IMG/VR virus record: IMGVR_UViG_3300025723_000032
Coordinates: 3,368 to 67,367 of that record
Reading direction: 5' to 3' (one strand)
DNA from: a virus
Lineage: Duplodnaviria > Caudoviricetes
Length of the DNA: 64,000 bases
Shown here: one piece after another, positions 1 through 64,000 of the stretch
Layout of the letters: the number at the start of each line of letters is the position of its first letter
Position numbering within the stretch: the first letter of the stretch is position 1
Program-made: the position numbers and the translations under genes
The notes under the pieces: generated by a model
Database searches by the model: none
The model's input: the letters and a program-made list of their open reading frames with translations, nothing else
Told to the model about the DNA's origin: nothing

Positions 1-663
1 CTAAGCGGCACCGGAATTACCACGGGCACCAAGATCAATGGTTTTGCAACCGGCGCGGGCGGAAATGTTAACGAATTAGGCACCTATTTGCTTAACATTA
101 GCCAAAATGTTTCAAGCACCACAATCAATGCTTTCTATCAACGCCCACTAAGCATTAATTCATCATTCGTTAGAATCAACACCAATTCCAATGGCGTGCC
201 CATTATTAACGGCGGATTGGATTATCCCGTTGCCGTGTTGAATCTAGAAAACTACAACATGATTGGCTTAAAGACGCTAAACGGCCCGTGGCCAAAGGCG
301 GTTTATTACCAACCAAGTGATCCATTGGGAAACATCTTTGTGTGGCCAAACCCATCGCAAGGCGAAATGCACTTATTTTGCGATACTTTATTTAGCAATT
401 ATGTGACGATTAATGATCCGATCATATTGCCCCAAGGCTATGAAATGGCGTTGGAATGGTGCCTAGCGGAAAGATTAATGCCCGCATATGGAAAGGCAAG
501 CGCAACGCAAATACAGATGATTAATGCCTTTGCCGCACAGGGGAAAAGCACAATCAAGCGCACCAACATGAAACCCGTGCAAAATTCCGCCTATCAAGAC
601 GCGATCTTGACATCACGCCAACGCGATGCGGGCTGGATTTTGAGCGGAGGCTTCTTCAGATAG
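1..663 (+). CDS. Head-tail adaptor / packaged DNA stabilisation protein, P22 gp4-like (5' truncated by window edge)
   Basis: Frame is open from base 1 ([14 protein letters not shown]...) and matches the C-terminal two thirds of 34671-35645; sits just before the gp10-like gene. Confidence 0.75.
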
Positions 664-672
664 GACTAGAAA

Positions 673-2634
673 ATGCCGGACTTTGGTTTTGTTGGGGCAA
701 GCTACACCGCACCTAGCATCTATCAGGATGCGCAGGAGTGTATTAATTTCTATCCGGAAATCGATCCCACTAAACAACAAGGCGATAGGGGAGTTGTTGC
801 GCTATACCCAACGCCGGGCCTAACCACGCAATTGGTGTTGCCCGCCGGTGCCGAAATCCGTGGCCTTAGAACACTTAGCGGCGGGACGCAGGCAATAGCG
901 GTTTGTGGCGCTTATGTGTATCTTTTATCAAGCACGCTAACGCCCACGATTGTGGGAATCTTAAATAGCACAAGCGGCCGTGTGGGGCTTGTTGATAATG
1001 GCTTGTATGCCTACATTGTGGATGGGTCTTATCGCTATTCATGGCGCATTACAACGCCCACAACGGCCATATTTACCGGATCAATATCGGGCACAACGCT
1101 AACGGTTTCCAACATTCAAAGCGGCACAATTGCTATTGGGCAAGTTTTGTTTGGTGTTGGTGTGTCACAAGAAACGGTGATCACGGGCGGATCGGGCACG
1201 ACGTGGACGTTGAATATATCGCAAACGGTTGCATCCACATTGATGAATTCATTAAATACGGCTAGTTTTACCGGATCAACCGCATCGGGATCAACCAATA
1301 GCACATTGTTAACCACATCAACATTGTATTTGGGGCAAACCATTCAAGGCACTAGCGTGCCGGTGGATTCGGTGGTGATCGCCATCAACACGCCTAGCGG
1401 TGGATACAATTCTTACACGCTAAGTAGCAACACCACGGTTGGATCGGAAACCATGTATGCGCTAGATTTCACGGTGTTGCCTAGCACCGATGGGGCATTT
1501 AGCGGCGGAACAACGGTGGATGTGATTGATAACTATTTTGTTTATTCACGCCCATCTAGCCAACAATGGGGATCATCGGATGCGCTAAGCCCCATATCGC
1601 AACAATTATCTTTTGCATCCAAGGATGGCGCACCGGATCAATTGGTTGCGTTGATTGTGGATCACAGGGAAGTTTACCTAATGGGCGAGGCGAGTTCGGA
1701 GGTGTGGGTGGATGCGGGCTTGTTTCCGTTTCCATTCCAACGCATACCGGGCACTAGCACCCAACACGGAATTGTTGCCCAAAATAGTGTTTCACGCCTA
1801 GCCAATAGTTTTGCCTATGTAAGCCGAAACCTACGCGGCCAAGGCCAAATCATGCAAATGAATGGCTATATTCCGCAAAGAATAAGCACGCACGCGGTGG
1901 AAAACACGTTGGTGAATCAGTATATTGAGGATGCGGTTGCGTGGACTTATCAATTGGAAGGCCATGAGGTTTATGTTGTTTCGTTTCCTACAATTAACAT
2001 CACTTGGGCTTTCGATTCCACAACGGGGCTATGGTATAAATGGCTTTATTACACCGGATCACAATACACGCGGCACCGTGGAAATTGTTCGTGTGTATTC
2101 CAAAATATGGTGTTGGTGGGTGATTACGCCAACGGAAAGATATATGAGTTGGACAACACCAACTACACGGATGATGGAAATAACATTAGGCGGCTAAGAC
2201 GCGCACCGCATTTGGTTTCGGATTTACAACGGCAGTATTTCGAGGAATTTCAGATTCAATTTCAACCCGGTGTGGGAACAACGGGCCTTAGCCAAAATCA
2301 ATTTCTTTATATACAATCACCCTATTACATTGCGCCAACGGCCACGCTAACGATTCCGGCCACACAAACCGTTGTTTTGGGCACGCAAAGCGCAATTAGC
2401 CAACAGACAACAACCACTAACCCGCAAGCTATGTTGCGTTGGTCAGACGATGGCGGATCAACATGGTCCAAGGAACATTGGGTCGGCATCGGCCAAACCG
2501 GAAAATATCAAAACCGCGCAATTTGGCGGCGATTGGGCCAAGCGCGTGATCGGGTGTTTGAGGTGGTGGTGACCGATCCCGTCAAGGCCGTTATTGTTTC
2601 CGCTAACTTAAAGGCAAGTGGGGGTGAAAATTGA
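673..2634 (+). CDS. Tail hub/nozzle protein, P22 gp10-like
   Basis: 653 aa; [14 protein letters not shown] and [13 protein letters not shown]...WRRLG motifs typical of gp10-like proteins; synteny; homologue at 36279. Confidence 0.8.
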
Positions 2635-2864
2635 CAATTACCACTAATACATCACAATTACAACCTTATCCACAAAGTGAATTTTTGGATAAGGCATCGA
2701 ATCGGCCTACACGGGCATGGCAACAATTCTTTTTGAATTTGTTGAACTTTACCCCTAGCACCACGGCAACCACGGGATCGGGCACATTGCCCGCGCATCC
2801 GGTTGGTTTCATAAATATCACGGTAAACGGGCAACATTTTAAAGTGCCGTATTACAATGTATAA
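2631..2864 (+). CDS. Small virion protein after gp10 (TTG start)
   Basis: 77 aa, coupled TTGA overlap, conserved at 38240-38473. Confidence 0.7.
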
Positions 2865-2875
2865 ATGGGGGAAAA

Positions 2876-5062
2876 ATGACAACAACCGCAATAAATAACG
2901 CCGTGCAAGATGCTATGGCCGGATTACCGGCGGGCACAAGCGATTTTATTAACGCTAATATCGGCACGCCCCAAGGCCAACAGGCTATTTTGCAAGCGGC
3001 CGCATCGATTGGAATTACAGACCCCGCGCAAATTGCAAGCATTGTTAGCACCGCAACGGGGATGAATATCACACCCCAACAGGTGCAAGCGGTGGCGCAA
3101 CCGGCACCCACAAGACGAATTACAACCGGCGCATCACAAAGCACGCCATCAACAACAGGATCGGGGGCCACGCCAACCGATTTGGGCACATCACTTTCTA
3201 GCATGGCCGCACCGCAATTTGTGGGATCGGCCGCACCGGGCGCGGTTGGCACAAGCTATGGCCAAGCATCGGGCAATATGATTAGTGCGGCGCAACAAGC
3301 CAATCCGGAATTATCACAAGCATTGATAAGCGGAAATGCGGCGGTTAATTACAACGCGGATACCGGCACATATAACTTAATCAACAAGACAACGGGCGCA
3401 CCAATCGCCGGAAATTATCAAGTGCAAGTAGGGCCAAACGGCACCGGAATCAACATTCCTAGCGGGAATGGGATGATTCAAGTCACCGCACAAACCGATC
3501 AAAGTGGCACGATTGCGCCGGTTACCGCCGCCAATGTGCAAAACGTTGGCTTGAATGCGGGTGCTGGCGGATTTGCCGGTGGCACGGGCGCATTAACATC
3601 GGCCGCGGTGCCCGCTTTAGCGATTGCATTCCCCGCTTTAGTGCCCTATATCGCCGCTTATAACGCCGCCGATGCGGCAAGCAAAGGCCAATATGGTGCG
3701 GCATTGATTAGTGCGGCCGTGTCTTACGCGGGATTTAATCCCGATTCGCCTTTGGTGCAATCCGTTAAAAGTGGCTTGGGAATCAATCCCAATGCGCCCG
3801 CGGATAATCCTACATCATCAACCGATGTGCCAAGCACACCAAGTGATGGAACAACGTTATCAAATGTTGCACCAACAACGCCAACTAATACAACACCAAC
3901 AACACCAACGGGCGGTGCATCATTAGGCAATTTGGCAAACGCCCAACAATTGCCGGGATCGGTTTTAAATCCAAACTTTATCAACACGCCCCAACCGGGC
4001 GATTTAACAAATCTTTCATCGTTGGGCACCGGCACGGCATCCGTGCCAACAACCCCAACGCCCGTGCCATTTACAAATATGGTTGGTGTTTCGCCCACAT
4101 CAACATCGGTGACATCAACCGCACCAATAACACCGAATGCCACAAGCCCAATTGTTAATTCCACGGGTTTGCCAAGTGGCACGCCGGTTAATACAACAAC
4201 CAATTTAACACCATCAACATCGATTGTGCCCGCGGCCGCCGCCGCCGCCGCACCCGCCGCCGCGCCCGCCGCATCAAGTGTTGCACCCGCCGCGGCCGCC
4301 GCCGCAACGGGTTTAACCGCCGCACAAATTGCCGCTTTGGCCGCCGCCGGTGTTAGCCTAGTTAATTCAAATACATTAACAAACGCAAACAATAGTGCGG
4401 CCGCCACACAAGCCGCCGCAGGCCAAAACGCACAAAATTTGATTCAAGGGCTATATACCCAACAAGGCCAATTGCAATCGCCCTATCAACAGGCGGGTGT
4501 GAATGCTTTAAACACGTTAGGATCGCTTGGATCGGGCACCTATAACGTTATGTCACCCACGGGCGGTGTCACGGGCACGGGCACCGGATCGGGCTATCTA
4601 ACCAACCAATTTAACAACCAAGATTTAACCGCACAATTAGCACCGAATTATCAATTCCAATTACAACAAGGATTGGGCCAATCGCAAAACGCGGCCAATG
4701 TTGGCGGTGGGTTATTAAGCGGAAATACTTTACAAGGGCTTAACACATACGCACAGAATTACGCACAAGGCGCGTATCAAAATGCGTTTACTAATTACCA
4801 AACCCAACGCAACAATATCTATAACACATTGGCGGGCCAAGCCGGATTAGGCCAAAACGCTAACGCACAATTAAGTAGCCTAGGCGGTGGATTGGCGCAA
4901 ACGTATGGAAATGTCACCACGGGATTGGCGGCAAGTGCGGCGGGCCAACAAGTTGCCAACGCACAAAACCAAACCAATTTGTTAAGCAATTTGACGAATG
5001 CCGCGGTAACCGCATTTGCGCCAACACCGGCAACAACCACATTGAAACTTACAGCCGCATAA
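2876..5062 (+). CDS. DNA ejection protein, gp7-like, with long N-terminal extension
   Basis: C-terminal PNYQFQLQQG...GGLLSGNTLQGL motif of gp7-like ejection proteins; Ala/Gly/Thr-rich; homologue at 38483. Confidence 0.65.
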   Translation: MTTTAINNAVQDAMAGLPAGTSDFINANIGTPQGQQAILQAAASIGITDPAQIASIVSTATGMNITPQQVQAVAQPAPTRRITTGASQSTPSTTGSGATPTDLGTSLSSMAAPQFVGSAAPGAVGTSYGQASGNMISAAQQANPELSQALISGNAAVNYNADTGTYNLINKTTGAPIAGNYQVQVGPNGTGINIPSGNGMIQVTAQTDQSGTIAPVTAANVQNVGLNAGAGGFAGGTGALTSAAVPALAIAFPALVPYIAAYNAADAASKGQYGAALISAAVSYAGFNPDSPLVQSVKSGLGINPNAPADNPTSSTDVPSTPSDGTTLSNVAPTTPTNTTPTTPTGGASLGNLANAQQLPGSVLNPNFINTPQPGDLTNLSSLGTGTASVPTTPTPVPFTNMVGVSPTSTSVTSTAPITPNATSPIVNSTGLPSGTPVNTTTNLTPSTSIVPAAAAAAAPAAAPAASSVAPAAAAAATGLTAAQIAALAAAGVSLVNSNTLTNANNSAAATQAAAGQNAQNLIQGLYTQQGQLQSPYQQAGVNALNTLGSLGSGTYNVMSPTGGVTGTGTGSGYLTNQFNNQDLTAQLAPNYQFQLQQGLGQSQNAANVGGGLLSGNTLQGLNTYAQNYAQGAYQNAFTNYQTQRNNIYNTLAGQAGLGQNANAQLSSLGGGLAQTYGNVTTGLAASAAGQQVANAQNQTNLLSNLTNAAVTAFAPTPATTTLKLTAA

Positions 5063-5072
5063 GGAATAAATC

Positions 5073-6674
5073 ATGCCCGTATTTACCGATTATGCCGTTA
5101 GCAAGCCAACAACATTAAGCGATATGTTGGGGAATTTAAACACCTTACAACAATATCAACAATCGCAACAATTGATGCCGTTGCAATTGGAAAAAGCACG
5201 CTTGGAATTAGAAAGACAACAAGCAACGCAAGAATCAGAGATTGAAAGAAGCAAATCGCTATCTAGGGAACAACGCGGGAAAGAACAACCCAATATTACC
5301 GTTGCGGAACAAGCGGCGCGGAAAGCCGAAATTGAGGCACGCAAGGCACAATATGATTTAACCGGCACCCAAGCCGAACACATGAATGACGAATTGGGTG
5401 CCTTGATCCCCAACAAAGATATTCAAAACATCAATCCAAAAGACCCTAAATCGGTTAAAGCCGCTAAAGATGCGGTGATTGCGGCACAAGAAAGATTGGT
5501 TGGCCGTGGGATTGATAAGGCATCGGTTGAGGCGCATTTACGGCCAATCTATACTTTAATTGATGAAAAGCCGCAAGCATTGGGGCAAGCATTAACGAAT
5601 ATTGTGCAACGTGGCCAAAACACGCAACAATTTGCACAAGCTAATTTGGCACCTACCGCAATCGGCCAAGGATCACAAACAACATTGATGCCACAATCTT
5701 TGTTTCAACCTAATCGCCAACCGCAATCATTAAATATCAATCCCGCACCGGGCACATTCCAAACCATTAATAATATAACTTATCAGGTTGGCCCCGGTGG
5801 CGTTTTAACGCCGGTGACAATGGGGCAAGCCCAAGCAAATGCCCAAGCAAACACGCAAGCAAACGCCCAAACCAAACCAAATGGGCCATTGCCGGATAAC
5901 TTTAATTTGCCGCCCGCAACCGGCGCACCGCCCGCGGGAATCCCCGCCGGTATGCCAAATGTAGGGGCAACAAAACCATCGGCCGATATTCCTAAAATAT
6001 CGTTGGATATGCCGGTTGCCCCCGGCCCGATACCGCAATTAAACACGCAACAACAAGCGCGATATGAGGCGGGAATGGCTAGAAAAGATGCGTCTATTGC
6101 GGCCGATAAAGTGGCAAGCGAAAGCGATCAAAACATTCGCAAGATTTACGAAAACCTTGGTGCCGCCACAGGTAGCCAATTGGGCCAAGTGGTGCGTAAT
6201 TTGCAAACATCACTTGTTGGAAATCCTAGCCTAAATGAATTAGCTAAAAACTTGGCTATGCAACAATTGAATAATGAATCAATATTTGGCGCACCAACCA
6301 ACGCGGCACGCGAAACCGTAAATAACATAAGCGGATCACCCGATATTGATCCAAAGGCATTGAAAAGCATTGCGGATCGTGCCTATGCAACAAACACCGC
6401 GGCACACGCCTACACGGCGGGTTTAAAGGCGTTTATGGCCAAGCATGGCCCATACAACGGCCCAATACACGAACAAAATTATCGTGCCGAATTCAACGCT
6501 AATTACGATATTAGAAACTTTATGTTGCAAAACATTAATAAATCTAATCTTTCGCCAATGCAAAAAGAATTTGAAAGGGCAAAGCTATTTGGTGATTTAA
6601 CGCCGGATGAGGCTAAGGAATTGCAACGCAAACAAAAGATGATGAAACGCATTGAAAGGGGTGAATTTCAATGA
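5073..6674 (+). CDS. DNA ejection protein (gp20-like position)
   Basis: 533 aa, Gln/Ala-rich and helical; second of three large genes after gp10; N-terminus MPVFTDY shared with 40307. Confidence 0.55.
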   Translation: MPVFTDYAVSKPTTLSDMLGNLNTLQQYQQSQQLMPLQLEKARLELERQQATQESEIERSKSLSREQRGKEQPNITVAEQAARKAEIEARKAQYDLTGTQAEHMNDELGALIPNKDIQNINPKDPKSVKAAKDAVIAAQERLVGRGIDKASVEAHLRPIYTLIDEKPQALGQALTNIVQRGQNTQQFAQANLAPTAIGQGSQTTLMPQSLFQPNRQPQSLNINPAPGTFQTINNITYQVGPGGVLTPVTMGQAQANAQANTQANAQTKPNGPLPDNFNLPPATGAPPAGIPAGMPNVGATKPSADIPKISLDMPVAPGPIPQLNTQQQARYEAGMARKDASIAADKVASESDQNIRKIYENLGAATGSQLGQVVRNLQTSLVGNPSLNELAKNLAMQQLNNESIFGAPTNAARETVNNISGSPDIDPKALKSIADRAYATNTAAHAYTAGLKAFMAKHGPYNGPIHEQNYRAEFNANYDIRNFMLQNINKSNLSPMQKEFERAKLFGDLTPDEAKELQRKQKMMKRIERGEFQ

Positions 6675-9070
6675 CAACAACCGTATTAGATCAAGACCCA
6701 GATGTTGCATTCTTTGAAAAATTCAAACCTAAAACCGGCACAAATCCGGAATTGCAACAACGCCTAGATGTTTTAAAACAAAGGCACCGTGAATTAACCG
6801 GCAAAGAATTAACCGATGTAAACAAAGCAAGCGATCAATTGCTTGCGGAACACGGATTGCATCGCCCCGATGGCAAAACGATTCAAATCAATCCAAATTC
6901 AAATGTTGATCCATTAGATTTTGATCCCGATGTTGCAAGCATTAAAGCGCCCACAAGTGTTAAACAGGCTATGGGCGTGCCGATAGAACAACAAGCCCAA
7001 GTTGATCTAACCAAGCCATATATTAAAACACCGCAAATTCGTAGCAAACAAGCTATTGCCCAACAACAACAATTGAATCCACAAGATTTAATTGATGCGG
7101 CTAAACGCACGGGGCAAGGATTAGCATCATTGGCCGATATAACGGTTGGTGGCGTGTTGCCAATGGCGGGATATGTTGCACAAGGCTTATCGCGCCCATT
7201 TACCACGCCACAAAGGGCGGAGGAAATAGGGCAAACGGTGACAAGCGCATTAGAAAAGCCATTTGGTAAAACCGCCGGATATTTAACCGGCACCAATGTT
7301 ATTGAATCACCGGGGTATAAGGGTGAGGCATCGCAACAGGCGATGAAATACATTGGCGAAAATATTAATTTGGGTGCGGAAAAACTTAGCCAAGCCACGG
7401 GTTTGCCGGTTGAGGATGTGCGCCACATGATGCAAAGTGCGGCAATGTTGGCCCCCAAAGGAATTACATTAGGCGCAAAAGGATTAAAAGCCGTTGGATC
7501 GGAATTGGGTGATGTTAAATCACAAATGGCCCAACAATTCCAAGCAAAACAACCGCAAGCACAAGTAACGCCATTAAGCGGATTACAAAGTGGCGGTGCG
7601 GCCGCGGTGCAACATGAACAAGCGGTTAGACAAGCTATTTCAGAGGCAAGGCCGGATATGCAAGCGGAATTGGCCAATCGCCCAATCAACACAATCACGC
7701 CCAAAGATTTGCAAGCTATTGAAATCCACAATAAATTTGCAAAAGTTGATCCGGAATTTATCCCAACCGAGGGGCAAGCAACACAAGATGTGGCCAAGCT
7801 ATCGGATGAATACAATCAGAAATCGCACGAGGGCAATGAAGCGTTAAGGGCTAAATTTGAAGAACGCGATCCGATGTTGATCAAAGGATTCAACAATATC
7901 AAAGATGAATTTGCGGCGGAACATTCCGGCGTTGGCCAACAAGGCAAAGCCAACAATATTTTAGAACACGTTAAAAAGAATAATGTTGAGGTTGACAATC
8001 AAAACATCAAGAATGCTTATACAAACTTAGAACAATTAAACAATGGTAAATTTCCGTTAGATGCTAAAAAAGTTGCACAAAATGCACTTGAAAAATTAAA
8101 TGAAAAGGATGATATTGATTTTTTACCCGATACTTGGAAAAAAAGACTTGATGATTATGCAAGCGGTGAAAAAGATTTAAACCTAAATAAATTTGAACAT
8201 TTACGCACGCAATTGGCAACGGCAATACGCGGGGAAAGTAATGGAAATATCAGAAATGCTATTGGCCACATAAAAGATGCGTTAGAAGAATTGCCGCTAA
8301 CGGATGAAACCGCAATTGAATTCAAAGATGCGGCGGATACGGCACGGGGTTTATTTAGGCGGCAAAAGGAATTGTTAGACACGAAAAAGCCAACATATAA
8401 TAAATTGTATTCGATGGCGTATGAGGATAATCGCACGCCGTTGGAAATAGAAACCGGAAACGTGGCGCATCCGGCATCCAAGGGATTTTTTGAAAACTTT
8501 ATCGCGGGTAACAAAACAACACCCGCGGATTTAAGCCGTGCAATCGATTTGGTTGGCCGCAATACACCGGCACATCACGAAATCATTGCCGGATTAGCCG
8601 ATCATCTAAAACAAAAAGCCGGTGTTATTGATGACAAAGGCAATGTTAGCCAAGCGGCATTAAACAAAGAATTGAATAAACTTGGGCCTAATTTGGATTT
8701 GATTGCGGGGCCGGAGGTGGCGAATAGATTGCGTAACATCGGTGATGTGGCGCGGCTAAGCGAACACGTTAGAAATCGTGCCGGTGGATCGGCAAACGTT
8801 TCACAATCGGGCATTTTGACGGAAACAGAGGCGGCTAAACGTGCGGCGCGTGATGTTGCGATTGGGATTGGCGAGGCGGCATTGAATGTCAAGACCGGCG
8901 GCGCAAGCGGTGTTGTTGGCCAAGTATTGAAACCGATGTTTAAAGCACGCCAAGAAAAGGCGTTGTTGGAGGCGGAAAAAGCACAAAAAGCACTTGAATT
9001 GCAAAGACGCATTTCACCAACGGCGGGTATCACGCCGATTGGGACAATTAACATTAAGGGCCAACCATGA
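6671..9070 (+). CDS. DNA ejection protein (gp16-like position)
   Basis: 799 aa helical protein; partial similarity to 41833-43731 (KEDIDFLP, FEHLRTQ/YENLRTQ). Confidence 0.55.
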   Translation: MTTTVLDQDPDVAFFEKFKPKTGTNPELQQRLDVLKQRHRELTGKELTDVNKASDQLLAEHGLHRPDGKTIQINPNSNVDPLDFDPDVASIKAPTSVKQAMGVPIEQQAQVDLTKPYIKTPQIRSKQAIAQQQQLNPQDLIDAAKRTGQGLASLADITVGGVLPMAGYVAQGLSRPFTTPQRAEEIGQTVTSALEKPFGKTAGYLTGTNVIESPGYKGEASQQAMKYIGENINLGAEKLSQATGLPVEDVRHMMQSAAMLAPKGITLGAKGLKAVGSELGDVKSQMAQQFQAKQPQAQVTPLSGLQSGGAAAVQHEQAVRQAISEARPDMQAELANRPINTITPKDLQAIEIHNKFAKVDPEFIPTEGQATQDVAKLSDEYNQKSHEGNEALRAKFEERDPMLIKGFNNIKDEFAAEHSGVGQQGKANNILEHVKKNNVEVDNQNIKNAYTNLEQLNNGKFPLDAKKVAQNALEKLNEKDDIDFLPDTWKKRLDDYASGEKDLNLNKFEHLRTQLATAIRGESNGNIRNAIGHIKDALEELPLTDETAIEFKDAADTARGLFRRQKELLDTKKPTYNKLYSMAYEDNRTPLEIETGNVAHPASKGFFENFIAGNKTTPADLSRAIDLVGRNTPAHHEIIAGLADHLKQKAGVIDDKGNVSQAALNKELNKLGPNLDLIAGPEVANRLRNIGDVARLSEHVRNRAGGSANVSQSGILTETEAAKRAARDVAIGIGEAALNVKTGGASGVVGQVLKPMFKARQEKALLEAEKAQKALELQRRISPTAGITPIGTINIKGQP

Positions 9071-9618
9071 GCGTTAATCTTTCACCCGTAGGAAACGGAT
9101 TTCAATTTCTATCAAGCACCATTCCTAATGTGCCTTTGGCCGGTGGATATATCTACACCTACCAAGCGGGCACAAGCACACCGCTAAACACTTACACGGA
9201 CAACACCGGAAACACCGCCAATACCAACCCAATCGTGTTAGGCACGGATGGCCGCCCCGCCAATGAAATTTGGCTAACAAGCGGATATTCATATAAATTT
9301 GTGTTAACCGATGCAAGCAACAATGTTATTCAAACCTTGGATAACTTATATGGAATCATTGGCACAAGCCCCGCCGTTAGCGCGGTGCCCGCCGGTGGGA
9401 TCATCATGTGGTCAGGATCAATCGGCGGAATCCCAACCGGCTATGTGCTTTGCAATGGATCAAATGGCACGCCCGATTTAAGGGATCGATTTATCGTTGG
9501 CGCGGGCAATAGCTATTCGGTTGGAAACAATGGCGGATTTGCATCTAGCGGTGTTGTTACATCTAGCGGCACCAACAATCCACTTTATTACGCATTAGCA
9601 TTTATTCAAAAGACATGA
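9067..9618 (+). CDS. Short tail fibre / tail-collar domain protein
   Basis: N-terminal LAGGYIYTYQAGTSTP...NPIVLGTDGR virion-attachment motif plus collar motif GIIMWSG...LCNGSNGTPDLRDRFIVGAG. Confidence 0.75.
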   Translation: MSVNLSPVGNGFQFLSSTIPNVPLAGGYIYTYQAGTSTPLNTYTDNTGNTANTNPIVLGTDGRPANEIWLTSGYSYKFVLTDASNNVIQTLDNLYGIIGTSPAVSAVPAGGIIMWSGSIGGIPTGYVLCNGSNGTPDLRDRFIVGAGNSYSVGNNGGFASSGVVTSSGTNNPLYYALAFIQKT

Positions 9619-9809
9619 GCAACACAGAACAAGACTTGGCCGTTCACGTTGCCGTTTGCGATGAAAGATATCGCCGCATAGAACAATGTTTGCGAGATGG
9701 CGAACGGCGCATGACCAAGATCGAATTTTTGATCTATGGCGTGATGCTATTAGTTTTACTTGGCCCCGGCGTTGCGGGTGCGTTTTTCCATAAATTTTTT
9801 GGGTTGTAA
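9615..9809 (+). CDS. Small membrane protein (coiled coil + C-terminal TM; holin/anti-holin-like)
   Basis: 64 aa; one residue different from 44281-44475. Confidence 0.65.
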   Translation: MSNTEQDLAVHVAVCDERYRRIEQCLRDGERRMTKIEFLIYGVMLLVLLGPGVAGAFFHKFFGL

Positions 9810-9811
9810 AA

Positions 9812-10528
9812 ATTGATCCATTCACACTTGTTGCTTTGGCTACTTCGGCCTTCAAGCTCGTCAAAGAATCCTGCGAGATGTACAAGGAGGGAAGGCAATT
9901 TGTTGTTGATGCCAAGAAAGAGATTGATGGCGTTGTCAAAGATGTAAAAGGAATACAAAAAGACGCAAAGGGCATTTGGGCGTTTTTGACGGGTCTTTTT
10001 GGGGGTGTTAAACAAGAAAATCAACAAAAAATTGTTGAAAAGCCCACTAAAAAGGCAAAACAAAAGGTTGAATTTGATGAAAACCAAATCTACGCGCAAG
10101 TAGCCGATGCACTAACAAAATTCTTTCACGCCTATAACGGGCTAAAGAATTACGCCAAGGAACAAGAAGAAATTGCTTTGACGGCATCAGGCGAGGAAGG
10201 ACAAGATATTGCGATTAAGTTGGTTATTGCTAACTTACAGATGGAAAAGTTAAATGAGGAAATGCGGGAATACATGGTTTACCATGTGCCGGAGGAGATG
10301 AAGGATTTGTATAGCCGTGTGAATAAGATGGTTGGCCACATCGCCAATCAACAGGCGTTAGCAAGAAAGGCGGAATTGGATAAGAAACGGAAAGCGGCAT
10401 GGCTAAAACGACAAAAAGCGGATCAAGTTACGGATCGAATAATAATAACAACGGTAACTTTTCTGATGATAGCGTGGGTGTGGGCGATGATGATCGCTCT
10501 TTCTACATCATCACGGTCGTTTGCCTAA
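9812..10528 (+). CDS. Conserved coiled-coil protein with C-terminal TM; probable ATT start
   Basis: Conserved N-terminus IDPFTLVALATSAFKLVKE extends upstream of the ORF-track start in both units, with no in-frame ATG. Confidence 0.65.
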   Translation: MDPFTLVALATSAFKLVKESCEMYKEGRQFVVDAKKEIDGVVKDVKGIQKDAKGIWAFLTGLFGGVKQENQQKIVEKPTKKAKQKVEFDENQIYAQVADALTKFFHAYNGLKNYAKEQEEIALTASGEEGQDIAIKLVIANLQMEKLNEEMREYMVYHVPEEMKDLYSRVNKMVGHIANQQALARKAELDKKRKAAWLKRQKADQVTDRIIITTVTFLMIAWVWAMMIALSTSSRSFA

Positions 10529-10635
10529 TGACCACTTTGCTATTCTTATTGCCAATCATGGCGTGGATGTTTATTGATATCAAGATCATGGAAATTAGGG
10601 TTAACAAGGCACTTGCAAAGATCGAAAGCAAATGA
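10399..10635 (+). CDS. Small membrane protein overlapping the previous gene (start uncertain)
   Basis: TM segment plus IDIKIMEIRVNKALAKIE conserved at 45066-45305. Confidence 0.6.
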   Translation: MAKTTKSGSSYGSNNNNNGNFSDDSVGVGDDDRSFYIITVVCLMTTLLFLLPIMAWMFIDIKIMEIRVNKALAKIESK

Positions 10636-10817
10636 AATATCTTTTTTTGTTATTGTTGTTGGCGGGGTGTGATGATAGATACCGGTATCTATGCCAAGAC
10701 CCCGATCACTTTAATGACAAGGATTGCGTGCACCCTAAGTGCGAATTTAGCCAAACGTGCCCCGAATATTTAGTTGCACCGGTGTTGGAGAAAAAGGTTG
10801 AACAAGTTAACAAGTGA
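10632..10817 (+). CDS. Small Cys-rich lipoprotein
   Basis: Lipobox LLLAGC followed by a 4-Cys mature part; nearly identical at 45302. Confidence 0.75.
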   Translation: MKYLFLLLLLAGCDDRYRYLCQDPDHFNDKDCVHPKCEFSQTCPEYLVAPVLEKKVEQVNK

Positions 10818-11283
10818 CGAAATCGAGGTGAGGGTGTGGGCCATCGTGGTGTTGGCCATCACCGCTATTCTATTTTTCATTGTTGTTGCGCTTTTGTATT
10901 CGGTTACTTTTGTGGTGCAACCGATCAAAGCAATGGCCCCCATCGATCAAGCCTACACCAAGATGCTAAACGATATTGTTTTGCTAATCGTGGGCGCAAT
11001 TGGGGGTGTGGCGGGCAAGAAAGTGGCGGGCGGCGTTGCGGGCACCATAGGGGCTATAAAACAAGCCACAAGCCCACAGATTCCCATGATGGGCGGTTGT
11101 TATGGAATGCCCCAAGCAATGCCCCAAAGCGGCCAAGCATTCGGCGCTATGCCAACGTTTACCAACCCGAGGTTTGATGAATCGTGGGTGCCGCCGCCGC
11201 CGCCATCGGGGCCGCCGGTGTTGGAGGATGAGGAGGAGCGGGAAAGAATGGCGCACGCAAGGGATAGCACCAAAAATGTTTGA
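10798..11283 (+). CDS. Two-TM membrane protein (holin candidate), probable TTG start
   Basis: GGAG...AGG RBS then TTG at 10798; two hydrophobic helices and a Pro/acidic tail; conserved at 45468. Confidence 0.6.
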   Translation: MNKLTSDEIEVRVWAIVVLAITAILFFIVVALLYSVTFVVQPIKAMAPIDQAYTKMLNDIVLLIVGAIGGVAGKKVAGGVAGTIGAIKQATSPQIPMMGGCYGMPQAMPQSGQAFGAMPTFTNPRFDESWVPPPPPSGPPVLEDEEERERMAHARDSTKNV

Positions 11284-11845
11284 TTTTTTTGCACATCTTT
11301 TGCATTATTTGGCTTTATTTGCGCTAATTCTAGGATTTGGCGCGTATGCAATTAGCTATTTAGTGGGATTTTTGCCCATGCTAAAGCCCCACGCGTTGAT
11401 CATTCAAGTGGTGGGAATTGTGTTGATTGTTTTAGGGGGATATTATGTTGCGGATGAAACTGGCTATAACCGCCGTGTTGCGGAGGATCAAGCAGAAATT
11501 GACAGACTTAATGGAGAGGCTAGGGCCAAAGAAGCCGAATTAACGGCCAAGATTGACAAGGCCAATGGTGCTTTAAGAAAGGCAAAAAATGACATTCAAG
11601 CCAAAGTGGTTAGTCTTAACGCCCGCGTTGATTCTGGCGAATTGCGCCTCCCCTCCGGTTGTTCCCTACAAGCCGATTCAGGTGCCGCCGATGGAAATCA
11701 AACCGATGCAAGCCAATCTAACAGACAGGCTACTAAAGATATTATCGCCATCGCCGCCGATGGTGACACCGCCATCACCAACCTCAACGCCTGCATTGCC
11801 CAATACAACCAAGTGATGCAAATAGTAAATGCGGGGGTGAAATGA
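11276..11845 (+). CDS. Rz: Inner-membrane spanin (Rz-like)
   Basis: N-terminal TMs, coiled coil, ADGDTAITNLNACIAQY C-terminus; contains nested lipoprotein gene; adjacent to endolysin. Confidence 0.8.
   Translation: MFDFFAHLLHYLALFALILGFGAYAISYLVGFLPMLKPHALIIQVVGIVLIVLGGYYVADETGYNRRVAEDQAEIDRLNGEARAKEAELTAKIDKANGALRKAKNDIQAKVVSLNARVDSGELRLPSGCSLQADSGAADGNQTDASQSNRQATKDIIAIAADGDTAITNLNACIAQYNQVMQIVNAGVK
11589..11816 (+). CDS. Rz1: Outer-membrane spanin lipoprotein (Rz1-like), nested in Rz
   Basis: Signal peptide ending LILANC, Pro-rich mature part, alternate frame inside Rz, conserved at 46259. Confidence 0.8.
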   Translation: MTFKPKWLVLTPALILANCASPPVVPYKPIQVPPMEIKPMQANLTDRLLKILSPSPPMVTPPSPTSTPALPNTTK

Positions 11846-12435
11846 TTAGTGCCGAAAAGTTACACGCATTAGGGATTGCGCCGGAGTGGTCTGAGCCGTT
11901 GACAACAACGTTTGTCAAATTTGGCATGAATACGCCAAAAGAACAAGCCGCGTTTATTGGCCAAGCAAGCCACGAATCGGGGCATTTTAGGCTATTGGAG
12001 GAAAACTTAAATTACCGTGCCGAAACCCTAATGAAACTATGGCCTAAGCGGTTTCCAACAATGGATGATGCCAATAAATACGCAAGAAACCCACAATTGA
12101 TTGCCAATCATATTTATAGCAATCGGATGGGGAATCGGGATGAACAAAGCGGGGATGGGTTTCGTTTTCGCGGCCGTGGGCTTTTTCAGTTAACCGGCCA
12201 CGATAATTATTGGCATTGCGGAAAGGCATTAGGCCAAGATTTTGTGATGAATCCGGATTTAATCGCCACACCGATGTTTGCCGCGCTATCGGCCGGATGG
12301 TTTTGGGAAACGCACGGGTGTGGTAAATTGGTTGATAACGCGGAAACATTGTGCAAAAGAATCAATGGCGGTTTGATTGGCCTACAAGATAGAATCGCCC
12401 AATCGGCAAAAGCATTACAGGTTTTAGGAGGATAA
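11842..12435 (+). CDS. Endolysin, glycoside hydrolase family 19 (chitinase-like)
   Basis: FIGQASHESG...EENLNY and FRGRGLFQLTGHDNY motifs. Confidence 0.9.
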   Translation: MISAEKLHALGIAPEWSEPLTTTFVKFGMNTPKEQAAFIGQASHESGHFRLLEENLNYRAETLMKLWPKRFPTMDDANKYARNPQLIANHIYSNRMGNRDEQSGDGFRFRGRGLFQLTGHDNYWHCGKALGQDFVMNPDLIATPMFAALSAGWFWETHGCGKLVDNAETLCKRINGGLIGLQDRIAQSAKALQVLGG

Positions 12436-12436
12436 G

Positions 12437-12661
12437 ATGGCAACGAATTTTAAATTCACCAAAGGCGAAACTAAACACGAAATGGATAAACATTTTGTGG
12501 TTAAAAAGGAATGGCAAAAAGAGCGTGAGCACGTTATGCGGATTGAAAAAGAATTAAAAAAGCATGAAAAAACGGATATTTCACACGCACACCCTAGCCA
12601 TTCGCATGATGCGGGGATGAAACAACCAAGCGCACCATTGCCCAATATGCGTAAGGGCTAA
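12437..12661 (+). CDS. Conserved hypothetical His/Lys-rich protein
   Basis: 74 aa, highly conserved at 47111. Confidence 0.7.
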   Translation: MATNFKFTKGETKHEMDKHFVVKKEWQKEREHVMRIEKELKKHEKTDISHAHPSHSHDAGMKQPSAPLPNMRKG

Positions 12662-12990
12662 CGATTTAAATACAGATCGGTTAGTGGCACGCCTTTGGGC
12701 CATTGGTTAGTAATTTGTAGATAGTGTATGGTTTGAATGTGCGCTAGATACCACGCGTGCATTCTTTCCGCCTTTGTCATAAGATGGCCGCTATCAATTT
12801 CTTGATGGCAAGGTTGGCAAAGCGCGGCAACATAATTATCGGATGCCTTAATCCCGCGGCCCTTGCCGCCGTGCCAATTAGAATGCGCGGCCTGAGATTC
12901 GTGGTGACCACACCGTTGACAAGACATCGCCGCCACTACTTTTAATAAGGATTTGTTGCGAATGTAATTCATCTTTGGATATGATTTCAC
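12658..12990 (-). CDS. DUF968-like HNH-type Zn-binding protein (GTG start inferred)
   Basis: CxxC...AAHSN...KASD...ALCxxCHxEID motif; homologue at 47332. Confidence 0.65.
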   Translation of the reverse strand: MKSYPKMNYIRNKSLLKVVAAMSCQRCGHHESQAAHSNWHGGKGRGIKASDNYVAALCQPCHQEIDSGHLMTKAERMHAWYLAHIQTIHYLQITNQWPKGVPLTDLYLNR

Positions 12991-13102
12991 GGGTGCTATA
13001 TCGGTGCCCGCCTTTGCATTCATATCGCCGCCGCTTGGATTCATCATCATTGGTGCGTGTTTCTAGTATTTTTCCGATTAATCCACAGGTGGGGCATTTC
13101 AT
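12878..13102 (-). CDS. Zn-ribbon protein (NrdR-N/Ogr-like)
   Basis: MKCPTC...ETR...RRRYEC..GHRYSTRE; conserved at 47552-47776. Confidence 0.6.
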   Translation of the reverse strand: MKCPTCGLIGKILETRTNDDESKRRRYECKGGHRYSTREIISKDELHSQQILIKSSGGDVLSTVWSPRISGRAF

Positions 13103-13425
13103 TCGTGTGACCTTATCCCAAGGCGCTCGGATGCCTCCCTTGTGCGCCAAATATCAATCGATAGCCTCGATGCCTCTAGCTGATATTTTAGCGTCTCCTC
13201 CGTCAACACCGCGTTTTCCAAGTCTTCAATTAATCCCAAATATTCCGGATCACATAGCGCCTCCCTTTCCTGCGCCGCTATTTGCGTGAATTCACCGGCA
13301 ACGGATCGCATACAAATGGCTTTGGCACTTTTTAACTTTAATTCGCACCCAATCCGAATGGATTTGGCCTTTGCATACGCCGTTGCGTTGTCATAGATAA
13401 ACTGTGCGTGTCTTTCAGGTGTCAT
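13099..13425 (-). CDS. Conserved hypothetical phage protein
   Basis: 108 aa, strongly conserved at 47773. Confidence 0.7.
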   Translation of the reverse strand: MTPERHAQFIYDNATAYAKAKSIRIGCELKLKSAKAICMRSVAGEFTQIAAQEREALCDPEYLGLIEDLENAVLTEETLKYQLEASRLSIDIWRTREASERLGIRSHE

Positions 13426-13522
13426 TCGATAATTCCTCTATCACCGCCCAAGTGGCGATCAAAATCATTAATAACGCAATTGATCCTAGAAAAAGCATAA
13501 GAATAATCAGTAAAGTATTCAT
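13415..13522 (-). CDS. Small single-TM protein (35 aa, not in ORF track)
   Basis: MNTLLIILMLFLGSIALLMILIATWAVIEELSNDT; homologue at 48089-48196; coupled overlaps. Confidence 0.6.
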   Translation of the reverse strand: MNTLLIILMLFLGSIALLMILIATWAVIEELSNDT

Positions 13523-13938
13523 TCCGTCTCCCTTATCAACACCTCTATGTGCGGATCGCCATATCGCTTAGCCACAAACAAATTAACGATTTGGCTATCA
13601 GATACAAAAATCACACCATTGCAAGCATCTAACGCGCTTTTGGCCACGTTATCGATATCCGGCTTTTTAATTGGCTTTTCCAAGCCGTTTAAACACGATT
13701 CCTTGCGTTTTTTAGAATAGCTTGATGGGATGGCCAAGGATATGTAAACAAACGCGTCTAACGCCGTTGTAAGCGGCATTGATGCGCCCATTGATTTTTG
13801 TGCCGCCAATCGAATTATGCTTTCATAGGATAGCGTTTTAGCATCGGTGTATGCCCTAACAAATCCGCCTTGGCGTGTAAAGCGTGGGCGGCCCTTTCCG
13901 TGCGGTTGGCCATCAACCCGAAATGTCACATGAAACAT
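13519..13938 (-). CDS. rusA: Holliday junction resolvase RusA-like
   Basis: GKGRPRF and KKPDIDNVAKSALDACNGVIFVSDSQIV catalytic motif. Confidence 0.9.
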   Translation of the reverse strand: MFHVTFRVDGQPHGKGRPRFTRQGGFVRAYTDAKTLSYESIIRLAAQKSMGASMPLTTALDAFVYISLAIPSSYSKKRKESCLNGLEKPIKKPDIDNVAKSALDACNGVIFVSDSQIVNLFVAKRYGDPHIEVLIRETE

Positions 13939-14089
13939 TTAATTCATCCATTCTTTGTTTAATTGCTATTCCCAATCCCTTAAACATTCCGGTTGGATCG
14001 TTTTCCAACTCTTTCACGCGTTGCCTAACGTAATCAATCCAACCGGGCTTAAGTGCTAAACGCGCGTAATGTTCAACCGGATCAAGCAT
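13913..14089 (-). CDS. Small conserved protein (58 aa, not in ORF track)
   Basis: MLDPVEHYARLALKPGWIDYVRQRV...; homologue at 48593-48760. Confidence 0.65.
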   Translation of the reverse strand: MLDPVEHYARLALKPGWIDYVRQRVKELENDPTGMFKGLGIAIKQRMDELNVSCDISG

Positions 14090-14792
14090 TGTTTTTGATC
14101 ATTTTAAATTTTGCTTTCACATCATCGGGCATGGCCACGGCGTTTTTAGCATCGTTTTCTAACTTAATCAGGATTGGATCGCGCCCAATCGTGCTAGGCA
14201 CCGTTTGGTGAATAACATCAACTTTTGGCAAAACCCATTCGGCTTTGAATGTTGACCAACCACGCTCACAACAAATCTTGATCACCTCATCTATGGTCAA
14301 GTTGGCTTTGGCCGCCTCCGCCTGAATTGATGCGATCAATGTTTCGGTTAGTGTTTTGTTTTTGGCTTTTAAAACTTTTTCAAAATCCGTATATATATGG
14401 TTATTGGTTACTGGTTCTTGGTTATTGGTTGCTATTGGGGTGGCATTGGGGGGGCTATGGGGTGGCCATAGGGGGGCTATGGGGGGGCTATTCCAACGTT
14501 TAGCCGCACCACGTTTACCGGCGTTACTTAACTCACGATATTTTGCAATTTCCTCATCCGCCCGCGGGTGAATATATCCATCGGGTGTATCGTGAAAAAA
14601 TTCATTTAAAACGGAAAGAACATCTTGTTCGTATTCAAGCATTCCAATTTGCCTAGCAATATTTCTTTGCTTAATCGGCGCTTCATGTAAATAGTAATGA
14701 TCAAGCAAACGCCGAAAAGCTATATCTTCAATGATCGTTAAATGATGGGTGTGGGATTTGTAATCCCCAATATGGAAATTGTAATAGTGCAT
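14082..14792 (-). CDS. Replication initiator-like protein, DUF1376/YdaU family
   Basis: MHYYNFHIGDYKSHTHHLTIIEDIAFRRLLDHYYLHE N-terminus; internal iteron-like repeats. Confidence 0.8.
   Translation of the reverse strand: MHYYNFHIGDYKSHTHHLTIIEDIAFRRLLDHYYLHEAPIKQRNIARQIGMLEYEQDVLSVLNEFFHDTPDGYIHPRADEEIAKYRELSNAGKRGAAKRWNSPPIAPLWPPHSPPNATPIATNNQEPVTNNHIYTDFEKVLKAKNKTLTETLIASIQAEAAKANLTIDEVIKICCERGWSTFKAEWVLPKVDVIHQTVPSTIGRDPILIKLENDAKNAVAMPDDVKAKFKMIKNNA
14401..14492. repeat. Iteron-like repeats, probable origin inside the initiator gene
   Basis: Repeated GGGGGGCTAT and GGGGTGGC units next to a TTATTGGTT/CTGGTT repeat; lambda O-type arrangement. Confidence 0.6.
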
Positions 14793-14794
14793 AT

Positions 14795-14894
14795 AACCTT
14801 ACGTTTTTCGGTTTGCGTTAAAAAGAAAACATCGGCAGGACGGTAACGAATCGTCTTTTCGGGAGCTACCCTAGCCGCGTTTCAAATCATTATA
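14795..14894 (-). ncRNA. Structured leader upstream of the initiator gene
   Basis: Extended -10 TGaTATAAT (14889-14897), then CGGCtAGG/CCTGCCG outer stem with GGG/CCC and GACG/CGTC inner stems and a T-rich tail. Confidence 0.45.
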
Positions 14895-15053
14895 TCAACT
14901 AAACAAAAACCATTCCGGATGTAAAAGTTGTAATTGCCACACACGGGCCATAGGGATTTCAACCCATTGGCTAACCGCGCCCCTAGTTATTCCAAGGATA
15001 CGCGCCAATTCCGCCTTTGATCCGGCACATTCGATTGCTTTGTTTAATGTCAT
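14895..15053 (-). CDS. Cro-like HTH regulator (52 aa, not in ORF track)
   Basis: AGSKAELARILGITRGAVSQW...IPMARVWQL helix-turn-helix; homologue at 49181-49336. Confidence 0.85.
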   Translation of the reverse strand: MTLNKAIECAGSKAELARILGITRGAVSQWVEIPMARVWQLQLLHPEWFLFS

Positions 15054-15060
15054 AAGCCAT

Positions 15061-15121
15061 ATTATAGTTTAGTTAAATATACAAATCAACTATTGCATGG
15101 ATGTTTAGTAGGCTATACAAT
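15061..15121. promoter_or_regulatory. Divergent sigma70 promoters
   Basis: Rightward TTGCAT-17-TACAAT (15093-15121); leftward TTGATT-17-TATAAT (15089-15061). Confidence 0.7.
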
Positions 15122-15163
15122 ACACCACAATCCACATATCGTGGTCTTTTTAAGGAAATCAAA

Positions 15164-16150
15164 ATGGATTTATATGGTGTTGATTTATTCGGCGATGTTG
15201 TTAAGCCTAATGCGGAAAGCGTTATTAACCAACGTTTTATATTGCCGCCATTCACAATATTAAATGCCCAATCGGGCGAATGGCAAGAAAGAAAAAGGGC
15301 GTGGATTGCGTTGGGGATTAAATCGGAGGTGGGGCGGGGGGAAAACCTAATGGAATCTAGCGAAAGCACCATTTGGTATCACAACCGGAAAAAATACGCG
15401 CACACATTTAATACAACGGATTGGATCAAAAAGAATGATCTAAGCGGCGGTGCCCAAGGGCTTGGGGCAACATCGGTGTTTGATCCGGTGCTATCGGAAT
15501 TGGCCTACAAATGGTTTTGCCCTTTGGGCGGCTTAGTGGTTGATCCCTTTGCCGGTGGATCGGTGCGGGGGATTGTGGCGGGTGCTATGGGGCGGAATTA
15601 TTGGGGGTGTGATTTAAGGCAAGAACAAATTGATGCCAATATCATCCAAGCCAACGATATTAATACAAAAATTAAGCCCCAATGGGTTTGTGGCGATAGC
15701 ATGGAAACGAAATTGCCGGATGCGGATTTCATCTTTAGTTGCCCGCCTTATGGCGATTTGGAGGTGTATTCGGATCACCCACAAGATTTATCAAACATGG
15801 ATTTCCACGCCTTTCTAGCGGCTTATAGGCGGATTATTTGGCGATCCGTTAGGGCGCTAAAGGATGATTCGTTTGCGTGCTTTGTGGTGGGCGATTTCCG
15901 CGATAAAAAGGGCTTTTATAGAAACTTTGTTAGCGAAACAATTAATGCCTTTGAAATATGCGGGGCACGGCTATATAACGAGGCGATACTAGCGACATCG
16001 GTTGGATCGGCCGCCATGCGCGTGACAAAGCAATTTGAAATAGGCCGAAAGATGGCCAAAGTGCATCAAAACGTTTTGGTGTTTTGCAAGGGCGATTGGC
16101 GCAAGGCAACACAAAAAATCAACGATAGTGAAAAAAACAACAATATTTAA
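15164..16150 (+). CDS. DNA amino-methyltransferase (N6A/N4C type)
   Basis: SAM-binding VVDPFAGGS motif followed by FSCPPYGD catalytic motif; RBS AAGGA before ATG 15164; absent from unit B. Confidence 0.85.
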   Translation: MDLYGVDLFGDVVKPNAESVINQRFILPPFTILNAQSGEWQERKRAWIALGIKSEVGRGENLMESSESTIWYHNRKKYAHTFNTTDWIKKNDLSGGAQGLGATSVFDPVLSELAYKWFCPLGGLVVDPFAGGSVRGIVAGAMGRNYWGCDLRQEQIDANIIQANDINTKIKPQWVCGDSMETKLPDADFIFSCPPYGDLEVYSDHPQDLSNMDFHAFLAAYRRIIWRSVRALKDDSFACFVVGDFRDKKGFYRNFVSETINAFEICGARLYNEAILATSVGSAAMRVTKQFEIGRKMAKVHQNVLVFCKGDWRKATQKINDSEKNNNI

Positions 16151-16185
16151 TTTATTTTAAAAAATTAGGGTTTGTCCTATGTTTA

Positions 16186-16250
16186 GATGTTTAGATGGCT
16201 ATACAATAACAATCATGCCGCAACACATCGTAAGCGGTCTTTTAAGAAAG
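16186..16250 (+). promoter_or_regulatory. Second copy of early promoter core plus leader hairpin
   Basis: GATGTTTAGATGGCTATACAAT matches 15100-15121 at 20 of 22 nt; GCCGC/GCGGT hairpin then CTTTTAAGAAAG. Confidence 0.55.
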
Positions 16251-16257
16251 TAGCAAG

Positions 16258-16482
16258 ATGAAAAAATCATACATTTTAGAAACACAAGACACATTGCAAC
16301 ATTTTGAATACGCAACTGTGCAAGATGCTTTAGATAGCGCCCGTGAATTATTAAAAGGCAATCGCCCTTTTATTATGTTTACATCTAAAGAAAATAAAAC
16401 ACCGGTTTCTTGGAAATACGATGCGCCTTTGAATGTTGAATTCTTAGGTGCCGCGCCCGCACGCAATGGCCAAGATTATTAA
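16258..16482 (+). CDS. Hypothetical protein
   Basis: First ORF after the promoter/leader; coupled to next gene. Confidence 0.55.
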   Translation: MKKSYILETQDTLQHFEYATVQDALDSARELLKGNRPFIMFTSKENKTPVSWKYDAPLNVEFLGAAPARNGQDY

Positions 16483-16685
16483 TGACAAAAGAACAAGCCA
16501 ACCTAATCCTAGATCAAGTGCGGGTTGGCATTCAATATCCCGCACACATCATCAACCAAGCACTAACAATCACAGGTGATTTAAATGGAAAGATACCACA
16601 GAACAACGAAAGACGCATTTCCGAATACTATGGAATATGGGGCTTGCATAGAGAAACCGATTCGCAAGATGTTTACGAAACTTGA
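16482..16685 (+). CDS. Hypothetical protein
   Basis: Conserved at 50509-50712. Confidence 0.55.
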   Translation: MTKEQANLILDQVRVGIQYPAHIINQALTITGDLNGKIPQNNERRISEYYGIWGLHRETDSQDVYET

Positions 16686-16749
16686 ATTGTTTGCATACGC
16701 AATTGCAATTGTTGTCATTATGTTAGATATGTTTGTGTGGAGGCCATGA
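16585..16749 (+). CDS. Small C-terminal TM protein (54 aa, not in ORF track)
   Basis: MERYHRTTKDAFPNTMEYGACIEKP...LDMFVWRP; homologue at 50612-50776. Confidence 0.65.
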   Translation: MERYHRTTKDAFPNTMEYGACIEKPIRKMFTKLELFAYAIAIVVIMLDMFVWRP

Positions 16750-16750
16750 A

Positions 16751-16945
16751 ATGAATAGATTTGAAAACATTGTTAAAAATTGCGATGACGCAATGGCCCA
16801 ATACCAATTCAAAAGCAATTACGCATTTGAAAGCGGATATTACAAATTACAAGTTGAATCACTTTGCAAGGAAATTGAATTTTTGCAACAGGAATTGGAA
16901 TCAACGATTGAGCAAATCAAAGAAATAACAAAGGATTTCGCATGA
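16751..16945 (+). CDS. Hypothetical coiled-coil protein
   Basis: Start corrected to MNRFEN; positional and partial similarity to 50776-50964. Confidence 0.55.
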   Translation: MNRFENIVKNCDDAMAQYQFKSNYAFESGYYKLQVESLCKEIEFLQQELESTIEQIKEITKDFA

Positions 16946-17511
16946 AAAACATTTCAACAGCATTGGTTAAAGCACAAAAGGCATTTAACCCCGCGCTAAA
17001 GCAATCCATCAACCCACACTTTAAATCACGCTATGTTGATTTGGCGGGGTGTGTGGAGGCGGTGATTGATGCGCTAAACGATAACGGAATATTCTTATTA
17101 CAAAAAACCTACGAATGTGCGGATGGCGTGATTGTGGAAACAATCTTTATCCACGAAAGCGGCGAAAGATTGGAATGCGGTATGTTGCATTTCCCCGCCG
17201 TTAAGGCCGATCCACAGGGCTACGCATCGGCATTAACCTATGCGCGGCGCTATTCGCTTATGGCCGCGTGCGGGATTGCACCGGAAGATGATGACGGAAA
17301 CCACGCATCCAAGAAAGTGGAAACAAAGATTGTTAGCCACGTTAATGTTAAAGAATTGGATAAGCTAATCGAAAAGATGCGCCACGCGGAAAATCAGGAA
17401 CAATTAGTGGCATCGTATCGAATAGCATTTCAGGCGTGCCAAAGCGAAAAAGCACACCAAGATCGCGTGATTGCCGTTAAAGACGAAATGAAAGAAAAGG
17501 TGCCCGCATGA
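16942..17511 (+). CDS. erf: ERF-family single-strand annealing protein
   Basis: NPHFKSRYVDL and DPQGYASALTYARRYSLMAACGIAPEDDDGN motifs. Confidence 0.9.
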   Translation: MKNISTALVKAQKAFNPALKQSINPHFKSRYVDLAGCVEAVIDALNDNGIFLLQKTYECADGVIVETIFIHESGERLECGMLHFPAVKADPQGYASALTYARRYSLMAACGIAPEDDDGNHASKKVETKIVSHVNVKELDKLIEKMRHAENQEQLVASYRIAFQACQSEKAHQDRVIAVKDEMKEKVPA

Positions 17512-17657
17512 TGAATAGTGATTACGCCGCGGAAAGCGATTATTGGCGCGAACAAGATGCAATCGAAAACGCGTATCGAAACGAATTGCTAAAGCACCCA
17601 CATTGCCTTGATCCGGATCACCCCGGATGCGAAAAATGCGAGGTTAACGATGATTGA
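17508..17657 (+). CDS. Small Cys/His protein (49 aa, not in ORF track)
   Basis: HPHCLDPDHPGCEKC motif; homologue at 51527-51670. Confidence 0.65.
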   Translation: MMNSDYAAESDYWREQDAIENAYRNELLKHPHCLDPDHPGCEKCEVNDD

Positions 17658-17979
17658 TGAAAGAATCCAAATCATGTTGTATCACGAAAGCCAATTTAGT
17701 GATGAATTCTTTAGTTGGTTTCCGAACAACGAACACATTTACGATGCTTTTCAACACGAAACAATGAAAATCATTCGCAAAGGCTATAAGCACTATTCGG
17801 GGCGCACGATCTTGGAGGTGTTAAGGCACCATTCGGCACTTAGCGAAAATGGGATTTGGAAATTGAACAACAACCACACGCCTTATCTTTGCCGATTGTT
17901 TGCCTTGATGAATCCTAGATATGCGGATATTTTTGAATACCGCACCGTTAAAAAACCCAAATTAAGATTGGCCGAATGA
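17650..17979 (+). CDS. Conserved hypothetical phage protein
   Basis: 109 aa from MIDERIQ, nearly identical to 51663-51992. Confidence 0.7.
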   Translation: MIDERIQIMLYHESQFSDEFFSWFPNNEHIYDAFQHETMKIIRKGYKHYSGRTILEVLRHHSALSENGIWKLNNNHTPYLCRLFALMNPRYADIFEYRTVKKPKLRLAE

Positions 17980-18191
17980 TGAAAAAAGTTAAACAAAAAA
18001 CAAAAGAACAATTGCACGAAGAAATTATGCAATTATTTGTGGGGCAAGAAATGTCAACCACGTTGGCGGCATTGATTGAAACAATGGTTGGTGTGTCAAA
18101 TTTCATGGAAATTGAAAGATACGATGTGATCGATATGGTTGTTGCCGAATTAAACATTTATAGGGATATGGAAAATGAAAACATTGTTTGA
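17976..18191 (+). CDS. Hypothetical protein (unit A only)
   Basis: Coupled overlaps, helical, no counterpart in B. Confidence 0.5.
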   Translation: MMKKVKQKTKEQLHEEIMQLFVGQEMSTTLAALIETMVGVSNFMEIERYDVIDMVVAELNIYRDMENENIV

Positions 18192-18519
18192 TGATCAAAT
18201 TAGAAAAACGGATAGGATATTAAAAAACCTAAATGTGCAATATCTAATCATCACACCCGATGGCCATAGATTTGGAAACATTGAATCGATCCCCCAAAAG
18301 AAAAGATCATTCAAATACAAATGGGGCGAATTGAAAACCTACATATCGCCTTATTTAAACGAATTGTTAACGGGCATTGAAATATGTGTGCCCTATAACA
18401 ATTACGATAAAGACCGGCTATCGGGCGCTATTTGCGGATACGCATCGGATAATTGGGGCGTTGGATCGTATACATACAAGTGCAAGAAAGATGGAATTCA
18501 CATAATGAGGTTACTATGA
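18175..18519 (+). CDS. Hypothetical protein (unit A only)
   Basis: 114 aa, fills the gap before the exonuclease. Confidence 0.55.
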   Translation: MKTLFDDQIRKTDRILKNLNVQYLIITPDGHRFGNIESIPQKKRSFKYKWGELKTYISPYLNELLTGIEICVPYNNYDKDRLSGAICGYASDNWGVGSYTYKCKKDGIHIMRLL

Positions 18520-19127
18520 TGGAACAAAGATCGGATGAATGGTTTGCCGCACGCCTTGGAAAAGTAACCGCAAGCCGCGTGGCGGATGTGATTGCAAAGA
18601 CAAAAACCGGCCCAAGCGCAAGCCGCGAAAACTATTCAACACAATTGGTGTTGGAAAGGCTAACCAACAAACAAGCGGAAAGCTACACCAATGCCGCGAT
18701 GCAATGGGGCACGGAAACGGAACCAATGGCGCGGCAAGCCTATGAATTGAAACGTGGGCTATTTGTTAACGAAACCGGCTTTGTGGATCACCCAACAATA
18801 GAAATGTCAGGCGCAAGCCCCGATGGATTGGTGGGCATGGATGGGTTGATCGAGGTGAAATGCCCCAATAGCGCCACACACATGGAAACCATGCTAACGC
18901 AAAAGGTGCCGGCTAAATACATTCCACAAATGATGTGGCAAATGGCTTGCACCGGCCGCAATTGGTGTGATTTTGTTAGCTATGATCCGCGGTTTCCGGA
19001 AAATCTACAAATATTTATTGAAAGGGTTGAATACGATCCAACGTATGTGCGGATGTTGGAATTAGAAATTACACAGTTTTTGGATGAAGTTACGAAAAAA
19101 GTTGAAATATTAAGGAAATTCAAATGA
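18516..19127 (+). CDS. YqaJ-like (lambda Exo family) exonuclease
   Basis: QRSDEWFAARLGKVTAS, GASPDG, IEVKCP, QMMWQM motifs. Confidence 0.9.
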   Translation: MMEQRSDEWFAARLGKVTASRVADVIAKTKTGPSASRENYSTQLVLERLTNKQAESYTNAAMQWGTETEPMARQAYELKRGLFVNETGFVDHPTIEMSGASPDGLVGMDGLIEVKCPNSATHMETMLTQKVPAKYIPQMMWQMACTGRNWCDFVSYDPRFPENLQIFIERVEYDPTYVRMLELEITQFLDEVTKKVEILRKFK

Positions 19128-19387
19128 GCAAGGTATTAAAGGAAATCAAAGTTATAAGCGGAACCTATACCAACAAGGATGGCCAACAGAAAAACCGCTA
19201 TCAAAAGATTGGATCGGTGATTGATACTAAAAACGGCGCAATGTTAAAAATCGATTGCGTGCCGGTTGGCGGTTGGGATGGATGGGCCTACATGAATGAC
19301 CCCATAGAAACGCCTTACGCGGCCCCACAAGGCGGCCGGCCAATGGGGCGTGGGGTAAGTGCTATGGATGACGATGTGCCGTTTTGA
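19124..19387 (+). CDS. SSB-like protein
   Basis: Beta-rich small domain with acidic DDDVPF C-terminal tail, next to exonuclease. Confidence 0.55.
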   Translation: MSKVLKEIKVISGTYTNKDGQQKNRYQKIGSVIDTKNGAMLKIDCVPVGGWDGWAYMNDPIETPYAAPQGGRPMGRGVSAMDDDVPF

Positions 19388-19389
19388 TC

Positions 19390-19614
19390 ATGGAAAAAAC
19401 GCCGGAAAATGAGGAATTTGAGCGTATGCTTGCAAAGATTGATTTACAACTTACGCCATCTAAAGACAGCCAATTGGTTTCATTGCGCCGATGGGAAATT
19501 GACGAAATGATCCGATTGGCGGTTTTGGCAGAGCGTGAGGAATGTGCAAAATTATGTGAAGAATATTTTGAACGTGTAATGGCTAGTCGAATCCGAGCAA
19601 GGGGACAAGAATGA
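19390..19614 (+). CDS. Hypothetical nin-type protein
   Basis: AEREECAKLC motif; homologue at 52853. Confidence 0.6.
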   Translation: MEKTPENEEFERMLAKIDLQLTPSKDSQLVSLRRWEIDEMIRLAVLAEREECAKLCEEYFERVMASRIRARGQE

Positions 19615-19733
19615 AAACCAATTATCCATCTTATTGTTGCCAAAAATGTGGTGAATTGATTGGCTGGATTGGTCGTGTTATGCCGTTTCATAAATGCAAG
19701 GAGAAAAAACATGAATCCATTACCAACATATAA
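19611..19733 (+). CDS. Small Cys-rich protein (40 aa, not in ORF track)
   Basis: MKTNYPSYCCQKCGELIGW; fused to downstream ORFs in unit B. Confidence 0.5.
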   Translation: MKTNYPSYCCQKCGELIGWIGRVMPFHKCKEKKHESITNI

Positions 19734-19965
19734 AGAAAATGGTGAGTTAGACACTAGGTTAAGAATAGACCCTGTAACTGGGGATGTAGGCATAGGAACG
19801 GCTAAAGGAGTTGTTACCTTTTACAAACCTCCTGACCCAGTTGGTTATTGGTGTTTGTATGGTGGTGGGCCTACAACAAAATTTGCAATGTTTCAAAAAC
19901 CAACGGATAAACAAATCAAAAACACAACTGAATTGTTGGGATGGATTTGGGAGGATGCGAAATGA
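19711..19965 (+). CDS. Hypothetical protein with GDVGIGT motif
   Basis: Start MNPLPTY; N-terminal half shared with 53280-53849. Confidence 0.55.
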   Translation: MNPLPTYKENGELDTRLRIDPVTGDVGIGTAKGVVTFYKPPDPVGYWCLYGGGPTTKFAMFQKPTDKQIKNTTELLGWIWEDAK

Positions 19966-20267
19966 CTAAAGACGAAGCAGTTATTTTACTCTGCGAACAT
20001 TTTAGCGAAGGTATGGTACGCACTATTGTTGATGCTATTGCTAAAGACGAAGTATTACAACTTGCATTAGAAGCTCTGACTGATTTTGATTACGACAAAC
20101 GCATCAAAGCTATTGAAAGTATTAAAGAAGCACTAAAAACAAAAGATGAGCAACGCACATGGGTAGGACTGACGGATGAGGAAATTGAAAGTGTTTACAT
20201 GAATACTATGAATTTTCAACAAAATGCAAAGGCTTTAGAAACCAAGCTAAAAGAAAAAAACACTTGA
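19962..20267 (+). CDS. Hypothetical nin-type protein
   Basis: RTWVGLTDEEI motif; mosaic similarity to 53280-53849. Confidence 0.55.
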   Translation: MTKDEAVILLCEHFSEGMVRTIVDAIAKDEVLQLALEALTDFDYDKRIKAIESIKEALKTKDEQRTWVGLTDEEIESVYMNTMNFQQNAKALETKLKEKNT

Positions 20268-20289
20268 CAAACCCAAAATGTGATATAGT
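20264..20289 (+). promoter_or_regulatory. Probable late/middle promoter
   Basis: TTGACA and extended -10 TGaTATAGT, conserved at 53846-53871; hexamer spacing is short (14 nt). Confidence 0.5.
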
Positions 20290-20339
20290 GTAATTGCTAC
20301 AAAGTGTAGTGTTTTTTGCAAAGAAACAAAGGATTTATC

Positions 20340-20678
20340 ATGGGATACCCCAAAATGGAAAATTTGCCAATGGGCGCAAAATCATCTGATCGCACCGGCG
20401 AAAAGAATGTGCGCGTGCCAAAAGAGGATAAAGAAAGATTTGTGCCCGGCGCATCAGGGGAAAAAATCCCCCGCGGCGCATTGTCAAGTGACACATCCGG
20501 AGAGCGCAAGCGCCCGATCGAGGGCGGTGTGGGCATGGGCAAGATGGATGGAATTGGTAGCCGTGATTCCAAGCACATGGGAATGCACGATGGCCGCTTG
20601 GGCGAAATGAAAGGTGGATCATCGGAATCTACTTGTTATGAGCACAAGCGTATGGATCACGTCCAAGATTCAATGTAA
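20340..20678 (+). CDS. Conserved Gly/Lys/Met-rich hypothetical protein
   Basis: MGYPKME start; homologue at 53922. Confidence 0.7.
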   Translation: MGYPKMENLPMGAKSSDRTGEKNVRVPKEDKERFVPGASGEKIPRGALSSDTSGERKRPIEGGVGMGKMDGIGSRDSKHMGMHDGRLGEMKGGSSESTCYEHKRMDHVQDSM

Positions 20679-20681
20679 TGC

Positions 20682-20718
20682 GAAACACCCCAAAGTCTAG
20701 AACACAATGGGGCGTTTC
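20682..20718 (+). ncRNA. Conserved intergenic stem-loop
   Basis: GAAAC-CCCCA/TGGGG-GTTTC stem with loop AAGTCTAGAACACA identical at 54264-54300. Confidence 0.45.
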
Positions 20719-20747
20719 TAACCACAGAAACTAAGAGGGTAGTTAAT

Positions 20748-20972
20748 ATGGCTGATGACAATTGTAAGGTATGCCGGTTTTACATAGGGCACGATTTAGG
20801 ATCATGCCGCCGGTATCCCGATTACAAAACCCGTTCCCAAAACGAATGGTGTGGCGAATTTGCAAGGAAAGAAATCTCGGTGGGTAATGCAGTTGCCGAG
20901 AGTTTGCCCGAGGCTAGCGCCTTGGGCGTTTTTTCAAGCCCCAAGCGCGGGAGGCCACGGAAAAATGATTAA
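20748..20972 (+). CDS. Small Cys-rich protein
   Basis: CKVCRFY...CRRYP...WCGEF...KRGRPRK; homologue at 54330. Confidence 0.65.
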   Translation: MADDNCKVCRFYIGHDLGSCRRYPDYKTRSQNEWCGEFARKEISVGNAVAESLPEASALGVFSSPKRGRPRKND

Positions 20973-21240
20973 GCCATTGCGTGATAAGATATTTGTAAAG
21001 CCTATTCAACGAATCCAAAGCGATTTGTGGATACAGACGGCGGAGGCACCCACGGTGGGGCATATCACCGCATTGGGCGATGATGCCAAGGATCAGGGGC
21101 TAAGTGTTGGGGATAAGATTTATTTCGGCACATTGGCCAAGGATTACAAAGACGAATATCTAAAATATCAAGAATTAAAAGATGAAAATTTAATTGTGAT
21201 GTCTTGGAAAGATGTGTGTTTTGTGGAGGAAATGGAATGA
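20965..21240 (+). CDS. groES: GroES-like co-chaperonin
   Basis: IKPLRDKIFVKP...GHITALG...LSVGDKIYF pattern of Cpn10; homologue at 54572. Confidence 0.7.
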   Translation: MIKPLRDKIFVKPIQRIQSDLWIQTAEAPTVGHITALGDDAKDQGLSVGDKIYFGTLAKDYKDEYLKYQELKDENLIVMSWKDVCFVEEME

Positions 21241-21395
21241 AAGCCGGTTTATACGCTAATATTCATGCCAAACAGGAACGGATCAAGCGGGAAAAGGCCG
21301 CGGGTGAGCCGGTTGAAAAGATGAGAAAGCCCGGCACCAAGGGCGCACCAACCGCCGCCGCATTTAAACAATCCGCAAAAACGGCCAAAAAATGA
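21237..21395 (+). CDS. Small basic protein (unit A only)
   Basis: MKAGLYANIHAKQERI...GAPTAAAFKQSAKTAKK. Confidence 0.6.
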   Translation: MKAGLYANIHAKQERIKREKAAGEPVEKMRKPGTKGAPTAAAFKQSAKTAKK

Positions 21396-21664
21396 AAGCA
21401 CACGATAAACCAATCCCACACAAAACAACGGGCAAGGGCAAAACCTACAACCCAACGGAAAAGGGGGCCGGAATGACGGCCAAGGGGCGTGCGGAATACA
21501 ATGCCAAAAACGGATCAAATCTAAAGGCACCGGCACCCAACCCCAAAACCGAAAAGGATAAGGGCCGAAAGGCATCATTTTGTGCGCGAATGGAAGGTGT
21601 AGTCAAGCACGCCAAAGGCCCCGCCGAAAGGGCCAAGGCATCATTAAAGAATTGGAATTGCTAA
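21392..21664 (+). CDS. Small basic phage protein (DUF6321-like)
   Basis: [21 protein letters not shown]...RKASFCARM; homologue at 54850. Confidence 0.65.
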   Translation: MKAHDKPIPHKTTGKGKTYNPTEKGAGMTAKGRAEYNAKNGSNLKAPAPNPKTEKDKGRKASFCARMEGVVKHAKGPAERAKASLKNWNC

Positions 21665-21811
21665 ATGCCATTAATCAAATCAACCAAAAAAGAAGCATTC
21701 AAAAAGAACATTGAAGCCGAAGTGAAAGCGGGCAAGCCGGTAAAGCAGGCGGTAGCCATAGCCTATTCGGAAAAGCGCGAAGCCGCCAAAGCAAAGGCGA
21801 AAAAGAAATAA
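21665..21811 (+). CDS. Small basic protein (48 aa, not in ORF track)
   Basis: [16 protein letters not shown]...KQAVAIAYS; homologue at 55122-55265. Confidence 0.7.
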   Translation: MPLIKSTKKEAFKKNIEAEVKAGKPVKQAVAIAYSEKREAAKAKAKKK

Positions 21812-22203
21812 TGGAACGCGGCCGCCCAACACTATATGACCCAAAGTATTGCGATCTAGTTGTCGAATTAGGCGCAAAGGGTAAAAGTGTAGAACAAATT
21901 TCTACATATTTGGGTGTGTCATTAAGAGTTATGTATGATTGGCGTGATCGTTATCCGGACTTTCTGCACGCCTTGGATGATGCCAAGATAGCGGAGCAAA
22001 CGTGGTGGGAGGAACAGGCGCAGACATATATGCTAGAGCACAAGGATGGGGCCAAGCTAAACGCAAGTATTTGGTCACGATCAATGGCCGCACGTTTCCC
22101 AAAGAAATATCGTGAATCGGTTAAACAAGAAATCACCGGTGAAAATGGCGCACCATTGCTAACAAACATTGCGGTGACGTTTGTAAGCCCAAATGGAGGC
22201 TAA
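21811..22203 (+). CDS. terS: Terminase small subunit
   Basis: GRPTLYDP HTH N-terminus, directly upstream of TerL. Confidence 0.75.
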   Translation: MERGRPTLYDPKYCDLVVELGAKGKSVEQISTYLGVSLRVMYDWRDRYPDFLHALDDAKIAEQTWWEEQAQTYMLEHKDGAKLNASIWSRSMAARFPKKYRESVKQEITGENGAPLLTNIAVTFVSPNGG

Positions 22204-23449
22204 TATTGAATTCCCGCTAAAGTTGCAATGCCTATTCCAACCGGCACGCTATAAGGTGTTGTTTGGAGGGCGAGGGGGGGCAAAAAGTTGGGGAATAGCT
22301 AGGGCGCTGTTGATCATCGGCGCTAACAAGGCAACACGCGTGCTATGTGCCCGTGAATTTCAAACATCTATCAGGGATTCCGTTCATAAGCTATTGTGTG
22401 ATCAAATCACCGCAATGGGGCTAACGGAATTCTATGAAATAACGGATAGAACAATCCGCGGCAAGAATGGATCGGAATTTAACTTTGTTGGCCTAAAAAA
22501 TAATGTGGCGAATGTAAAGAGCTATGAGGGCGTGGATGTGTGTTGGGTGGAGGAGGCGCAGACGGTTTCTAAGCGATCATGGGATACGCTAATCCCAACG
22601 ATTAGAAAAGAACAATCGGAAATATGGGTTTCATTCAATCCGGAATTAGAAACGGATGAAACCTACCAAAGATTCGTTATCCACACGCCCGAAAACGCCA
22701 TTGTGCAAAAGATCAATTGGTCTGATAACCCGTGGTTTCCGGATGTGTTGCGGCTAGAAAAAGATACGCTAAAGAATCGTGATCCGGAGGCGTATAACAT
22801 GGTGTGGGAGGGGATTTGTAGGCAAACCGTGGATGGGGCCGTTTTTGCCAAGGAAATCCAATTGGCCGATCTACAAGAAAGAATCGGAAAGGTGCCCTAC
22901 GATCCGATTAAACCCGTTCACGTTGTCTTTGATTTGGGTTGGGCGGATGCAACGGCATTGTGGTTTGTGCAATTCGTGGGAATGGAAACCCGCCTAATCC
23001 GCTATTTTGAAACATCACAAGAAACCATATCGGCTATCTTGGCCAAGATGCAAACTTTTGGATATGTGTTTGACACGCTATGGCTACCGCATGATGCGGA
23101 AAACAAGACATTGGCGGCGGCGGGGCGATCAATTGAGGAAATTGTGCGGGCGGCGGGCTATAAGACGCGGATTATCCCAAGGACACCAATAGCGGATTCA
23201 ATTAACGCCGCACGCACGATCTTTAGCAATTGTTGGTTTGATAGAATAAATTGCGCCGATGGGCTACAATGCCTTAGACACTACCGGTATGAGGTTGATC
23301 CGGATACGAAACAGTTTTCAAGAACACCATTGCATGATCAATATTCGCATGGCGCGGATGCGTTTCGGATGTTGGGATTGATGATCCAAGAGCCAAAGAA
23401 ATTGGTAGTGAAAAAACCCGTTTATGAACCAGCGAATTGGATGGGATAG
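22193..23449 (+). CDS. terL: Terminase large subunit (PBSX-type)
   Basis: Walker A GGRGGAKS, Walker B WVEEA, nuclease FDLGW and SHGADAFR motifs. Confidence 0.95.
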   Translation: MEANIEFPLKLQCLFQPARYKVLFGGRGGAKSWGIARALLIIGANKATRVLCAREFQTSIRDSVHKLLCDQITAMGLTEFYEITDRTIRGKNGSEFNFVGLKNNVANVKSYEGVDVCWVEEAQTVSKRSWDTLIPTIRKEQSEIWVSFNPELETDETYQRFVIHTPENAIVQKINWSDNPWFPDVLRLEKDTLKNRDPEAYNMVWEGICRQTVDGAVFAKEIQLADLQERIGKVPYDPIKPVHVVFDLGWADATALWFVQFVGMETRLIRYFETSQETISAILAKMQTFGYVFDTLWLPHDAENKTLAAAGRSIEEIVRAAGYKTRIIPRTPIADSINAARTIFSNCWFDRINCADGLQCLRHYRYEVDPDTKQFSRTPLHDQYSHGADAFRMLGLMIQEPKKLVVKKPVYEPANWMG

Positions 23450-23451
23450 AT

Positions 23452-25551
23452 ATGGCCGATAACCAAACAGAATTCGATCCACGGATTGATGAGGCGAAAA
23501 AGTTCTTAAAGTTAGCCAATGACGCGGATACGAATAACCGATCCGAGGCGCTAGAGGATTTGAAATTCGCCGCCGGTGATCAATGGCCGGTTGAAATACA
23601 GAATAGCCGATCATTGGAGGCACGGCCATGCCTAACGATCAACAAGATCGATGCGTATGTAAGGCAAGTCACTAATCAACAAAGACAACAACGCCCGCGG
23701 ATTAAAGTCCACGGCATGAATAACCAATCCGATGCCAAGATTGCGGAAATCTTAACGGGGATATGCCGCCATATTGAGGTGCAATCGGATGCGGATCACG
23801 CTTATGACAACGCGTTTAATTACGCGGTGCGGATGGGCTTTGGCTATTGGCGGCTAAAAACGGATTATGTGCGGGAAAATTCCTTTGATCAGGAAATATA
23901 CATTGAGCCGATACACAACCCATTCACCGTGTATTTTGATCCAAATAGCATCTTGCCGGATGGATCGGATGCGGAAAAGTGCCTAATAACGCAAGTGGTT
24001 AGCAAGGAAATATTCCGAAAGATGTATCCCGGCGCGGATGATGGCGCGGGATTTACACAACGCGGCACCGGCGATAGCAATGCGGAATGGGTGATGCGGG
24101 AGGATATCCGGATTGCGGAATATTGGTATACGGAAAGAAAGGCGGATAAGCTATGCCTATTAAGCAATGGCGAAAAGGCTTTCCGATCCGATTTGCCCGA
24201 TCAGGCGGAAATGTTGGCCCGTGGCTTGGTGGTGGTTGATGAAAGGCCATCATTTAAAAAAGAGGTGAAACAGATCATTTGCACGGGCATGGAGGTGCTA
24301 GAGGAGGGCAAATGGGCAAGCAAATACATTCCAATTGTGCCGGTGTATGGTGAGGAATTCATTGTTGAAAACAAGCGCAAAAAATATGGCTTGGTGCGAA
24401 TGGCCAAAGACCCACAAAGGATGTATAACTTTTGGAAAACCGCGCTAACCGAATCCGTTGCCCTAGCGCCAAAGGCCAAGTGGTTAATTGCCGAGGGACA
24501 GGATGAGGGCCACGAGAATGAATGGGCACAGGCAAACATTAAATCGATGCCGGTGTTGCGATACAAGCAAAAGGATATCGAGGGCGTGCCCGCGCCGGTG
24601 CCAACACGGATTCAACCGGAGGCACCGCCCGCGGGAATTATGGCCGCCGCGGATGGAATTAATAGCGATATGCAAGCGGTTTTGGGCATCTTTGATCCAA
24701 ACCAAATGCCAACCGGAAACATTAGCGGCAAGGCCCTAAATGGCCAACAACAACAAATTGATCTATCTAATTACCACTATTACGATAATCTAACGCGATC
24801 CATTAAGCACACGGCCCGAATTATTCTTGATCTAATCCCCAAAATCTACGATAACGCGCGTGTGATGCGGATTATTGGCGATGATGGAAAGCCGGATTTG
24901 GTTGAAATCAATAAGCGTGGCCAAGACGAACAAGGCGTTGAAAAGATATTAAACGATGTTACCGTTGGCGAATACGATGTGGTGATGGATACCGGCCCCG
25001 GCTACAACAGTAAACGGATTGAGGCGGTTGAATCGATGATGCCTTTGTTAAGTGCCGATCCCAATTTGATGAATGTTGCCGGTGATTTGATCTTTAGAAA
25101 CATGGATTTCCCCGGTGCGGATGTAATTGCGGATCGATTGGCCGCAAGCAACCCATTGGCACAAATTGATGATAAATCACCCGTGCCGCCACAAGTGCAA
25201 ATGCAATTGGCCCAATCCAAACAAACTATTCAACAATTGCAACAACAATTACAAGCAATGCAATTGATGATTAAGAATCGTGCGGATGTGGAGCAGATGA
25301 AACAGGATGCGGAAACCAAGCGCACATTGATCAAAGAAACCAACCGCGCCCATGATATTGAATTGCGTGATCAGGAAAGACACATGGATATGGTCTTAAA
25401 GACACACACGCAAGCACAAGATACGGTGGCTAAGACACAGACGCAATTAGAGGTAGAAAATATCAAAGCCCAATTGGCCATTTATTTGGCGCATTTGGAT
25501 CGGATAAGTGAACGTGAAGCAAAGGCGGAAGCCATAGAAAGGGCAATCTAA
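23452..25551 (+). CDS. Portal protein, P22-like
   Basis: About 700 aa after TerL; GDQWP...RPCLTINKI...QVTN and SGKAL motifs; coiled-coil barrel C-terminus. Confidence 0.9.
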   Translation: MADNQTEFDPRIDEAKKFLKLANDADTNNRSEALEDLKFAAGDQWPVEIQNSRSLEARPCLTINKIDAYVRQVTNQQRQQRPRIKVHGMNNQSDAKIAEILTGICRHIEVQSDADHAYDNAFNYAVRMGFGYWRLKTDYVRENSFDQEIYIEPIHNPFTVYFDPNSILPDGSDAEKCLITQVVSKEIFRKMYPGADDGAGFTQRGTGDSNAEWVMREDIRIAEYWYTERKADKLCLLSNGEKAFRSDLPDQAEMLARGLVVVDERPSFKKEVKQIICTGMEVLEEGKWASKYIPIVPVYGEEFIVENKRKKYGLVRMAKDPQRMYNFWKTALTESVALAPKAKWLIAEGQDEGHENEWAQANIKSMPVLRYKQKDIEGVPAPVPTRIQPEAPPAGIMAAADGINSDMQAVLGIFDPNQMPTGNISGKALNGQQQQIDLSNYHYYDNLTRSIKHTARIILDLIPKIYDNARVMRIIGDDGKPDLVEINKRGQDEQGVEKILNDVTVGEYDVVMDTGPGYNSKRIEAVESMMPLLSADPNLMNVAGDLIFRNMDFPGADVIADRLAASNPLAQIDDKSPVPPQVQMQLAQSKQTIQQLQQQLQAMQLMIKNRADVEQMKQDAETKRTLIKETNRAHDIELRDQERHMDMVLKTHTQAQDTVAKTQTQLEVENIKAQLAIYLAHLDRISEREAKAEAIERAI

Positions 25552-25775
25552 TGATGAATGATGAACAAAAAGAATTGGCTAAAAAATATGCCAAAGAACA
25601 ACACGAAAAAGCTAAAACACATCCAAAATTTGAAAAAATGAAATCCGAAATGGGTAGAAAACAAGCCATTGAGGCCGCCCTTAGTGATTTGAATAACAAA
25701 CAATATAAAGAAAATTTCAACACCGGATCAAAAGAACAAGTGGTTTATGAACACAAACGAAATGGGCGTGTTTGA
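25551..25775 (+). CDS. Hypothetical protein (unit A only)
   Basis: 74 aa inserted between portal and scaffold promoter. Confidence 0.55.
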   Translation: MMNDEQKELAKKYAKEQHEKAKTHPKFEKMKSEMGRKQAIEAALSDLNNKQYKENFNTGSKEQVVYEHKRNGRV

Positions 25776-25850
25776 CAAAGTAATGATTTCGTGTAAAGAT
25801 TACACAAACCTTACCCGTGGGGATGCACGGGGTTAATTCTTAGGGAAACC
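25772..25850 (+). promoter_or_regulatory. Promoter and leader hairpin of the scaffold-capsid operon
   Basis: TTGACA...TAAAGA (B: TTGACA...TATATT); hairpin CCCGTG/CACGGG vs CCCATG/CATGGG in B is a compensatory change. Confidence 0.55.
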
Positions 25851-25851
25851 T

Positions 25852-26736
25852 ATGTCGGAAAAAGAAGCGGGCCAAGTGCTCACAAGCGAGAATGCGGCGG
25901 AATTTTATGCAAATCGTTTAGGTTTAGCCGATCAAACGGATGATGTGGCGGTGGATGCCGAGCCATCAACGGAGGTGGTTGAGAATGAACCCGAGGTGCA
26001 AGAGGAAGCCAAACCCGTAGAGGAAAAGCGGGCGAACCCAAAGTTAGAGAAAAGATTTTCCGAATTGACGAAACAACGCGAGGCGGCAAAGGCGGAGGCG
26101 GAAGCGGAACGCCAACAAAGGCAAGCGTTGGAGGATAGGTTAAGGGCACTTGAGCAAGTGGCGGCACCACAAAGGCCGAGCGTTGATCAGGAACCGCAAC
26201 CGGGGCAATTTCAGGATGCGTTTGAATATGCAAAGGCTTTGGCCCAATATTCAACCGAAAAGGCGTTGGCGGAAAGGGATCAACAGGAGGCGAATCGCAA
26301 GGCTAATGAGGAAAGACAAAAGGTTATCCAATCTTGGTCATCCAAATTAGATCAAGTGAAAGCCGAATTGCCCGATTACGATGAAATGGTTTCAACGGCT
26401 AATGTTGTTGTTTCCGATGAAATCCGTGATTCCATATTGGAATCGGATGTAGGCCCAAGAATCCTATATCACTTGGCGGAGGATTTGGAATACGCACAAA
26501 AGTTGGCGGCCATGCCCACACGCAAAGCCCTTCTTGAATTGGGAAAATTGGAAAAGCTATACGAAAAGGCGGAACCGGCTAAGGAGACTACGGTCAAGAC
26601 AAGTAAAGCACCCGCACCGGTGCGTGCCTTAAAGCCTAGCGGTGGTGTTGCGGATATTCCCATTAATTCAAGTGGTGAATTTCACGGCACATATCAGGCG
26701 TGGAAAGAGGCGCGGCGGGCGGGAAAAATCAGGTAA
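25852..26736 (+). CDS. Scaffolding protein
   Basis: Acidic coiled-coil protein between portal and coat; C-terminal YQAWKEARRAGKIR. Confidence 0.8.
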   Translation: MSEKEAGQVLTSENAAEFYANRLGLADQTDDVAVDAEPSTEVVENEPEVQEEAKPVEEKRANPKLEKRFSELTKQREAAKAEAEAERQQRQALEDRLRALEQVAAPQRPSVDQEPQPGQFQDAFEYAKALAQYSTEKALAERDQQEANRKANEERQKVIQSWSSKLDQVKAELPDYDEMVSTANVVVSDEIRDSILESDVGPRILYHLAEDLEYAQKLAAMPTRKALLELGKLEKLYEKAEPAKETTVKTSKAPAPVRALKPSGGVADIPINSSGEFHGTYQAWKEARRAGKIR

Positions 26737-26754
26737 TTTTTTTAAGGAAAGATC

Positions 26755-27999
26755 ATGTCAAACAATTTATTGACGATATCAAAAATCACAAATGAAGCTC
26801 TTATGGTGCTCGAAAACGAATTGACGTTTACGAGCGAGGTGGACCGCAATTACGATGATCAGTTCGCAGTGGTCGGTGCAAAAATCGGTAACACGGTTAA
26901 TGTTAGACGTCCCGGACGCTTCATTGGTACCACAGGCCCCGCGCTAAACGTTGAGGATTTCAACGAAACTAGCGTGCCCGTGACACTAAGCACCCAGTTC
27001 CATGTGGACACGCAGTTCACGACCCAAGACTTAGCGCTAAGCCTCGACATGTTCAGCGACCGAGTTTTGAAACCCGCTGTGGCCGCCATAGCCAATAAGA
27101 TAGACCGTGATGGATTGGTGATGGCTAAAAACAATACCGCAAATATTGTTGGCACGGCCGGAACACCGCCCACAGGTTTGATCACATATCTAACCGCCGC
27201 GGCTTATTTGGATGCGGAGGGCGCACCCCGTGATGGCCGCCGGTCTTGTATTGTGGAGCCATTTACATCGGCAACCATTGTTGATTCACTAAAAGGCTTG
27301 TTTGTTCCACAAGAGGCTATCGGTGAGCAATACAGGAAGGGGTTGATGGGCAGGGACAGCGCGGGGATGAATTGGAAAATGGACCAGAACGTGGTTAGCC
27401 AAACCTTTGGCAATAGCCCTACGGCCGTTTTATCGTGCAATACAAGCACCGCAACGGGATTTTTGACATCAGGATGGGCACAGACATCAACAATCGCACT
27501 AAGCGCCACTACGGCCGCCGGTCAATTGAATGTTGGTGATGTGATTCAGATTGCAAACGTCTACGCCGTTAACCCACAAAACCGCCAAGCCTATGGTAGC
27601 AACAAGCTAAGAAACTTTGTTGTCACCGCGGCCGCCACGGTTGCCACAAGCGGCACCACTAGCGTCACCGTTAGCCCCGCCGTTATCACCGCCGGTCAAT
27701 TCCAAAACGTTAGCGTGACAAGTGCGGGCGCAAGCACCGTGACACCATTTAACAATAGTGGCACCGTTTCACCCCAAAACATAATCATGCACCGTAACGC
27801 TTTCTGCTTGGCCGTGGCGGATCTCGAGCTACCCGAGGGGGTGCACTTCGCGGGCCGTGCAAGCGATAAAGAAATCGGCCTTTCCATGCGTGTGGTACGT
27901 CAGTACACCATCAACAATGATTCGATTCCAACCCGTTTGGATGTCTTATATGGATGGGCACCGTTGTATCCCGAATTGGCTTGCCGTGTTGCGGCTTAA
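26755..27999 (+). CDS. Major capsid protein, P22 coat (gp5) family, intronless allele
   Basis: 414 aa; KIGNTVNVRRP and RLDVLYGWAPLYPELACR motifs; follows scaffold. Confidence 0.9.
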   Translation: MSNNLLTISKITNEALMVLENELTFTSEVDRNYDDQFAVVGAKIGNTVNVRRPGRFIGTTGPALNVEDFNETSVPVTLSTQFHVDTQFTTQDLALSLDMFSDRVLKPAVAAIANKIDRDGLVMAKNNTANIVGTAGTPPTGLITYLTAAAYLDAEGAPRDGRRSCIVEPFTSATIVDSLKGLFVPQEAIGEQYRKGLMGRDSAGMNWKMDQNVVSQTFGNSPTAVLSCNTSTATGFLTSGWAQTSTIALSATTAAGQLNVGDVIQIANVYAVNPQNRQAYGSNKLRNFVVTAAATVATSGTTSVTVSPAVITAGQFQNVSVTSAGASTVTPFNNSGTVSPQNIIMHRNAFCLAVADLELPEGVHFAGRASDKEIGLSMRVVRQYTINNDSIPTRLDVLYGWAPLYPELACRVAA

Positions 28000-28024
28000 C
28001 GTTAAACATTAGGAGTAAAAAATC

Positions 28025-28465
28025 ATGGCAAATCCCGGACCAGCAACCACAGTAAGCAATCACCCACAAAACTTGGCCACAAACCAAGCCTTGCGTTTGA
28101 TTGCATCCGCACAATCCGTTAACCTAGCCCTAGCGGGTGATACCGCTATGACGGTGGTGGATGTTTCTAAATTTGTTCCCGTAAGCGTGTTGATCACCAA
28201 CGGCCTTAACAGTAGCGGCGCAACAACCACTATTGCAACGGCAACCGTTGGTGTTTACACCGGCGCATCACAAACAGGATCAACCGTGTTGACAACCGCC
28301 GCGTTGACAAGCAACACCGGTGGCCCTTATGTGACAACATCCACGGCAACAAATCCCGCAACCGCAATTTCTAACCCATCCACAATGTATGTGAATGTGG
28401 GCACAACGATTGCCGCCACTTGCGATGTATTTGTTTACGGCTATGACCTTACATTCTTACCATAA
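28025..28465 (+). CDS. Virion protein (capsid decoration candidate)
   Basis: 146 aa beta-rich, in capsid operon, near-identical at 62727. Confidence 0.65.
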   Translation: MANPGPATTVSNHPQNLATNQALRLIASAQSVNLALAGDTAMTVVDVSKFVPVSVLITNGLNSSGATTTIATATVGVYTGASQTGSTVLTTAALTSNTGGPYVTTSTATNPATAISNPSTMYVNVGTTIAATCDVFVYGYDLTFLP

Positions 28466-28482
28466 TGTTTAGGTAAATACGA

Positions 28483-28520
28483 AAAAGGCCATCCACAAAA
28501 CGGGTGGCTTTTTTTATTTT
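28483..28520 (+). terminator. Rho-independent terminator
   Basis: GGCCATCC/GGGTGGCT stem followed by a T run; equivalent at 63187. Confidence 0.8.
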
Positions 28521-28550
28521 TCAAGATACAATCAACACAAAGGAGTTTTT

Positions 28551-28877
28551 ATGTCATTACAAACAACAATCCTTAGGGGGAATATTCTTAATTCTTTCCT
28601 TGTTTACCCCACTTTATCCCCCGCCGCCGTTTCTGGCACACAAGCAACACAAACATTCACGATCCCCGGCCTTGTGGTCAACGATTTTGTGAATATTTCC
28701 TTGCAAGGTGCCCAAACAACCGGTGTGGGAATCGCTAACGCGTGGGTTTCGGCCGCTAACACCCTTTCTATTCAATTCACCAATAGCACAGGATCATCGG
28801 CAACGCCAGCATCCGGTGTTTATACACTTGGTGTTGATCGCTTAGAGGGCACGATCCTACCAACCAATGCGGTGTAA
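28551..28877 (+). CDS. Virion structural protein (beta-rich)
   Basis: 108 aa; diverged homologue at 63257. Confidence 0.6.
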   Translation: MSLQTTILRGNILNSFLVYPTLSPAAVSGTQATQTFTIPGLVVNDFVNISLQGAQTTGVGIANAWVSAANTLSIQFTNSTGSSATPASGVYTLGVDRLEGTILPTNAV

Positions 28878-28879
28878 TC

Positions 28880-29227
28880 ATGGCCGGATCAACCGTTCAA
28901 CGCAACGCGGGTCAGACGTATTGTCTTAGCGTCACCAATAGTGCCCATGCAAGCACTTTGATTGATGATCAGACAAACGATCAGATCAACTTCTGCTCAT
29001 TCCTAAACACGGGCGCATCGCCCATTGCGGTTAAGTTTGCGAATTATTCGCCATGCCCCGCCGCAACGTTTCCGAGTGATGGAACACCAGGGGATTATGT
29101 TTTGCCTGCGGGTATGACTTCTCCCCTTATCTTGGCAACACCAACCACGCCCTTTTACATGACGGCAATTAGTAATAGTGGCACGGCGGGTTTGCTTTAT
29201 GTAACGGCCGTTGGCGATCAAAGCTAA
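28880..29227 (+). CDS. Virion structural protein
   Basis: 115 aa; near-identical at 63583. Confidence 0.65.
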   Translation: MAGSTVQRNAGQTYCLSVTNSAHASTLIDDQTNDQINFCSFLNTGASPIAVKFANYSPCPAATFPSDGTPGDYVLPAGMTSPLILATPTTPFYMTAISNSGTAGLLYVTAVGDQS

Positions 29228-29228
29228 C

Positions 29229-31724
29229 ATGGTTGGCCCTAACAAAACTGTTGACCAAAACCTACTGCCCGTTCAGGCGTATTTTGCGGTCGATGGCACG
29301 TTTCAGACCTTTATCGGTCAGGGCCAACCTTTCACGGCCACAATCAGCCCTATTCAAAGCGGGCTAACAATCACCAATAGCACCCTAGATTCAAGCCCTA
29401 TTGGGGCTACAACGCCATCTACGGGGGCTTTTACAAGCATATCCACAACAACGGGCACGATCACCACATCGCCCGCTAATTCAACGGATATTGCCAATAA
29501 ATATTATGTGGATATGGTTGCCCAAGGGCTTGGCCCAAAGGCGGCGTGCCAAGTTGGAACAACCACAAACATCACGCTTTCGGGGCTACAAACCATTGAT
29601 GGATACACCACATTAACTGGTGATCGGGTTTTAGTCAAGAATCAAAGCACATCATCACAAAACGGCATCTATATTGCGTCATCAACGGCTTGGGCACGGG
29701 CGGTTGATATGGATGTGTGGGCGGAGGTTTCGGGCGCTTACACAGTGCTTTTAAACGGCGGACAAGCCGATACGGGATGGGTTTGCACGGCATCACAAAC
29801 GGGCACAATCGGTGTCACCGCAATGCCTTGGGTGCAATTTAGCGGATCGGCAACGTATTATGCGGGCACGGGGCTAACGCTATCATCCAATACATTTAGC
29901 ATCACCAACACGGGTGTCACGGCCGCAAGCTATGGATCGGCAAGCCAAACAGTCACTTTTGTGATTAACGCCCAAGGCCAAATCACTAGCGCAACATCAC
30001 AGAATATTGCTATTGCGGCATCACAAATCACAAGTGGCACGATTTCATCTAGCCTTGTAAGCGGGTCTTACACGGGAATCACGGGTGTTGGCACGCTAAC
30101 GGCGGGCACTTGGAATGCAAGCACCATAGCGGTGGCCTATGGAGGCACGGGGGCAACAACGCTAACGGGGTATGTTTACGGCAACGGCACGGGTGCTATG
30201 ACGGCCGCAACAACGATTCCAACAACCGCGCTTAGTGGCACGATTACTAACGCACAATTGGCCAATTCCACAATTTCGGGCGTGGCTTTGGGTGGAAATC
30301 TATTTGCTTTAACGATTGGATCAAATCTAAGCGGCACAAGTTATAACGGATCAAGTGCGGTGACGATTTCAAACACCGCGCCAATGGTTTATCCCGCATC
30401 GGGGATACCCAATTCAACCGGATCGGCATGGGGATCATCTTATTCAACAAGTGGATCGGGATCGGTTTTAGCATTGGCAACGGGCGCAAGCCTAGCAAAC
30501 CCGACTGTTTCTAATTACGCGACATTTACGCCCCAATCATCTTTGCCCAATTACGCACAGGGCGAATTGTTTTATGACCAAGCACAAGATGCCTTGGCTT
30601 ACTACAACGGCGTAACGAATAATGAATTGCACATTGGGCAAGAAATTCAATTAAAGGTTTACAACAACACGGGATCAACAATCAATGTTGGCCAACCCGT
30701 TTACATCACTAGCACATCTAGCGGATTTATTTATCCTTGCGTGGCTTTGGCCATTGCTAATAGCCTAACCACGGCCAACGTGATTGGATTGGCAAATCAG
30801 GCTATTCCAACGGGCACGGCGGGCTATGTGACCACGATTGGGGTTGTATCGGGTGTTAACACGGGCACTTATACAGTTGGTGACACGCTTTATTTATCGC
30901 CTTATTCGGCGGGCTATTATCAAAACACCATACCGCCCACGGGCTATGCCGTCAAAATTGGCACAGTTTCTTATGTAAATTCTAGTGGCCAAATTTACGT
31001 CAACAAAAGCAATTTGTCGGTTCAAGCGGGCAATATTGTTGGCCAAGTGGCTATAACGAATGGCGGCACAAACGGCACGGCAACACCCACGGCGGGTGCG
31101 GTTGCTTACGGAACGGGCACGGCTTACGGATTCACGGCGGCGGGCACAAGTGGCCAAGTCTTACAATCCAACGGATCAAGTGCGCCTAGTTGGGTGTCAC
31201 CAACGGCCTACGCAACAGTCACCGATGACACCACAACAAACGGCACGCGATACCCATTATTTGCCAACCAAACGGCGGGTAATTTAAGCACCGAATACAC
31301 ATCTAGCACCAAGCTACAATTTAATCCTAGCACGGGCGTATTTACGGCCACACAATTTAGCGGATCGGGTGCGGGGCTAACATCCATTCCCAATTCGGCA
31401 CTTAACAATTCTAGTGTGACAGTTGGGACAACGGCTATTTCGTTGGGATCATCGGCCACAACGATTGCGGGGCTTGTATCGGTTACTAGCACCACGTTTG
31501 TGGGCGCTTTAACCGGCAATGCAAGTAGCGCCACAACGGCCACAACGGCCACGAATGCAACAAATATAGCAATTACGGATAACACAAGCACTAACGCAAC
31601 GTATTATCCCGTGTTTGTATCAAATTCAAGCGGAAATAATGCCGCCACAACATCATCAACAAAGTTAAAATATAACCCATCCACGGGTGCGTTGTATGTT
31701 TCCGCAATTTATATTGCGCCATAA
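29229..31724 (+). CDS. Long tail fibre protein
   Basis: Start MVGPNK; DIANKYYVD and TTNITLSGLQTIDG...DRVLVKNQ fibre motifs; Thr/Ser/Gly-rich. Confidence 0.8.
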   Translation: MVGPNKTVDQNLLPVQAYFAVDGTFQTFIGQGQPFTATISPIQSGLTITNSTLDSSPIGATTPSTGAFTSISTTTGTITTSPANSTDIANKYYVDMVAQGLGPKAACQVGTTTNITLSGLQTIDGYTTLTGDRVLVKNQSTSSQNGIYIASSTAWARAVDMDVWAEVSGAYTVLLNGGQADTGWVCTASQTGTIGVTAMPWVQFSGSATYYAGTGLTLSSNTFSITNTGVTAASYGSASQTVTFVINAQGQITSATSQNIAIAASQITSGTISSSLVSGSYTGITGVGTLTAGTWNASTIAVAYGGTGATTLTGYVYGNGTGAMTAATTIPTTALSGTITNAQLANSTISGVALGGNLFALTIGSNLSGTSYNGSSAVTISNTAPMVYPASGIPNSTGSAWGSSYSTSGSGSVLALATGASLANPTVSNYATFTPQSSLPNYAQGELFYDQAQDALAYYNGVTNNELHIGQEIQLKVYNNTGSTINVGQPVYITSTSSGFIYPCVALAIANSLTTANVIGLANQAIPTGTAGYVTTIGVVSGVNTGTYTVGDTLYLSPYSAGYYQNTIPPTGYAVKIGTVSYVNSSGQIYVNKSNLSVQAGNIVGQVAITNGGTNGTATPTAGAVAYGTGTAYGFTAAGTSGQVLQSNGSSAPSWVSPTAYATVTDDTTTNGTRYPLFANQTAGNLSTEYTSSTKLQFNPSTGVFTATQFSGSGAGLTSIPNSALNNSSVTVGTTAISLGSSATTIAGLVSVTSTTFVGALTGNASSATTATTATNATNIAITDNTSTNATYYPVFVSNSSGNNAATTSSTKLKYNPSTGALYVSAIYIAP

Positions 31725-31733
31725 GGGGAAATC

Positions 31734-33377
31734 ATGGGAAATTTAGTATTTCAAGCGGCATCAGGCGGTCAGGTTGCACTAAGTGGCCCAAACACCGCAA
31801 GTAGCTATACGATTGCCGTGCCCGCCGTTTCTGGCACTTTTGTCACAACGGGTGACACTGGCACAGTTACGACAACCATGTTGGCAAGCACCACAGGATC
31901 GGGTGCGGTTGTATTGGCCACTAGCCCCACATTGGTGACACCGGCATTAGGAACGCCATCTAGCGTTACATTGACAAACGCAACAGGATTGCCTATATCA
32001 ACAGGATTAAGTGGCTTAACAACGAATGGCGTGGCCTACGCTACAAGTACAAGTGCTTTGGCTACTGGGTCTGCGTTGACTTTTAGTGGAGGCAATTTAC
32101 TTTGTACTGGTGCAATAACATCTAATAATACTGTTACAGCGCAATTAGATGGTTCTGATTCAGCAGGTGCAGGTGCAGGTTTTAATCTATTTAATAGTGG
32201 CTTCTCAAGAGGTTGGAGACAACAATTAAGTGCAAGTAATAACATAAACACTTATTATTTCAATGGTTCTTCTTATGTTTTATCCACAACTTTAAATACA
32301 TCAGGCAATCTAGGTATAGGTACAAGTAGTCCTAGTCAACCATTAGATGTAAATGGTGCTTCTAACATATTAAGTTACATTGGATTTAATAAAGGTGGAA
32401 CACAAGCATATATTGGCAGAGCATCTGATTTAGTTGCAGGCGGTTATGCAACCAATGATGTTGGCATACAAACAGTAGGTAAGTTTGTTGTTGCTACTGG
32501 TGGTGGTACTGTTACCATGAATTTAGATAACAATGGCAACTTAGGATTAGGAGTTACTCCTAGTGCTTTGTCTTTAAGTGGATACAAAGAATTAGAAATA
32601 GGTTCGATTGGTAATGGACTTCTTTCTGGCACTAATGATTTTATCTCAAAAACAAATGCCTATTACAACTCAGGGTGGAAGTACGCAACCTCTGGTTATC
32701 AAGCATCTATTTACGAACAAAATGCTGGTCAGCATATTTGGCAAATTGCTAGTTCAGGCACAGCAAATAACGCTATATCCTTTACTTCAGCAATGACACT
32801 AGATAATAGTGGAAGATTGTTGGTGGGGACTACAAGTGCTAATGGAAAATTGGCTGTGCTTGCTAGTGCTGATCCAGGAGGATTTAGTTTTAACACTTCA
32901 CTCATCAACAAATGGTCTGGTGACACTTCTAAATTTGGTCTTTATATTGGTAAATACGATAATGACAACACAACATCGCAAAGATTTATTGGTTTTTCAA
33001 TTAACAACGATTTAACAGCTTGTGGTCAAATTAACGCAAATGGAGCTGGTGCTGCGGCTTTTGGTTCGTTTTCTGATGTTCGTTTAAAAGAAAACATTGT
33101 TGATTTGCCTTCGCAACTTTCAAACATCATGGCATTGCATCCAGTAGAGTTTGATTACATTGCATCTGAAGGTGGAGGTCATCAAACTGGTTTTGTGGCT
33201 CAAGAAATTCAAAAAGTTTATCCTGATGCAGTTGGTGAGCGTAGTGATGGAATGCTAACAGTAACAGGTTGGAGTAAAACAGAAGCACGACTAGTCAAAG
33301 CCATTCAAGAACTCAACACCCTTGTCACAACCCAATCCGCTGAGATAGCGGCACTTAAACAGAAAGTAGGTATCTAA
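31734..33377 (+). CDS. Tail fibre / receptor-binding protein with C-terminal intramolecular chaperone (peptidase S74)
   Basis: GNLGIGT repeats; SDVRLKENI...GFVAQEIQKVYPDAV chaperone motif. Confidence 0.85.
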   Translation: MGNLVFQAASGGQVALSGPNTASSYTIAVPAVSGTFVTTGDTGTVTTTMLASTTGSGAVVLATSPTLVTPALGTPSSVTLTNATGLPISTGLSGLTTNGVAYATSTSALATGSALTFSGGNLLCTGAITSNNTVTAQLDGSDSAGAGAGFNLFNSGFSRGWRQQLSASNNINTYYFNGSSYVLSTTLNTSGNLGIGTSSPSQPLDVNGASNILSYIGFNKGGTQAYIGRASDLVAGGYATNDVGIQTVGKFVVATGGGTVTMNLDNNGNLGLGVTPSALSLSGYKELEIGSIGNGLLSGTNDFISKTNAYYNSGWKYATSGYQASIYEQNAGQHIWQIASSGTANNAISFTSAMTLDNSGRLLVGTTSANGKLAVLASADPGGFSFNTSLINKWSGDTSKFGLYIGKYDNDNTTSQRFIGFSINNDLTACGQINANGAGAAAFGSFSDVRLKENIVDLPSQLSNIMALHPVEFDYIASEGGGHQTGFVAQEIQKVYPDAVGERSDGMLTVTGWSKTEARLVKAIQELNTLVTTQSAEIAALKQKVGI

Positions 33378-33378
33378 C

Positions 33379-33732
33379 ATGGCAAACACATACAACTGGA
33401 TTGTGGAGCAGATGGACTGCTATCCCACATACGAATCACAAACAGACGTAGTCTTTACAGTCCACTGGCGTTGCAACGCAACATCAGACCAAACGCACGT
33501 TGTCAATGGTCAGACTGTGCCTTATACAGCAACTATATACAGCACACAATCTTTGACCTACACCGCTGGGTCACCTTTCACCCCGTTTGCAAGCCTAACG
33601 CAACAAGATGTGCTTAATTGGATTTGGGGTGCGGGTGTATCAGAAACGGCAACACAGACCGCATTGGATGGCATGATTAACGCACAGATCAATCCTACTG
33701 TTGTTACCCCTAAATTGCCTTGGGTGGCCTAA
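33379..33732 (+). CDS. Tail fibre accessory protein
   Basis: VVFTVHWRC...FTPFASLTQQDVLNWIW, a type commonly found after fibres. Confidence 0.6.
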   Translation: MANTYNWIVEQMDCYPTYESQTDVVFTVHWRCNATSDQTHVVNGQTVPYTATIYSTQSLTYTAGSPFTPFASLTQQDVLNWIWGAGVSETATQTALDGMINAQINPTVVTPKLPWVA

Positions 33733-34016
33733 TGGATTGGAAAATCTTAGACATTGAGCAAAAGGATGGCCAGATCACATCGGCCAAATACTATGTTACC
33801 AATGGCCAAGTGGATACAGAGGGTAATTGGTATTTCACCGAAAAGGGTGATATTCCTTTTGAGCAAGTGACGGAACAAAACGTGATTGATTGGATCAAAT
33901 CGGCATCTATGCTTGATGGAAAGAACATAATAGAATCACGGCTAGAGGAACAATCCAACCAACTTGTGAAAGCCGTTCCTCCTTGGCTTCCACAAACCTT
34001 TACACCAAATCTATGA
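33732..34016 (+). CDS. Tail fibre accessory-like protein
   Basis: IPFEQVTEQNVIDWIK resembles the preceding protein. Confidence 0.55.
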   Translation: MDWKILDIEQKDGQITSAKYYVTNGQVDTEGNWYFTEKGDIPFEQVTEQNVIDWIKSASMLDGKNIIESRLEEQSNQLVKAVPPWLPQTFTPNL

Positions 34017-34171
34017 AACTAGAACTTTCAATCCCACAAGTAAACACGATTTTTGTTGCATTGCAACGTAATCAGGAACTAATTGCACAGACGATGGAAG
34101 AAATCCAACGCCAAGGCAATGAACAGCAACCCAAACCCGCCGATGATGGTCACGTTGTAGTGCCCGCATAA
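34013..34171 (+). CDS. Small coiled-coil protein
   Basis: MKLELSIPQVNTIFVAL, coupled overlap. Confidence 0.55.
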   Translation: MKLELSIPQVNTIFVALQRNQELIAQTMEEIQRQGNEQQPKPADDGHVVVPA

Positions 34172-34172
34172 A

Positions 34173-34670
34173 ATGAAAACGCCAACACTTTTTCCTACGC
34201 AAGAAGAATTAAAGTCAAAATTTGATTATATTGACGGCAAACTTGTATGGAAAATTAAAACAAAAAGGGCCAATGTTGGCGATTTAGCTGGAACATTGCA
34301 TCCTAATGGTTATATGAGAACTGGATTAAATGGCCATTGTCATTTGAATCACAGATTAATTTTTATGTGGCATTATGGTTTTTTTCCTGAAATAGTTGAC
34401 CACATTGATGGAAACAAATTAAACAATTCAATAGAAAATTTACGACCAGCAACACAAATTCAAAATCAACAAAATCAAAAAATACGCAAAGAAAACACAT
34501 CAGGCTATAAAAATGTTTCTTTGTGCCCACAAACAAAAAAATGGAAAGTTTCCATAAAATTAAATGGCAAAGATATAAGATTTGGTCGTTTTGACGATAT
34601 TGAATTGGCAGATTTAGTAGCTCAAGAGGCTAGGGCTAAATATCATGGCGAATACGCAAGGAATCATTAA
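34173..34670 (+). CDS. Free-standing HNH homing endonuclease with AP2-like C-terminus
   Basis: HRLIF...VDHIDGNKLNNSIENLR motif; NTSGYKNV...WKVSI...GRF DNA-binding tail; AT-rich. Confidence 0.9.
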   Translation: MKTPTLFPTQEELKSKFDYIDGKLVWKIKTKRANVGDLAGTLHPNGYMRTGLNGHCHLNHRLIFMWHYGFFPEIVDHIDGNKLNNSIENLRPATQIQNQQNQKIRKENTSGYKNVSLCPQTKKWKVSIKLNGKDIRFGRFDDIELADLVAQEARAKYHGEYARNH

Positions 34671-35645
34671 ATGGCCACTACCCCGATAGATATAATAACC
34701 TCATCATTAAAAGACATTGGCGCATTGGCTGCTGGAGAAACTCCTACGCCTGAAGCTGCTCAAGATGCGTTCGTAATGATGCAACGCATGATTGACCAAT
34801 GGTCTAACGAGCAGATGATGGTGTTCTATAAGACAGAAATCATTTACACACTCACCCCAGGTCAAACCCAGTACACAATTGGCCCTGGCGGTGAGATCGG
34901 TGCAACCTTTACAGGATCAATCACCAACAACATTCTCACAGTCACAGCCATCACCCAGGGCGCTATTAGCCTAGGAATGACCCTATCAGGCACAGGTGTC
35001 ACAGCTGGGACTAAGATCACAGGATTCTTAACAGGCGCAGGCGGTAACGTTAACGAGTTGGGCACATATCAGCTCAACCTATCGCAAAACGTGGCTTCAA
35101 CAACGATTAACGCCTTTTATCAGCGCCCCCTCAGCATCAATTCGGCATTTGTACGCATCAACACCTCACAAAGTGGCGTACCCATCCTAAACGGCGGTCT
35201 AGACTATCCCGTGGCCATTTTGAACGTAGAAGACTATGAAATGATTGGTCTTAAAACGTTAAACGGACCTTGGCCAAAAGCACTCTACTATCAACCAACC
35301 GAGACACTAGGAAACATCTTTGTCTGGCCAAACCCAGCACAGGGTGAAATGCACATTTTTGCCGACACATTATTCAGCAAGTACACCACAATCAACGACA
35401 CAATGCTACTGCCAGAAGGCTTTGAGAGCTGTCTAGAATGGTGTTTAGCTGAACGTTTAATGCCCCAGTATGGCAAAGCATCAGCCACGCAAATATCAAT
35501 GATTAACGCTTTTGCAGCGCAGGGCAAAAGCACGATCAAGCGCACAAACATGAAGCCTGTTCAGTCGGCTAGGTATTCTGATGCTTTGTTGATGAGCAGG
35601 GCAAAAGATGCCGGCTGGATCTTGTCCGGCGGCTTTTTTAGGTAA
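34671..35645 (+). CDS. Head-tail adaptor, P22 gp4-like, with inserted beta module
   Basis: N-terminus [22 protein letters not shown]...MIDQWS; position before gp10. Confidence 0.75.
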
Positions 35646-35646
35646 A

Positions 35647-36279
35647 ATGTTTTACATTTATCAACACCACAAAGCAGACACCAACGATATTTTTTACGTT
35701 GGGAAGGGTAAGGACAAGCGTCTGAACTCTAAAAGAGGTCGCAATCAATATTGGCACAATGTTGTTGATAAGCATGGATTTGTTGCAAAGGTAATTGCAG
35801 ACAATCTTGACGAAGAATTAGCATTTTTGTGTGAGATGGAGGCCATTGATCTTTACAAAAGAATCGGCATCCAACTTGTAAACGCAACAAATGGTGGTGA
35901 AGGTGCTTCAGGTTACAAACATACTGATGAGCATCGTGAAAAAATGAAGAATAATCTGTATTGGAGTTTTGCTAAAGAAAATGGTTTTAAAGGCAAAACC
36001 CATTCAGAAGAACAAAGAGAAAAGTGGAAAGAAACTCGCAAAGGCACACCTAGCCCAAGAAAAGGTGTAACTTTATCTAACGAAACAAAGCAAAAAATAA
36101 GTCAAGCTAGAACAGGAATGATTGTTAAAGCTAGACGAGTTTTGACTGACGAACAAGTTAAACAAATTAGAATTGAGCTTAAAACTGAAAGAATGGCAGT
36201 TCTTGCTAGAAAATACAATGTTGGCGAGACAACCATTAGCAGAATTCGAAATAACGAACGTTATCAGGATGTCACATAA
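35647..36279 (+). CDS. Free-standing GIY-YIG-type homing endonuclease with NUMOD3-like repeats and HTH
   Basis: FYIYQH...FYVGKG, E...[10 protein letters not shown]; [12 protein letters not shown] and [14 protein letters not shown] repeats; absent at the A locus (663-673). Confidence 0.8.
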
Positions 36280-38243
36280 TGCCAGATTTTAACTTTGTCG
36301 GAGCAAGTTACACCGCACCTAGCATTTACCAAGATGCTAGTGAGTGTATTAATTTTGTTCCAGAAGTTGATCCTACGCTACCCCAAGGTTCAAGGGGTGT
36401 TGTGGCGCTATACCCAACGCCAGGCTTAACCACGCAAGTCGTACTACCTGCTGGCGCAGAAGTTAGGGGTATGCGAACACTCTCAGGCGCTAGTCAAATG
36501 ATCGCAGTCTGTGGGGCTTATGTTTACCTTTTATCCAGCACTCTATCGCCTACTATTGTTGGCATCTTAAACAGCTCTACAGGGCGTGTAGGCATTTCTG
36601 ACAATGGCTTGTATGCTTATATTGTCGATGGGTCTTATCGCTACTCATGGCGTATTACGACCCCTACAACGGCTATATTTACAGGGGTTATTTCTGGCAC
36701 TACTTTGACTGTTTCTAATATCCAAAGTGGCACGATTTCTATTGGTCAGGTTTTGTTTGGTGTGGGGGTTTCACAAGAAACAATCATTACAGGCGGTTCT
36801 GGGACTTCTTGGACTGTTAACATTTCTCAAACAGTCAGTTCAACCTTGATGAACAGTTCTAATACCCAGAGTTTTACTGGAGTGATTACGACTGGATCAA
36901 CCAATGCTAATTTGGCCACAACTGCTACTTTGTATTTAGGGCAGACGATTCAAGGTACTGGCGTTCCTTTTGATACGATCATTACGGCCATCGTAACGCC
37001 CTCTGGTGGTAATAATAATTACACTTTGTCCAGCAATACTGCGGTCGGTTCTGAGACCATGTATGCGCTTAACTTTACAGTTATGCCCTCAACTGACGGG
37101 GCTTTTAGCGGTGCTAATTCGGTTGATATTATTGACAACTACTTTGTTTACAATAGGCCATCTAGTCAACAGTTTGGTTCATCAGACGCTTTAAGCCCAA
37201 TATCTCAGCAATTATCGTTTGGTTCTAAGGATGGATCACCCGATAATCTAGTGGCTTTGATTGTTGACCATCGTGAAGTTTATTTGATGGGTGAAGCCAG
37301 TTCAGAGGTTTGGGTCGATGCGGGATTGTTTCCGTTCCCGTTCCAAAGGATACCTGGCACATCTACCCAACAAGGTATTGTGGCTCAATTCAGCGTTTCT
37401 AGGCTAGGTGACAGTTTTGCTTACCTTTCTAGAAACAATCGAGGTCAAGGTCAGGTCATGCAAATGGTCGGCTATATACCTCAAAGAATCTCTACCCACG
37501 CTGTGGAGAACACACTAGCAAACCAGTACATTTCGGATGCGATAGCGTGGACATATCAGCTAGAAGGGCATGAAGTCTATGTATTATCGTTTCCTACTCT
37601 TAACATCACTTGGTGTTATGACGTTACCACTAAGCTATGGCACAAGTGGCTTTATTGCACCAACCAGAACGAATACCAGAGACACAGAGGAAACTGTTGC
37701 GCCGTATTCCAAGGTATGGTTCTTGTGGGTGATTACGCCAACGGAAAGATATATGAGTTGGACAAACTCAACTACACCGATGACGGCCAGAACATCAGAC
37801 GCTTAAGGCGTGCGCCTCACCTTGTGGCTGATTTCCAACGTCAGTATTTTGAGGAATTGCAGATACAGTTTCAGCCTGGCGTGGGTTTTACGGGTTTATC
37901 TAAAAATCAAAACATCTTTTTACAGACCCCTTATTACATTACACCAACTGGGGTTTTGATTATTCCAGCCAATCAGACAGTTGTTTTAGGCACTCAGGGG
38001 GCTATCAGCCAGTCTACTGAAACAACGCTACCACAAGCCATGTTGAGGTGGTCAGATGATGGTGGGAGTACCTGGAGTAATGAACATTGGACTACAATAG
38101 GGCAAACAGGAAAATATCAAAATCGCGCCATTTGGAGGCGTTTGGGACAGGCTAGGGACAGGGTATTTGAGGTCGTTGTGACTGATCCTGTGAATGCGGT
38201 GATTGTTTCTGCAAATCTTAAGGGTAGTGGGGGTGAGAATTGA
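36279..38243 (+). CDS. Tail hub/nozzle protein, gp10-like
   Basis: Homologue of 673-2634. Confidence 0.8.
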
Positions 38244-38473
38244 GTATTCCAACAAATACAACACAGATTCAGCCTTATCCACAAGCGGAATTTTTGGATA
38301 AAACGACTAATCGGCCTACCAGGGCATGGCAACAGTTCTTTTTGAATTTGTTGAACTTCTCCTCGGCTACCACGGCAACGACTGGATCGGCAACGTTACC
38401 AGCCAACCCTGTGGGGTTTATCAACATAACTGTGAATGGGGCGCATTACAAAGTGCCATATTACAATGTATGA
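38240..38473 (+). CDS. Small virion protein (TTG start)
   Basis: Homologue of 2631-2864. Confidence 0.7.
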
Positions 38474-38482
38474 GGGGAAGTA

Positions 38483-40297
38483 ATGGATTTAACAACAGTC
38501 AATAATGCGGTTTCAGACGCACTAGCGGGGCTACCTGCGGGCACTAGCGACTTCATTAATGCCAACATTGGCACTCCTCAAGGTCAACAGGCTATTTTGC
38601 AAGCGGCTGCGTCTATTGGAATTACAGACCCAGCACAAATCGCAAGCATTGTCAGTTCAGCGACTGGCCAAAATATCACGCCCGCACAAGTGCAAGCCGT
38701 TGCTCAACCTGCTGCACCCAGAAAAATAGCAACACAACCACAGGCTGCACCAGCTCCAAGCGGTACATCACTTTCTAACATTGCTACACCTCAGTTTGTT
38801 TCTTCACCCGCATCAGGCGCGGTAGGAACAAGTTACGGCCAAGCAGCACCTACACAGATCAGCACAGCACAACAAGCCAATCCTGAACTTTCCTCGGCTT
38901 TGTTAAACGGCACGGCAGCGGTTAATTACGATGCTGACACAGGCACTTATAACCTGATCAACACCCAAACTGGATCACCCATAGCGGGGAATTATCAAGT
39001 CCAAGTCGGCACTAATGGCGTTGGTATCAATATTCCTAGTGGCAATGGGATGATTCAAGTTGCTGTCCAACCTAACGGAAACGGCACAATTCCTCCCGTC
39101 ACAGCATCAAACGTATTAAATGTTGGTACAAACGCAGGAGCAGGTGGATTTGCGGGCGGTATCAATACTTTGGCTAACGCAGCTGCGCCTGGCATTGCTA
39201 TGGTTGCTGGGGCTAATTTACTTGGTGCTTTGGGCGCACCAGCAGGTACAGACTTACTAGGTCAATCCGTAGGAGCTGGAGCTGTTGGTAGTGGGACATT
39301 AGATACTGCAATTCCATCTTTAGCGGCAGGTGGTGGTACTTTGGCGAATCTAGCACCTGGCGCACCATCGGCCTTGGCAGCGGGCACAACCGCAGCAGGA
39401 ACAGATTTATTAGGCCAATCAGTTGGCGCTGGTGCGATTGGTTCTGGATTAGCAGATACGGCAGTTGCACCATTAGCAGCGGGCACGGCAGCAGGAACTT
39501 TGGCAAGCACCGCAGCACCTGCAGCAGCAGGAACGGCAGCAGGAACGGCAGCGGGCACGGCCGCAGGTACAGCAGCAGGAACAGGTGCGGCTACAGGCGC
39601 AGCAACTGGAGCAGCTGCCACAAACGCTTTAGGATTAACTCCAGTTCAAACTGCTTTGGCTGGAAGCGCATTGGCTTCCACACTTGGGTCAATGAATACG
39701 AGTAATGCAATTTCTAACGCTGCTAACACACAAGCAGGAGCTGCAACAAACGCACAAAATGTCTTAGGTAATTTTTATAGTCAATATGCTGCTGCTCAAC
39801 AGCCATTCCAAAACCTTGGAACACCCGCAGCGCAGGATATTACTAATAATCTACCTTATTTCCAGAATCAGTTTAATAACCAAGACTTAAACGCTCAATT
39901 AGCACCGAATTATCAATTCCAACTACAACAAGGATTAGGCCAAGCACAAAACGCTGCCAATGTAGGCGGTGGATTGTTGTCTGGTAATACTTTACAAGGT
40001 TTGAATACTTACGCACAGAATTACGCCCAAGGCGCATACCAAAATGCGTTTACTAATTACCAAAATCAGCGCAATAACATCTATAACAATCTATCAGGTG
40101 TAGCTGGAATTGGTCAAAACGCATTAGGACAAATTGGTCAAGTTGGGGCTGGATTGGCCAACACTTATGGAAACATTACAACTGGTTTGGCTGCTTCTCA
40201 GGCTGGAGCACAAACAGCACAAGCAGTTAATCAAAGTAATTTATTAAGCAATTTGGCCAATACTGCCGTTGTTGGTTCATTAATCAAACCCGCATAA
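38483..40297 (+). CDS. DNA ejection protein, gp7-like
   Basis: Homologue of 2876-5062 with a different central low-complexity region. Confidence 0.65.
   Translation: MDLTTVNNAVSDALAGLPAGTSDFINANIGTPQGQQAILQAAASIGITDPAQIASIVSSATGQNITPAQVQAVAQPAAPRKIATQPQAAPAPSGTSLSNIATPQFVSSPASGAVGTSYGQAAPTQISTAQQANPELSSALLNGTAAVNYDADTGTYNLINTQTGSPIAGNYQVQVGTNGVGINIPSGNGMIQVAVQPNGNGTIPPVTASNVLNVGTNAGAGGFAGGINTLANAAAPGIAMVAGANLLGALGAPAGTDLLGQSVGAGAVGSGTLDTAIPSLAAGGGTLANLAPGAPSALAAGTTAAGTDLLGQSVGAGAIGSGLADTAVAPLAAGTAAGTLASTAAPAAAGTAAGTAAGTAAGTAAGTGAATGAATGAAATNALGLTPVQTALAGSALASTLGSMNTSNAISNAANTQAGAATNAQNVLGNFYSQYAAAQQPFQNLGTPAAQDITNNLPYFQNQFNNQDLNAQLAPNYQFQLQQGLGQAQNAANVGGGLLSGNTLQGLNTYAQNYAQGAYQNAFTNYQNQRNNIYNNLSGVAGIGQNALGQIGQVGAGLANTYGNITTGLAASQAGAQTAQAVNQSNLLSNLANTAVVGSLIKPA
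39232..39620 (+). repeat. Intragenic duplicated motif and GTAA tandem repeats
   Basis: AGTDLLGQSVGAGA(V/I)GSG occurs twice; repeated GCAGGAACGGCA-type units. Confidence 0.7.
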
Positions 40298-40306
40298 GGA
40301 TAGATC

Positions 40307-41836
40307 ATGCCCGTATTTACAGATTATCCAACGTTTAAAGGCACTAGCCTAAACGATTTGCTTGGTTCGGTATCGAATGTCCAGCAGTTCCAACAGCAAC
40401 AACAGTTGAATCCAATTCAACTTGAAGCTGCAAAATTACAACTACAACAAGCTCAACAGATGAACCCATTGGCTTTGCAAAAAGCACAAATGGAAATTGA
40501 ACAAGCAAAACAAACCAATCCTTTGGATGTCTTGACTAAACAACTTGCAGTCAAAAAAGCACAAGGTACGTTAGAACCTGAAATTGCAGTAGCACAAGAA
40601 TTAGCAAATCAAGCAAAAATTACAACCAAAAAAGAACAGTTTGCTTTTGACAAAGACTATAACCAACAAATCAATCAGATTATTGGCGGTTATAAAAACG
40701 ATCCAAGACTTAAAAGTAACGATCCAAAAGAAGTTTTTGGTGTTATTAAGGATGCAGAAGATCAAGTAAAACAGTTAACTAAAAGCGATCCTGAGGGTGA
40801 AATCAAAACTGAGATGCGTTTTGCACCTATTAAAAATTTGGTTACATCAGGAAAACATGACAAAGTTGACCAAGTATTTTCCAACTTGATTCAAACTGGC
40901 ATTAGCCCAACATCACAACAAACATTGCAAACACCACAACTTGCAACAGTTGGAGGTGCTCCTGCTACGTTTACTCCAGCAACTGGTGGCGCTACTCCTT
41001 TAAATATCAACCAACCTCAAGGTGGACCTCAAGGTATGGCACAAGGTGGATCACAAGGTGGACCTTTACCTCAAGGTTTTGGTATGCCACAAGGTATGCC
41101 TGGTATGCCCCAAGGCGTAACACCCACACAAATGTCGTTGCCATATTCCAAGCGTACTGCTGGCGATATTAGACCCTATGCGCCCAATGAAAAAACAGAT
41201 GAGGAAAACGGCGCTAAATACCGCAACAGTTTGACAACCAGACAAACAGATTTGGCAACATCTAGACGCAATTTAGATGAAGTGATTGCCCAAGCTGACA
41301 AAATAGCAAAAGAATCCACTAAGATTTTTGGGTTAGATACTGCCACAGGCGCGTTGGGCGGATTGTCTAGAACATACGCAAATATTGTTGGTGATCCTAA
41401 ATATAAGCAATTGAGCAAAGATTTGGCCAACGTACAGATTGCTAATATCCAAGCCCAAGGCGGTTCTATGGATACTGTGGCTGGCCAACAATTGCAAAAG
41501 ATGGCCAATGGTGACGAGACATATCCTCCAGATGTGTTGAAAAACATTGCCAGAAGAACTTACGCTGATGTCCAGAATTTGGATATGCAGGCCACAGCAG
41601 CGTCTAAATTTGCTCAGAAGTATGGTGACAACAACCTGAACGCGTTTAAGCGCCTATGGTCTTCTAATGCCGATTCAAAGGTGTTTGAAGCTATAACCAT
41701 TTTTGAAAATGTTAAAGACAAAGCCGAACGCAATAAAGCCATCAATGAACTATTTGGCTCTAATCCACAGGCTAGACAACAATATTTCCAAAAGTACAAT
41801 AACATTAAAAAATTGACTGAAACTGGGGAACTTTGA
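40307..41836 (+). CDS. DNA ejection protein (gp20-like position)
   Basis: Positional equivalent of 5073-6674, largely diverged. Confidence 0.55.
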   Translation: MPVFTDYPTFKGTSLNDLLGSVSNVQQFQQQQQLNPIQLEAAKLQLQQAQQMNPLALQKAQMEIEQAKQTNPLDVLTKQLAVKKAQGTLEPEIAVAQELANQAKITTKKEQFAFDKDYNQQINQIIGGYKNDPRLKSNDPKEVFGVIKDAEDQVKQLTKSDPEGEIKTEMRFAPIKNLVTSGKHDKVDQVFSNLIQTGISPTSQQTLQTPQLATVGGAPATFTPATGGATPLNINQPQGGPQGMAQGGSQGGPLPQGFGMPQGMPGMPQGVTPTQMSLPYSKRTAGDIRPYAPNEKTDEENGAKYRNSLTTRQTDLATSRRNLDEVIAQADKIAKESTKIFGLDTATGALGGLSRTYANIVGDPKYKQLSKDLANVQIANIQAQGGSMDTVAGQQLQKMANGDETYPPDVLKNIARRTYADVQNLDMQATAASKFAQKYGDNNLNAFKRLWSSNADSKVFEAITIFENVKDKAERNKAINELFGSNPQARQQYFQKYNNIKKLTETGEL

Positions 41837-43731
41837 TGGATGAATTAGGCGAATTGATCCTCGGTGAAAAGCCCAAGGTTGCACAACCTAATCTTGTCGC
41901 ACCTAAAAAAAGCCCCATGAGTGGCTTGAATCCACAATTACAACCTAAAGAAGAACAACCTGACGAACTAGGTCAATTGATTTTAGGCGGTGGTGAAACA
42001 ACTCCAGAATCCGTCAAAAAGTTATCACTTGCTGAAAAACTAGGTCAATCCCAAATGGCTGGCGTTCAAGGCGCTGGTGAAGCAGGTAGAAGTTTTATCC
42101 AAGGATTAGTAGCAGCACCAGTAAGCGCTTTGGCAGGTATTGGCGGTACGTTAGCAAGTGGTCAATATGGTACTCAGGCAGGTATCCAAGCGGGCGAAAA
42201 GACTGCCCAAAGGGTACAACAGGCTTTGGGTTATCAACCTCCATCACAGGCAGGTCAAGACATATTACAAAGTTTACAGAGCAAATTTGAGGCTAGTAAA
42301 TTACCGCCTGTAATGCCTGAAGTGCAAGGTTTTGTCCCACAACGACCACAAGCGCCTACGTTGCCCAAAATTAGAATTGAACCAGTCGCTCCAAAGCCTG
42401 GCATGGTTTCTATGGGTGCAGCGTCAACCACAAACAAAGCATTGTTGGACCAGGCTATTGCACAAGCCACACCAGAAGTGGCTGCACAATTAAAACAAAT
42501 TAATCCAGCGGATTTAAATGTAAAAGCATTAGAAGCAATTATTGAAGCTGATTCACTAGAAGTACCAATCAAATACACTTTAGGACAAGCTACTGGTGAT
42601 CCTAATATCATTTCAAATGAACGTAATAACAGGGCTACACAACAGCAATATATAGAACGTTTTAATGAGCAAAACAAAGCATTACAAGAAAATGTAAGTC
42701 GAGTAAAAGAAAAGGCTGCTCCTGACGTTTTTGCACCTAATTACGTTGCTAATGCAGAAGGAGCTATTGATTTTGTAAACAACAAGATCAAGCAAAACCA
42801 AGAATCTACAAGCCAAGCCTATAAAGCATTGGATGAATTTGGCGCGGGTAAGATAAAAGTTGATAGCGCAACATTTGCTAAAAACGCAATGGATGCTTTA
42901 ACCGCTAAAGAAGATATAGATTTTTTACCGCCTGTCATTAAGTCAAAGATTGATGCTTATACGTCTGGTAAAGAAATGAACTTTGACCAGTATGAGAATC
43001 TACGCACTCAGATCGCTAGAGAAACACGCAAAGCACAACGCGCTGACGATGGAAATGCCGTTCACGCTTTGACCTTGGTGCGTGGTGAACTAGAAAAGTT
43101 ACCTTTAATTGGTGAAACAGAGGAAGCCAAAGCATTGGCTGACAAAGCCAGAGCAACGGCCAAAGCTGAGTTTGACTTGGTCAACAAAGACAGTCCAAGT
43201 TATAACAAGATTTATGCTGATATTGTTAACGGAAAATCAGATACCAAAGACTTTATTCAAAGCAATATTTTGAGGTCAAAGAATACTGATTTTGCTAAAA
43301 CGATGGAGTTATTTAAAGATGATCCAGAAGCTACTCAGCATTTAAGGGCTGGTGCGTTGGATGTAATCATTAAAGATTCCACAGACGCAAGTGGAAACTT
43401 TAAGCCCGCCAAATTCAGACAAGCCATTGAAAATCTAGACGTTAATGGTAAATTGTTGCCTTTGTTTGGTGACCAGGCACAAACTTTACAAAAGATTGCA
43501 CGAACTGGCCAAAGAATTGAAGCCAGACCCACAGGTGCGTTTGTCAACGAATCCAATACTGCGGTTGATTTGGCCAAACAATATGCCAATCGTATGGCCA
43601 CGCAAGTGCCGATTGTGGGCAGATTTGTTGAACCAGCGCAACAATTGATCCAAGAGCGTGCGGTCAAAAAACAAGTTCAACAATCCTTAAAGCCCGCTGC
43701 TGGGGCAAAACTATCAGACTTAGGAAAATAA
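41833..43731 (+). CDS. DNA ejection protein (gp16-like position)
   Basis: Positional and partial homologue of 6671-9070. Confidence 0.55.
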   Translation: MMDELGELILGEKPKVAQPNLVAPKKSPMSGLNPQLQPKEEQPDELGQLILGGGETTPESVKKLSLAEKLGQSQMAGVQGAGEAGRSFIQGLVAAPVSALAGIGGTLASGQYGTQAGIQAGEKTAQRVQQALGYQPPSQAGQDILQSLQSKFEASKLPPVMPEVQGFVPQRPQAPTLPKIRIEPVAPKPGMVSMGAASTTNKALLDQAIAQATPEVAAQLKQINPADLNVKALEAIIEADSLEVPIKYTLGQATGDPNIISNERNNRATQQQYIERFNEQNKALQENVSRVKEKAAPDVFAPNYVANAEGAIDFVNNKIKQNQESTSQAYKALDEFGAGKIKVDSATFAKNAMDALTAKEDIDFLPPVIKSKIDAYTSGKEMNFDQYENLRTQIARETRKAQRADDGNAVHALTLVRGELEKLPLIGETEEAKALADKARATAKAEFDLVNKDSPSYNKIYADIVNGKSDTKDFIQSNILRSKNTDFAKTMELFKDDPEATQHLRAGALDVIIKDSTDASGNFKPAKFRQAIENLDVNGKLLPLFGDQAQTLQKIARTGQRIEARPTGAFVNESNTAVDLAKQYANRMATQVPIVGRFVEPAQQLIQERAVKKQVQQSLKPAAGAKLSDLGK

Positions 43732-43732
43732 C

Positions 43733-44284
43733 ATGAGCGTTAACCTTTCACCCGTAGGAAATGGCTTCCAGTTCCTATCCTCCACAACCCCCAACATACC
43801 ATTGGCGGGCGGGTTTATCTACACCTATCAAGCTGGGTCTAGCACACCGCTAAACACCTACACAGACAACACGGGTAACACAGCGAACACCAATCCTATT
43901 ATCTTGGGGACTGACGGCAGACCGCCCAATGAGATTTGGTTAACCAGCGGTTATTCTTATAAATTTGTTCTTACAGATGCCAATAACACAACAATTCAAA
44001 CTTTAGACAATCTGTATGGAATTATTGGAACAAGTCCTAGCGTTAGCGCTGTACCTAGTGGCGGCATTATTATGTGGTCTGGCTCTATTGGCTCTATACC
44101 TACTGGTTATGTGCTCTGTAACGGCTCTAATGGCACTCCTGATCTGCGGGACAGGTTTGTTGTTGGCGCTGGCAATTCCTATTCTGTCGGTAACAATGGC
44201 GGGTTTGCTAGTAGCGGAGTTGTGACCAGCTCTGGCACTAATAATCCTTTGTATTACGCACTAGCATTTATCCAAAAAACATGA
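43733..44284 (+). CDS. Short tail fibre / tail-collar domain protein
   Basis: Homologue of 9067-9618. Confidence 0.75.
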   Translation: MSVNLSPVGNGFQFLSSTTPNIPLAGGFIYTYQAGSSTPLNTYTDNTGNTANTNPIILGTDGRPPNEIWLTSGYSYKFVLTDANNTTIQTLDNLYGIIGTSPSVSAVPSGGIIMWSGSIGSIPTGYVLCNGSNGTPDLRDRFVVGAGNSYSVGNNGGFASSGVVTSSGTNNPLYYALAFIQKT

Positions 44285-44475
44285 GCAATACTGAACAAGA
44301 CTTGGCCGTTCATGTTGCGGTCTGTGACGAACGTTATAGACGCATAGAACAATGCTTGCGAGATGGCGAACGGCGCATGACCAAGATTGAATACTTGATT
44401 TATGGAGTAATGCTATTGGTCTTACTTGGCCCTGGCGTTGCTGGGGCGTTCTTCCACAAGTTTTTTGGGTTGTAA
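44281..44475 (+). CDS. Small membrane protein
   Basis: Homologue of 9615-9809. Confidence 0.65.
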   Translation: MSNTEQDLAVHVAVCDERYRRIEQCLRDGERRMTKIEYLIYGVMLLVLLGPGVAGAFFHKFFGL

Positions 44476-44478
44476 AAA

Positions 44479-45198
44479 ATTGACCCCTTTACTCTTGTCG
44501 CTCTGGCAACTTCGGCGTTTAAATTGGTCAAAGAGTCCTGCGAGATGTACAAGGAGGGTCGGCAATTCGTTGTCGATACAAAAAAAGAGATTGATGGGGT
44601 CATTAAGGATGTCAAGTCAATCCAAACAGATGCAAAGGGTATATTTGGTTTTTTCAGGAAATTATTTCGTAGCGAAAAAGCCGAGGAAATCAAGGTTGGG
44701 ACAAATCCTGTTAAGCCTAAACAAAAAAAGAGGGTTGAATTTGATGAAAACCAAATCTACGCGCAAGTTGCAGACGCTTTGACCAAGTTCTTTCATGCTT
44801 ACAACGGCTTAAAAAATTACGCCAAGGAACAAGAAGAAATTGCTTTGACAGCATCAGGCGAGGAAGGACAGGACATTGCAATCAAGTTGGTGATTGCCAA
44901 CTTACAGATGGAAAAGTTGAATGAGGAAATGCGCGAGTACATGGTGTACCACGTTCCAGAAGAAATGAAGGATTTGTACAGCCGTGTAAACAAGATGGTT
45001 GGCCACATTGCTAATCAACAGGCTTTGGCTAGGAAAGCTGAACTAGACAAAAAGAGAAAGATAGCATGGCAAAAACGTCAACGGGCAGAGGAAATTCAGG
45101 ACAAAATTCTAGCGGTGGTAATTACGGGTCTGATGATCGGGTGGTGCTGGATAATGATGATGATCGTTCGTTCTTCGTCATTGTTGTCGTGGCATTGA
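44479..45198 (+). CDS. Conserved coiled-coil/TM protein; probable ATT start
   Basis: IDPFTLVALATSAFKLVKE in frame from ATT 44479. Confidence 0.65.
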   Translation: MDPFTLVALATSAFKLVKESCEMYKEGRQFVVDTKKEIDGVIKDVKSIQTDAKGIFGFFRKLFRSEKAEEIKVGTNPVKPKQKKRVEFDENQIYAQVADALTKFFHAYNGLKNYAKEQEEIALTASGEEGQDIAIKLVIANLQMEKLNEEMREYMVYHVPEEMKDLYSRVNKMVGHIANQQALARKAELDKKRKIAWQKRQRAEEIQDKILAVVITGLMIGWCWIMMMIVRSSSLLSWH

Positions 45199-45305
45199 TG
45201 GCGGTTATTTTGTTGTTTATTCCGATCCTTTCTTGGATGTACATTGACATCAAAATGATGGAAATCAGAGTTAACAAGGCTTTAGCAAAGATTGAAGGCA
45301 AATGA
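45066..45305 (+). CDS. Small membrane protein
   Basis: Homologue of 10399-10635. Confidence 0.6.
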   Translation: MAKTSTGRGNSGQNSSGGNYGSDDRVVLDNDDDRSFFVIVVVALMAVILLFIPILSWMYIDIKMMEIRVNKALAKIEGK

Positions 45306-45487
45306 AATATCTGTTGTTATTATTGTTGTTGACGGGTTGTGACGATAGATATCGTTATATATGCCAAGACCCAGACCACTTCAATGACAAAGATTGCGTT
45401 CACCCAAAGTGCGAATTCAGTCAGACTTGCCCAGAATACCTGGTTGCGCCTGTTTTGGAGAAAAAGGTTGAACAAGTTAACAAGTGA
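45302..45487 (+). CDS. Small Cys-rich lipoprotein
   Basis: Lipobox LLLTGC; homologue of 10632. Confidence 0.75.
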   Translation: MKYLLLLLLLTGCDDRYRYICQDPDHFNDKDCVHPKCEFSQTCPEYLVAPVLEKKVEQVNK

Positions 45488-45953
45488 CGAAATTGAGGTT
45501 AGGGTGTGGGCCATCGTGGTGTTGGCCATCACCGCCATTCTATTTTTCATTGTTGTCGCACTTTTGTACTCGGTCACTTTTGTTGTCCAGCCCATCAAGG
45601 CTATGGCCCCCATTGACCAGGCTTACACCAAGATGCTCAACGACATTGTTTTGCTCATCGTGGGTGCAATTGGTGGAGTGGCGGGTAAAAAGGTAGCGGG
45701 CGGTGTAGCAGGCACGTTAGGGGCTATAAAACAGGCCACAAGCCCACAAATGCCCATGATGGGGGGTTGCTATGGAATGCCTCAAGCAATGCCCCAAAGC
45801 GGCCAAGCATTCGGCGCTATGCCAACGTTTAACAATCCTAAGTTTGACGAGTCATGGACACCGCCTCCTCCTCCGACTGGACCGCCTGTTTTGGAGGATG
45901 AGGAAGAACGCGAAAGAATGGCTCACGCACGAGATAGCACTAAAAATGTTTGA
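45468..45953 (+). CDS. Two-TM membrane protein (holin candidate), TTG start
   Basis: Homologue of 10798-11283. Confidence 0.6.
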   Translation: MNKLTSDEIEVRVWAIVVLAITAILFFIVVALLYSVTFVVQPIKAMAPIDQAYTKMLNDIVLLIVGAIGGVAGKKVAGGVAGTLGAIKQATSPQMPMMGGCYGMPQAMPQSGQAFGAMPTFNNPKFDESWTPPPPPTGPPVLEDEEERERMAHARDSTKNV

Positions 45954-46515
45954 TTTTTTTGCACATTTTTTGCATTATTTGGCTTTATTTGCGCTAATTC
46001 TAGGATTTGGAGCGTATGTAATTAGCTATTTAGTGGGTTTCTTGCCCATGTTAAAACCCCACGCTTTGGTTATCCAAGTGGTGGGAATTGTGTTGATTGT
46101 TTTAGGAGGTTACTATGTCGCAGATCATCACGGCTATGAAAGACGCGTTGCAGAAGATAAAGCAGAAATTGACCGACTTAATGGAGAAGCTCGGGCAAAA
46201 GAAGCAGAGTTGACAGCCAAGATTGACAAAGCCAATGGTGCTTTAAGAAAGGCAAAAAATGACATTCAAGCCAAAGTGGTTAGTCTTAATGCTCGCGTTG
46301 ATTCTGGCGAACTGCGCCTCCCCTCCAATTGTCCCGTACAAGCCGATTCAAGTCCCGCCGATGGAAATCGAACCGATGCAAGCGAATCTGAGCGACAGAC
46401 TGTTAAAGCTCTTATCCAGATCGCAGCAGACGGAGACACCGCCGTCACCAACCTCAACGCCTGTATCGCCCAATACCAGCAAGTGATGAAGACTGTAAAC
46501 GAGGGTGTCAAATGA
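45946..46515 (+). CDS. Rz: Inner-membrane spanin
   Basis: Homologue of 11276-11845. Confidence 0.8.
   Translation: MFDFFAHFLHYLALFALILGFGAYVISYLVGFLPMLKPHALVIQVVGIVLIVLGGYYVADHHGYERRVAEDKAEIDRLNGEARAKEAELTAKIDKANGALRKAKNDIQAKVVSLNARVDSGELRLPSNCPVQADSSPADGNRTDASESERQTVKALIQIAADGDTAVTNLNACIAQYQQVMKTVNEGVK
46259..46486 (+). CDS. Rz1: Nested outer-membrane spanin lipoprotein
   Basis: LILANC lipobox, Pro-rich, inside Rz. Confidence 0.8.
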   Translation: MTFKPKWLVLMLALILANCASPPIVPYKPIQVPPMEIEPMQANLSDRLLKLLSRSQQTETPPSPTSTPVSPNTSK

Positions 46516-47108
46516 TCAGCGCTGAAAAACTACACGCTTTGGGGATTGGGGTTGAGTGGCAAGAACCGCTGACCACTACGTTTACCGCGTTCAGTATCAA
46601 TGACAACAAACAACAGGCGGCTTTTATCGGCCAATGTGCACATGAATCGAATCACTTTAAGGCGTTACAAGAGAATCTTAATTATCGCCCTGAAACGCTT
46701 TCTAAGCTGTTTGGTAGACATTTTAAAGATGCCGAGGAAATACAGAAATACGCGCATCATCCAGAAATGATTGCCAACAGGATTTATCAAAAGCGGATGG
46801 GCAACCGAGACGAATCTAGCGGTGACGGCTGGCGGTTTCACGGGCGTGGTCTGATTCAGTTGACTGGGCACGATAATTATTGGCATTGTGGCCAGATAGT
46901 CCAGAAGGACTTGGTCAAAGAACCTGACTTGGTGGCCACACCAATGTACGCTGCACTATCAGCTGGTTGGTTTTGGTCAACACATGGTTGCAATGCGTTT
47001 GCTGAAAAAGAAGATTGGGTCGGTTTGACCAAGCGGATCAACGGGGGCACAATTGGGCTAGATGATCGAATTTCATTAACTAAACACGCCTTGAGCGTAT
47101 TGGGGTAA
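46512..47108 (+). CDS. Endolysin, GH19 family
   Basis: FIGQCAHES...QENLNY and FHGRGLIQLTGHDNY motifs. Confidence 0.9.
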   Translation: MISAEKLHALGIGVEWQEPLTTTFTAFSINDNKQQAAFIGQCAHESNHFKALQENLNYRPETLSKLFGRHFKDAEEIQKYAHHPEMIANRIYQKRMGNRDESSGDGWRFHGRGLIQLTGHDNYWHCGQIVQKDLVKEPDLVATPMYAALSAGWFWSTHGCNAFAEKEDWVGLTKRINGGTIGLDDRISLTKHALSVLG

Positions 47109-47110
47109 AG

Positions 47111-47335
47111 ATGGCTACTAATTTCAAAATCACTCGCGGTGAATCAAAAAAAGACAATGATTCGCATTATGTTGTCAAAAAAGAATGGCAAAAAGAACGT
47201 GAACACGTTATGCGAATTGAGAAAGAACTCAAAAAGCATGAGAAGACAGATATGTCTCACGCACACCCAACGCATTCGCATGACGCTGGAATGAAGCAAC
47301 CCAGCGCACCTTTGCCCAATATGCGTAAGGGCTAA
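47111..47335 (+). CDS. Conserved hypothetical His/Lys-rich protein
   Basis: Homologue of 12437. Confidence 0.7.
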   Translation: MATNFKITRGESKKDNDSHYVVKKEWQKEREHVMRIEKELKKHEKTDMSHAHPTHSHDAGMKQPSAPLPNMRKG

Positions 47336-47664
47336 CGATTTAGATATAAATCGGTCAACGGCACGCCCTTTGGCCATTGGTTGGTGATTTGTAGATAGTG
47401 AACAGTCTGAATGTGCGCCAAGTACCAGGCGTGCATTCTTTCCGCTTTGGTCATTAGATGGCCAGAATCTATTTCTGTGTGACAGGACTGACAAAGCGCC
47501 GCGATATAATTATCTGACGCTTTAATGCCCCTACCTTTACCGCCATGCCAATTAGAGTGTGCGGCCTGAGCGAGATGGAAACCACACCTCTGACAATTCA
47601 TGGCTGCCACGGCTTTTAGTAAAGTCTTGGATCGTATGTACTGTGTCTTTGGAAATGACCTCAC
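47332..47664 (-). CDS. DUF968-like HNH-type Zn-binding protein (GTG start inferred)
   Basis: Homologue of 12658-12990. Confidence 0.65.
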   Translation of the reverse strand: MRSFPKTQYIRSKTLLKAVAAMNCQRCGFHLAQAAHSNWHGGKGRGIKASDNYIAALCQSCHTEIDSGHLMTKAERMHAWYLAHIQTVHYLQITNQWPKGVPLTDLYLNR

Positions 47665-47776
47665 GGGTGCTGAATCTGTGGTCTTTAGGGCATTGGTATC
47701 GTCTTCGCTTGGAATCGTCTTCATTGGTTCTTGTCTCAAGTATTTTGCCTATTTGACCGCAAAGTGGGCATTTCAT
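47552..47776 (-). CDS. Zn-ribbon protein
   Basis: MKCPLC...RRRYQC..DHRFSTRE. Confidence 0.6.
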   Translation of the reverse strand: MKCPLCGQIGKILETRTNEDDSKRRRYQCPKDHRFSTREVISKDTVHTIQDFTKSRGSHELSEVWFPSRSGRTL

Positions 47777-48099
47777 TCGTGTGACCTTATTCCTAATCTT
47801 TCTGATGCTTCCCTGGTGCGCCAAATGTCAATCGACAGTCTAGACGCTTCAAGCTGATACTTTAACTGCTCCTCAATCATCACTGATGCCTTTAATTCGT
47901 CAATTAACGCTAAGTATTCAGGATCGCACAAGGCTTCACGTTCCTGCGCTGCAATTTGGCTGAATTCACCAGCAACATGGCGCATACAGATGGCCTTGGC
48001 ACTTTTTAACTTCAATTCGCAGGCAATGCGGTTGGACTTGGCGTTGGCGTAAGCCGTAGAATTATCGTAAATAAACTGTGCGTGTCGTTCAGGAGTCAT
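47773..48099 (-). CDS. Conserved hypothetical phage protein
   Basis: Homologue of 13099. Confidence 0.7.
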   Translation of the reverse strand: MTPERHAQFIYDNSTAYANAKSNRIACELKLKSAKAICMRHVAGEFSQIAAQEREALCDPEYLALIDELKASVMIEEQLKYQLEASRLSIDIWRTREASERLGIRSHE

Positions 48100-48196
48100 T
48101 AGAGAGTTCCTCTATCACCGCCCATGATGCAATTAAGATCAACAATAGGGCAAATAAACCTAGAAAAAGCATAAGAATAATCAACAAAGTATTCAT
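48089..48196 (-). CDS. Small single-TM protein (35 aa)
   Basis: Homologue of 13415-13522. Confidence 0.6.
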   Translation of the reverse strand: MNTLLIILMLFLGLFALLLILIASWAVIEELSNDS

Positions 48197-48612
48197 TCTG
48201 TTTCCCTAAAAAGCACCTCAACATGGGGATCACCATATTTCTTGGTTACAAACAAATTGACAATCTGGCAATCATTCTCAAATATGACCTTGTCGCAACC
48301 ATCAAGCACCGCTTTAACCACATTGTCGATATCGGGCTTCTTGGTATGCCTTTCAGACCCATTTAAACAGGCTTCCTTGCGTTTTTTAGAGTAGGACAAT
48401 GGTATGGCAAAGGATATGTAAATAAACGCATCTAAGGCCGTTTTAAGCGGTTCTGAAGACCCCATTGATTTCTGTGCTGCTTGTCGAACAGTATCCTCAT
48501 AAGCAACAGTCTTTGCATCGGTATAAGTGCTGACAAAAGCCCCACGCCTGGCAAACCTTGGTCGGCCTTTACCACGGGGTTGGCCATCAACTTTAAATGT
48601 CACATGAAACAT
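48193..48612 (-). CDS. rusA: RusA-like Holliday junction resolvase
   Basis: KKPDIDNVVKAVLDGC...NDCQIV motif. Confidence 0.9.
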   Translation of the reverse strand: MFHVTFKVDGQPRGKGRPRFARRGAFVSTYTDAKTVAYEDTVRQAAQKSMGSSEPLKTALDAFIYISFAIPLSYSKKRKEACLNGSERHTKKPDIDNVVKAVLDGCDKVIFENDCQIVNLFVTKKYGDPHVEVLFRETE

Positions 48613-48760
48613 TGAGTTCCTTTATTCTTTGGGCTACTGCTTTGCCTAAACCTTTGAACATGGGGTGCTTTTCCATTTCCCTGACCTGGTGTCTAACGTA
48701 ATCAATCCATCCAGGCTTAAGTGCTAAGTTTGCATAATGCTCTACAAAATCTACCATCAT
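48593..48760 (-). CDS. Small conserved protein (55 aa)
   Basis: MMVDFVEHYANLALKPGWIDYVRHQV; homologue of 13913-14089. Confidence 0.65.
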   Translation of the reverse strand: MMVDFVEHYANLALKPGWIDYVRHQVREMEKHPMFKGLGKAVAQRIKELNVSCDI

Positions 48761-49160
48761 TCTCTTTCAGACATAGTTATGCCTAGGGTGGTTAGTACCA
48801 CTCTCTCTCCAATTCAATCTCATCTGCTTACGTCTGCTTATATCTTAAAAGTAGAAATCAAATCCAAGCTCGCTTGACGGGTTTATTCACCTTATACAAC
48901 TGGCCTAGTTTCCACCTGAGTTACCAATTGCTTTACCGATACCTAAACCAAGTTCGGTCACGTTTTGCTCTGGGGTGTGTCAGAGTGCGGTGTTTAACTC
49001 CAAGCGGTCCATTCAAACCCTCTGCTATCGTGTGGAGAACGATTCCAGCGAGACAATAAAAAAAGCCACTTAACGATGTAACTTGGTCGTGTCCCCCGTG
49101 GTGGGGGCAAGGTACATCATTAAATGGCCTGATCTATTGCACACGACTGCAATAACCTAA
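48761..49160 (-). ncRNA. ORF-less structured region replacing the replication initiator gene
   Basis: No credible minus-strand ORF found; promoter at 49161-49188; hairpins and T7 terminator at 49058-49156. Confidence 0.5.
49058..49122 (-). terminator. Long hairpin with U-tract (attenuator-like terminator)
   Basis: GGCCATTTAATGATGTA pairs with TACATCGTTAAGTGGCT, followed by a T run. Confidence 0.6.
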
Positions 49161-49188
49161 ATTATACACATTTGTAAACGTCAGTCAA
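49161..49188 (-). promoter_or_regulatory. Sigma70 promoter at the end of the cro-like gene
   Basis: TTGACT-16-TATAAT on the minus strand. Confidence 0.7.
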
Positions 49189-49336
49189 CAAACCATTCAG
49201 GCTTTAAGACTTTTAATTGCCAAATCCTTGCTTGGGGTACTGTTTTCCATTGGCTAATGGCTGATTGATTAATCCCGAGGATACGCCCAAGCTCAACTTG
49301 TGAGCCAGCCAATTTGATAAATTTATTTTTGTCCAT
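49181..49336 (-). CDS. Cro-like HTH regulator (51 aa, not in ORF track)
   Basis: AGSQVELGRILGINQSAISQW..VPQARIWQL. Confidence 0.85.
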   Translation of the reverse strand: MDKNKFIKLAGSQVELGRILGINQSAISQWKTVPQARIWQLKVLKPEWFVD

Positions 49337-49393
49337 GTGTGCATTATAAGCCACATAATAACCTACTGAACTATAAGGTCAATTATTTATTTG

Positions 49394-49470
49394 TTGTGTT
49401 GTTTTATTAGAAGGCTTATACTTCATTCATGCCCTAGCGAATTGCAAAAGGGTCTTTTAAGAAAGAAGCA
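49394..49470 (+). promoter_or_regulatory. Early rightward promoter and leader hairpin
   Basis: TTGTGT-17-TATACT; GCCCT/AGGGT hairpin then CTTTTAAGAAAG. Confidence 0.6.
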
Positions 49471-49474
49471 GAAA

Positions 49475-50041
49475 ATGAAAAAATATCTAACAGTAACAGA
49501 AACAGCCAAGTTAGTTCGTACTGCCTTGAAAGAGGCGTTTCCTGGCATCAAGTTCAGCGTCAAGAGCAGCAGCTACTCTGGCGGTGCAAGCATCAATGTT
49601 ACCTACAAAGATGGTCCTACAGTTGCCCAAGTCAAAAGCATTGTAAGTTGTTTTGAAGGTGCTTACTTTGACGGCATGACCGATTACAAAGGTTACAGAT
49701 ATAACCAAATCAATGGTGAAGAAGTTAGCTTTGGCGCTGATTATATTTTTGTAAGACGCGAGTTGTCGGTTGGTCTATTACAGCTGGCCGTTGACAAAGT
49801 ATTTCAAGAATATGGTTTGACTAACACTTACAAAATTGTTGATGGCTACGGCGGTGCTTATGTCCAGATAGACAACAACCAACAAGTTGGCAATGGTTAT
49901 TATTACATTGACCAAAAAATAAATCTCACTACAGAAGAAATCAGCTATTGCGCCACAGTAGAAAGCATCACGGCCAACAAGGTTGTGTCGCTGGGTGACG
50001 ATGGTTATGGTTATGGCGCGGTTGGTAGATTGGCAGCATAA
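49475..50041 (+). CDS. LPD29-like (large polyvalent protein-associated domain) protein
   Basis: ETAKLVRTALKEAFPGIKFSVKS...SINVTYKDGP...FEGAYFDGMTD pattern; first early gene. Confidence 0.65.
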   Translation: MKKYLTVTETAKLVRTALKEAFPGIKFSVKSSSYSGGASINVTYKDGPTVAQVKSIVSCFEGAYFDGMTDYKGYRYNQINGEEVSFGADYIFVRRELSVGLLQLAVDKVFQEYGLTNTYKIVDGYGGAYVQIDNNQQVGNGYYYIDQKINLTTEEISYCATVESITANKVVSLGDDGYGYGAVGRLAA

Positions 50042-50052
50042 GGAGAAACAAA

Positions 50053-50271
50053 ATGAAATTTACTAAAGCAAAAGACATTTGGGCAATGACCAAAGAACAA
50101 ATGGAAAAACTACCAAGAGGACAATGGGTTTACGCTGGTGAAAAAACAGCATTGGGTAGATTTTATGGAATTCGGTCAACTGGCGTTGTTGTTGTTGCCT
50201 GGAAGAACAATGCAAAAAACAATGACTATTTTCAGTATTGCAAAACTTTAAACAATTACGCAAGGGGTTAA
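50053..50271 (+). CDS. Hypothetical protein (unit B only)
   Basis: RBS AGGAG; 72 aa. Confidence 0.6.
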   Translation: MKFTKAKDIWAMTKEQMEKLPRGQWVYAGEKTALGRFYGIRSTGVVVVAWKNNAKNNDYFQYCKTLNNYARG

Positions 50272-50273
50272 AA

Positions 50274-50516
50274 ATGAATACAGAATTAAGAATGTACGGA
50301 ATAAACAATATTGATCAATACATTGAAAATGTAAAACAATCAATGACTTATCGTTTTAGCGGTGGAAATATGATTGTTGCTGGTCTCATGTCTGACGCAC
50401 AAGAACAAATGGCTATGGATGATGTTGAAGGCGCTAGAAAAACTTTAAACCTTGCCAAAAATATTCTCTTTCAAATAATGGAAGGTCAATTGGTTGGTAA
50501 CGTAAAAAATGATTAA
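50274..50516 (+). CDS. Hypothetical protein (unit B only)
   Basis: Start MNTELRMYG after AAGGGG. Confidence 0.6.
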   Translation: MNTELRMYGINNIDQYIENVKQSMTYRFSGGNMIVAGLMSDAQEQMAMDDVEGARKTLNLAKNILFQIMEGQLVGNVKND

Positions 50517-50712
50517 AGAACAAGCCAACCTAATTCTTGACCAGGTCAAGGTTGGCGTTCCTTACCCTATACACATTATTAATCAAGCATTAACATTAAC
50601 AGGTGATATCAATGGAAAAATACTACAGAACAACGAACGAAGCATTCCACAATACTATGGAGTATGGGGCTTGCATCGAGAAGCCAACCCCCAAGATGTT
50701 TACAAAGGTTGA
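50509..50712 (+). CDS. Hypothetical protein
   Basis: Homologue of 16482. Confidence 0.55.
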   Translation: MIKEQANLILDQVKVGVPYPIHIINQALTLTGDINGKILQNNERSIPQYYGVWGLHREANPQDVYKG

Positions 50713-50776
50713 AATATGCGTGTACTTAATCGCAGCGATCGTTATTTTATTAGATATGTTTATTTGGAGACCCTAA
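50612..50776 (+). CDS. Small C-terminal TM protein (54 aa)
   Basis: Homologue of 16585-16749. Confidence 0.65.
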   Translation: MEKYYRTTNEAFHNTMEYGACIEKPTPKMFTKVEICVYLIAAIVILLDMFIWRP

Positions 50777-50964
50777 TGGATGCCTCCAAAATTATTAGAC
50801 AATCTGAAGAAGCCACTCAAGCCTACATCAATGACCCAGTCAACAAGCTGAACTTTCAGCTGGGTTACTTAAAAAGCCAAATTGAGGATTTGTGTGAAAT
50901 GATCCAAATCCAACGTGACGAAATCCAAAGGTTAGAAACAGAATTACAAGGTGAACCAGAATGA
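50776..50964 (+). CDS. Hypothetical coiled-coil protein
   Basis: TAATG coupling; start MDASKII. Confidence 0.55.
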   Translation: MDASKIIRQSEEATQAYINDPVNKLNFQLGYLKSQIEDLCEMIQIQRDEIQRLETELQGEPE

Positions 50965-51530
50965 AACAAATCGCAACTGCTCTAGTCAAAGCTCAAAAGG
51001 CGTTTAATCCCGCTTTAAAGCAGTCTATTAACCCTCATTTCAAAAGCCGATACGTTGACCTTGCTGGGTGCGTTGAAGCGGTTATAGACGCTTTAAACAA
51101 CAACGGCATCTATTTACTTCAAAAGACATTTGAATGTGCTGATGGCGTGATTGTGGAGACCATCTTTGTCCATGAATCTGGCGAGATGCTTGAGTGCGGA
51201 ATGCTTCACTTTCCTGCGGTCAAGGCCGATCCACAAGGTTATGCGTCAGCTCTTACATACGCTAGGCGCTACAGTCTGATGGCTGCTTGCGGAATAGCGC
51301 CAGAAGATGATGACGGCAACCAAGCCAGTCGCAAGGTCGAAACTAAGATTGTCAGCCAAGTCAACGTCAAAGAATTGGACAAATTGATTGAAAAGATGCG
51401 CCAGGCTGAAAACCAAGAACAATTGGTTGCTAGTTACAGGATTGCATTTCAGGCTTGCCAGAGTGACAAAACCCATCAAGACCGCGTGATTGCGATCAAA
51501 AACGAGATGAAAGAAAGGGTAGCAGCATGA
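50961..51530 (+). CDS. erf: ERF-family single-strand annealing protein
   Basis: Homologue of 16942. Confidence 0.9.
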   Translation: MKQIATALVKAQKAFNPALKQSINPHFKSRYVDLAGCVEAVIDALNNNGIYLLQKTFECADGVIVETIFVHESGEMLECGMLHFPAVKADPQGYASALTYARRYSLMAACGIAPEDDDGNQASRKVETKIVSQVNVKELDKLIEKMRQAENQEQLVASYRIAFQACQSDKTHQDRVIAIKNEMKERVAA

Positions 51531-51670
51531 CAGACTACGAATCAGAAAGAGATTACTGGCGCGAACAAGATGCAATCGAAAACGCGTATAGAAACGAATT
51601 GCTAAAGCACCCGCATTGTTTAGACCCTGATCACCCTGGTTGTTCAAAGTGCGAGGAATCCGATGATTGA
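51527..51670 (+). CDS. Small Cys/His protein (47 aa)
   Basis: Homologue of 17508-17657. Confidence 0.65.
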   Translation: MTDYESERDYWREQDAIENAYRNELLKHPHCLDPDHPGCSKCEESDD

Positions 51671-51992
51671 TGAACGAATCCAAATGATGTTGTACAACGA
51701 AGACCAGTTTAGTGATGAATTCTTTGGCTGGTTTCCGAACAACGAACACATTTACGATGCTTTTCAACATGAAACCATGAAAATCATTCGTAAAGGCTAT
51801 AAACACTATTCAGGGCGCACGATCTTAGAGGTGTTGCGTCACCACTCAGCACTCAGCGAAGATGGAATTTGGAAGTTAAACAACAACCATACTCCTTACC
51901 TTTGCCGATTGTTTGCCCTGATGAATCCTAAATATGCGGATATTTTTGAGTACAGAACAGTTAAAAAACCCAAATTAAGATTGGAAAAATAA
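51663..51992 (+). CDS. Conserved hypothetical phage protein
   Basis: Homologue of 17650. Confidence 0.7.
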   Translation: MIDERIQMMLYNEDQFSDEFFGWFPNNEHIYDAFQHETMKIIRKGYKHYSGRTILEVLRHHSALSEDGIWKLNNNHTPYLCRLFALMNPKYADIFEYRTVKKPKLRLEK

Positions 51993-52600
51993 TGGAACAA
52001 AGAACAGACGAATGGTTTGAGTCCCGCCTTGGTAAAGCCACGGCCAGCAGAATTGCGGACATTATTGCCAAGACCAAGACAGGACCAAGTGCGAGCCGTG
52101 ATAATTACGCGGTCCAGCTGGTGCTAGAAAGAATTACTCAGAGTAAGGGCGAGTCTTATACCAATGCTGCAATGCAATGGGGCACAGATACAGAGCCAAT
52201 GGCTAGGCAACAATACGAGCTTAAACGCGGTGTTTTTGTGGATGAGGTAGGGTTCATTGATCACCCCACAATTGCGATGTCTGGGGCTTCTCCAGACGGC
52301 TTGGTAGGGGCTGATGGACTGGTGGAGATTAAATGCCCAAATAGCGCAACCCACATGGAAACGCTAGTCAGCAGAAAAATACCACAGAAATACATACCCC
52401 AAATGATGTGGCAAATGTGTTGTACTGGTAGGAATTGGTGTGATTTTGTGAGTTTTGACCCAAGATTTCCAGAAAACCTACAGATTTTTGTTGAGCGAGT
52501 TGAGTATGACCCTACTTACGCGCGAATGTTGGAGTTGGAAGTCACACAGTTTTTAGATGAAGTAGAAAAGAAAGTTGAAATTTTAAGGAAACTAAAATGA
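51992..52600 (+). CDS. YqaJ-like exonuclease
   Basis: GASPDG and VEIKCP motifs. Confidence 0.9.
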   Translation: MEQRTDEWFESRLGKATASRIADIIAKTKTGPSASRDNYAVQLVLERITQSKGESYTNAAMQWGTDTEPMARQQYELKRGVFVDEVGFIDHPTIAMSGASPDGLVGADGLVEIKCPNSATHMETLVSRKIPQKYIPQMMWQMCCTGRNWCDFVSFDPRFPENLQIFVERVEYDPTYARMLELEVTQFLDEVEKKVEILRKLK

Positions 52601-52851
52601 GCAAAGTATTAAAAGAAATCAAAGTTATCACAGGCACTTACACCAATAAAGAGGGTCAGCAAAAGAACCGCTATTCCCGCATTGGATCGGTAATTGATAC
52701 TAAAAGCGGTCCAATGATCAAGATTGACAATATTCCGCTAAAAGAAGGCGGTTGGGATGGCTGGGCTTACATGAATGATCCAATTGACCAGGCTGCAGCG
52801 CCAATGAAGCCATCAAGAGGTCAATTTGAAGACGATTCAATCCCTTTTTAA
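52597..52851 (+). CDS. SSB-like protein
   Basis: Acidic EDDSIPF tail; homologue of 19124. Confidence 0.55.
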   Translation: MSKVLKEIKVITGTYTNKEGQQKNRYSRIGSVIDTKSGPMIKIDNIPLKEGGWDGWAYMNDPIDQAAAPMKPSRGQFEDDSIPF

Positions 52852-52852
52852 C

Positions 52853-53086
52853 ATGGAAAAAACACCAGAAGACGAGGAATTTGAGCGTATGCTTGCAAAG
52901 ATAGATTTACAACATACGCCATCTAAAGACAGCCAATTGGTTTCATTGCGCCGATGGGAAATTGACGAAATGATCCGATTGGCGGTTTTGGCAGAACGTG
53001 AAGAATGTGCCAAGATTTGTGATGAATGGGAGTATGCGCTTGGTGAGCGTTTAGCTAGAAAAATCCGAGCAAAAGGAAAAGAATGA
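52853..53086 (+). CDS. Hypothetical nin-type protein
   Basis: Homologue of 19390. Confidence 0.6.
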   Translation: MEKTPEDEEFERMLAKIDLQHTPSKDSQLVSLRRWEIDEMIRLAVLAEREECAKICDEWEYALGERLARKIRAKGKE

Positions 53087-53283
53087 CTAAAGAAGAAATC
53101 ATAGAAATTGCCAATAAGGTCAAGTTACCGCACGATTATGTCAATGGCGAGCCAATGTGGTTAGATAAACTAGAAGAATTTGCTAAGTTGGTAACAGAAA
53201 AAGAGCGTGAGGCGTGTGCAGAGTTGATACCTCCACAATATTTTCATTTTCGTGATTGGATACGAGCAAGGGCAAAAGAATGA
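53083..53283 (+). CDS. Hypothetical nin-type protein
   Basis: EKEREACAE motif. Confidence 0.55.
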   Translation: MTKEEIIEIANKVKLPHDYVNGEPMWLDKLEEFAKLVTEKEREACAELIPPQYFHFRDWIRARAKE

Positions 53284-53849
53284 AAACCAAATATCCATCT
53301 TATTGTTGCCAAAAATGTGGTGAATTGATTGGCTGGATTAGTCGGGTTCTGCCGTTTCATAAATGCAAGGAGAAAAACATGAATTCATTACCAAGATATA
53401 ACGAAAAAGGTCAACTAGACACTAGGTTAAAAGTAGACCCATTAACTGGTGATGTAGGAATAGGAACACCAAAAGAAAAAAAATACATGACTAAAGACGA
53501 AGCATTACAACAAGCACTAGATGCGCTGACTGATTTTGATTACAACAAACGCATGAGTGCTATTGAATCCATCAAAGAAGCATTAGAAACAAAAGAAGAG
53601 CCTGTGTCGTGGGTTGACTTGCTAAAAGATGCTGAACGGATTGCTTTTAATACTGGAAAGGTTGAGTATGTTGCACCACAACGCACATGGGTAGGACTGA
53701 CAGATGAAGACATGAATCATGCTTTAAATTATTGGTCTGATGATTCTCGAAGTGCTTATGGTGGTGCTCATAGTGCAAACGGTGAATATGTAGACATGAT
53801 TGAAACATGGCGTTACATAGAAACCAAGCTAAAAGAAAAAAACACTTGA
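53280..53849 (+). CDS. Mosaic/fusion hypothetical protein
   Basis: Joins segments matching three separate unit-A ORFs (19611, 19711, 19962). Confidence 0.55.
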   Translation: MKTKYPSYCCQKCGELIGWISRVLPFHKCKEKNMNSLPRYNEKGQLDTRLKVDPLTGDVGIGTPKEKKYMTKDEALQQALDALTDFDYNKRMSAIESIKEALETKEEPVSWVDLLKDAERIAFNTGKVEYVAPQRTWVGLTDEDMNHALNYWSDDSRSAYGGAHSANGEYVDMIETWRYIETKLKEKNT

Positions 53850-53871
53850 CAAACCCAATTTGTGATATAGT
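53846..53871 (+). promoter_or_regulatory. Probable late/middle promoter
   Basis: Same TTGACA...TGaTATAGT as 20264. Confidence 0.5.
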
Positions 53872-53921
53872 TTAAGCACTACAAAGTGTAGTGTTTTTTG
53901 CAAAGAAACAAAGGATTTATC

Positions 53922-54260
53922 ATGGGATACCCCAAAATGGAAAAGTTGCCTATGGGCGCAAAAGCATCTGATCGCACAGGCGAGAAGAAGGTTAGCGTAC
54001 CCAAGGAAGACAGAGAAATGTTTGTGCCAGGCGCATCAGGCGAGAAAATCCCTAAAGGCGCATTATCCAGCGACACATCAGGCGAGCGTAAGCGCCCCAT
54101 CGAGGGCGGCGTTGGTATGGGTAAGATGGATGGAATTGGCGAGCGTGACGGCAGCCACATGGGTCACCATGACGGCCGTTTGGGTGAGATTAAGGGCCAC
54201 ATGGGTGAGAAGAACGTTTATGAACACAAGCGCGTTCCTCACGTTCAAGACACGATGTAA
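53922..54260 (+). CDS. Conserved Gly/Lys/Met-rich hypothetical protein
   Basis: Homologue of 20340. Confidence 0.7.
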   Translation: MGYPKMEKLPMGAKASDRTGEKKVSVPKEDREMFVPGASGEKIPKGALSSDTSGERKRPIEGGVGMGKMDGIGERDGSHMGHHDGRLGEIKGHMGEKNVYEHKRVPHVQDTM

Positions 54261-54263
54261 AGC

Positions 54264-54300
54264 GAAACCCCCCAAAGTCTAGAACACATTGGGGGATTTC
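54264..54300 (+). ncRNA. Conserved intergenic stem-loop
   Basis: Loop identical to 20682-20718, stem varies. Confidence 0.45.
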
Positions 54301-54329
54301 TAATCACAACAACTAAGAGGGTAGTTGAA

Positions 54330-54575
54330 ATGACTGTAGACAATTGTAAGGTATGCAAGTTTTATTTGGGGCATGACATCGGAACTTGCCGCAGATATCC
54401 TGACTACAAGACCCGCTCACAAAATGAGTGGTGTGGTGAATTTGCGAAGAAACTCTCGGAGGGTGAAGCAGTTGCCGAGACTTTGCCCAAGACTGACCTC
54501 TTGGGCGTTTTTTCTGCTATGGGCATGAATGAGCCTGTAATGTCAACTCCAAAGCGCGGGAGACCACGGAAATGA
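54330..54575 (+). CDS. Small Cys-rich protein
   Basis: Homologue of 20748. Confidence 0.65.
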   Translation: MTVDNCKVCKFYLGHDIGTCRRYPDYKTRSQNEWCGEFAKKLSEGEAVAETLPKTDLLGVFSAMGMNEPVMSTPKRGRPRK

Positions 54576-54853
54576 TCAAGCCATTGCGTGACAAGTTATT
54601 TGTAAAGCCAATCCAACGCCTACAAAGCGAATTGTGGTTACAGACCGCAGAAGCGCCCACAGTAGGCCACATCACCGCCTTGGGTGATGAAGCTGCCGAA
54701 CAGGGCTTAAGCGTTGGGGACAAGATTTACTTTGGCACATTGGCCAAAGATTACAAAGACGAATATCTTAAATACCAAGAGTTGAAGGATCAAGACGATC
54801 AATTGATTGTGATGTCTTGGAAAGATGTTTGTTTTGTGGAGGAAGTCGAATGA
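54572..54853 (+). CDS. groES: GroES-like co-chaperonin
   Basis: Homologue of 20965. Confidence 0.7.
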   Translation: MIKPLRDKLFVKPIQRLQSELWLQTAEAPTVGHITALGDEAAEQGLSVGDKIYFGTLAKDYKDEYLKYQELKDQDDQLIVMSWKDVCFVEEVE

Positions 54854-55122
54854 AAAAGCACGACAAACCCATTGAACATAAGACCAATGGCAAGGGCAAA
54901 ACTTACAACCCGACAGAAAAGGGTGCGGGAATGACTGCCAAAGGTAGGGCTGAGTACAATGCTAAGAACGGATCAAATCTTAAACCTCCAGCGCCTAATC
55001 CGAAAACAGAAAAGGACAAAGGTCGAAAGGCTAGTTTTTGTGCCCGTATGGAAGGGGTTGTTAAAAACGCTAAAGGCCCAGCAGAAAGGGCTAAAGCATC
55101 ATTAAAGAACTGGAATTGCTAA
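54850..55122 (+). CDS. Small basic phage protein (DUF6321-like)
   Basis: Homologue of 21392. Confidence 0.65.
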
Positions 55123-55265
55123 TGCCACTCATTAAATCCACTAAAAAAGAAGCATTTAAAAAGAATATTGCAACAGAGGTCAAGGCTGGCAAACCAGTCA
55201 AGCAGGCCGTGGCCATTGCATACTCTGAGAAACGTGAAGCAGCCAAAGCCAAAAAGAAAAAATGA
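55122..55265 (+). CDS. Small basic protein (47 aa)
   Basis: Homologue of 21665-21811. Confidence 0.7.
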
Positions 55266-56149
55266 TCCATCCGTTAAAAAGTTTGGTTACGATGGGGGCA
55301 GTTGGTATGCCAGGTGCAGACCAGCCCGCTCAAGATGGAAACAATCCATTCATTAAAAACCAAGCTCAAGCAGCACTTTTTGCCAGGTTATCCCAAGAAT
55401 TCCCAAACTTAATCAAAGAATATTCAAGCCTACCCGATACTGAAGGTGGGAAAATATTAAATACTGATATTGCTAGGGAATTAAGCCCAGAATACCGAGA
55501 AGACAGGACTAGGGCTGCTGAAGTACACGAACCCGCCAGTACATTTACCAAAAGCCTTTATTCGCACAAGTTGGCGCAACCAACACCAGAAGGACAAGAT
55601 TCAAGGGTTTTGTTTACAGCTGGAGGAGCTGGTGCTGGTAAATCAACTGCCCTAGAAAACGTAAAAGCATTAAACAGTAAAGCCAAAAAATCAGAAATTA
55701 TTTATGATACAAACATGGACAAACTGGATAGCGCAGAACAAAAGATAAAACAAGCGCTAGATGCTAAACGCAAGGCCATGATCATGTACACCTACAGAGA
55801 ACCCGTAGAAGCATTGGTTAATGGCGCACTTAAGCGAGCTAATAGCATGGAAAAGAAGTATGGATCAGGCCGAACAGTCCCATTATCAACACATTTGAAA
55901 ACACATTTAGGGGCTAGAGAAACGATCCAAGCATTGCACGAAAAGTACAAAGACCATCCAGACGTAGAAATAAGAGCAATTGACAATTCACGCGGATTGG
56001 GAAAAGCCAGACAGATAGCGATTGAAAAACTGCCAAAATTAAACCCTGAACAATTAAGGAGAGAATTACATGATGCCCTCGAACAAGAATACGCCGATGG
56101 AAAAATATCCCACGCCATCTACAAATCAACCAAAGACTACTCCATCTGA
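55262..56149 (+). CDS. Zeta-toxin-like P-loop kinase (unit B only; start uncertain)
   Basis: [12 protein letters not shown] Walker A, IIYDTN strand, ILNTDIARE and R...GRTVP segments typical of the zeta/AAA_33 kinase fold. Confidence 0.7.
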
Positions 56150-56240
56150 ACACAAAGCCAAACGGCTGCAGCAAAAAGAAGCCGACAACGTAATGAATGA
56201 GTTAATTAACGCACTAAATACAGGAGCAAAATCAAAATGA
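56070..56240 (+). CDS. Possible small protein overlapping the zeta-like gene end (56 aa)
   Basis: AAGGAG RBS upstream, ATGA overlap with terS; no homologue in A. Confidence 0.35.
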   Translation: MMPSNKNTPMEKYPTPSTNQPKTTPSEHKAKRLQQKEADNVMNELINALNTGAKSK

Positions 56241-56629
56241 CAGCTGGCCGCCCAACACTCTATGATCCATCTTATTGTGATGAGGTCAGAGCATTGGGCG
56301 CTCTGGGTAAAAGTGTAGAACAAATTAGTACAAAATTAGGTGTTTCATTAAGAACAATGTACACATGGCGGGATGCTTATCCTGAATTTTTGCACGCCTT
56401 GGATGATGCAAAGATTGCAGAACAGACTTGGTGGGAAGAACAAGCCCAGGCTTATATGCTTGAAAGCAAAGATGGACCTAAACTAAACGCAAGTATTTGG
56501 TCAAGGTCAATGGCTGCAAGGTTTCCTAAGAAATACAGGGAATCGGTCAAACAAGAAATATCAGGCGAGAATGGTGCGCCTTTGTTGGCTGGCTTACAAG
56601 TAACATTTGTCAAACCCAATGACACCTAA
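56237..56629 (+). CDS. terS: Terminase small subunit
   Basis: Homologue of 21811. Confidence 0.75.
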   Translation: MTAGRPTLYDPSYCDEVRALGALGKSVEQISTKLGVSLRTMYTWRDAYPEFLHALDDAKIAEQTWWEEQAQAYMLESKDGPKLNASIWSRSMAARFPKKYRESVKQEISGENGAPLLAGLQVTFVKPNDT

Positions 56630-57875
56630 TATTGAGTTCCCGTTAAAACTCCAATGTTTATTTGAGCCATCAAGGTATAAAGTTTTGTACGGCGGCCGTG
56701 GTGGTGCTAAGAGTTGGGGAATTGCTAGGGCGTTGTTGGTCATCGGATCAACCAAAGTCACCAGGGTGCTATGTGCCCGTGAATTCCAAACCAGTATTAA
56801 GGATTCAGTCCACAAGTTGCTAAGTGACCAGATCATGGCCATGAGTTTGACAGAATTCTATGAAATTACCGACAGAACGATCAGGGGCAAGAACGGCACA
56901 GAGTTTAACTTTGTTGGCCTGAAGAACAATGTCAGCAACGTCAAGTCTTATGAAGGCGTGGATATTTGTTGGGTTGAGGAAGCCCAAAGCGTGTCCAAGC
57001 GGTCTTACGACACATTAATACCAACCATTCGTAAAGAAAAGTCCGAGATTTGGATCAGCTTTAACCCTGAACTAGAGACAGACGAGACTTACAGGCGCTG
57101 GGTTGCTAACCCGCCAGACAACGCCAAAGTGGTCAAAATCGGGTGGCAAGATAACCCTTGGTTTCCTGAAGTGTTAAGAGACGAGAAAGACGCGCTTAAG
57201 AATCGTGATCCTGAAGCCTATCAAACAGTCTGGGAGGGAATGTGCAGGTTGACAGTTGACGGAGCTGTGTTTGCCAAAGAAATGCAAATGGCCGAAATCA
57301 ACAACCAGATCACAAACGTGCCGTATGACCCCATAAAGCCCGTCTACACGATTTGGGACTTGGGTTGGGCTGACAGTACCGCCATTTGGTTTGTGCAGTT
57401 CATAGGCGTGGAAATCAGGGTTCTGCGCTATATGGAAGACTCACAGAAGACCATTAGCTATTACTTGGCTGAAATCCAGAAGTTTGGTTATGTGTTTGAC
57501 ACTCATTATCTGCCCCATGATGCTGCTAGTAAGAATCTAGGAACTGGCCGATCCATTGAGGAAATCGTGAGAGCTACAGGAATGAACGTCAGGGTATTGG
57601 ATCGAGTGCCAATTGCGGACAGTATTAACGCTGCAAGGACCATATTCCCAAGGTGTTACTTTGATAGGCAAAACACAACGGATGGCTTACAATGTTTACG
57701 ACACTACAGGTATGAGGTTGACCCTGACACCAAGCAGTTCAGTAGAACGCCATTGCATGACCAATACTCGCATGGAGCTGATGCGTTCAGAATGCTGGGA
57801 TTAATGGTCCAAGAGCCTAGAAAGCCTGTTAAGAAGAAGGCAACGTACGATTATTCAGCAAATTGGATGGGATAA
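56619..57875 (+). CDS. terL: Terminase large subunit
   Basis: GGRGGAKS, WVEEA, WDLGW, SHGADAFR motifs. Confidence 0.95.
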   Translation: MTPNIEFPLKLQCLFEPSRYKVLYGGRGGAKSWGIARALLVIGSTKVTRVLCAREFQTSIKDSVHKLLSDQIMAMSLTEFYEITDRTIRGKNGTEFNFVGLKNNVSNVKSYEGVDICWVEEAQSVSKRSYDTLIPTIRKEKSEIWISFNPELETDETYRRWVANPPDNAKVVKIGWQDNPWFPEVLRDEKDALKNRDPEAYQTVWEGMCRLTVDGAVFAKEMQMAEINNQITNVPYDPIKPVYTIWDLGWADSTAIWFVQFIGVEIRVLRYMEDSQKTISYYLAEIQKFGYVFDTHYLPHDAASKNLGTGRSIEEIVRATGMNVRVLDRVPIADSINAARTIFPRCYFDRQNTTDGLQCLRHYRYEVDPDTKQFSRTPLHDQYSHGADAFRMLGLMVQEPRKPVKKKATYDYSANWMG

Positions 57876-57878
57876 ATT

Positions 57879-59978
57879 ATGTCAGACTACCAAGACGATT
57901 ATGATCCACGCATAGATATGGCCAAGAAGTTTTTGAAACTTGCCAATGATGCTGACACCAACAATCGTTCAGAAGCTCTTGAAGACTTAAAATTTGGTTC
58001 TGGTGACCAATGGCCAGTAGAGATTCAAAACAGCCGTGATCTTGAAGCTAGACCCTGCCTGACGATCAATAAGGTTGACGCTTATGTGCGCCAGGTGACC
58101 AATCAGCAACGCCAACAGCGCCCACGGATTAAGGTCCACGGCATGAATAGCCAATCAGACGCTAAAGTGGCCGAGATTCTGACAGGTATTTGCCGACATA
58201 TTGAGGTCAATTCAGACGCTGACCACGCCTACGACAATGCTTTTAACTACGCCGTGCGCTGTGGGTTTGGGTATTGGAGGGTCACGACAGACTATATCAG
58301 CGAGAAAACGTTTGACCAGGACATCTTCATCGAGCAGATTCATAACCCGTTTACAGTCTATTTTGATCCTAATAGCACCTTGCCAGACGGGTCAGACGCA
58401 GAACGCTGTCTGGTGACCACAGTAGTCAGTAAGAAGGAATTTGAGAAACTTTACCCCGATGCCGACACAGGTGTGGGCTTTACTCAGCGCGGAACGGGTG
58501 ACAGTAATGCCGAATGGGTGATGAAGGAAGACATCAGAATCGCCGAGTTTTGGTATACAGAGCACATCAAAGATACGCTTTTACTGTTGTCTGACGGCAC
58601 AAAGGTATTTAAGTCCAAAGCGCCCAGCAAAGACGATATGAATATGCTTGGGCTAGAAATCGTTGACGAACGCCCAACCATGCGGAAATTGGTCAAGATG
58701 ATCAAATGTACTGGCATTCAAGTATTGGAAGAATACGATTGGCCAGGCAAGTTCATTCCAATCGTGCCAGTCTACGGCGAGGAATTCGTTGTTGACAATA
58801 AGCGTAAAAAGTACGGCATGATTCGCCAGGTTAAAGACGCACAGAGGATGTATAACTTCTGGAAGACGGCCATTACTGAGTCTGTGGCGTTAGCACCAAA
58901 GGCCAAATGGTTGCTTGCTGAAGGCCAAGACGAGGGCCACGAGAACGAATGGGCGCAGGCTAACATCAAGTCCATGCCAGTCCTTAGATACAAGCAAAAG
59001 GACATTGAGGGCGTGCCAGCTCCCGTGCCTAGCCGTATTCAGCCTGAATCACCGCCTGCGGGCATTATGGCTGCAGCTGACGGCATTAATCAGGATATGC
59101 AAGCAATTTTGGGTATCTTTGATCCTAGCCAACAACTAGCCGGAAATATGTCCGGAAAGGCACTAAATGGCCAACAACAACAGGTTGATCTCACAAATTT
59201 CCACTATTACGACAATTTGACCCGATCAATTAGACACACCGCCAAGATTATTCTTGATCTAGTGCCGACTGTTTATGACACGGCTAGGGTCATGCGGATC
59301 ATTGGTGACGATGGCCAACCTGATCTGGTAGAGATCAACAAGCAAGCTCAAGACGAGCAAGGCGTTGAGAAAATACTAAATGACGTAACAGTTGGCGAAT
59401 ATGACGTTGTGATGGACACAGGACCAGGCTACAACTCCAAGCGTCAAGAAGCGGTCGAGACCATGATTCCATTGTTGTCCAAAGACCCACAATTGATGAA
59501 TGTGGCGGGTGATTTGATCTTTAGAAACATGGACTTCCCTGGCGCTGATGTGATTGCAGACAGACTTGCAGCATCCAACCCAATGGCGCAAATTGATGAT
59601 AAATCGCCCATTCCCCCACAAGTTCAAATGCAACTTAAGCAGTCACAAGCTACTATCCAACAGCTGCAACAGCAGTTACAGGGTATGCAATTGATGCTTA
59701 AAAACAGGGCTGACGTTGAGCAACTCAAACAAGACGCTGAGACTAAACGGGTTCTTATTAAAGAGACCAACCGCGCCCATGACATTGAGTTGCGTGACCA
59801 ACAGAAGCAAAAAGACACAGAAATGCGTGTTCACACAACGGCACAAGATACTGTTCTTAAGACACAAACACAACTAGAAATCGAGCGTATGAAGGCCGAT
59901 TTAGCCGTTTATTTGAGCCATTTAGACCGATTGAGCGAGCGTGAGGCCAAGGCTGAAGCCGTTGAGCGTGCTATTTGA
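57879..59978 (+). CDS. Portal protein, P22-like
   Basis: Homologue of 23452. Confidence 0.9.
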   Translation: MSDYQDDYDPRIDMAKKFLKLANDADTNNRSEALEDLKFGSGDQWPVEIQNSRDLEARPCLTINKVDAYVRQVTNQQRQQRPRIKVHGMNSQSDAKVAEILTGICRHIEVNSDADHAYDNAFNYAVRCGFGYWRVTTDYISEKTFDQDIFIEQIHNPFTVYFDPNSTLPDGSDAERCLVTTVVSKKEFEKLYPDADTGVGFTQRGTGDSNAEWVMKEDIRIAEFWYTEHIKDTLLLLSDGTKVFKSKAPSKDDMNMLGLEIVDERPTMRKLVKMIKCTGIQVLEEYDWPGKFIPIVPVYGEEFVVDNKRKKYGMIRQVKDAQRMYNFWKTAITESVALAPKAKWLLAEGQDEGHENEWAQANIKSMPVLRYKQKDIEGVPAPVPSRIQPESPPAGIMAAADGINQDMQAILGIFDPSQQLAGNMSGKALNGQQQQVDLTNFHYYDNLTRSIRHTAKIILDLVPTVYDTARVMRIIGDDGQPDLVEINKQAQDEQGVEKILNDVTVGEYDVVMDTGPGYNSKRQEAVETMIPLLSKDPQLMNVAGDLIFRNMDFPGADVIADRLAASNPMAQIDDKSPIPPQVQMQLKQSQATIQQLQQQLQGMQLMLKNRADVEQLKQDAETKRVLIKETNRAHDIELRDQQKQKDTEMRVHTTAQDTVLKTQTQLEIERMKADLAVYLSHLDRLSEREAKAEAVERAI

Positions 59979-60050
59979 CAAAGTAACTCTTTCGTGTATA
60001 TTTACACAAAACCTTACCCATGAGGAACATGGGGTTAATTCTTAGGGTAA
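59975..60050 (+). promoter_or_regulatory. Promoter and leader hairpin of the scaffold-capsid operon
   Basis: TTGACA-16-TATATT; CCCATG/CATGGG hairpin. Confidence 0.6.
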
Positions 60051-60054
60051 ACCT

Positions 60055-60942
60055 ATGTCTGAAAAAGAAGCGTCATCAGTATTGACGAGTGAGAACTCAG
60101 CTGAGTTTTATGCTAATAAACTTGGTTTAGCTGACAGAAACGATGATGTGGCGGTTGAGGAAACTCCCGAGCCATCAGAAGTTGAAGATCAGAGTGAACC
60201 AGAGGCAGAACAAAGCAAACCTACAGAGGAAAAGAAGCAGAACCCTAAGTTAGAAAAAAGGTTTTCTGAACTGACAAAACAACGTGAGCAAGCCAAGGCA
60301 GAAGCGCAAGCAGAACGCCAACAGCGAGAAGCGTTGGAAGCAAGGTTAAGGGCTTTAGAGCAACAGGCTACGCCCCCACAGGCGAAGAACATTGACGAAG
60401 AACCACAACCTGGTCAATTCCAAGATGCGTTTGAGTACGCTAAGGCATTGGCGCAGTATTCAACAGAAAAAGCCTTACAAGAGCGTGATCAGCAAGAAGC
60501 CAACAGAAAGGCTAATGAGGAAAGACAAAAGGTTATCCAATCATGGTCTGCCAAATTAGACAAAGTGAAAGCTGATTTACCTGACTACGATGAAATTGTA
60601 AGCACGGCTGATGTGGTGGTTAGTGATGATATTCGAGATTCTATTTTAGAGAGTGATGTTGGACCAAGAATCCTGTATCACCTTGCAGAGGACCTTGAAT
60701 ATGCTCAAAAACTAGCACAAATGCCCACGCGAAAGGCTTTGATTGAAATAGGAAAACTGGAAAAGCTATACGAGAAAAGTGAAGCCAAACCAGAGACTGT
60801 AGTGAAAAGTAAAGCGCCAGCACCGATCAGGCCCTTGAAGGCAGGTAGTGGTCAAGCAGATATCCCTATTAACAGTAGTGGAGATTTTCACGGCACATAC
60901 CAGGCTTGGAAAGAAGCTAGACGGGCGGGCAAAATCCGTTAA
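60055..60942 (+). CDS. Scaffolding protein
   Basis: Homologue of 25852. Confidence 0.8.
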   Translation: MSEKEASSVLTSENSAEFYANKLGLADRNDDVAVEETPEPSEVEDQSEPEAEQSKPTEEKKQNPKLEKRFSELTKQREQAKAEAQAERQQREALEARLRALEQQATPPQAKNIDEEPQPGQFQDAFEYAKALAQYSTEKALQERDQQEANRKANEERQKVIQSWSAKLDKVKADLPDYDEIVSTADVVVSDDIRDSILESDVGPRILYHLAEDLEYAQKLAQMPTRKALIEIGKLEKLYEKSEAKPETVVKSKAPAPIRPLKAGSGQADIPINSSGDFHGTYQAWKEARRAGKIR

Positions 60943-60962
60943 ATTCAAATCAAGGAAATCAA

Positions 60963-62705
60963 ATGAGTAATAATCTCTTAACGATATCCAAGATCACCAA
61001 CGAGGCGTTGATGGTTTTGGAAAACGAGTAAACAGTTTGCTCCCTTATGCGGTAACGCATATTGAATAACTTTCTCTGATTGACTTGGAACTCTGGCAGC
61101 AGACAACAAGGGGCAAGCGAAAGCAGCCTGAACGACTAAGTGAGAAAGCTCCTAGAAATAGGATGATGCGATAGTCTGAACTACCCTATAACAAAAGAAG
61201 GGGTAGAGGAGAATCCGAAGAGGTTTTCCCGCCTAGAAATAGGTCACTAAAGTAACAGAATGTAACTTTTACAAGTGAAGTTGACAGAAACTATGACGAT
61301 CAATTCGCCGTTGTCGGTGCAAAGATCGGTAACACAGTTAACGTTCGCAGACCAGGCCGTTTCATCGGTACTACTGGCCCAGCATTGAACGTTGAGGACT
61401 TTAACGAGTCTAGCGTACCCGTGACTTTGTCAACCCAGTTCCATGTGGATAAACGTATGTCCACATATCAAGACGCTTCCTTTCTAATAGCGGCTTGATT
61501 GGCAAAATTCTTCCTGATTGACTTGGAAGCCCTGCGGAGGGCGACAGGGGGCAAGCAAGAGAAATCTGTGCAGCCTGAACGACTAAGTGGAAGAACCTAG
61601 AAATAGGATGCGATAGTCTGAACTTTGGTATAACCTAAAAGAAGCCAGAGAGTTTGATCCGAAGCGGTCGAACCGCCCGAAAGGGTCAGTAAGCGAAAGC
61701 TGAAGTAACAGAATGACACAATTCACAACTCAGGACTTGGCATTGTCTTTGGATATGTTCTCTGACCGCGTGTTGAAACCCGCTGTGGCAGCAATTGCTA
61801 ACAAAATTGATCGTGATGGCTTGGTGATGGCCAAGAACAACACGGCCAATATCGTTGGTACAGCTGGTACACCTCCCACAGGTTTGATCACATATTTGAC
61901 CGCTGCTGCTTACCTTGACGCTGAAGGCGCACCAAGGGATGGCCGCCGTTCATGTATCGTTGAACCTTTCACAAGCGCCACAATCGTTGATTCTTTGAAG
62001 GGTCTATTTGTACCCCAAGAAGCCATCGGCGAACAGTATCGCAAGGGTTTGATGGGTCGTGACTCTGCTGGTATGAACTGGAAGATGGATCAGAACGTTG
62101 TTTCACAAACATTCGGTTCTTATTCGACTGCCGTGTTGTCATGCAATACATCGACTGCAACTGGATTCCTGACCTCTGGTTGGGCATCAACTTCTACTAT
62201 CGCTTTGTCTGCCACAACAGCCACAGCATCGTTGAACGTTGGTGACGTTATCCAAATTGCTAACGTGTACGCTGTCAACCCCCAGAATCGCCAGGCTTAT
62301 GGTTCTAACAAGCTACGCAACTTTGTCGTGACTGCTGCCGCTACTGTGGCAACATCAGGTACAACTAGCGTGACTGTTAGCCCTGCCGTGATTACTGCTG
62401 GTCAGTTCCAGAACGTGTCTGTGACCAATGCTGGCGCATCAACTGTTACGCCTTTCAACAATACTGGTACTGTGTCACCACAGAATATCATTATGCACCG
62501 CAATGCGTTTACATTGGCAGTGGCCGATCTTGAGTTGCCAGAGGGTGTCCACTTTGCTGGTCGCGCTTCTGACAAAGAGATTGGTTTGTCCATGCGCGTG
62601 GTTCGCCAGTACACCATTAACAATGACAGTATTCCAACCCGTTTGGATGTCTTGTACGGCTGGGCACCGCTCTATCCTGAACTCGCTTGCCGTGTTGCAG
62701 CTTAA
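60963..62705 (+). CDS. Major capsid protein split by two introns: join(60963-61029, 61263-61450, 61716-62705)
   Basis: Exons of 67+188+990 nt give 414 codons plus stop, colinear with the unit-A coat (ENE-L-TFT and HVD-TQF junctions). Confidence 0.92.
61030..61262 (+). ncRNA. Group I intron 1 (Twort/IA2-like, ORF-less, 233 nt)
   Basis: 5' exon ends in U, intron ends in G; P3 TTTCTC/GAGAAA, P7 GACTA (61134)/TAGTC (61172), P8 CCTA-GAAA-TAGG; ends GTAACAGAATG. Confidence 0.9.
61451..61715 (+). ncRNA. Group I intron 2 (Twort/IA2-like, ORF-less, 265 nt)
   Basis: P1: exon ATGTGGAT pairs with intron GTCCACAT with U.G at the splice site; P3 TTCTTCC/GGAAGAA; P7 GACTA (61581)/TAGTC (61614); terminal G. 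Confidence 0.92.
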
Positions 62706-62726
62706 TTAACTTAAAGGAAAACTAAC

Positions 62727-63167
62727 ATGAGTAATCCAGGACCAGCAACCACAGTAAGCAATCACCCACAAAACTTGGCCACAAACCAAGCATTGCGTTT
62801 GATTGCATCCGCACAATCCGTTAACTTGGCCGTGGCTGGTGATACAGCCATGACAGTAGTCGATGTGACTAAATTTGTGCCCGTTAGCGTGCTAATCACC
62901 AATGGCTTGAACTCTAGTGGATCAACAACCACTATTGCTACGGCTACTGTTGGTGTTTACACAGGCCCAAGCGCAACAGGTTCAACAGTATTGACTACCG
63001 CTGCTTTGACTAGCAACACAGGTGGTCCTTATGTGACAACCTCAACCGCGACAAATCCCGCAACCGCTATTTCCAACCCATCTACGATGTATGTCAACGT
63101 GGGAACGACAATTGCAGCGACTTGTGACGTATTTGTTTACGGCTATGACCTCACATTTTTACCCTAA
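62727..63167 (+). CDS. Virion protein (decoration candidate)
   Basis: Homologue of 28025. Confidence 0.65.
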   Translation: MSNPGPATTVSNHPQNLATNQALRLIASAQSVNLAVAGDTAMTVVDVTKFVPVSVLITNGLNSSGSTTTIATATVGVYTGPSATGSTVLTTAALTSNTGGPYVTTSTATNPATAISNPSTMYVNVGTTIAATCDVFVYGYDLTFLP

Positions 63168-63186
63168 TTTGTGAGTAAATAAACAG

Positions 63187-63222
63187 AAAGCCACTCTCAA
63201 AAGGGGTGGCTTTTTTTCATTT
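63187..63222 (+). terminator. Rho-independent terminator
   Basis: AAAGCCACTC/GGGTGGCTTT stem plus T run. Confidence 0.8.
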
Positions 63223-63256
63223 TGTTATACAATAATCATGTTTTAAAGGAATTATC

Positions 63257-63580
63257 ATGTCCAAAACTACACTTACCCGTGGTAATTTGTTGAGCAGTTC
63301 CATCGCTCAATTGACACTACCAAGCACCACTTTTTCCACTACAACAACTGAAGTCACTATTTCATGCCCTGGCGTTAAATCCACAGACATGATCAACGTC
63401 ACAGTTGATGCGGCAATGGTTACAGGCGTTGCGGTTGGTAATGCTTACACCAACACGGCCGATCAAATCACAGTTCGTTTGATTAACCTTACAGGTGGAT
63501 CGGTCACCCAAACGGCCGCTAACTTGTTGGTTAACGTGAAATCGCCTGAAGACAGTCCCTTACCCGCGAATGTGGTGTAA
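63257..63580 (+). CDS. Virion structural protein
   Basis: Diverged homologue of 28551. Confidence 0.6.
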   Translation: MSKTTLTRGNLLSSSIAQLTLPSTTFSTTTTEVTISCPGVKSTDMINVTVDAAMVTGVAVGNAYTNTADQITVRLINLTGGSVTQTAANLLVNVKSPEDSPLPANVV

Positions 63581-63582
63581 AT

Positions 63583-63930
63583 ATGGCTGGTTCAACAGTC
63601 CAACGCAACGCGGGTCAGACGTATTGTTTTAGCGTCACCAATAGTGCCCATTCAAGCACTTTGGTTGATGATCAGACAAACGATCAGATCAACTACTGCT
63701 CATTCCTAAACACGGGCGCATCGCCCATTGCGGTGAAATTTGCGAATTATTCGCCATGCCCCGCCGCAACGTTTCCGAGTGATGGAACACCGGGGGATTA
63801 TGTTTTGCCTGCGGGTATGACTTCTCCCCTTATCTTGGCAACCCCAACAACGCCCTTTTACATGACAGCGATCAGTAATAGTGGCACGGCGGGTTTGCTT
63901 TATGTAACGGCCGTTGGCGATCAAAGCTAA
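63583..63930 (+). CDS. Virion structural protein
   Basis: Near-identical to 28880. Confidence 0.65.
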   Translation: MAGSTVQRNAGQTYCFSVTNSAHSSTLVDDQTNDQINYCSFLNTGASPIAVKFANYSPCPAATFPSDGTPGDYVLPAGMTSPLILATPTTPFYMTAISNSGTAGLLYVTAVGDQS

Positions 63931-63931
63931 C

Positions 63932-64000
63932 ATGGTTGGCCCTAACAAAACTGTTGACCAAAACCTACTGCCCGTTCAGGCGTATTTTGCGGTCGATGGC
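63932..64000 (+). CDS. Long tail fibre, N-terminus (3' truncated by window edge)
   Basis: MVGPNKTVDQNLLPVQAYFAVDG, identical in DNA to 29229-29297. Confidence 0.8.
   Translation, partial: MVGPNKTVDQNLLPVQAYFAVDG

Follow-up and report, generated by a model that had tools for sequence, protein, structure and literature searches.

Genomic setting of the gene-free slot

The window analysed here, a 64-kb stretch of phage DNA, comprises bases 3368-67367 of a 67,367-base IMG/VR virus record and holds two tandem units, A and B, of ~34.7 kb each, which share 73-94% identity. Both units represent podovirus-like genomes with genes for terminase, portal, scaffold, tail-fibre and ejection proteins, and the early regions of both code for Erf, a YqaJ exonuclease and RusA. 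The A-B tandem could reflect either a true dimer or two strains joined during assembly. No sign of lysogeny was seen in the phages carrying the RNA cassette described below: ORF scans of the window detected no integrase, and in a collection of 185,579 genomes the RNA occurs in just two MAG contigs.

The minus-strand operon of unit A consists of a cro-like gene (15053-14895), a 100-nt leader, the gene for a 236-aa protein (14792-14082), a 58-aa ORF and the RusA gene. The 236-aa protein contains a DUF1376 domain (E 5e-20) and an O-like C-terminal part, and its gene carries internal repeats of 11 nt (5.5 copies) and 7 nt (4.7 copies). In unit B, the corresponding operon on the minus strand starts with a cro-like HTH gene (49354-49181; 57 aa, or 51 aa from an internal ATG; Pfam P22_Cro, E 2.6e-9), which has its own promoter-like site at 49382-49355 according to a promoter scan. 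After a slot of 420 nt, it continues with a 55-aa ORF (48760-48593) that is conserved in units A and B and has no family match, the RusA Holliday-junction resolvase gene (48193-48612; Pfam RusA, E 1e-30), and genes for a 35-aa peptide, a 108-aa ORF, a Zn-ribbon protein and a DUF968/HNH protein. The genes 3' of the slot overlap and leave no gaps able to hold terminators. The slot itself is gene-free: its only sense ORFs are tiny (18 and 5 codons), each of the three frames contains 9-11 stops, and no tRNA or tmRNA was found. The contrast drawn by the initial annotation, in which a leader and a DUF1376 initiator gene with repeats in unit A face a gene-free stretch in unit B, was thus borne out, with the latter measuring 420 nt.

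Searches of the B cycle with Pfam, PHROGs and NCBIfam profiles, a custom HMM and tblastn yielded no initiator, helicase, loader, primase or polymerase. These scans covered the ORFs of the early region and, among the late ones, the ten largest; because a few small ORFs and two ORFs of the virion region (509 and 632 aa) remained matchless, the claim that such genes are absent holds in the sense that none is recognisable by profile scans and tblastn. A custom HMM for RepC-like proteins, run over the window, matched unit A only, and the iterons of unit A are absent from unit B. The cumulative GC skew, which had been proposed as a check for an origin, gave no origin signal and followed only the direction of transcription. 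Since the cassette replaces an initiator gene that bears iterons, unit B must have its origin at some place other than such a gene.

A structured RNA family encoded in the slot

The strong promoter claimed for this region was located at 49188-49161 on the minus strand, where TTGACT-16-TATAAT matches the sigma-70 consensus in 11/12 positions and the -35 hexamer overlaps the cro stop codon. Promoter-like sites are no more frequent in this region than expected by chance, and what supports this promoter is its fixed spacing in relatives: the -10 element lies at the same distance from the first hairpin in relatives with different upstream genes. Some relatives also show operator-like palindromes at the cassette promoter.

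The predicted transcript begins with a 5' domain of two hairpins on the minus strand. The loop of the first, H1 (49134-49155), carries the sequence GUCGUGU (L1, 49147-49141), which is complementary to the bulge ACACGAC (49092-49086) in the 3' arm of the long hairpin H2 (49130-49063), so that both can form a pseudoknot. H2 is followed directly by a U7 tail (49062-49056). The terminator-like hairpin noticed earlier is therefore present at 49130-49056, with a folding energy of -44.4 kcal/mol and a z-score of -7.2, and equal stability was reached in 0/200 shuffles. With a stem of at least 21 bp, GGC at its base and the following U7, it is a predicted intrinsic terminator; a simple terminator scanner had missed it because the inner part of H2 is larger than the loop limit of that scanner. 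The CTCTG/CAGAG and CAAG/CTTG stems listed in the initial annotation were both recovered, the latter within the terminator hairpin (CUUG/CAAG) and the former in the core described below. All 45 non-redundant relatives keep a U-run after the hairpin despite its variable sequence. The G-U pairs of H2 exist on the minus strand only and become C-A mismatches on the plus strand, where an A/T run precedes the hairpin instead of following it, and the promoter scan indicated no plus-strand promoter in the gap.

The 5' domain evolves under evident constraint on pairing. H2 shows compensatory changes in its apical and main stems, and within the B lineage (the window compared with L003 and L082) compensatory differences occur in H1/H2, the apical stem and helix P2 of the core. 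The complementarity of L1 and the bulge is kept in relatives through at least 13-17 different pairs of 7-9-mers, located at a fixed distance of 26-30 nt from the U-run, whereas comparing loops with the bulges of other sequences gave matches in 4/582 cross pairs.

Behind the U-run and a short spacer lies the core RNA of 185 nt (48859-49045, minus strand) with the helices P1 to P6. The CUCUG/CAGAG stem corresponds to P3, which covaries; P4 is the GACC...GGUAAAG hairpin, P5 consists of 9 bp with an invariant GGUGG loop, and P1 occurs in two covarying versions, UCCA/UGGA and GGG/CCC. Like H2, the core also has many G-U pairs that exist on the minus strand only, and the conserved single-stranded segments of the RNA are rich in C. 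The covariation analysis called for earlier was run on 45 non-redundant sequences and a manually checked structure (7 helices, 36 pairs), and its outcome was strong: 96.8% of the cells pair, compared to 75.9% in shuffles, compensatory changes were observed at 25/36 pairs, and the covariation score of 0.516 (0.149 in shuffles) was reached by 0/500 shuffled alignments, with controls using slid pairs staying at or below 0.10. RNAalifold independently returned 19/28 compensated pairs. A covariance model of the core (R1) had a single match in the window, located in unit B and spanning all 184 model positions (186.9 bits, E 1e-56), and no copy of the core was found in unit A.

The core is followed by a U-rich to AT-rich linker (48811-48858, minus strand), which contains the direct repeat TAAGCAGA reported before, at 48840-48833 and 48830-48823 with a period of 10. 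Linkers of relatives are 20-70 nt long, U-rich and then AT-rich (69%), and in many of them a sequence is directly repeated every 9-11 nt. In 19/45 relatives, against an expectation of 2.3, the spacing is exactly 10; which sequence is repeated varies with the lineage.

At its 3' end, the cassette carries what we call a translation platform (48772-48810, minus strand), consisting of GGAG, the hairpin GUGGU/ACCAC (48801-48788), CCCUAGG and a conserved AUG (48774-48772). The distal pairs of the platform hairpin covary in relatives while GGUGG/CCACC is fixed, and the conserved 3' end reads CCCU(A/U)GG, Shine-Dalgarno sequence and AUG. Among the 73 relatives in which the platform can be recognised, 49 use this AUG as the genuine start codon of the gene that follows; in the remaining ones, it opens a stub of 3-12 codons overlapping the next start. 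Unit B belongs to the second type, with a 5-codon stub (MSERE, 48774-48757) whose TGA stop overlaps the ATG of the 55-aa ORF (ATGA). No conserved leader peptide was recognised, since the frame of the 18-codon uORF of unit B (48823-48767) has a start in only 30/86 relatives, and the uORF was accordingly rejected as a defining part of the cassette. A DnaA-box in the 3' hairpin arm (TATCCACC vs. TTATCCACA) was also dismissed as too weak, with 7-8/9 matches by eye in many relatives and 6/9 in unit B.

The same layout of promoter, H1/H2/pseudoknot, U-run, variable spacer, core, linker and platform is common to all members. Using a 17-base degenerate pattern from the core, we found the cassette in at least 117 IMG/VR stretches, nearly all with the same flanks. 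When loci retrieved by way of RusA were searched with blastn, six contigs proved to carry the gap of unit B, with 76-95% identity. In phages whose RusA proteins are only ~50% identical, a 135-nt core still shows 70-83% identity, and the mean column identity of the core among such phages is 72%. In a collection of 185,579 cellular genomes, only 2/49 pattern matches were real and the others were due to chance; both real ones are MAG contigs, labelled Comamonadaceae and Gammaproteobacteria, and these two contigs are the entire basis of the host assignment. A search with model R1 found the RNA in 1/151 genomes of one family. In addition, five loci share the promoter and 5' domain but carry another non-coding stretch ("core-2") ahead of the same small protein; core-2 and the core both have a TTGGTT..GGTAARG hairpin. 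The 420 nt of unit B are a real folded RNA and represent one copy of a self-contained cassette family of ~400 nt.

Scanning positions 48500-49500 against Rfam 15 returned miRNA and snoRNA models as best matches, at 17-26 bits compared to cut-offs of 46-113 bits. Nothing relevant was found in seven relatives either, and the whole-window scan gave nothing in the gap of unit B and no match to Betaproteobacteria-1 (RF02932). Judged by these searches, the family is uncatalogued relative to Rfam 15. The gap between cro and the replication genes is among the best-studied positions in phage genomes, and the cassette adds to it a large RNA family of ~400 nt with a pseudoknot and 6-7 helices, which occurs in more than 100 phage contigs and is not contained in Rfam 15. 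Large catalogues of unnamed phage RNA candidates do exist (PMC10690425).

Exchange with initiator genes and association with a RepC-like protein

The closest relatives of unit B, with RusA proteins of 94-98% identity, carry the gene for a 242-aa DUF1376 initiator in the slot, and their homology to unit B resumes at ~48769, the very end of the cassette. This indicates that the slot holds either a full initiator or the RNA. The proposed interchange with a lambda-O-like module is therefore supported by unit A as well as by the nearest relatives, where the DUF1376/O-like initiator gene occupies the position of the cassette. Taken over the family, three kinds of content replace one another in the slot: a protein initiator with iterons, int-alpA plus an initiator (see below), and the long RNA, which may or may not be accompanied by a truncated initiator-like protein.

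The latter is a RepC-like protein of ~120 aa, whose gene lies directly behind the cassette in at least 72/123 loci and 1-1.6 kb further down the operon in ~10 more, while 27 loci (~22%) have none. It is characterised by the motifs FERFWKAWP and IPAPLVYLNQQRWDG and a DPALAKIE..PMP tail, and it matches the C-terminal parts of the PHROG families "replication initiation protein" and "primosomal protein" (positions 174-252 of 276-288). Its tail also matches that of the DUF1376 protein of unit A and those of the DUF1376 proteins of L002, L005, L006, L009, L012 and L080. No N-terminal DNA-binding domain, Pfam or NCBIfam family or solved relative was found for it. RepC-like proteins downstream of the two different cores are nearly identical, which argues that they do not read the core.

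The association of the RNA with this initiator-effector-like protein is strong but not obligatory. In phages of the L087/L147/L168 type, the operon consists of cro, the cassette, a 10-codon stub and a gene for a 35-aa membrane peptide before it meets a convergent late operon, and the RepC-like gene is located in the other early operon. Phages of the L019/L021/L090 type encode a DnaB-like helicase and carry the cassette far from cro, directly before the DUF968/HNH gene. The B lineage (the window, L003, L082 and L101) has neither a RepC-like nor a DUF1376 gene, and its arrangement recurs at 94-95% identity in the contigs of three other samples (L003, L082 and L101). The RepC-less and initiator-less state of unit B is a derived minority state, RepC-less loci making up ~22%. 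The L087-type and L019-type phages, the RepC-less loci and the B lineage together indicate that the RNA is selected independently of its cargo.

Comparison with known RNAs and possible functions of the cassette

Unit A offers the nearest comparison. An int-alpA RNA (RF02996) was detected there at 14881-14815, scoring 43.8 bits against a gathering score of 35.8, while the model has no match in unit B. It fills the gap between the cro-like and the initiator gene, which is the slot of the new RNA in unit B, and like the cassette it is a promoter-proximal phage RNA with several hairpins that ends in a U-run. It follows that a promoter-proximal structured RNA with a U-run before the replication gene is common to both units. 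By this analogy the cassette appears to resemble the int-alpA element, although the latter comprises only ~70 nt with one three-way junction and has no pseudoknot, 185-nt core or platform; we know of no function assigned to int-alpA. Despite the int-alpA match, the leader of unit A was rejected as a thermodynamic terminator because its fold is not significant (z -0.33).

Several better-known RNAs share single traits with the cassette. The CI RNA of P4 and the c4 leader of P1 lie behind an early promoter and control replication genes by premature termination, by means of short complementary RNA segments that vary in sequence from one relative to the next; RNAs of the C4 family are processed to ~77 nt, and their loops are complementary to sequences close to the ribosome-binding site downstream. 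The cassette is likewise a structured leader with variable complementary segments, but these lie in one hairpin domain and pair in cis, its phages show no sign of lysogeny, and the C4 family gave no match at E values up to 10. In IncB, IncI-alpha and IncFII (R1) plasmids, the replication gene is preceded by a long structured leader (the Rep leader), which has a hairpin at the ribosome-binding site. The cassette shares such a hairpin and possibly a long-range pairing of the GGUGG loop with CCACC, which are invariant and thus yield no covariation signal; some of its members also share a leader peptide with a stop that overlaps the start of the main gene. Unlike these leaders, it has no antisense control RNA, and a leader peptide is present in only 30/86 members. 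By analogy, the closest counterparts of the cassette seem to be the leaders that gate replication genes of P4 (CI RNA) and of IncB/IncI/R1 plasmids.

The ColE1 RNA II/RNA I system and the oriF and oriG R-loops of T4 combine a promoter-driven transcript, an RNA fold upstream of an AT-rich stretch and the host replisome. The cassette would likewise yield a promoter-driven transcript at a replication module, but that transcript ends in a conserved SD/AUG, and it offers no site that could be named for RNase H or Pol I. Unlike in ColE1, no antisense RNA gene is visible and the opposite strand has no terminator; both the promoter scan and the orientation of the hairpin speak against an RNA I of the ColE1 type opposite the 5' part of the transcript. 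Lambda O and DUF1376 (YdaU-type) initiators occupy the same genome slot and share their C-terminal part with the usual partner protein of the RNA, but the slot of unit B contains RNA rather than a protein gene and has no iteron array of the A type. Finally, the put element of HK022 is a protein-independent cis RNA of a lambdoid early operon, with putR located ~270 nt downstream of the PR start (PMC9378689); it comprises ~70 nt in two stem-loops and acts on terminators further downstream (PMC9378689). The cassette would share its nature as a protein-independent cis RNA in an early operon, but it has a 185-nt core with 6-7 helices, which lies downstream of the only terminator-like hairpin. A put-type antiterminator was therefore rejected, as size and order of parts are wrong and no intergenic gaps are present downstream.

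We tentatively favour the view that the cassette is a cis-acting control leader of the replication or early-right operon, to which we assign somewhat less than an even chance. Because the conserved SD/AUG is the real start in most relatives, the cassette is at least an mRNA leader. Its own promoter would start a minus-strand transcript, most of which would be stopped at the pseudoknotted hairpin and U-run, freeing an RNA of ~100 nt, and the 185-nt core would be made only by read-through. The fraction reading through, presumably under regulation, would fold the core, pass the AT-rich linker with its helically phased direct repeats next to the core and be translated from the hairpin/SD/AUG platform, which may start translation of whichever gene follows. 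The leader would thereby act in cis as a gate on the transcription and translation reaching the downstream genes and set the dose or timing of replication and early gene products. Its usual cargo would be the ~120-aa protein, which corresponds to the C-terminal effector part of DUF1376/O-like initiators. The lineage of unit B would have lost this cargo gene, leaving the 5-codon stub with its ATGA overlap to the 55-aa ORF, and would have kept the control RNA. If the RNA indeed gates the expression of replication genes, it would represent a new kind of phage attenuator.

Some observations count against the control leader. The terminator precedes the core, an arrangement that would be unusual in a riboswitch or a put-type antiterminator; the cassette is kept where the RepC-like gene is absent or located in the other operon; and the phased repeats of the linker look like protein-binding sites on DNA, not like RNA features. 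The reading also assigns no specific job to the 185-nt core, and the stronger conservation of the core relative to the neighbouring proteins suggests contact with a conserved host machine.

This last trait would suit an RNA acting in trans, either as the terminated species of ~100 nt or through the core, on a host machine or on transcripts. RNA polymerase, Rho or the ribosome would be possible targets, with roles including anti-defence or immunity, and the genes downstream would then be linked to it by coincidence only. In favour of this, a promoter with a strong terminator behind it is what an sRNA gene looks like, the cargo varies or is minimal, the hypervariable yet always complementary loop-bulge pair recalls the specificity determinants of P4 CI (seqA-seqC) or of plasmid control RNAs, and the conserved single-stranded segments are rich in C. 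Both complementary partners reside in one molecule, however, indicating pairing in cis, the core lies behind the terminator, and the platform and the bias towards replication genes would be left unexplained. Furthermore, no convincing target was found in unit B, where the best match of the ~100-nt RNA (14 nt, E 0.01, at 34663-34676 in an AT-rich junction) was judged to be due to chance. We therefore regard an RNA acting in trans as possible but rather unlikely.

We grade an RNA-primed or R-loop origin similarly low. Here, the folded transcript would hybridise in the AT-rich linker and prime or open an origin, with the RepC-like protein recruiting the host helicase and host factors alone serving unit B. 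In the corresponding wider proposal, which we likewise consider doubtful, the cassette would substitute as an RNA for the origin-recognition half of the initiator, in the manner of ColE1 or the T4 R-loops, and swap with DUF1376/O-type initiators; if true, it would be the first RNA-defined origin module to do so. In its favour, the cassette replaces an initiator gene with internal iterons, is strongly associated with a replication protein without N-terminal DNA-binding domain, can stand apart from the RepC-like gene beside cro, has an AT-rich linker (69%) with 10-nt-period repeats just downstream of the core and keeps its structure in lineages without a RepC-like gene. Against it stand the SD/AUG platform conserved as part of the element, the strong predicted terminator before the core, the nearly identical RepC-like proteins behind two cores, the GC skew that only mirrors transcription, and the presence of the cassette in phages with a DnaB-like helicase, where it occupies another position before the HNH gene. 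The latter phages show that the cassette is not simply a protein-free substitute. Of the protein-free non-coding replication module proposed in the initial annotation, an uncharacterised structured RNA mostly linked to a replication gene thus remains, while the simple protein-free role falls away.

Two further explanations were weighed. Unit B may be replication-defective or may depend on a helper, using the initiator of a co-resident relative such as unit A, or it may replicate by recombination only (Erf, YqaJ); the RNA would then have no part in replication. We consider this improbable. The lack of a recognisable initiator, the location of A and B on one 67-kb record and the retention of Erf and YqaJ are in line with this. 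On the other hand, A and B may be two strains that were joined during assembly, the B-type arrangement in contigs of three other samples argues for a viable lineage, and the absence of the iterons of unit A from unit B makes a simple dependence on the initiator of A unlikely. The remaining idea, that the gap is what is left of a decayed DUF1376 or RepC-like gene, can hardly be upheld. The stub MSERE does resemble the first codons of RepC-like genes (MSKE.., MPEL..), suggesting that the cassette was once followed by a RepC-like gene that has probably been lost. For the 420 nt themselves, a decayed initiator gene is refuted: tblastn with four DUF1376 proteins and one RepC-like protein gave a best E value of 0.14 in the gap, each frame contains 9-11 stops, indels do not occur in multiples of three, and the sequence is conserved at 76-95% in other contigs with compensatory base-pair changes.

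The variable but always complementary loop-bulge pair provides a handle for mutational tests of the cassette. In an alternative form of the 5' domain, a loop-loop contact takes the place of the loop-bulge pairing.

Structured RNAs at the replication slots

In unit A, the minus-strand segment at 14815–14881 matches the int-alpA RNA (Rfam RF02996) with 43.8 bits vs. a gathering score of 35.8. The match lies in the leader that separates the cro-like gene from the gene for the DUF1376 initiator, and the gene behind the motif is a replication gene, neither int nor alpA.

The AT-rich linker of the minus-strand RNA cassette, which occupies the corresponding slot of unit B, contains direct repeats with a period of 9–11 nt (48811–48858, minus strand), and such repeats also occur in the same linker of related phages. 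The repeat unit varies by lineage, being represented by TAAGCAGA, TTAAGAT, AGTCAATA, GGAGCAT or GATTGAAAC, and the pattern looks like a series of phased protein-binding sites. Five related contigs (L022, L023, L029, L042 and L043) carry a second non-coding stretch, termed core-2, of about 130–330 nt upstream of the genes for the small RepC-like replication protein. At these loci, the same promoter and type-2 5' domain are followed by core-2 and the same small replication protein. The only part common to core-2 and the core of the unit B cassette is a TTGGTT..GGTAARG hairpin, and core-2 probably represents a sister RNA family of the cassette core.

In hairpin H2 of the cassette, 14 bases of the 5' strand (49129–49116, minus strand) are perfectly complementary to positions 34663–34676 on the plus strand (E 0.01), which form the stop/start junction between an HNH-like ORF and a 324-aa ORF. 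Because the stretch is AT-rich, this match is probably due to chance.

Composition of the record

The complete record of 67,367 bases, of which the last 64,000 form the window (1–64000), consists of two phage genomes arranged head-to-tail, which are related but not the same and show 73–94% identity at a period of about 34.0–35.6 kb. Instead of a single molecule, the record may represent a chimera assembled from two strains that occurred together. No integrase or cI-type repressor was seen among the ORFs scanned.

Accessory genes and an apparently split capsid gene

Directly upstream of its small terminase gene, unit B codes for a protein of 295 aa whose P-loop kinase domain is zeta-toxin-like (55262–56149, plus strand; Pfam Zeta_toxin, E 1e-11), and no ORF of comparable size (at least 100 aa) is present at the matching position of unit A. 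Some relatives contain a gene for a TET-associated glycosyltransferase (L010:2978–3850 and its equivalents in L044 and L052; Pfam TAGT, E 6e-47) immediately after either the RNA cassette or the RepC-like gene, a hint that this group of phages has genes for the hypermodification of DNA.

The major capsid gene of unit B (60963–62702, plus strand) appears to be in three pieces, which align to amino acids 1–27 (60963–61043), 23–95 (61262–61483, in a different frame) and 86–414 (61716–62702) of a 414-aa protein of unit A. The pieces are separated by gaps of about 218 and 232 nt, possibly representing two small introns; a group I intron match at 61020–61199 is weak (27.7 bits) and falls under the cut-off.

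Two plus-strand ORFs of unit B resemble homing endonucleases, one being HNH/AP2-like by eye (34173–34670) and the other matching the homing endonuclease family phrog_314 (35608–36279). Both are located amid tail and virion genes.

Follow-up and report, generated by a model that had tools for sequence, protein, structure and literature searches.

Sequence evidence that the major capsid gene of a P22-like podophage contains two ORF-less group I introns

Phage capsid genes are already known to harbor group I introns. Published examples are those of lactococcal phage Tuc2009 and mycobacteriophage LittleE, and a 265-bp ORF-less intron was reported from the tail gene of BAKA; splicing of the LittleE and BAKA introns was shown by RT-PCR (PMC3706429). 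In crAss-like phages of the Delta and Zeta groups the capsid gene is interrupted up to four times, and three of the interruptions carry endonuclease-type domains (PMC7886860). ORF-less introns can be moved by free-standing endonucleases, a process called collaborative homing, and direct evidence for mobility by reverse splicing was still lacking according to the same 2014 review, the case resting mainly on related rDNA introns that occupy different sites (PMC3984707). An earlier note on the DNA studied here had counted only a few late-gene cases, naming Twort orf142. That example stands, with several small ORF-less introns in one late gene as in our phage, but the prior art was understated, as Tuc2009, LittleE and the crAss-like capsids illustrate.

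As in Tuc2009, LittleE and BAKA, the gene analyzed here is a virion gene in which a U precedes the 5' splice site and the intron ends with G, and one of its introns is, like that of BAKA, ORF-less and 265 bp long. However, the described genes contain one intron each, and that of LittleE carries an endonuclease ORF, whereas our gene contains two introns, both ORF-less. A BLAST search of the first intron against GenBank phage records showed no similarity to Tuc2009, LittleE or BAKA. The coat gene family shares with the crAss-like phages a capsid gene split by up to four group I introns and an annotation confounded by them. The crAss-like introns were recognized through their endonuclease domains, whereas the introns of the family described here are 214-281 nt long and without ORF. 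Their hosts also differ, being P22-type coat genes of roughly 35-kb podophages with many polymorphic sites. Capsid-gene group I introns are therefore already known; what is new is an unannotated family of compact, ORF-less introns that scores below the Rfam threshold, is concentrated in virion genes and occupies many alternative insertion sites.

The coat genes and the record

The window, i.e., the whole stretch of 64,000 nt that was analyzed, covers most of a 67,367-nt IMG/VR record and contains two diverged P22-like podophage copies of about 34.5 kb arranged head to tail. Terminase, P22-type portal, scaffold and coat genes are present in each copy (A and B), and the copies are about 72-78% identical in DNA genome-wide. 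The coat gene of copy A (26755-27999, + strand) is uninterrupted and represents the empty-site allele. Its 414-aa product matched positions 1-420 of the 423 positions of PF11651 at 121 bits, in accordance with a P22-type coat protein.

The coat gene of copy B is located on the + strand and consists of exon 1 (60963-61029, 22 codons plus 1 nt), intron 1 (61030-61262, 233 nt, after CDS nt 67), exon 2 (61263-61450, 188 nt), intron 2 (61451-61715, 265 nt, after CDS nt 255) and exon 3 (61716-62705, 329 codons plus the stop). Exons 1 and 2 both end with U, and the introns end with G at 61262 and 61715. Joining the three exons gave a 1245-nt ORF encoding a P22-type coat protein of 414 aa, which aligned without gaps to that of copy A (403/414 identical, 97%). 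The same excision, with the same U and G at the junctions, had been proposed in the earlier note. A blind boundary script, given the intronless protein and the rule that the exon ends in T and the insert in G, returned exactly 61030-61262 and 61451-61715 as its single best solutions. By DNA comparison alone the boundaries of intron 1 are unique, while that of intron 2 can slide by one position (61451 and 61716 are both A), and its coordinates were chosen by the rule of U before and G last.

In unspliced RNA, the last exon U followed by AA of the intron creates a UAA that ends the reading frame at codon 23 (ORF 60963-61031), as the earlier note had read it; the frame entering intron 2 runs 16 codons into P2 and then meets UGA. 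The largest ORF overlapping either insert encodes 47 aa on the minus strand, thus neither insert can encode a protein, which agrees with the ORF-less state claimed before. No intron-encoded endonuclease ORF was present in the ORF list for the 233- and 265-nt inserts. An ORF finder recovers only exon 3 of the copy B gene, as a 330-aa ORF (61713-62705), and this is the truncated capsid that had been expected from gene callers. Exon 3 alone matched positions 90-420 of PF11651 at 96 bits. Neither target-site duplication nor terminal inverted repeats were seen at the insert junctions.

Several other readings of the inserts were rejected. Lengths that are not multiples of 3 and in-frame stops do not fit an intein, translational bypass or group II introns; the inserts are also too long for a translational hop and too short for group II introns, with no domain V-like element. 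A special recoding of the intronless allele at homing sites was rejected as well, since the two coat genes show a uniform identity of 0.63-0.83 over the whole CDS and the genome-wide identity of the copies is about 72-78%.

The longest exact repeat of the record (127 nt, 29171-29297 and 63874-64000) ends exactly at the record end, and the first 796 nt of the record are 94% identical to window positions 31198-31993. Judged from these repeats, a repeat-mediated assembly join of two co-occurring phages would fit at least as well as a real heterodimer. The two units also differ in composition. Unit A (1-29170) has no GCAGC or GCTGC in 29 kb, compared with about 1.0-1.5 per kb in unit B (34901-64000), and its CAG, CTG and GTAC are roughly 3- to 18-fold rarer. 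Synonymous differences between the coat genes amount to 0.845, above random expectation, and suggest systematic recoding of unit A. The introns contain 1-2 GCWGC sites and about 40 CWG per kb and would therefore reintroduce motifs absent from unit A. The sole Rfam match above threshold in the window was an int-alpA RNA (14815-14881, - strand, 43.8 bits) just upstream of a DUF1376 gene (14082-14792). Unit B alone has a zeta-toxin-like P-loop ORF (55262-56149; PF06414, E 1e-11) upstream of its terminase gene.

RNA structure and covariation of the introns

In both introns the helices from P3 through P9.2 follow the canonical order and include the P3/P7 pseudoknot of group I introns, in which P4-P6 and the 5' strand of P7 lie inside P3, and P3' and P8 lie inside P7. 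In intron 1 (+ strand), P1 (61026-61032/61036-61042) pairs GAGU|AAA with UUUGCUC. It is followed by P2 (61046-61051/61056-61061), P3 (61070-61076/61142-61148), P7 (61134-61138/61172-61176), P8 (61150-61154/61159-61163), P9 (61181-61187/61200-61206), P9.1 (61208-61215/61222-61229) and P9.2 (61231-61235/61240-61244). In intron 2 (+ strand), P1 (61443-61451/61458-61466) pairs AUGUGGAU|A with UGUCCACAU, the exon part AUGUGGAU pairing with the guide GUCCACAU, and is followed by a long P2 (61467-61499), P3 (61508-61514/61589-61595), P7 (61581-61585/61614-61618) and P8 (61596-61599/61604-61607). In both introns the U before the 5' junction forms a U.G wobble in P1 with the internal guide, and the terminal (omega) G belongs to the conserved 3' end GUAACAGAAUG. 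GAAA loops cap P8, in both introns, and P9.2, and P9.1 has a conserved CGAAG loop.

The cores of the two introns are 78% identical. Their P3 helices differ by four compensated pairs (CUUUCUC/GAGAAAG vs UUCUUCC/GGAAGAA), while P7 is GACUA/UAGUC in both; the compensatory changes, the P7 strands and the GAAA-capped P8 had all been noticed before and were found again here. Minimum-energy and centroid folds recovered P1, P2, P3, P4, P5, P6, P8, P9, P9.1 and P9.2, with z-scores of -2.7 and -2.6 for the two introns. The in-frame stops of both introns are located at or before P2, so that ribosomes on unspliced RNA would be expected to stay out of the intron core, like in the T4 introns.

The Rfam group I model RF00028 has a gathering score of 50 bits, which is a threshold of the model and not a defining property of the class. 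At this threshold, no group I match was obtained in the whole window. In a search of 901 nt, intron 1 matched the full model (61020-61199, 27.8 bits, E 6.6e-5), which assigned P1 with its U.G, P2, P3, P4, P5, P6 and P8 to the same helices. In this full-length alignment ACGACUAAG and GAUAGUCU of intron 1 match the consensus AGACUAAA and AUAUAGUCU, and the consensus junctions J3/4, J4/5, J6/7 and J8/7 and the G-binding P7 are present by sequence match. Intron 2 had no match, and a permissive Rfam search of it alone returned only noise. The covariance-model hit that the earlier note had looked for was thus obtained for intron 1, below 50 bits, but not for intron 2. None of about 35 family members in 18 related loci was found at threshold, and the 18 loci gave two weak matches in a permissive search (24.7 and 21.2 bits). 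As a control, three Twort orf142 introns were found at 64-101 bits, and further Twort matches, which are likely introns too, scored 23-47 bits and fell below the cut-off. Since the model misses the whole family and scores some Twort matches below threshold, the Rfam result reflects a gap in sensitivity and not a refutation. The sensitivity of RF00028 is uneven, and the capsid intron family lies outside its comfortable range.

The helices P7.1 and P7.2 are markers of subgroup IA2. These extra helices between P3' and P8 were not found in the present family: in 28/28 aligned introns, unlike in Twort, P8 (4-8 bp) is the single hairpin that separates P3' from the P7 3' strand. The intron ends had been called Twort-like. 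The Twort orf142 introns do end with ...CGUAACAUAAUUG and, like the present family, contain AUAGUCUGAAC in the P7 3' strand and finish with a 3' terminus of the form GUAACA..AAU..G, but no other similarity was detectable. The profile similarity is negligible (E 0.01 over 65 nt), and the family reaches 28 bits at most on RF00028, compared with 64-101 bits for the Twort introns. P7.1/P7.2 have been used as class markers (PMC3984707), and because both these helices and P5abc are absent, the family is not of the Twort/T4 IA2 type.

A structural alignment was made of 28 capsid introns from 18 contigs, onto which the group I helices were written and the pairs counted. Standard pairs occupied 96.5% of 1211 cells, compared with 36-45% in controls in which the 3' partners were slid by 1-3 columns. 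Both sides had changed in 24/44 pairs. The covariation score was 0.53, against 0.05-0.11 in the slid controls, and was reached by 0/500 shuffles. Pairs with double changes were distributed over P3 (6/7), P5 (3/5), P6/6a (3/6), P9 (5/6) and P9.1 (6/8). P4 (CUUG/CARG) and P7 (GACUA/UAGUC) were invariant and both match the Rfam consensus; as they never vary, they are beyond the reach of covariation. P8 covaries by eye only and was left out of the pair count because its alignment columns were misaligned. An nhmmer profile together with these pair counts sufficed for the analysis. In a search of both strands of the 64 kb, a profile built without the window sequences matched only introns 1 and 2 (E-values 6e-39 and 1e-42). 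The exact restoration of the ORF, the site-specific P1 with its U.G, the terminal G, the folds, the covarying pseudoknotted core and a homologous element that splits a ribonucleotide reductase gene of Roseobacter phage CRP-118 support the identification of the two inserts as ORF-less group I introns of the major capsid gene, in accordance with the earlier note.

Insertion sites, guides and host genes of the family

Resolved introns of the coat family were located after CDS nt 67, 116, 135, 143, 153, 160, 255, 326, 614, 1061, 1146, 1157 and 1172, giving at least 13 sites, of which the nt-160 boundaries are imprecise. Boundaries near nt 102, 151-160 and 1133 that could not be resolved, and a site "187" of contig L236, were excluded from the counts. 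P1 is the most telling feature, as its guide varied with the insertion site across 12 site classes of the relatives. The guide was GCUC at nt 67, GUCCACAU at nt 255, GCGGC at nt 116, 326 and 1061, GCCGAUUU at nt 135, GUGCCA at nt 614 and GUGG at nt 1157 and 1172, with a G opposite the last exon U at each of these. Cognate P1 helices had a mean of 5.6 bp and non-cognate ones of 3.9 bp, a descriptive comparison that discriminates weakly because several sites share CCGU. Five coat-gene sites share [G/U]CCGU together with the guide GCGG. The introns at nt 1157 (L139:4225-4517) and nt 1172 (L203:3281-3573) are up to 92% identical in the core and have the same guide UGGUGG and P1 extension; the two sites are 15 nt apart, and their exon contexts share CCAU only. 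Comparison of these two introns provides circumstantial evidence for guide-directed ectopic transposition.

The survey of relatives for the same sites, as the earlier note had advised, recovered both of them. The nt-67 intron recurs in L233, L235 and L236, and the nt-255 site is occupied in GenBank genome MW202674.1. L235, from another sample, carries the same two introns, and its spliced CDS is identical to that of copy B. L233 has both sites occupied plus a third. Three introns per coat gene were found in L094, L122, L203, L206 and L233, and four in L236 (IMGVR_UViG_3300032117_000188), where one boundary could not be resolved. L018, with 91% exon DNA identity, has neither of the copy B introns and one intron at nt 1157, and most of the recovered relatives are intronless.

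MW202674.1 (L005) is a 36.6-kb circular podophage genome from Manatee Spring with a homologous 268-nt insert at the nt-255 site. In its GenBank annotation, region 16569-18084 contains two CDS named "P22 coat protein" and, within the intron, a "hypothetical protein"; this coat gene in pieces bears out the mis-annotation predicted in the earlier note. In Roseobacter phage CRP-118 a homologous core lies between two ribonucleotide reductase CDS and has its own cognate P1, AAAUCCGU/GCGGAUUU. These two genomes were the only meaningful matches of intron 1 in a BLAST search of GenBank phages; two 28-nt matches to Aeromonas phages were probably due to chance.

A conserved-core pattern scan of IMG/VR viral contigs detected at least 120 loci. 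Among the matches listed, 32 host genes belonged to the P22-type coat family and about 40 to a second, unrelated major head family, phrog_9953 (E 1e-97), which Pfam does not recognize. The introns of the latter lie near the 3' end of the gene, e.g., L089:1487-2461. Other host genes encoded ribonucleotide reductase, P22-type and SU10-type portal proteins and one Microviridae F capsid protein. In 185,579 species genomes 14 matches from many phyla were detected, including a tape-measure gene on the Sporomusa aerivorans chromosome and ribonucleotide reductase genes. The Microviridae case is a family member of about 200 nt (L193:496-695) on a Microviridae-sized contig of 4,456 nt (IMGVR_UViG_3300016715_000001), where it splits the F major capsid gene (PF02305, E 2e-76). 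Its P1 is a perfect 7-bp helix (CUUCAAU/GUUGAAG) with U.G at the junction, its 3' end is GUAACAGAGUG, and the joined exons read ...RSHFN|VISPDMRLQRPEY. A literature search found no published description of a group I intron in a microvirus. Within about 2 kb each, L114:5022-7032 and L091:159-1541 contain 4-6 full or partial matches to the core profile, and these clusters may be arrays of intact and decayed introns. As far as these sequences represent it, the family preferentially occupies virion genes and has a nearly invariant P4/P7 core, with covarying P3, P5, P6, P8, P9 and P9.1.

Splicing, spread and alternative explanations

The coat genes of copy B and L233 differ with dS 1.36 and dN 0.14, and the dN/dS of about 0.1 indicates purifying selection. 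Since a coat gene incapable of expression would not be maintained in this way, selection on these intron-bearing alleles argues strongly for removal of the introns in vivo. A scan of metagenome contigs for the exact spliced junctions of copy B gave no match, which is uninformative. The explanation we favor, with a probability of about 0.88, is that the copy B coat gene contains two ORF-less group I introns that are spliced out to yield the 414-aa coat protein and that belong to a large phage-borne intron family. Excision from the late mRNA would follow the standard two-step, guanosine-initiated reaction, and most simply the introns would be selfish passengers, tolerated because they splice well. 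For introns that encode no endonuclease, the default route of spread would probably be inheritance together with recombination between co-infecting relatives. Occasional ectopic insertion at sites matching the internal guide of 4-8 nt probably adds to it, as suggested by the nt-1157/nt-1172 pair and the five sites sharing CCGU. Both catalysis and mode of spread are inferred here from sequence comparison. Free-standing HNH_3 and NUMOD3 endonuclease genes (34173-34670 and 35608-36279) flank the adaptor gene of copy B, indicating that this copy is generally rich in selfish elements. Such a combination with ORF-less introns resembles collaborative homing; however, these genes are not adjacent to the coat gene, and cutting of the capsid sites by their products is unsupported.

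Dependence on a phage or host maturase or chaperone, in place of true self-splicing, would be in line with the small size of the introns (214-281 nt) and the absence of a P5abc-type stabilizing extension, yet we regard it as unlikely. Compact bacterial tRNA introns of similar size, about 200-250 nt, self-splice; the GAAA loops of P8 and P9.2 and the CGAAG loop of P9.1 could serve as tertiary contacts, and no maturase-like ORF was found nearby. A regulatory role, which is compatible with group I identity and would add a function to it, is quite unlikely in our view. By this account the introns form an adaptive gate, with splicing efficiency tuning capsid output in response to GTP, Mg2+, translation or stress. 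The earlier note had suggested a gate on assembly sensitive to GTP, Mg2+ or stress, for which the sequence comparisons gave no support. Both introns do lie early in the most highly expressed late gene, within its first 255 nt, unspliced RNA would terminate at codon 23, and T4 intron splicing reportedly depends on growth state and on translation (Sandegren and Sjoberg 2007, cited in PMC10914365). However, intron presence is polymorphic even among close relatives such as L018, most relatives do without introns, and the 0-4 introns per gene are spread over at least 13 alternative sites. Such a distribution points to selfish gain and loss and not to a conserved regulator, and Rfam scans of the window and the intron region found no riboswitch or other sensor.

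Decay of the inserts, as MITE-like elements or dead introns that leave copy B a coat pseudogene in a defective phage, could account for the sub-threshold Rfam scores but is very improbable. The exons are all intact, with a product 97% identical to that of the intronless copy; strong purifying selection acts between intron-bearing alleles, the same architecture is found in independent samples, the catalytic core is kept with compensatory changes, and the junctions have no target-site duplications or terminal inverted repeats. Mis-assembly of the metagenome deserves mention because the record itself looks like two genomes joined through a repeat, but as a source of the inserts its probability is close to nil: the identical gene with both inserts occurs in the independent contig L235, homologous inserts occur in at least 120 contigs and a GenBank genome, and the boundaries obey group I rules.

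A further reading goes beyond the selfish introns favored above. The introns would belong to an undescribed ORF-less group I clade, undetected by Rfam and specialized in virion genes, which relocates ectopically by guide matching as in reverse splicing. This possibility is put forward tentatively. It draws on a 1.2-kb coat gene family in which at least 13 sites are occupied and a single gene can carry as many as four introns, on the 92% identical introns 15 nt apart that share only CCAU, on the five CCGU sites with guide GCGG, and on the copy in a 4.5-kb microvirus capsid gene. If true, no better natural data set would exist for studying how introns transpose under RNA guidance in a protein-coding gene. 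The many close ORF-less copies of the family at different guide-matching sites offer a tractable test of movement by reverse splicing.

Because gene callers and Rfam miss these introns, the capsid genes of an abundant environmental podophage group are annotated as fragments, which distorts capsid-based phylogenies, protein clustering and completeness estimates. The results also indicate that a phage intron lineage can reside mainly in virion genes, and not only in genes of nucleotide metabolism.
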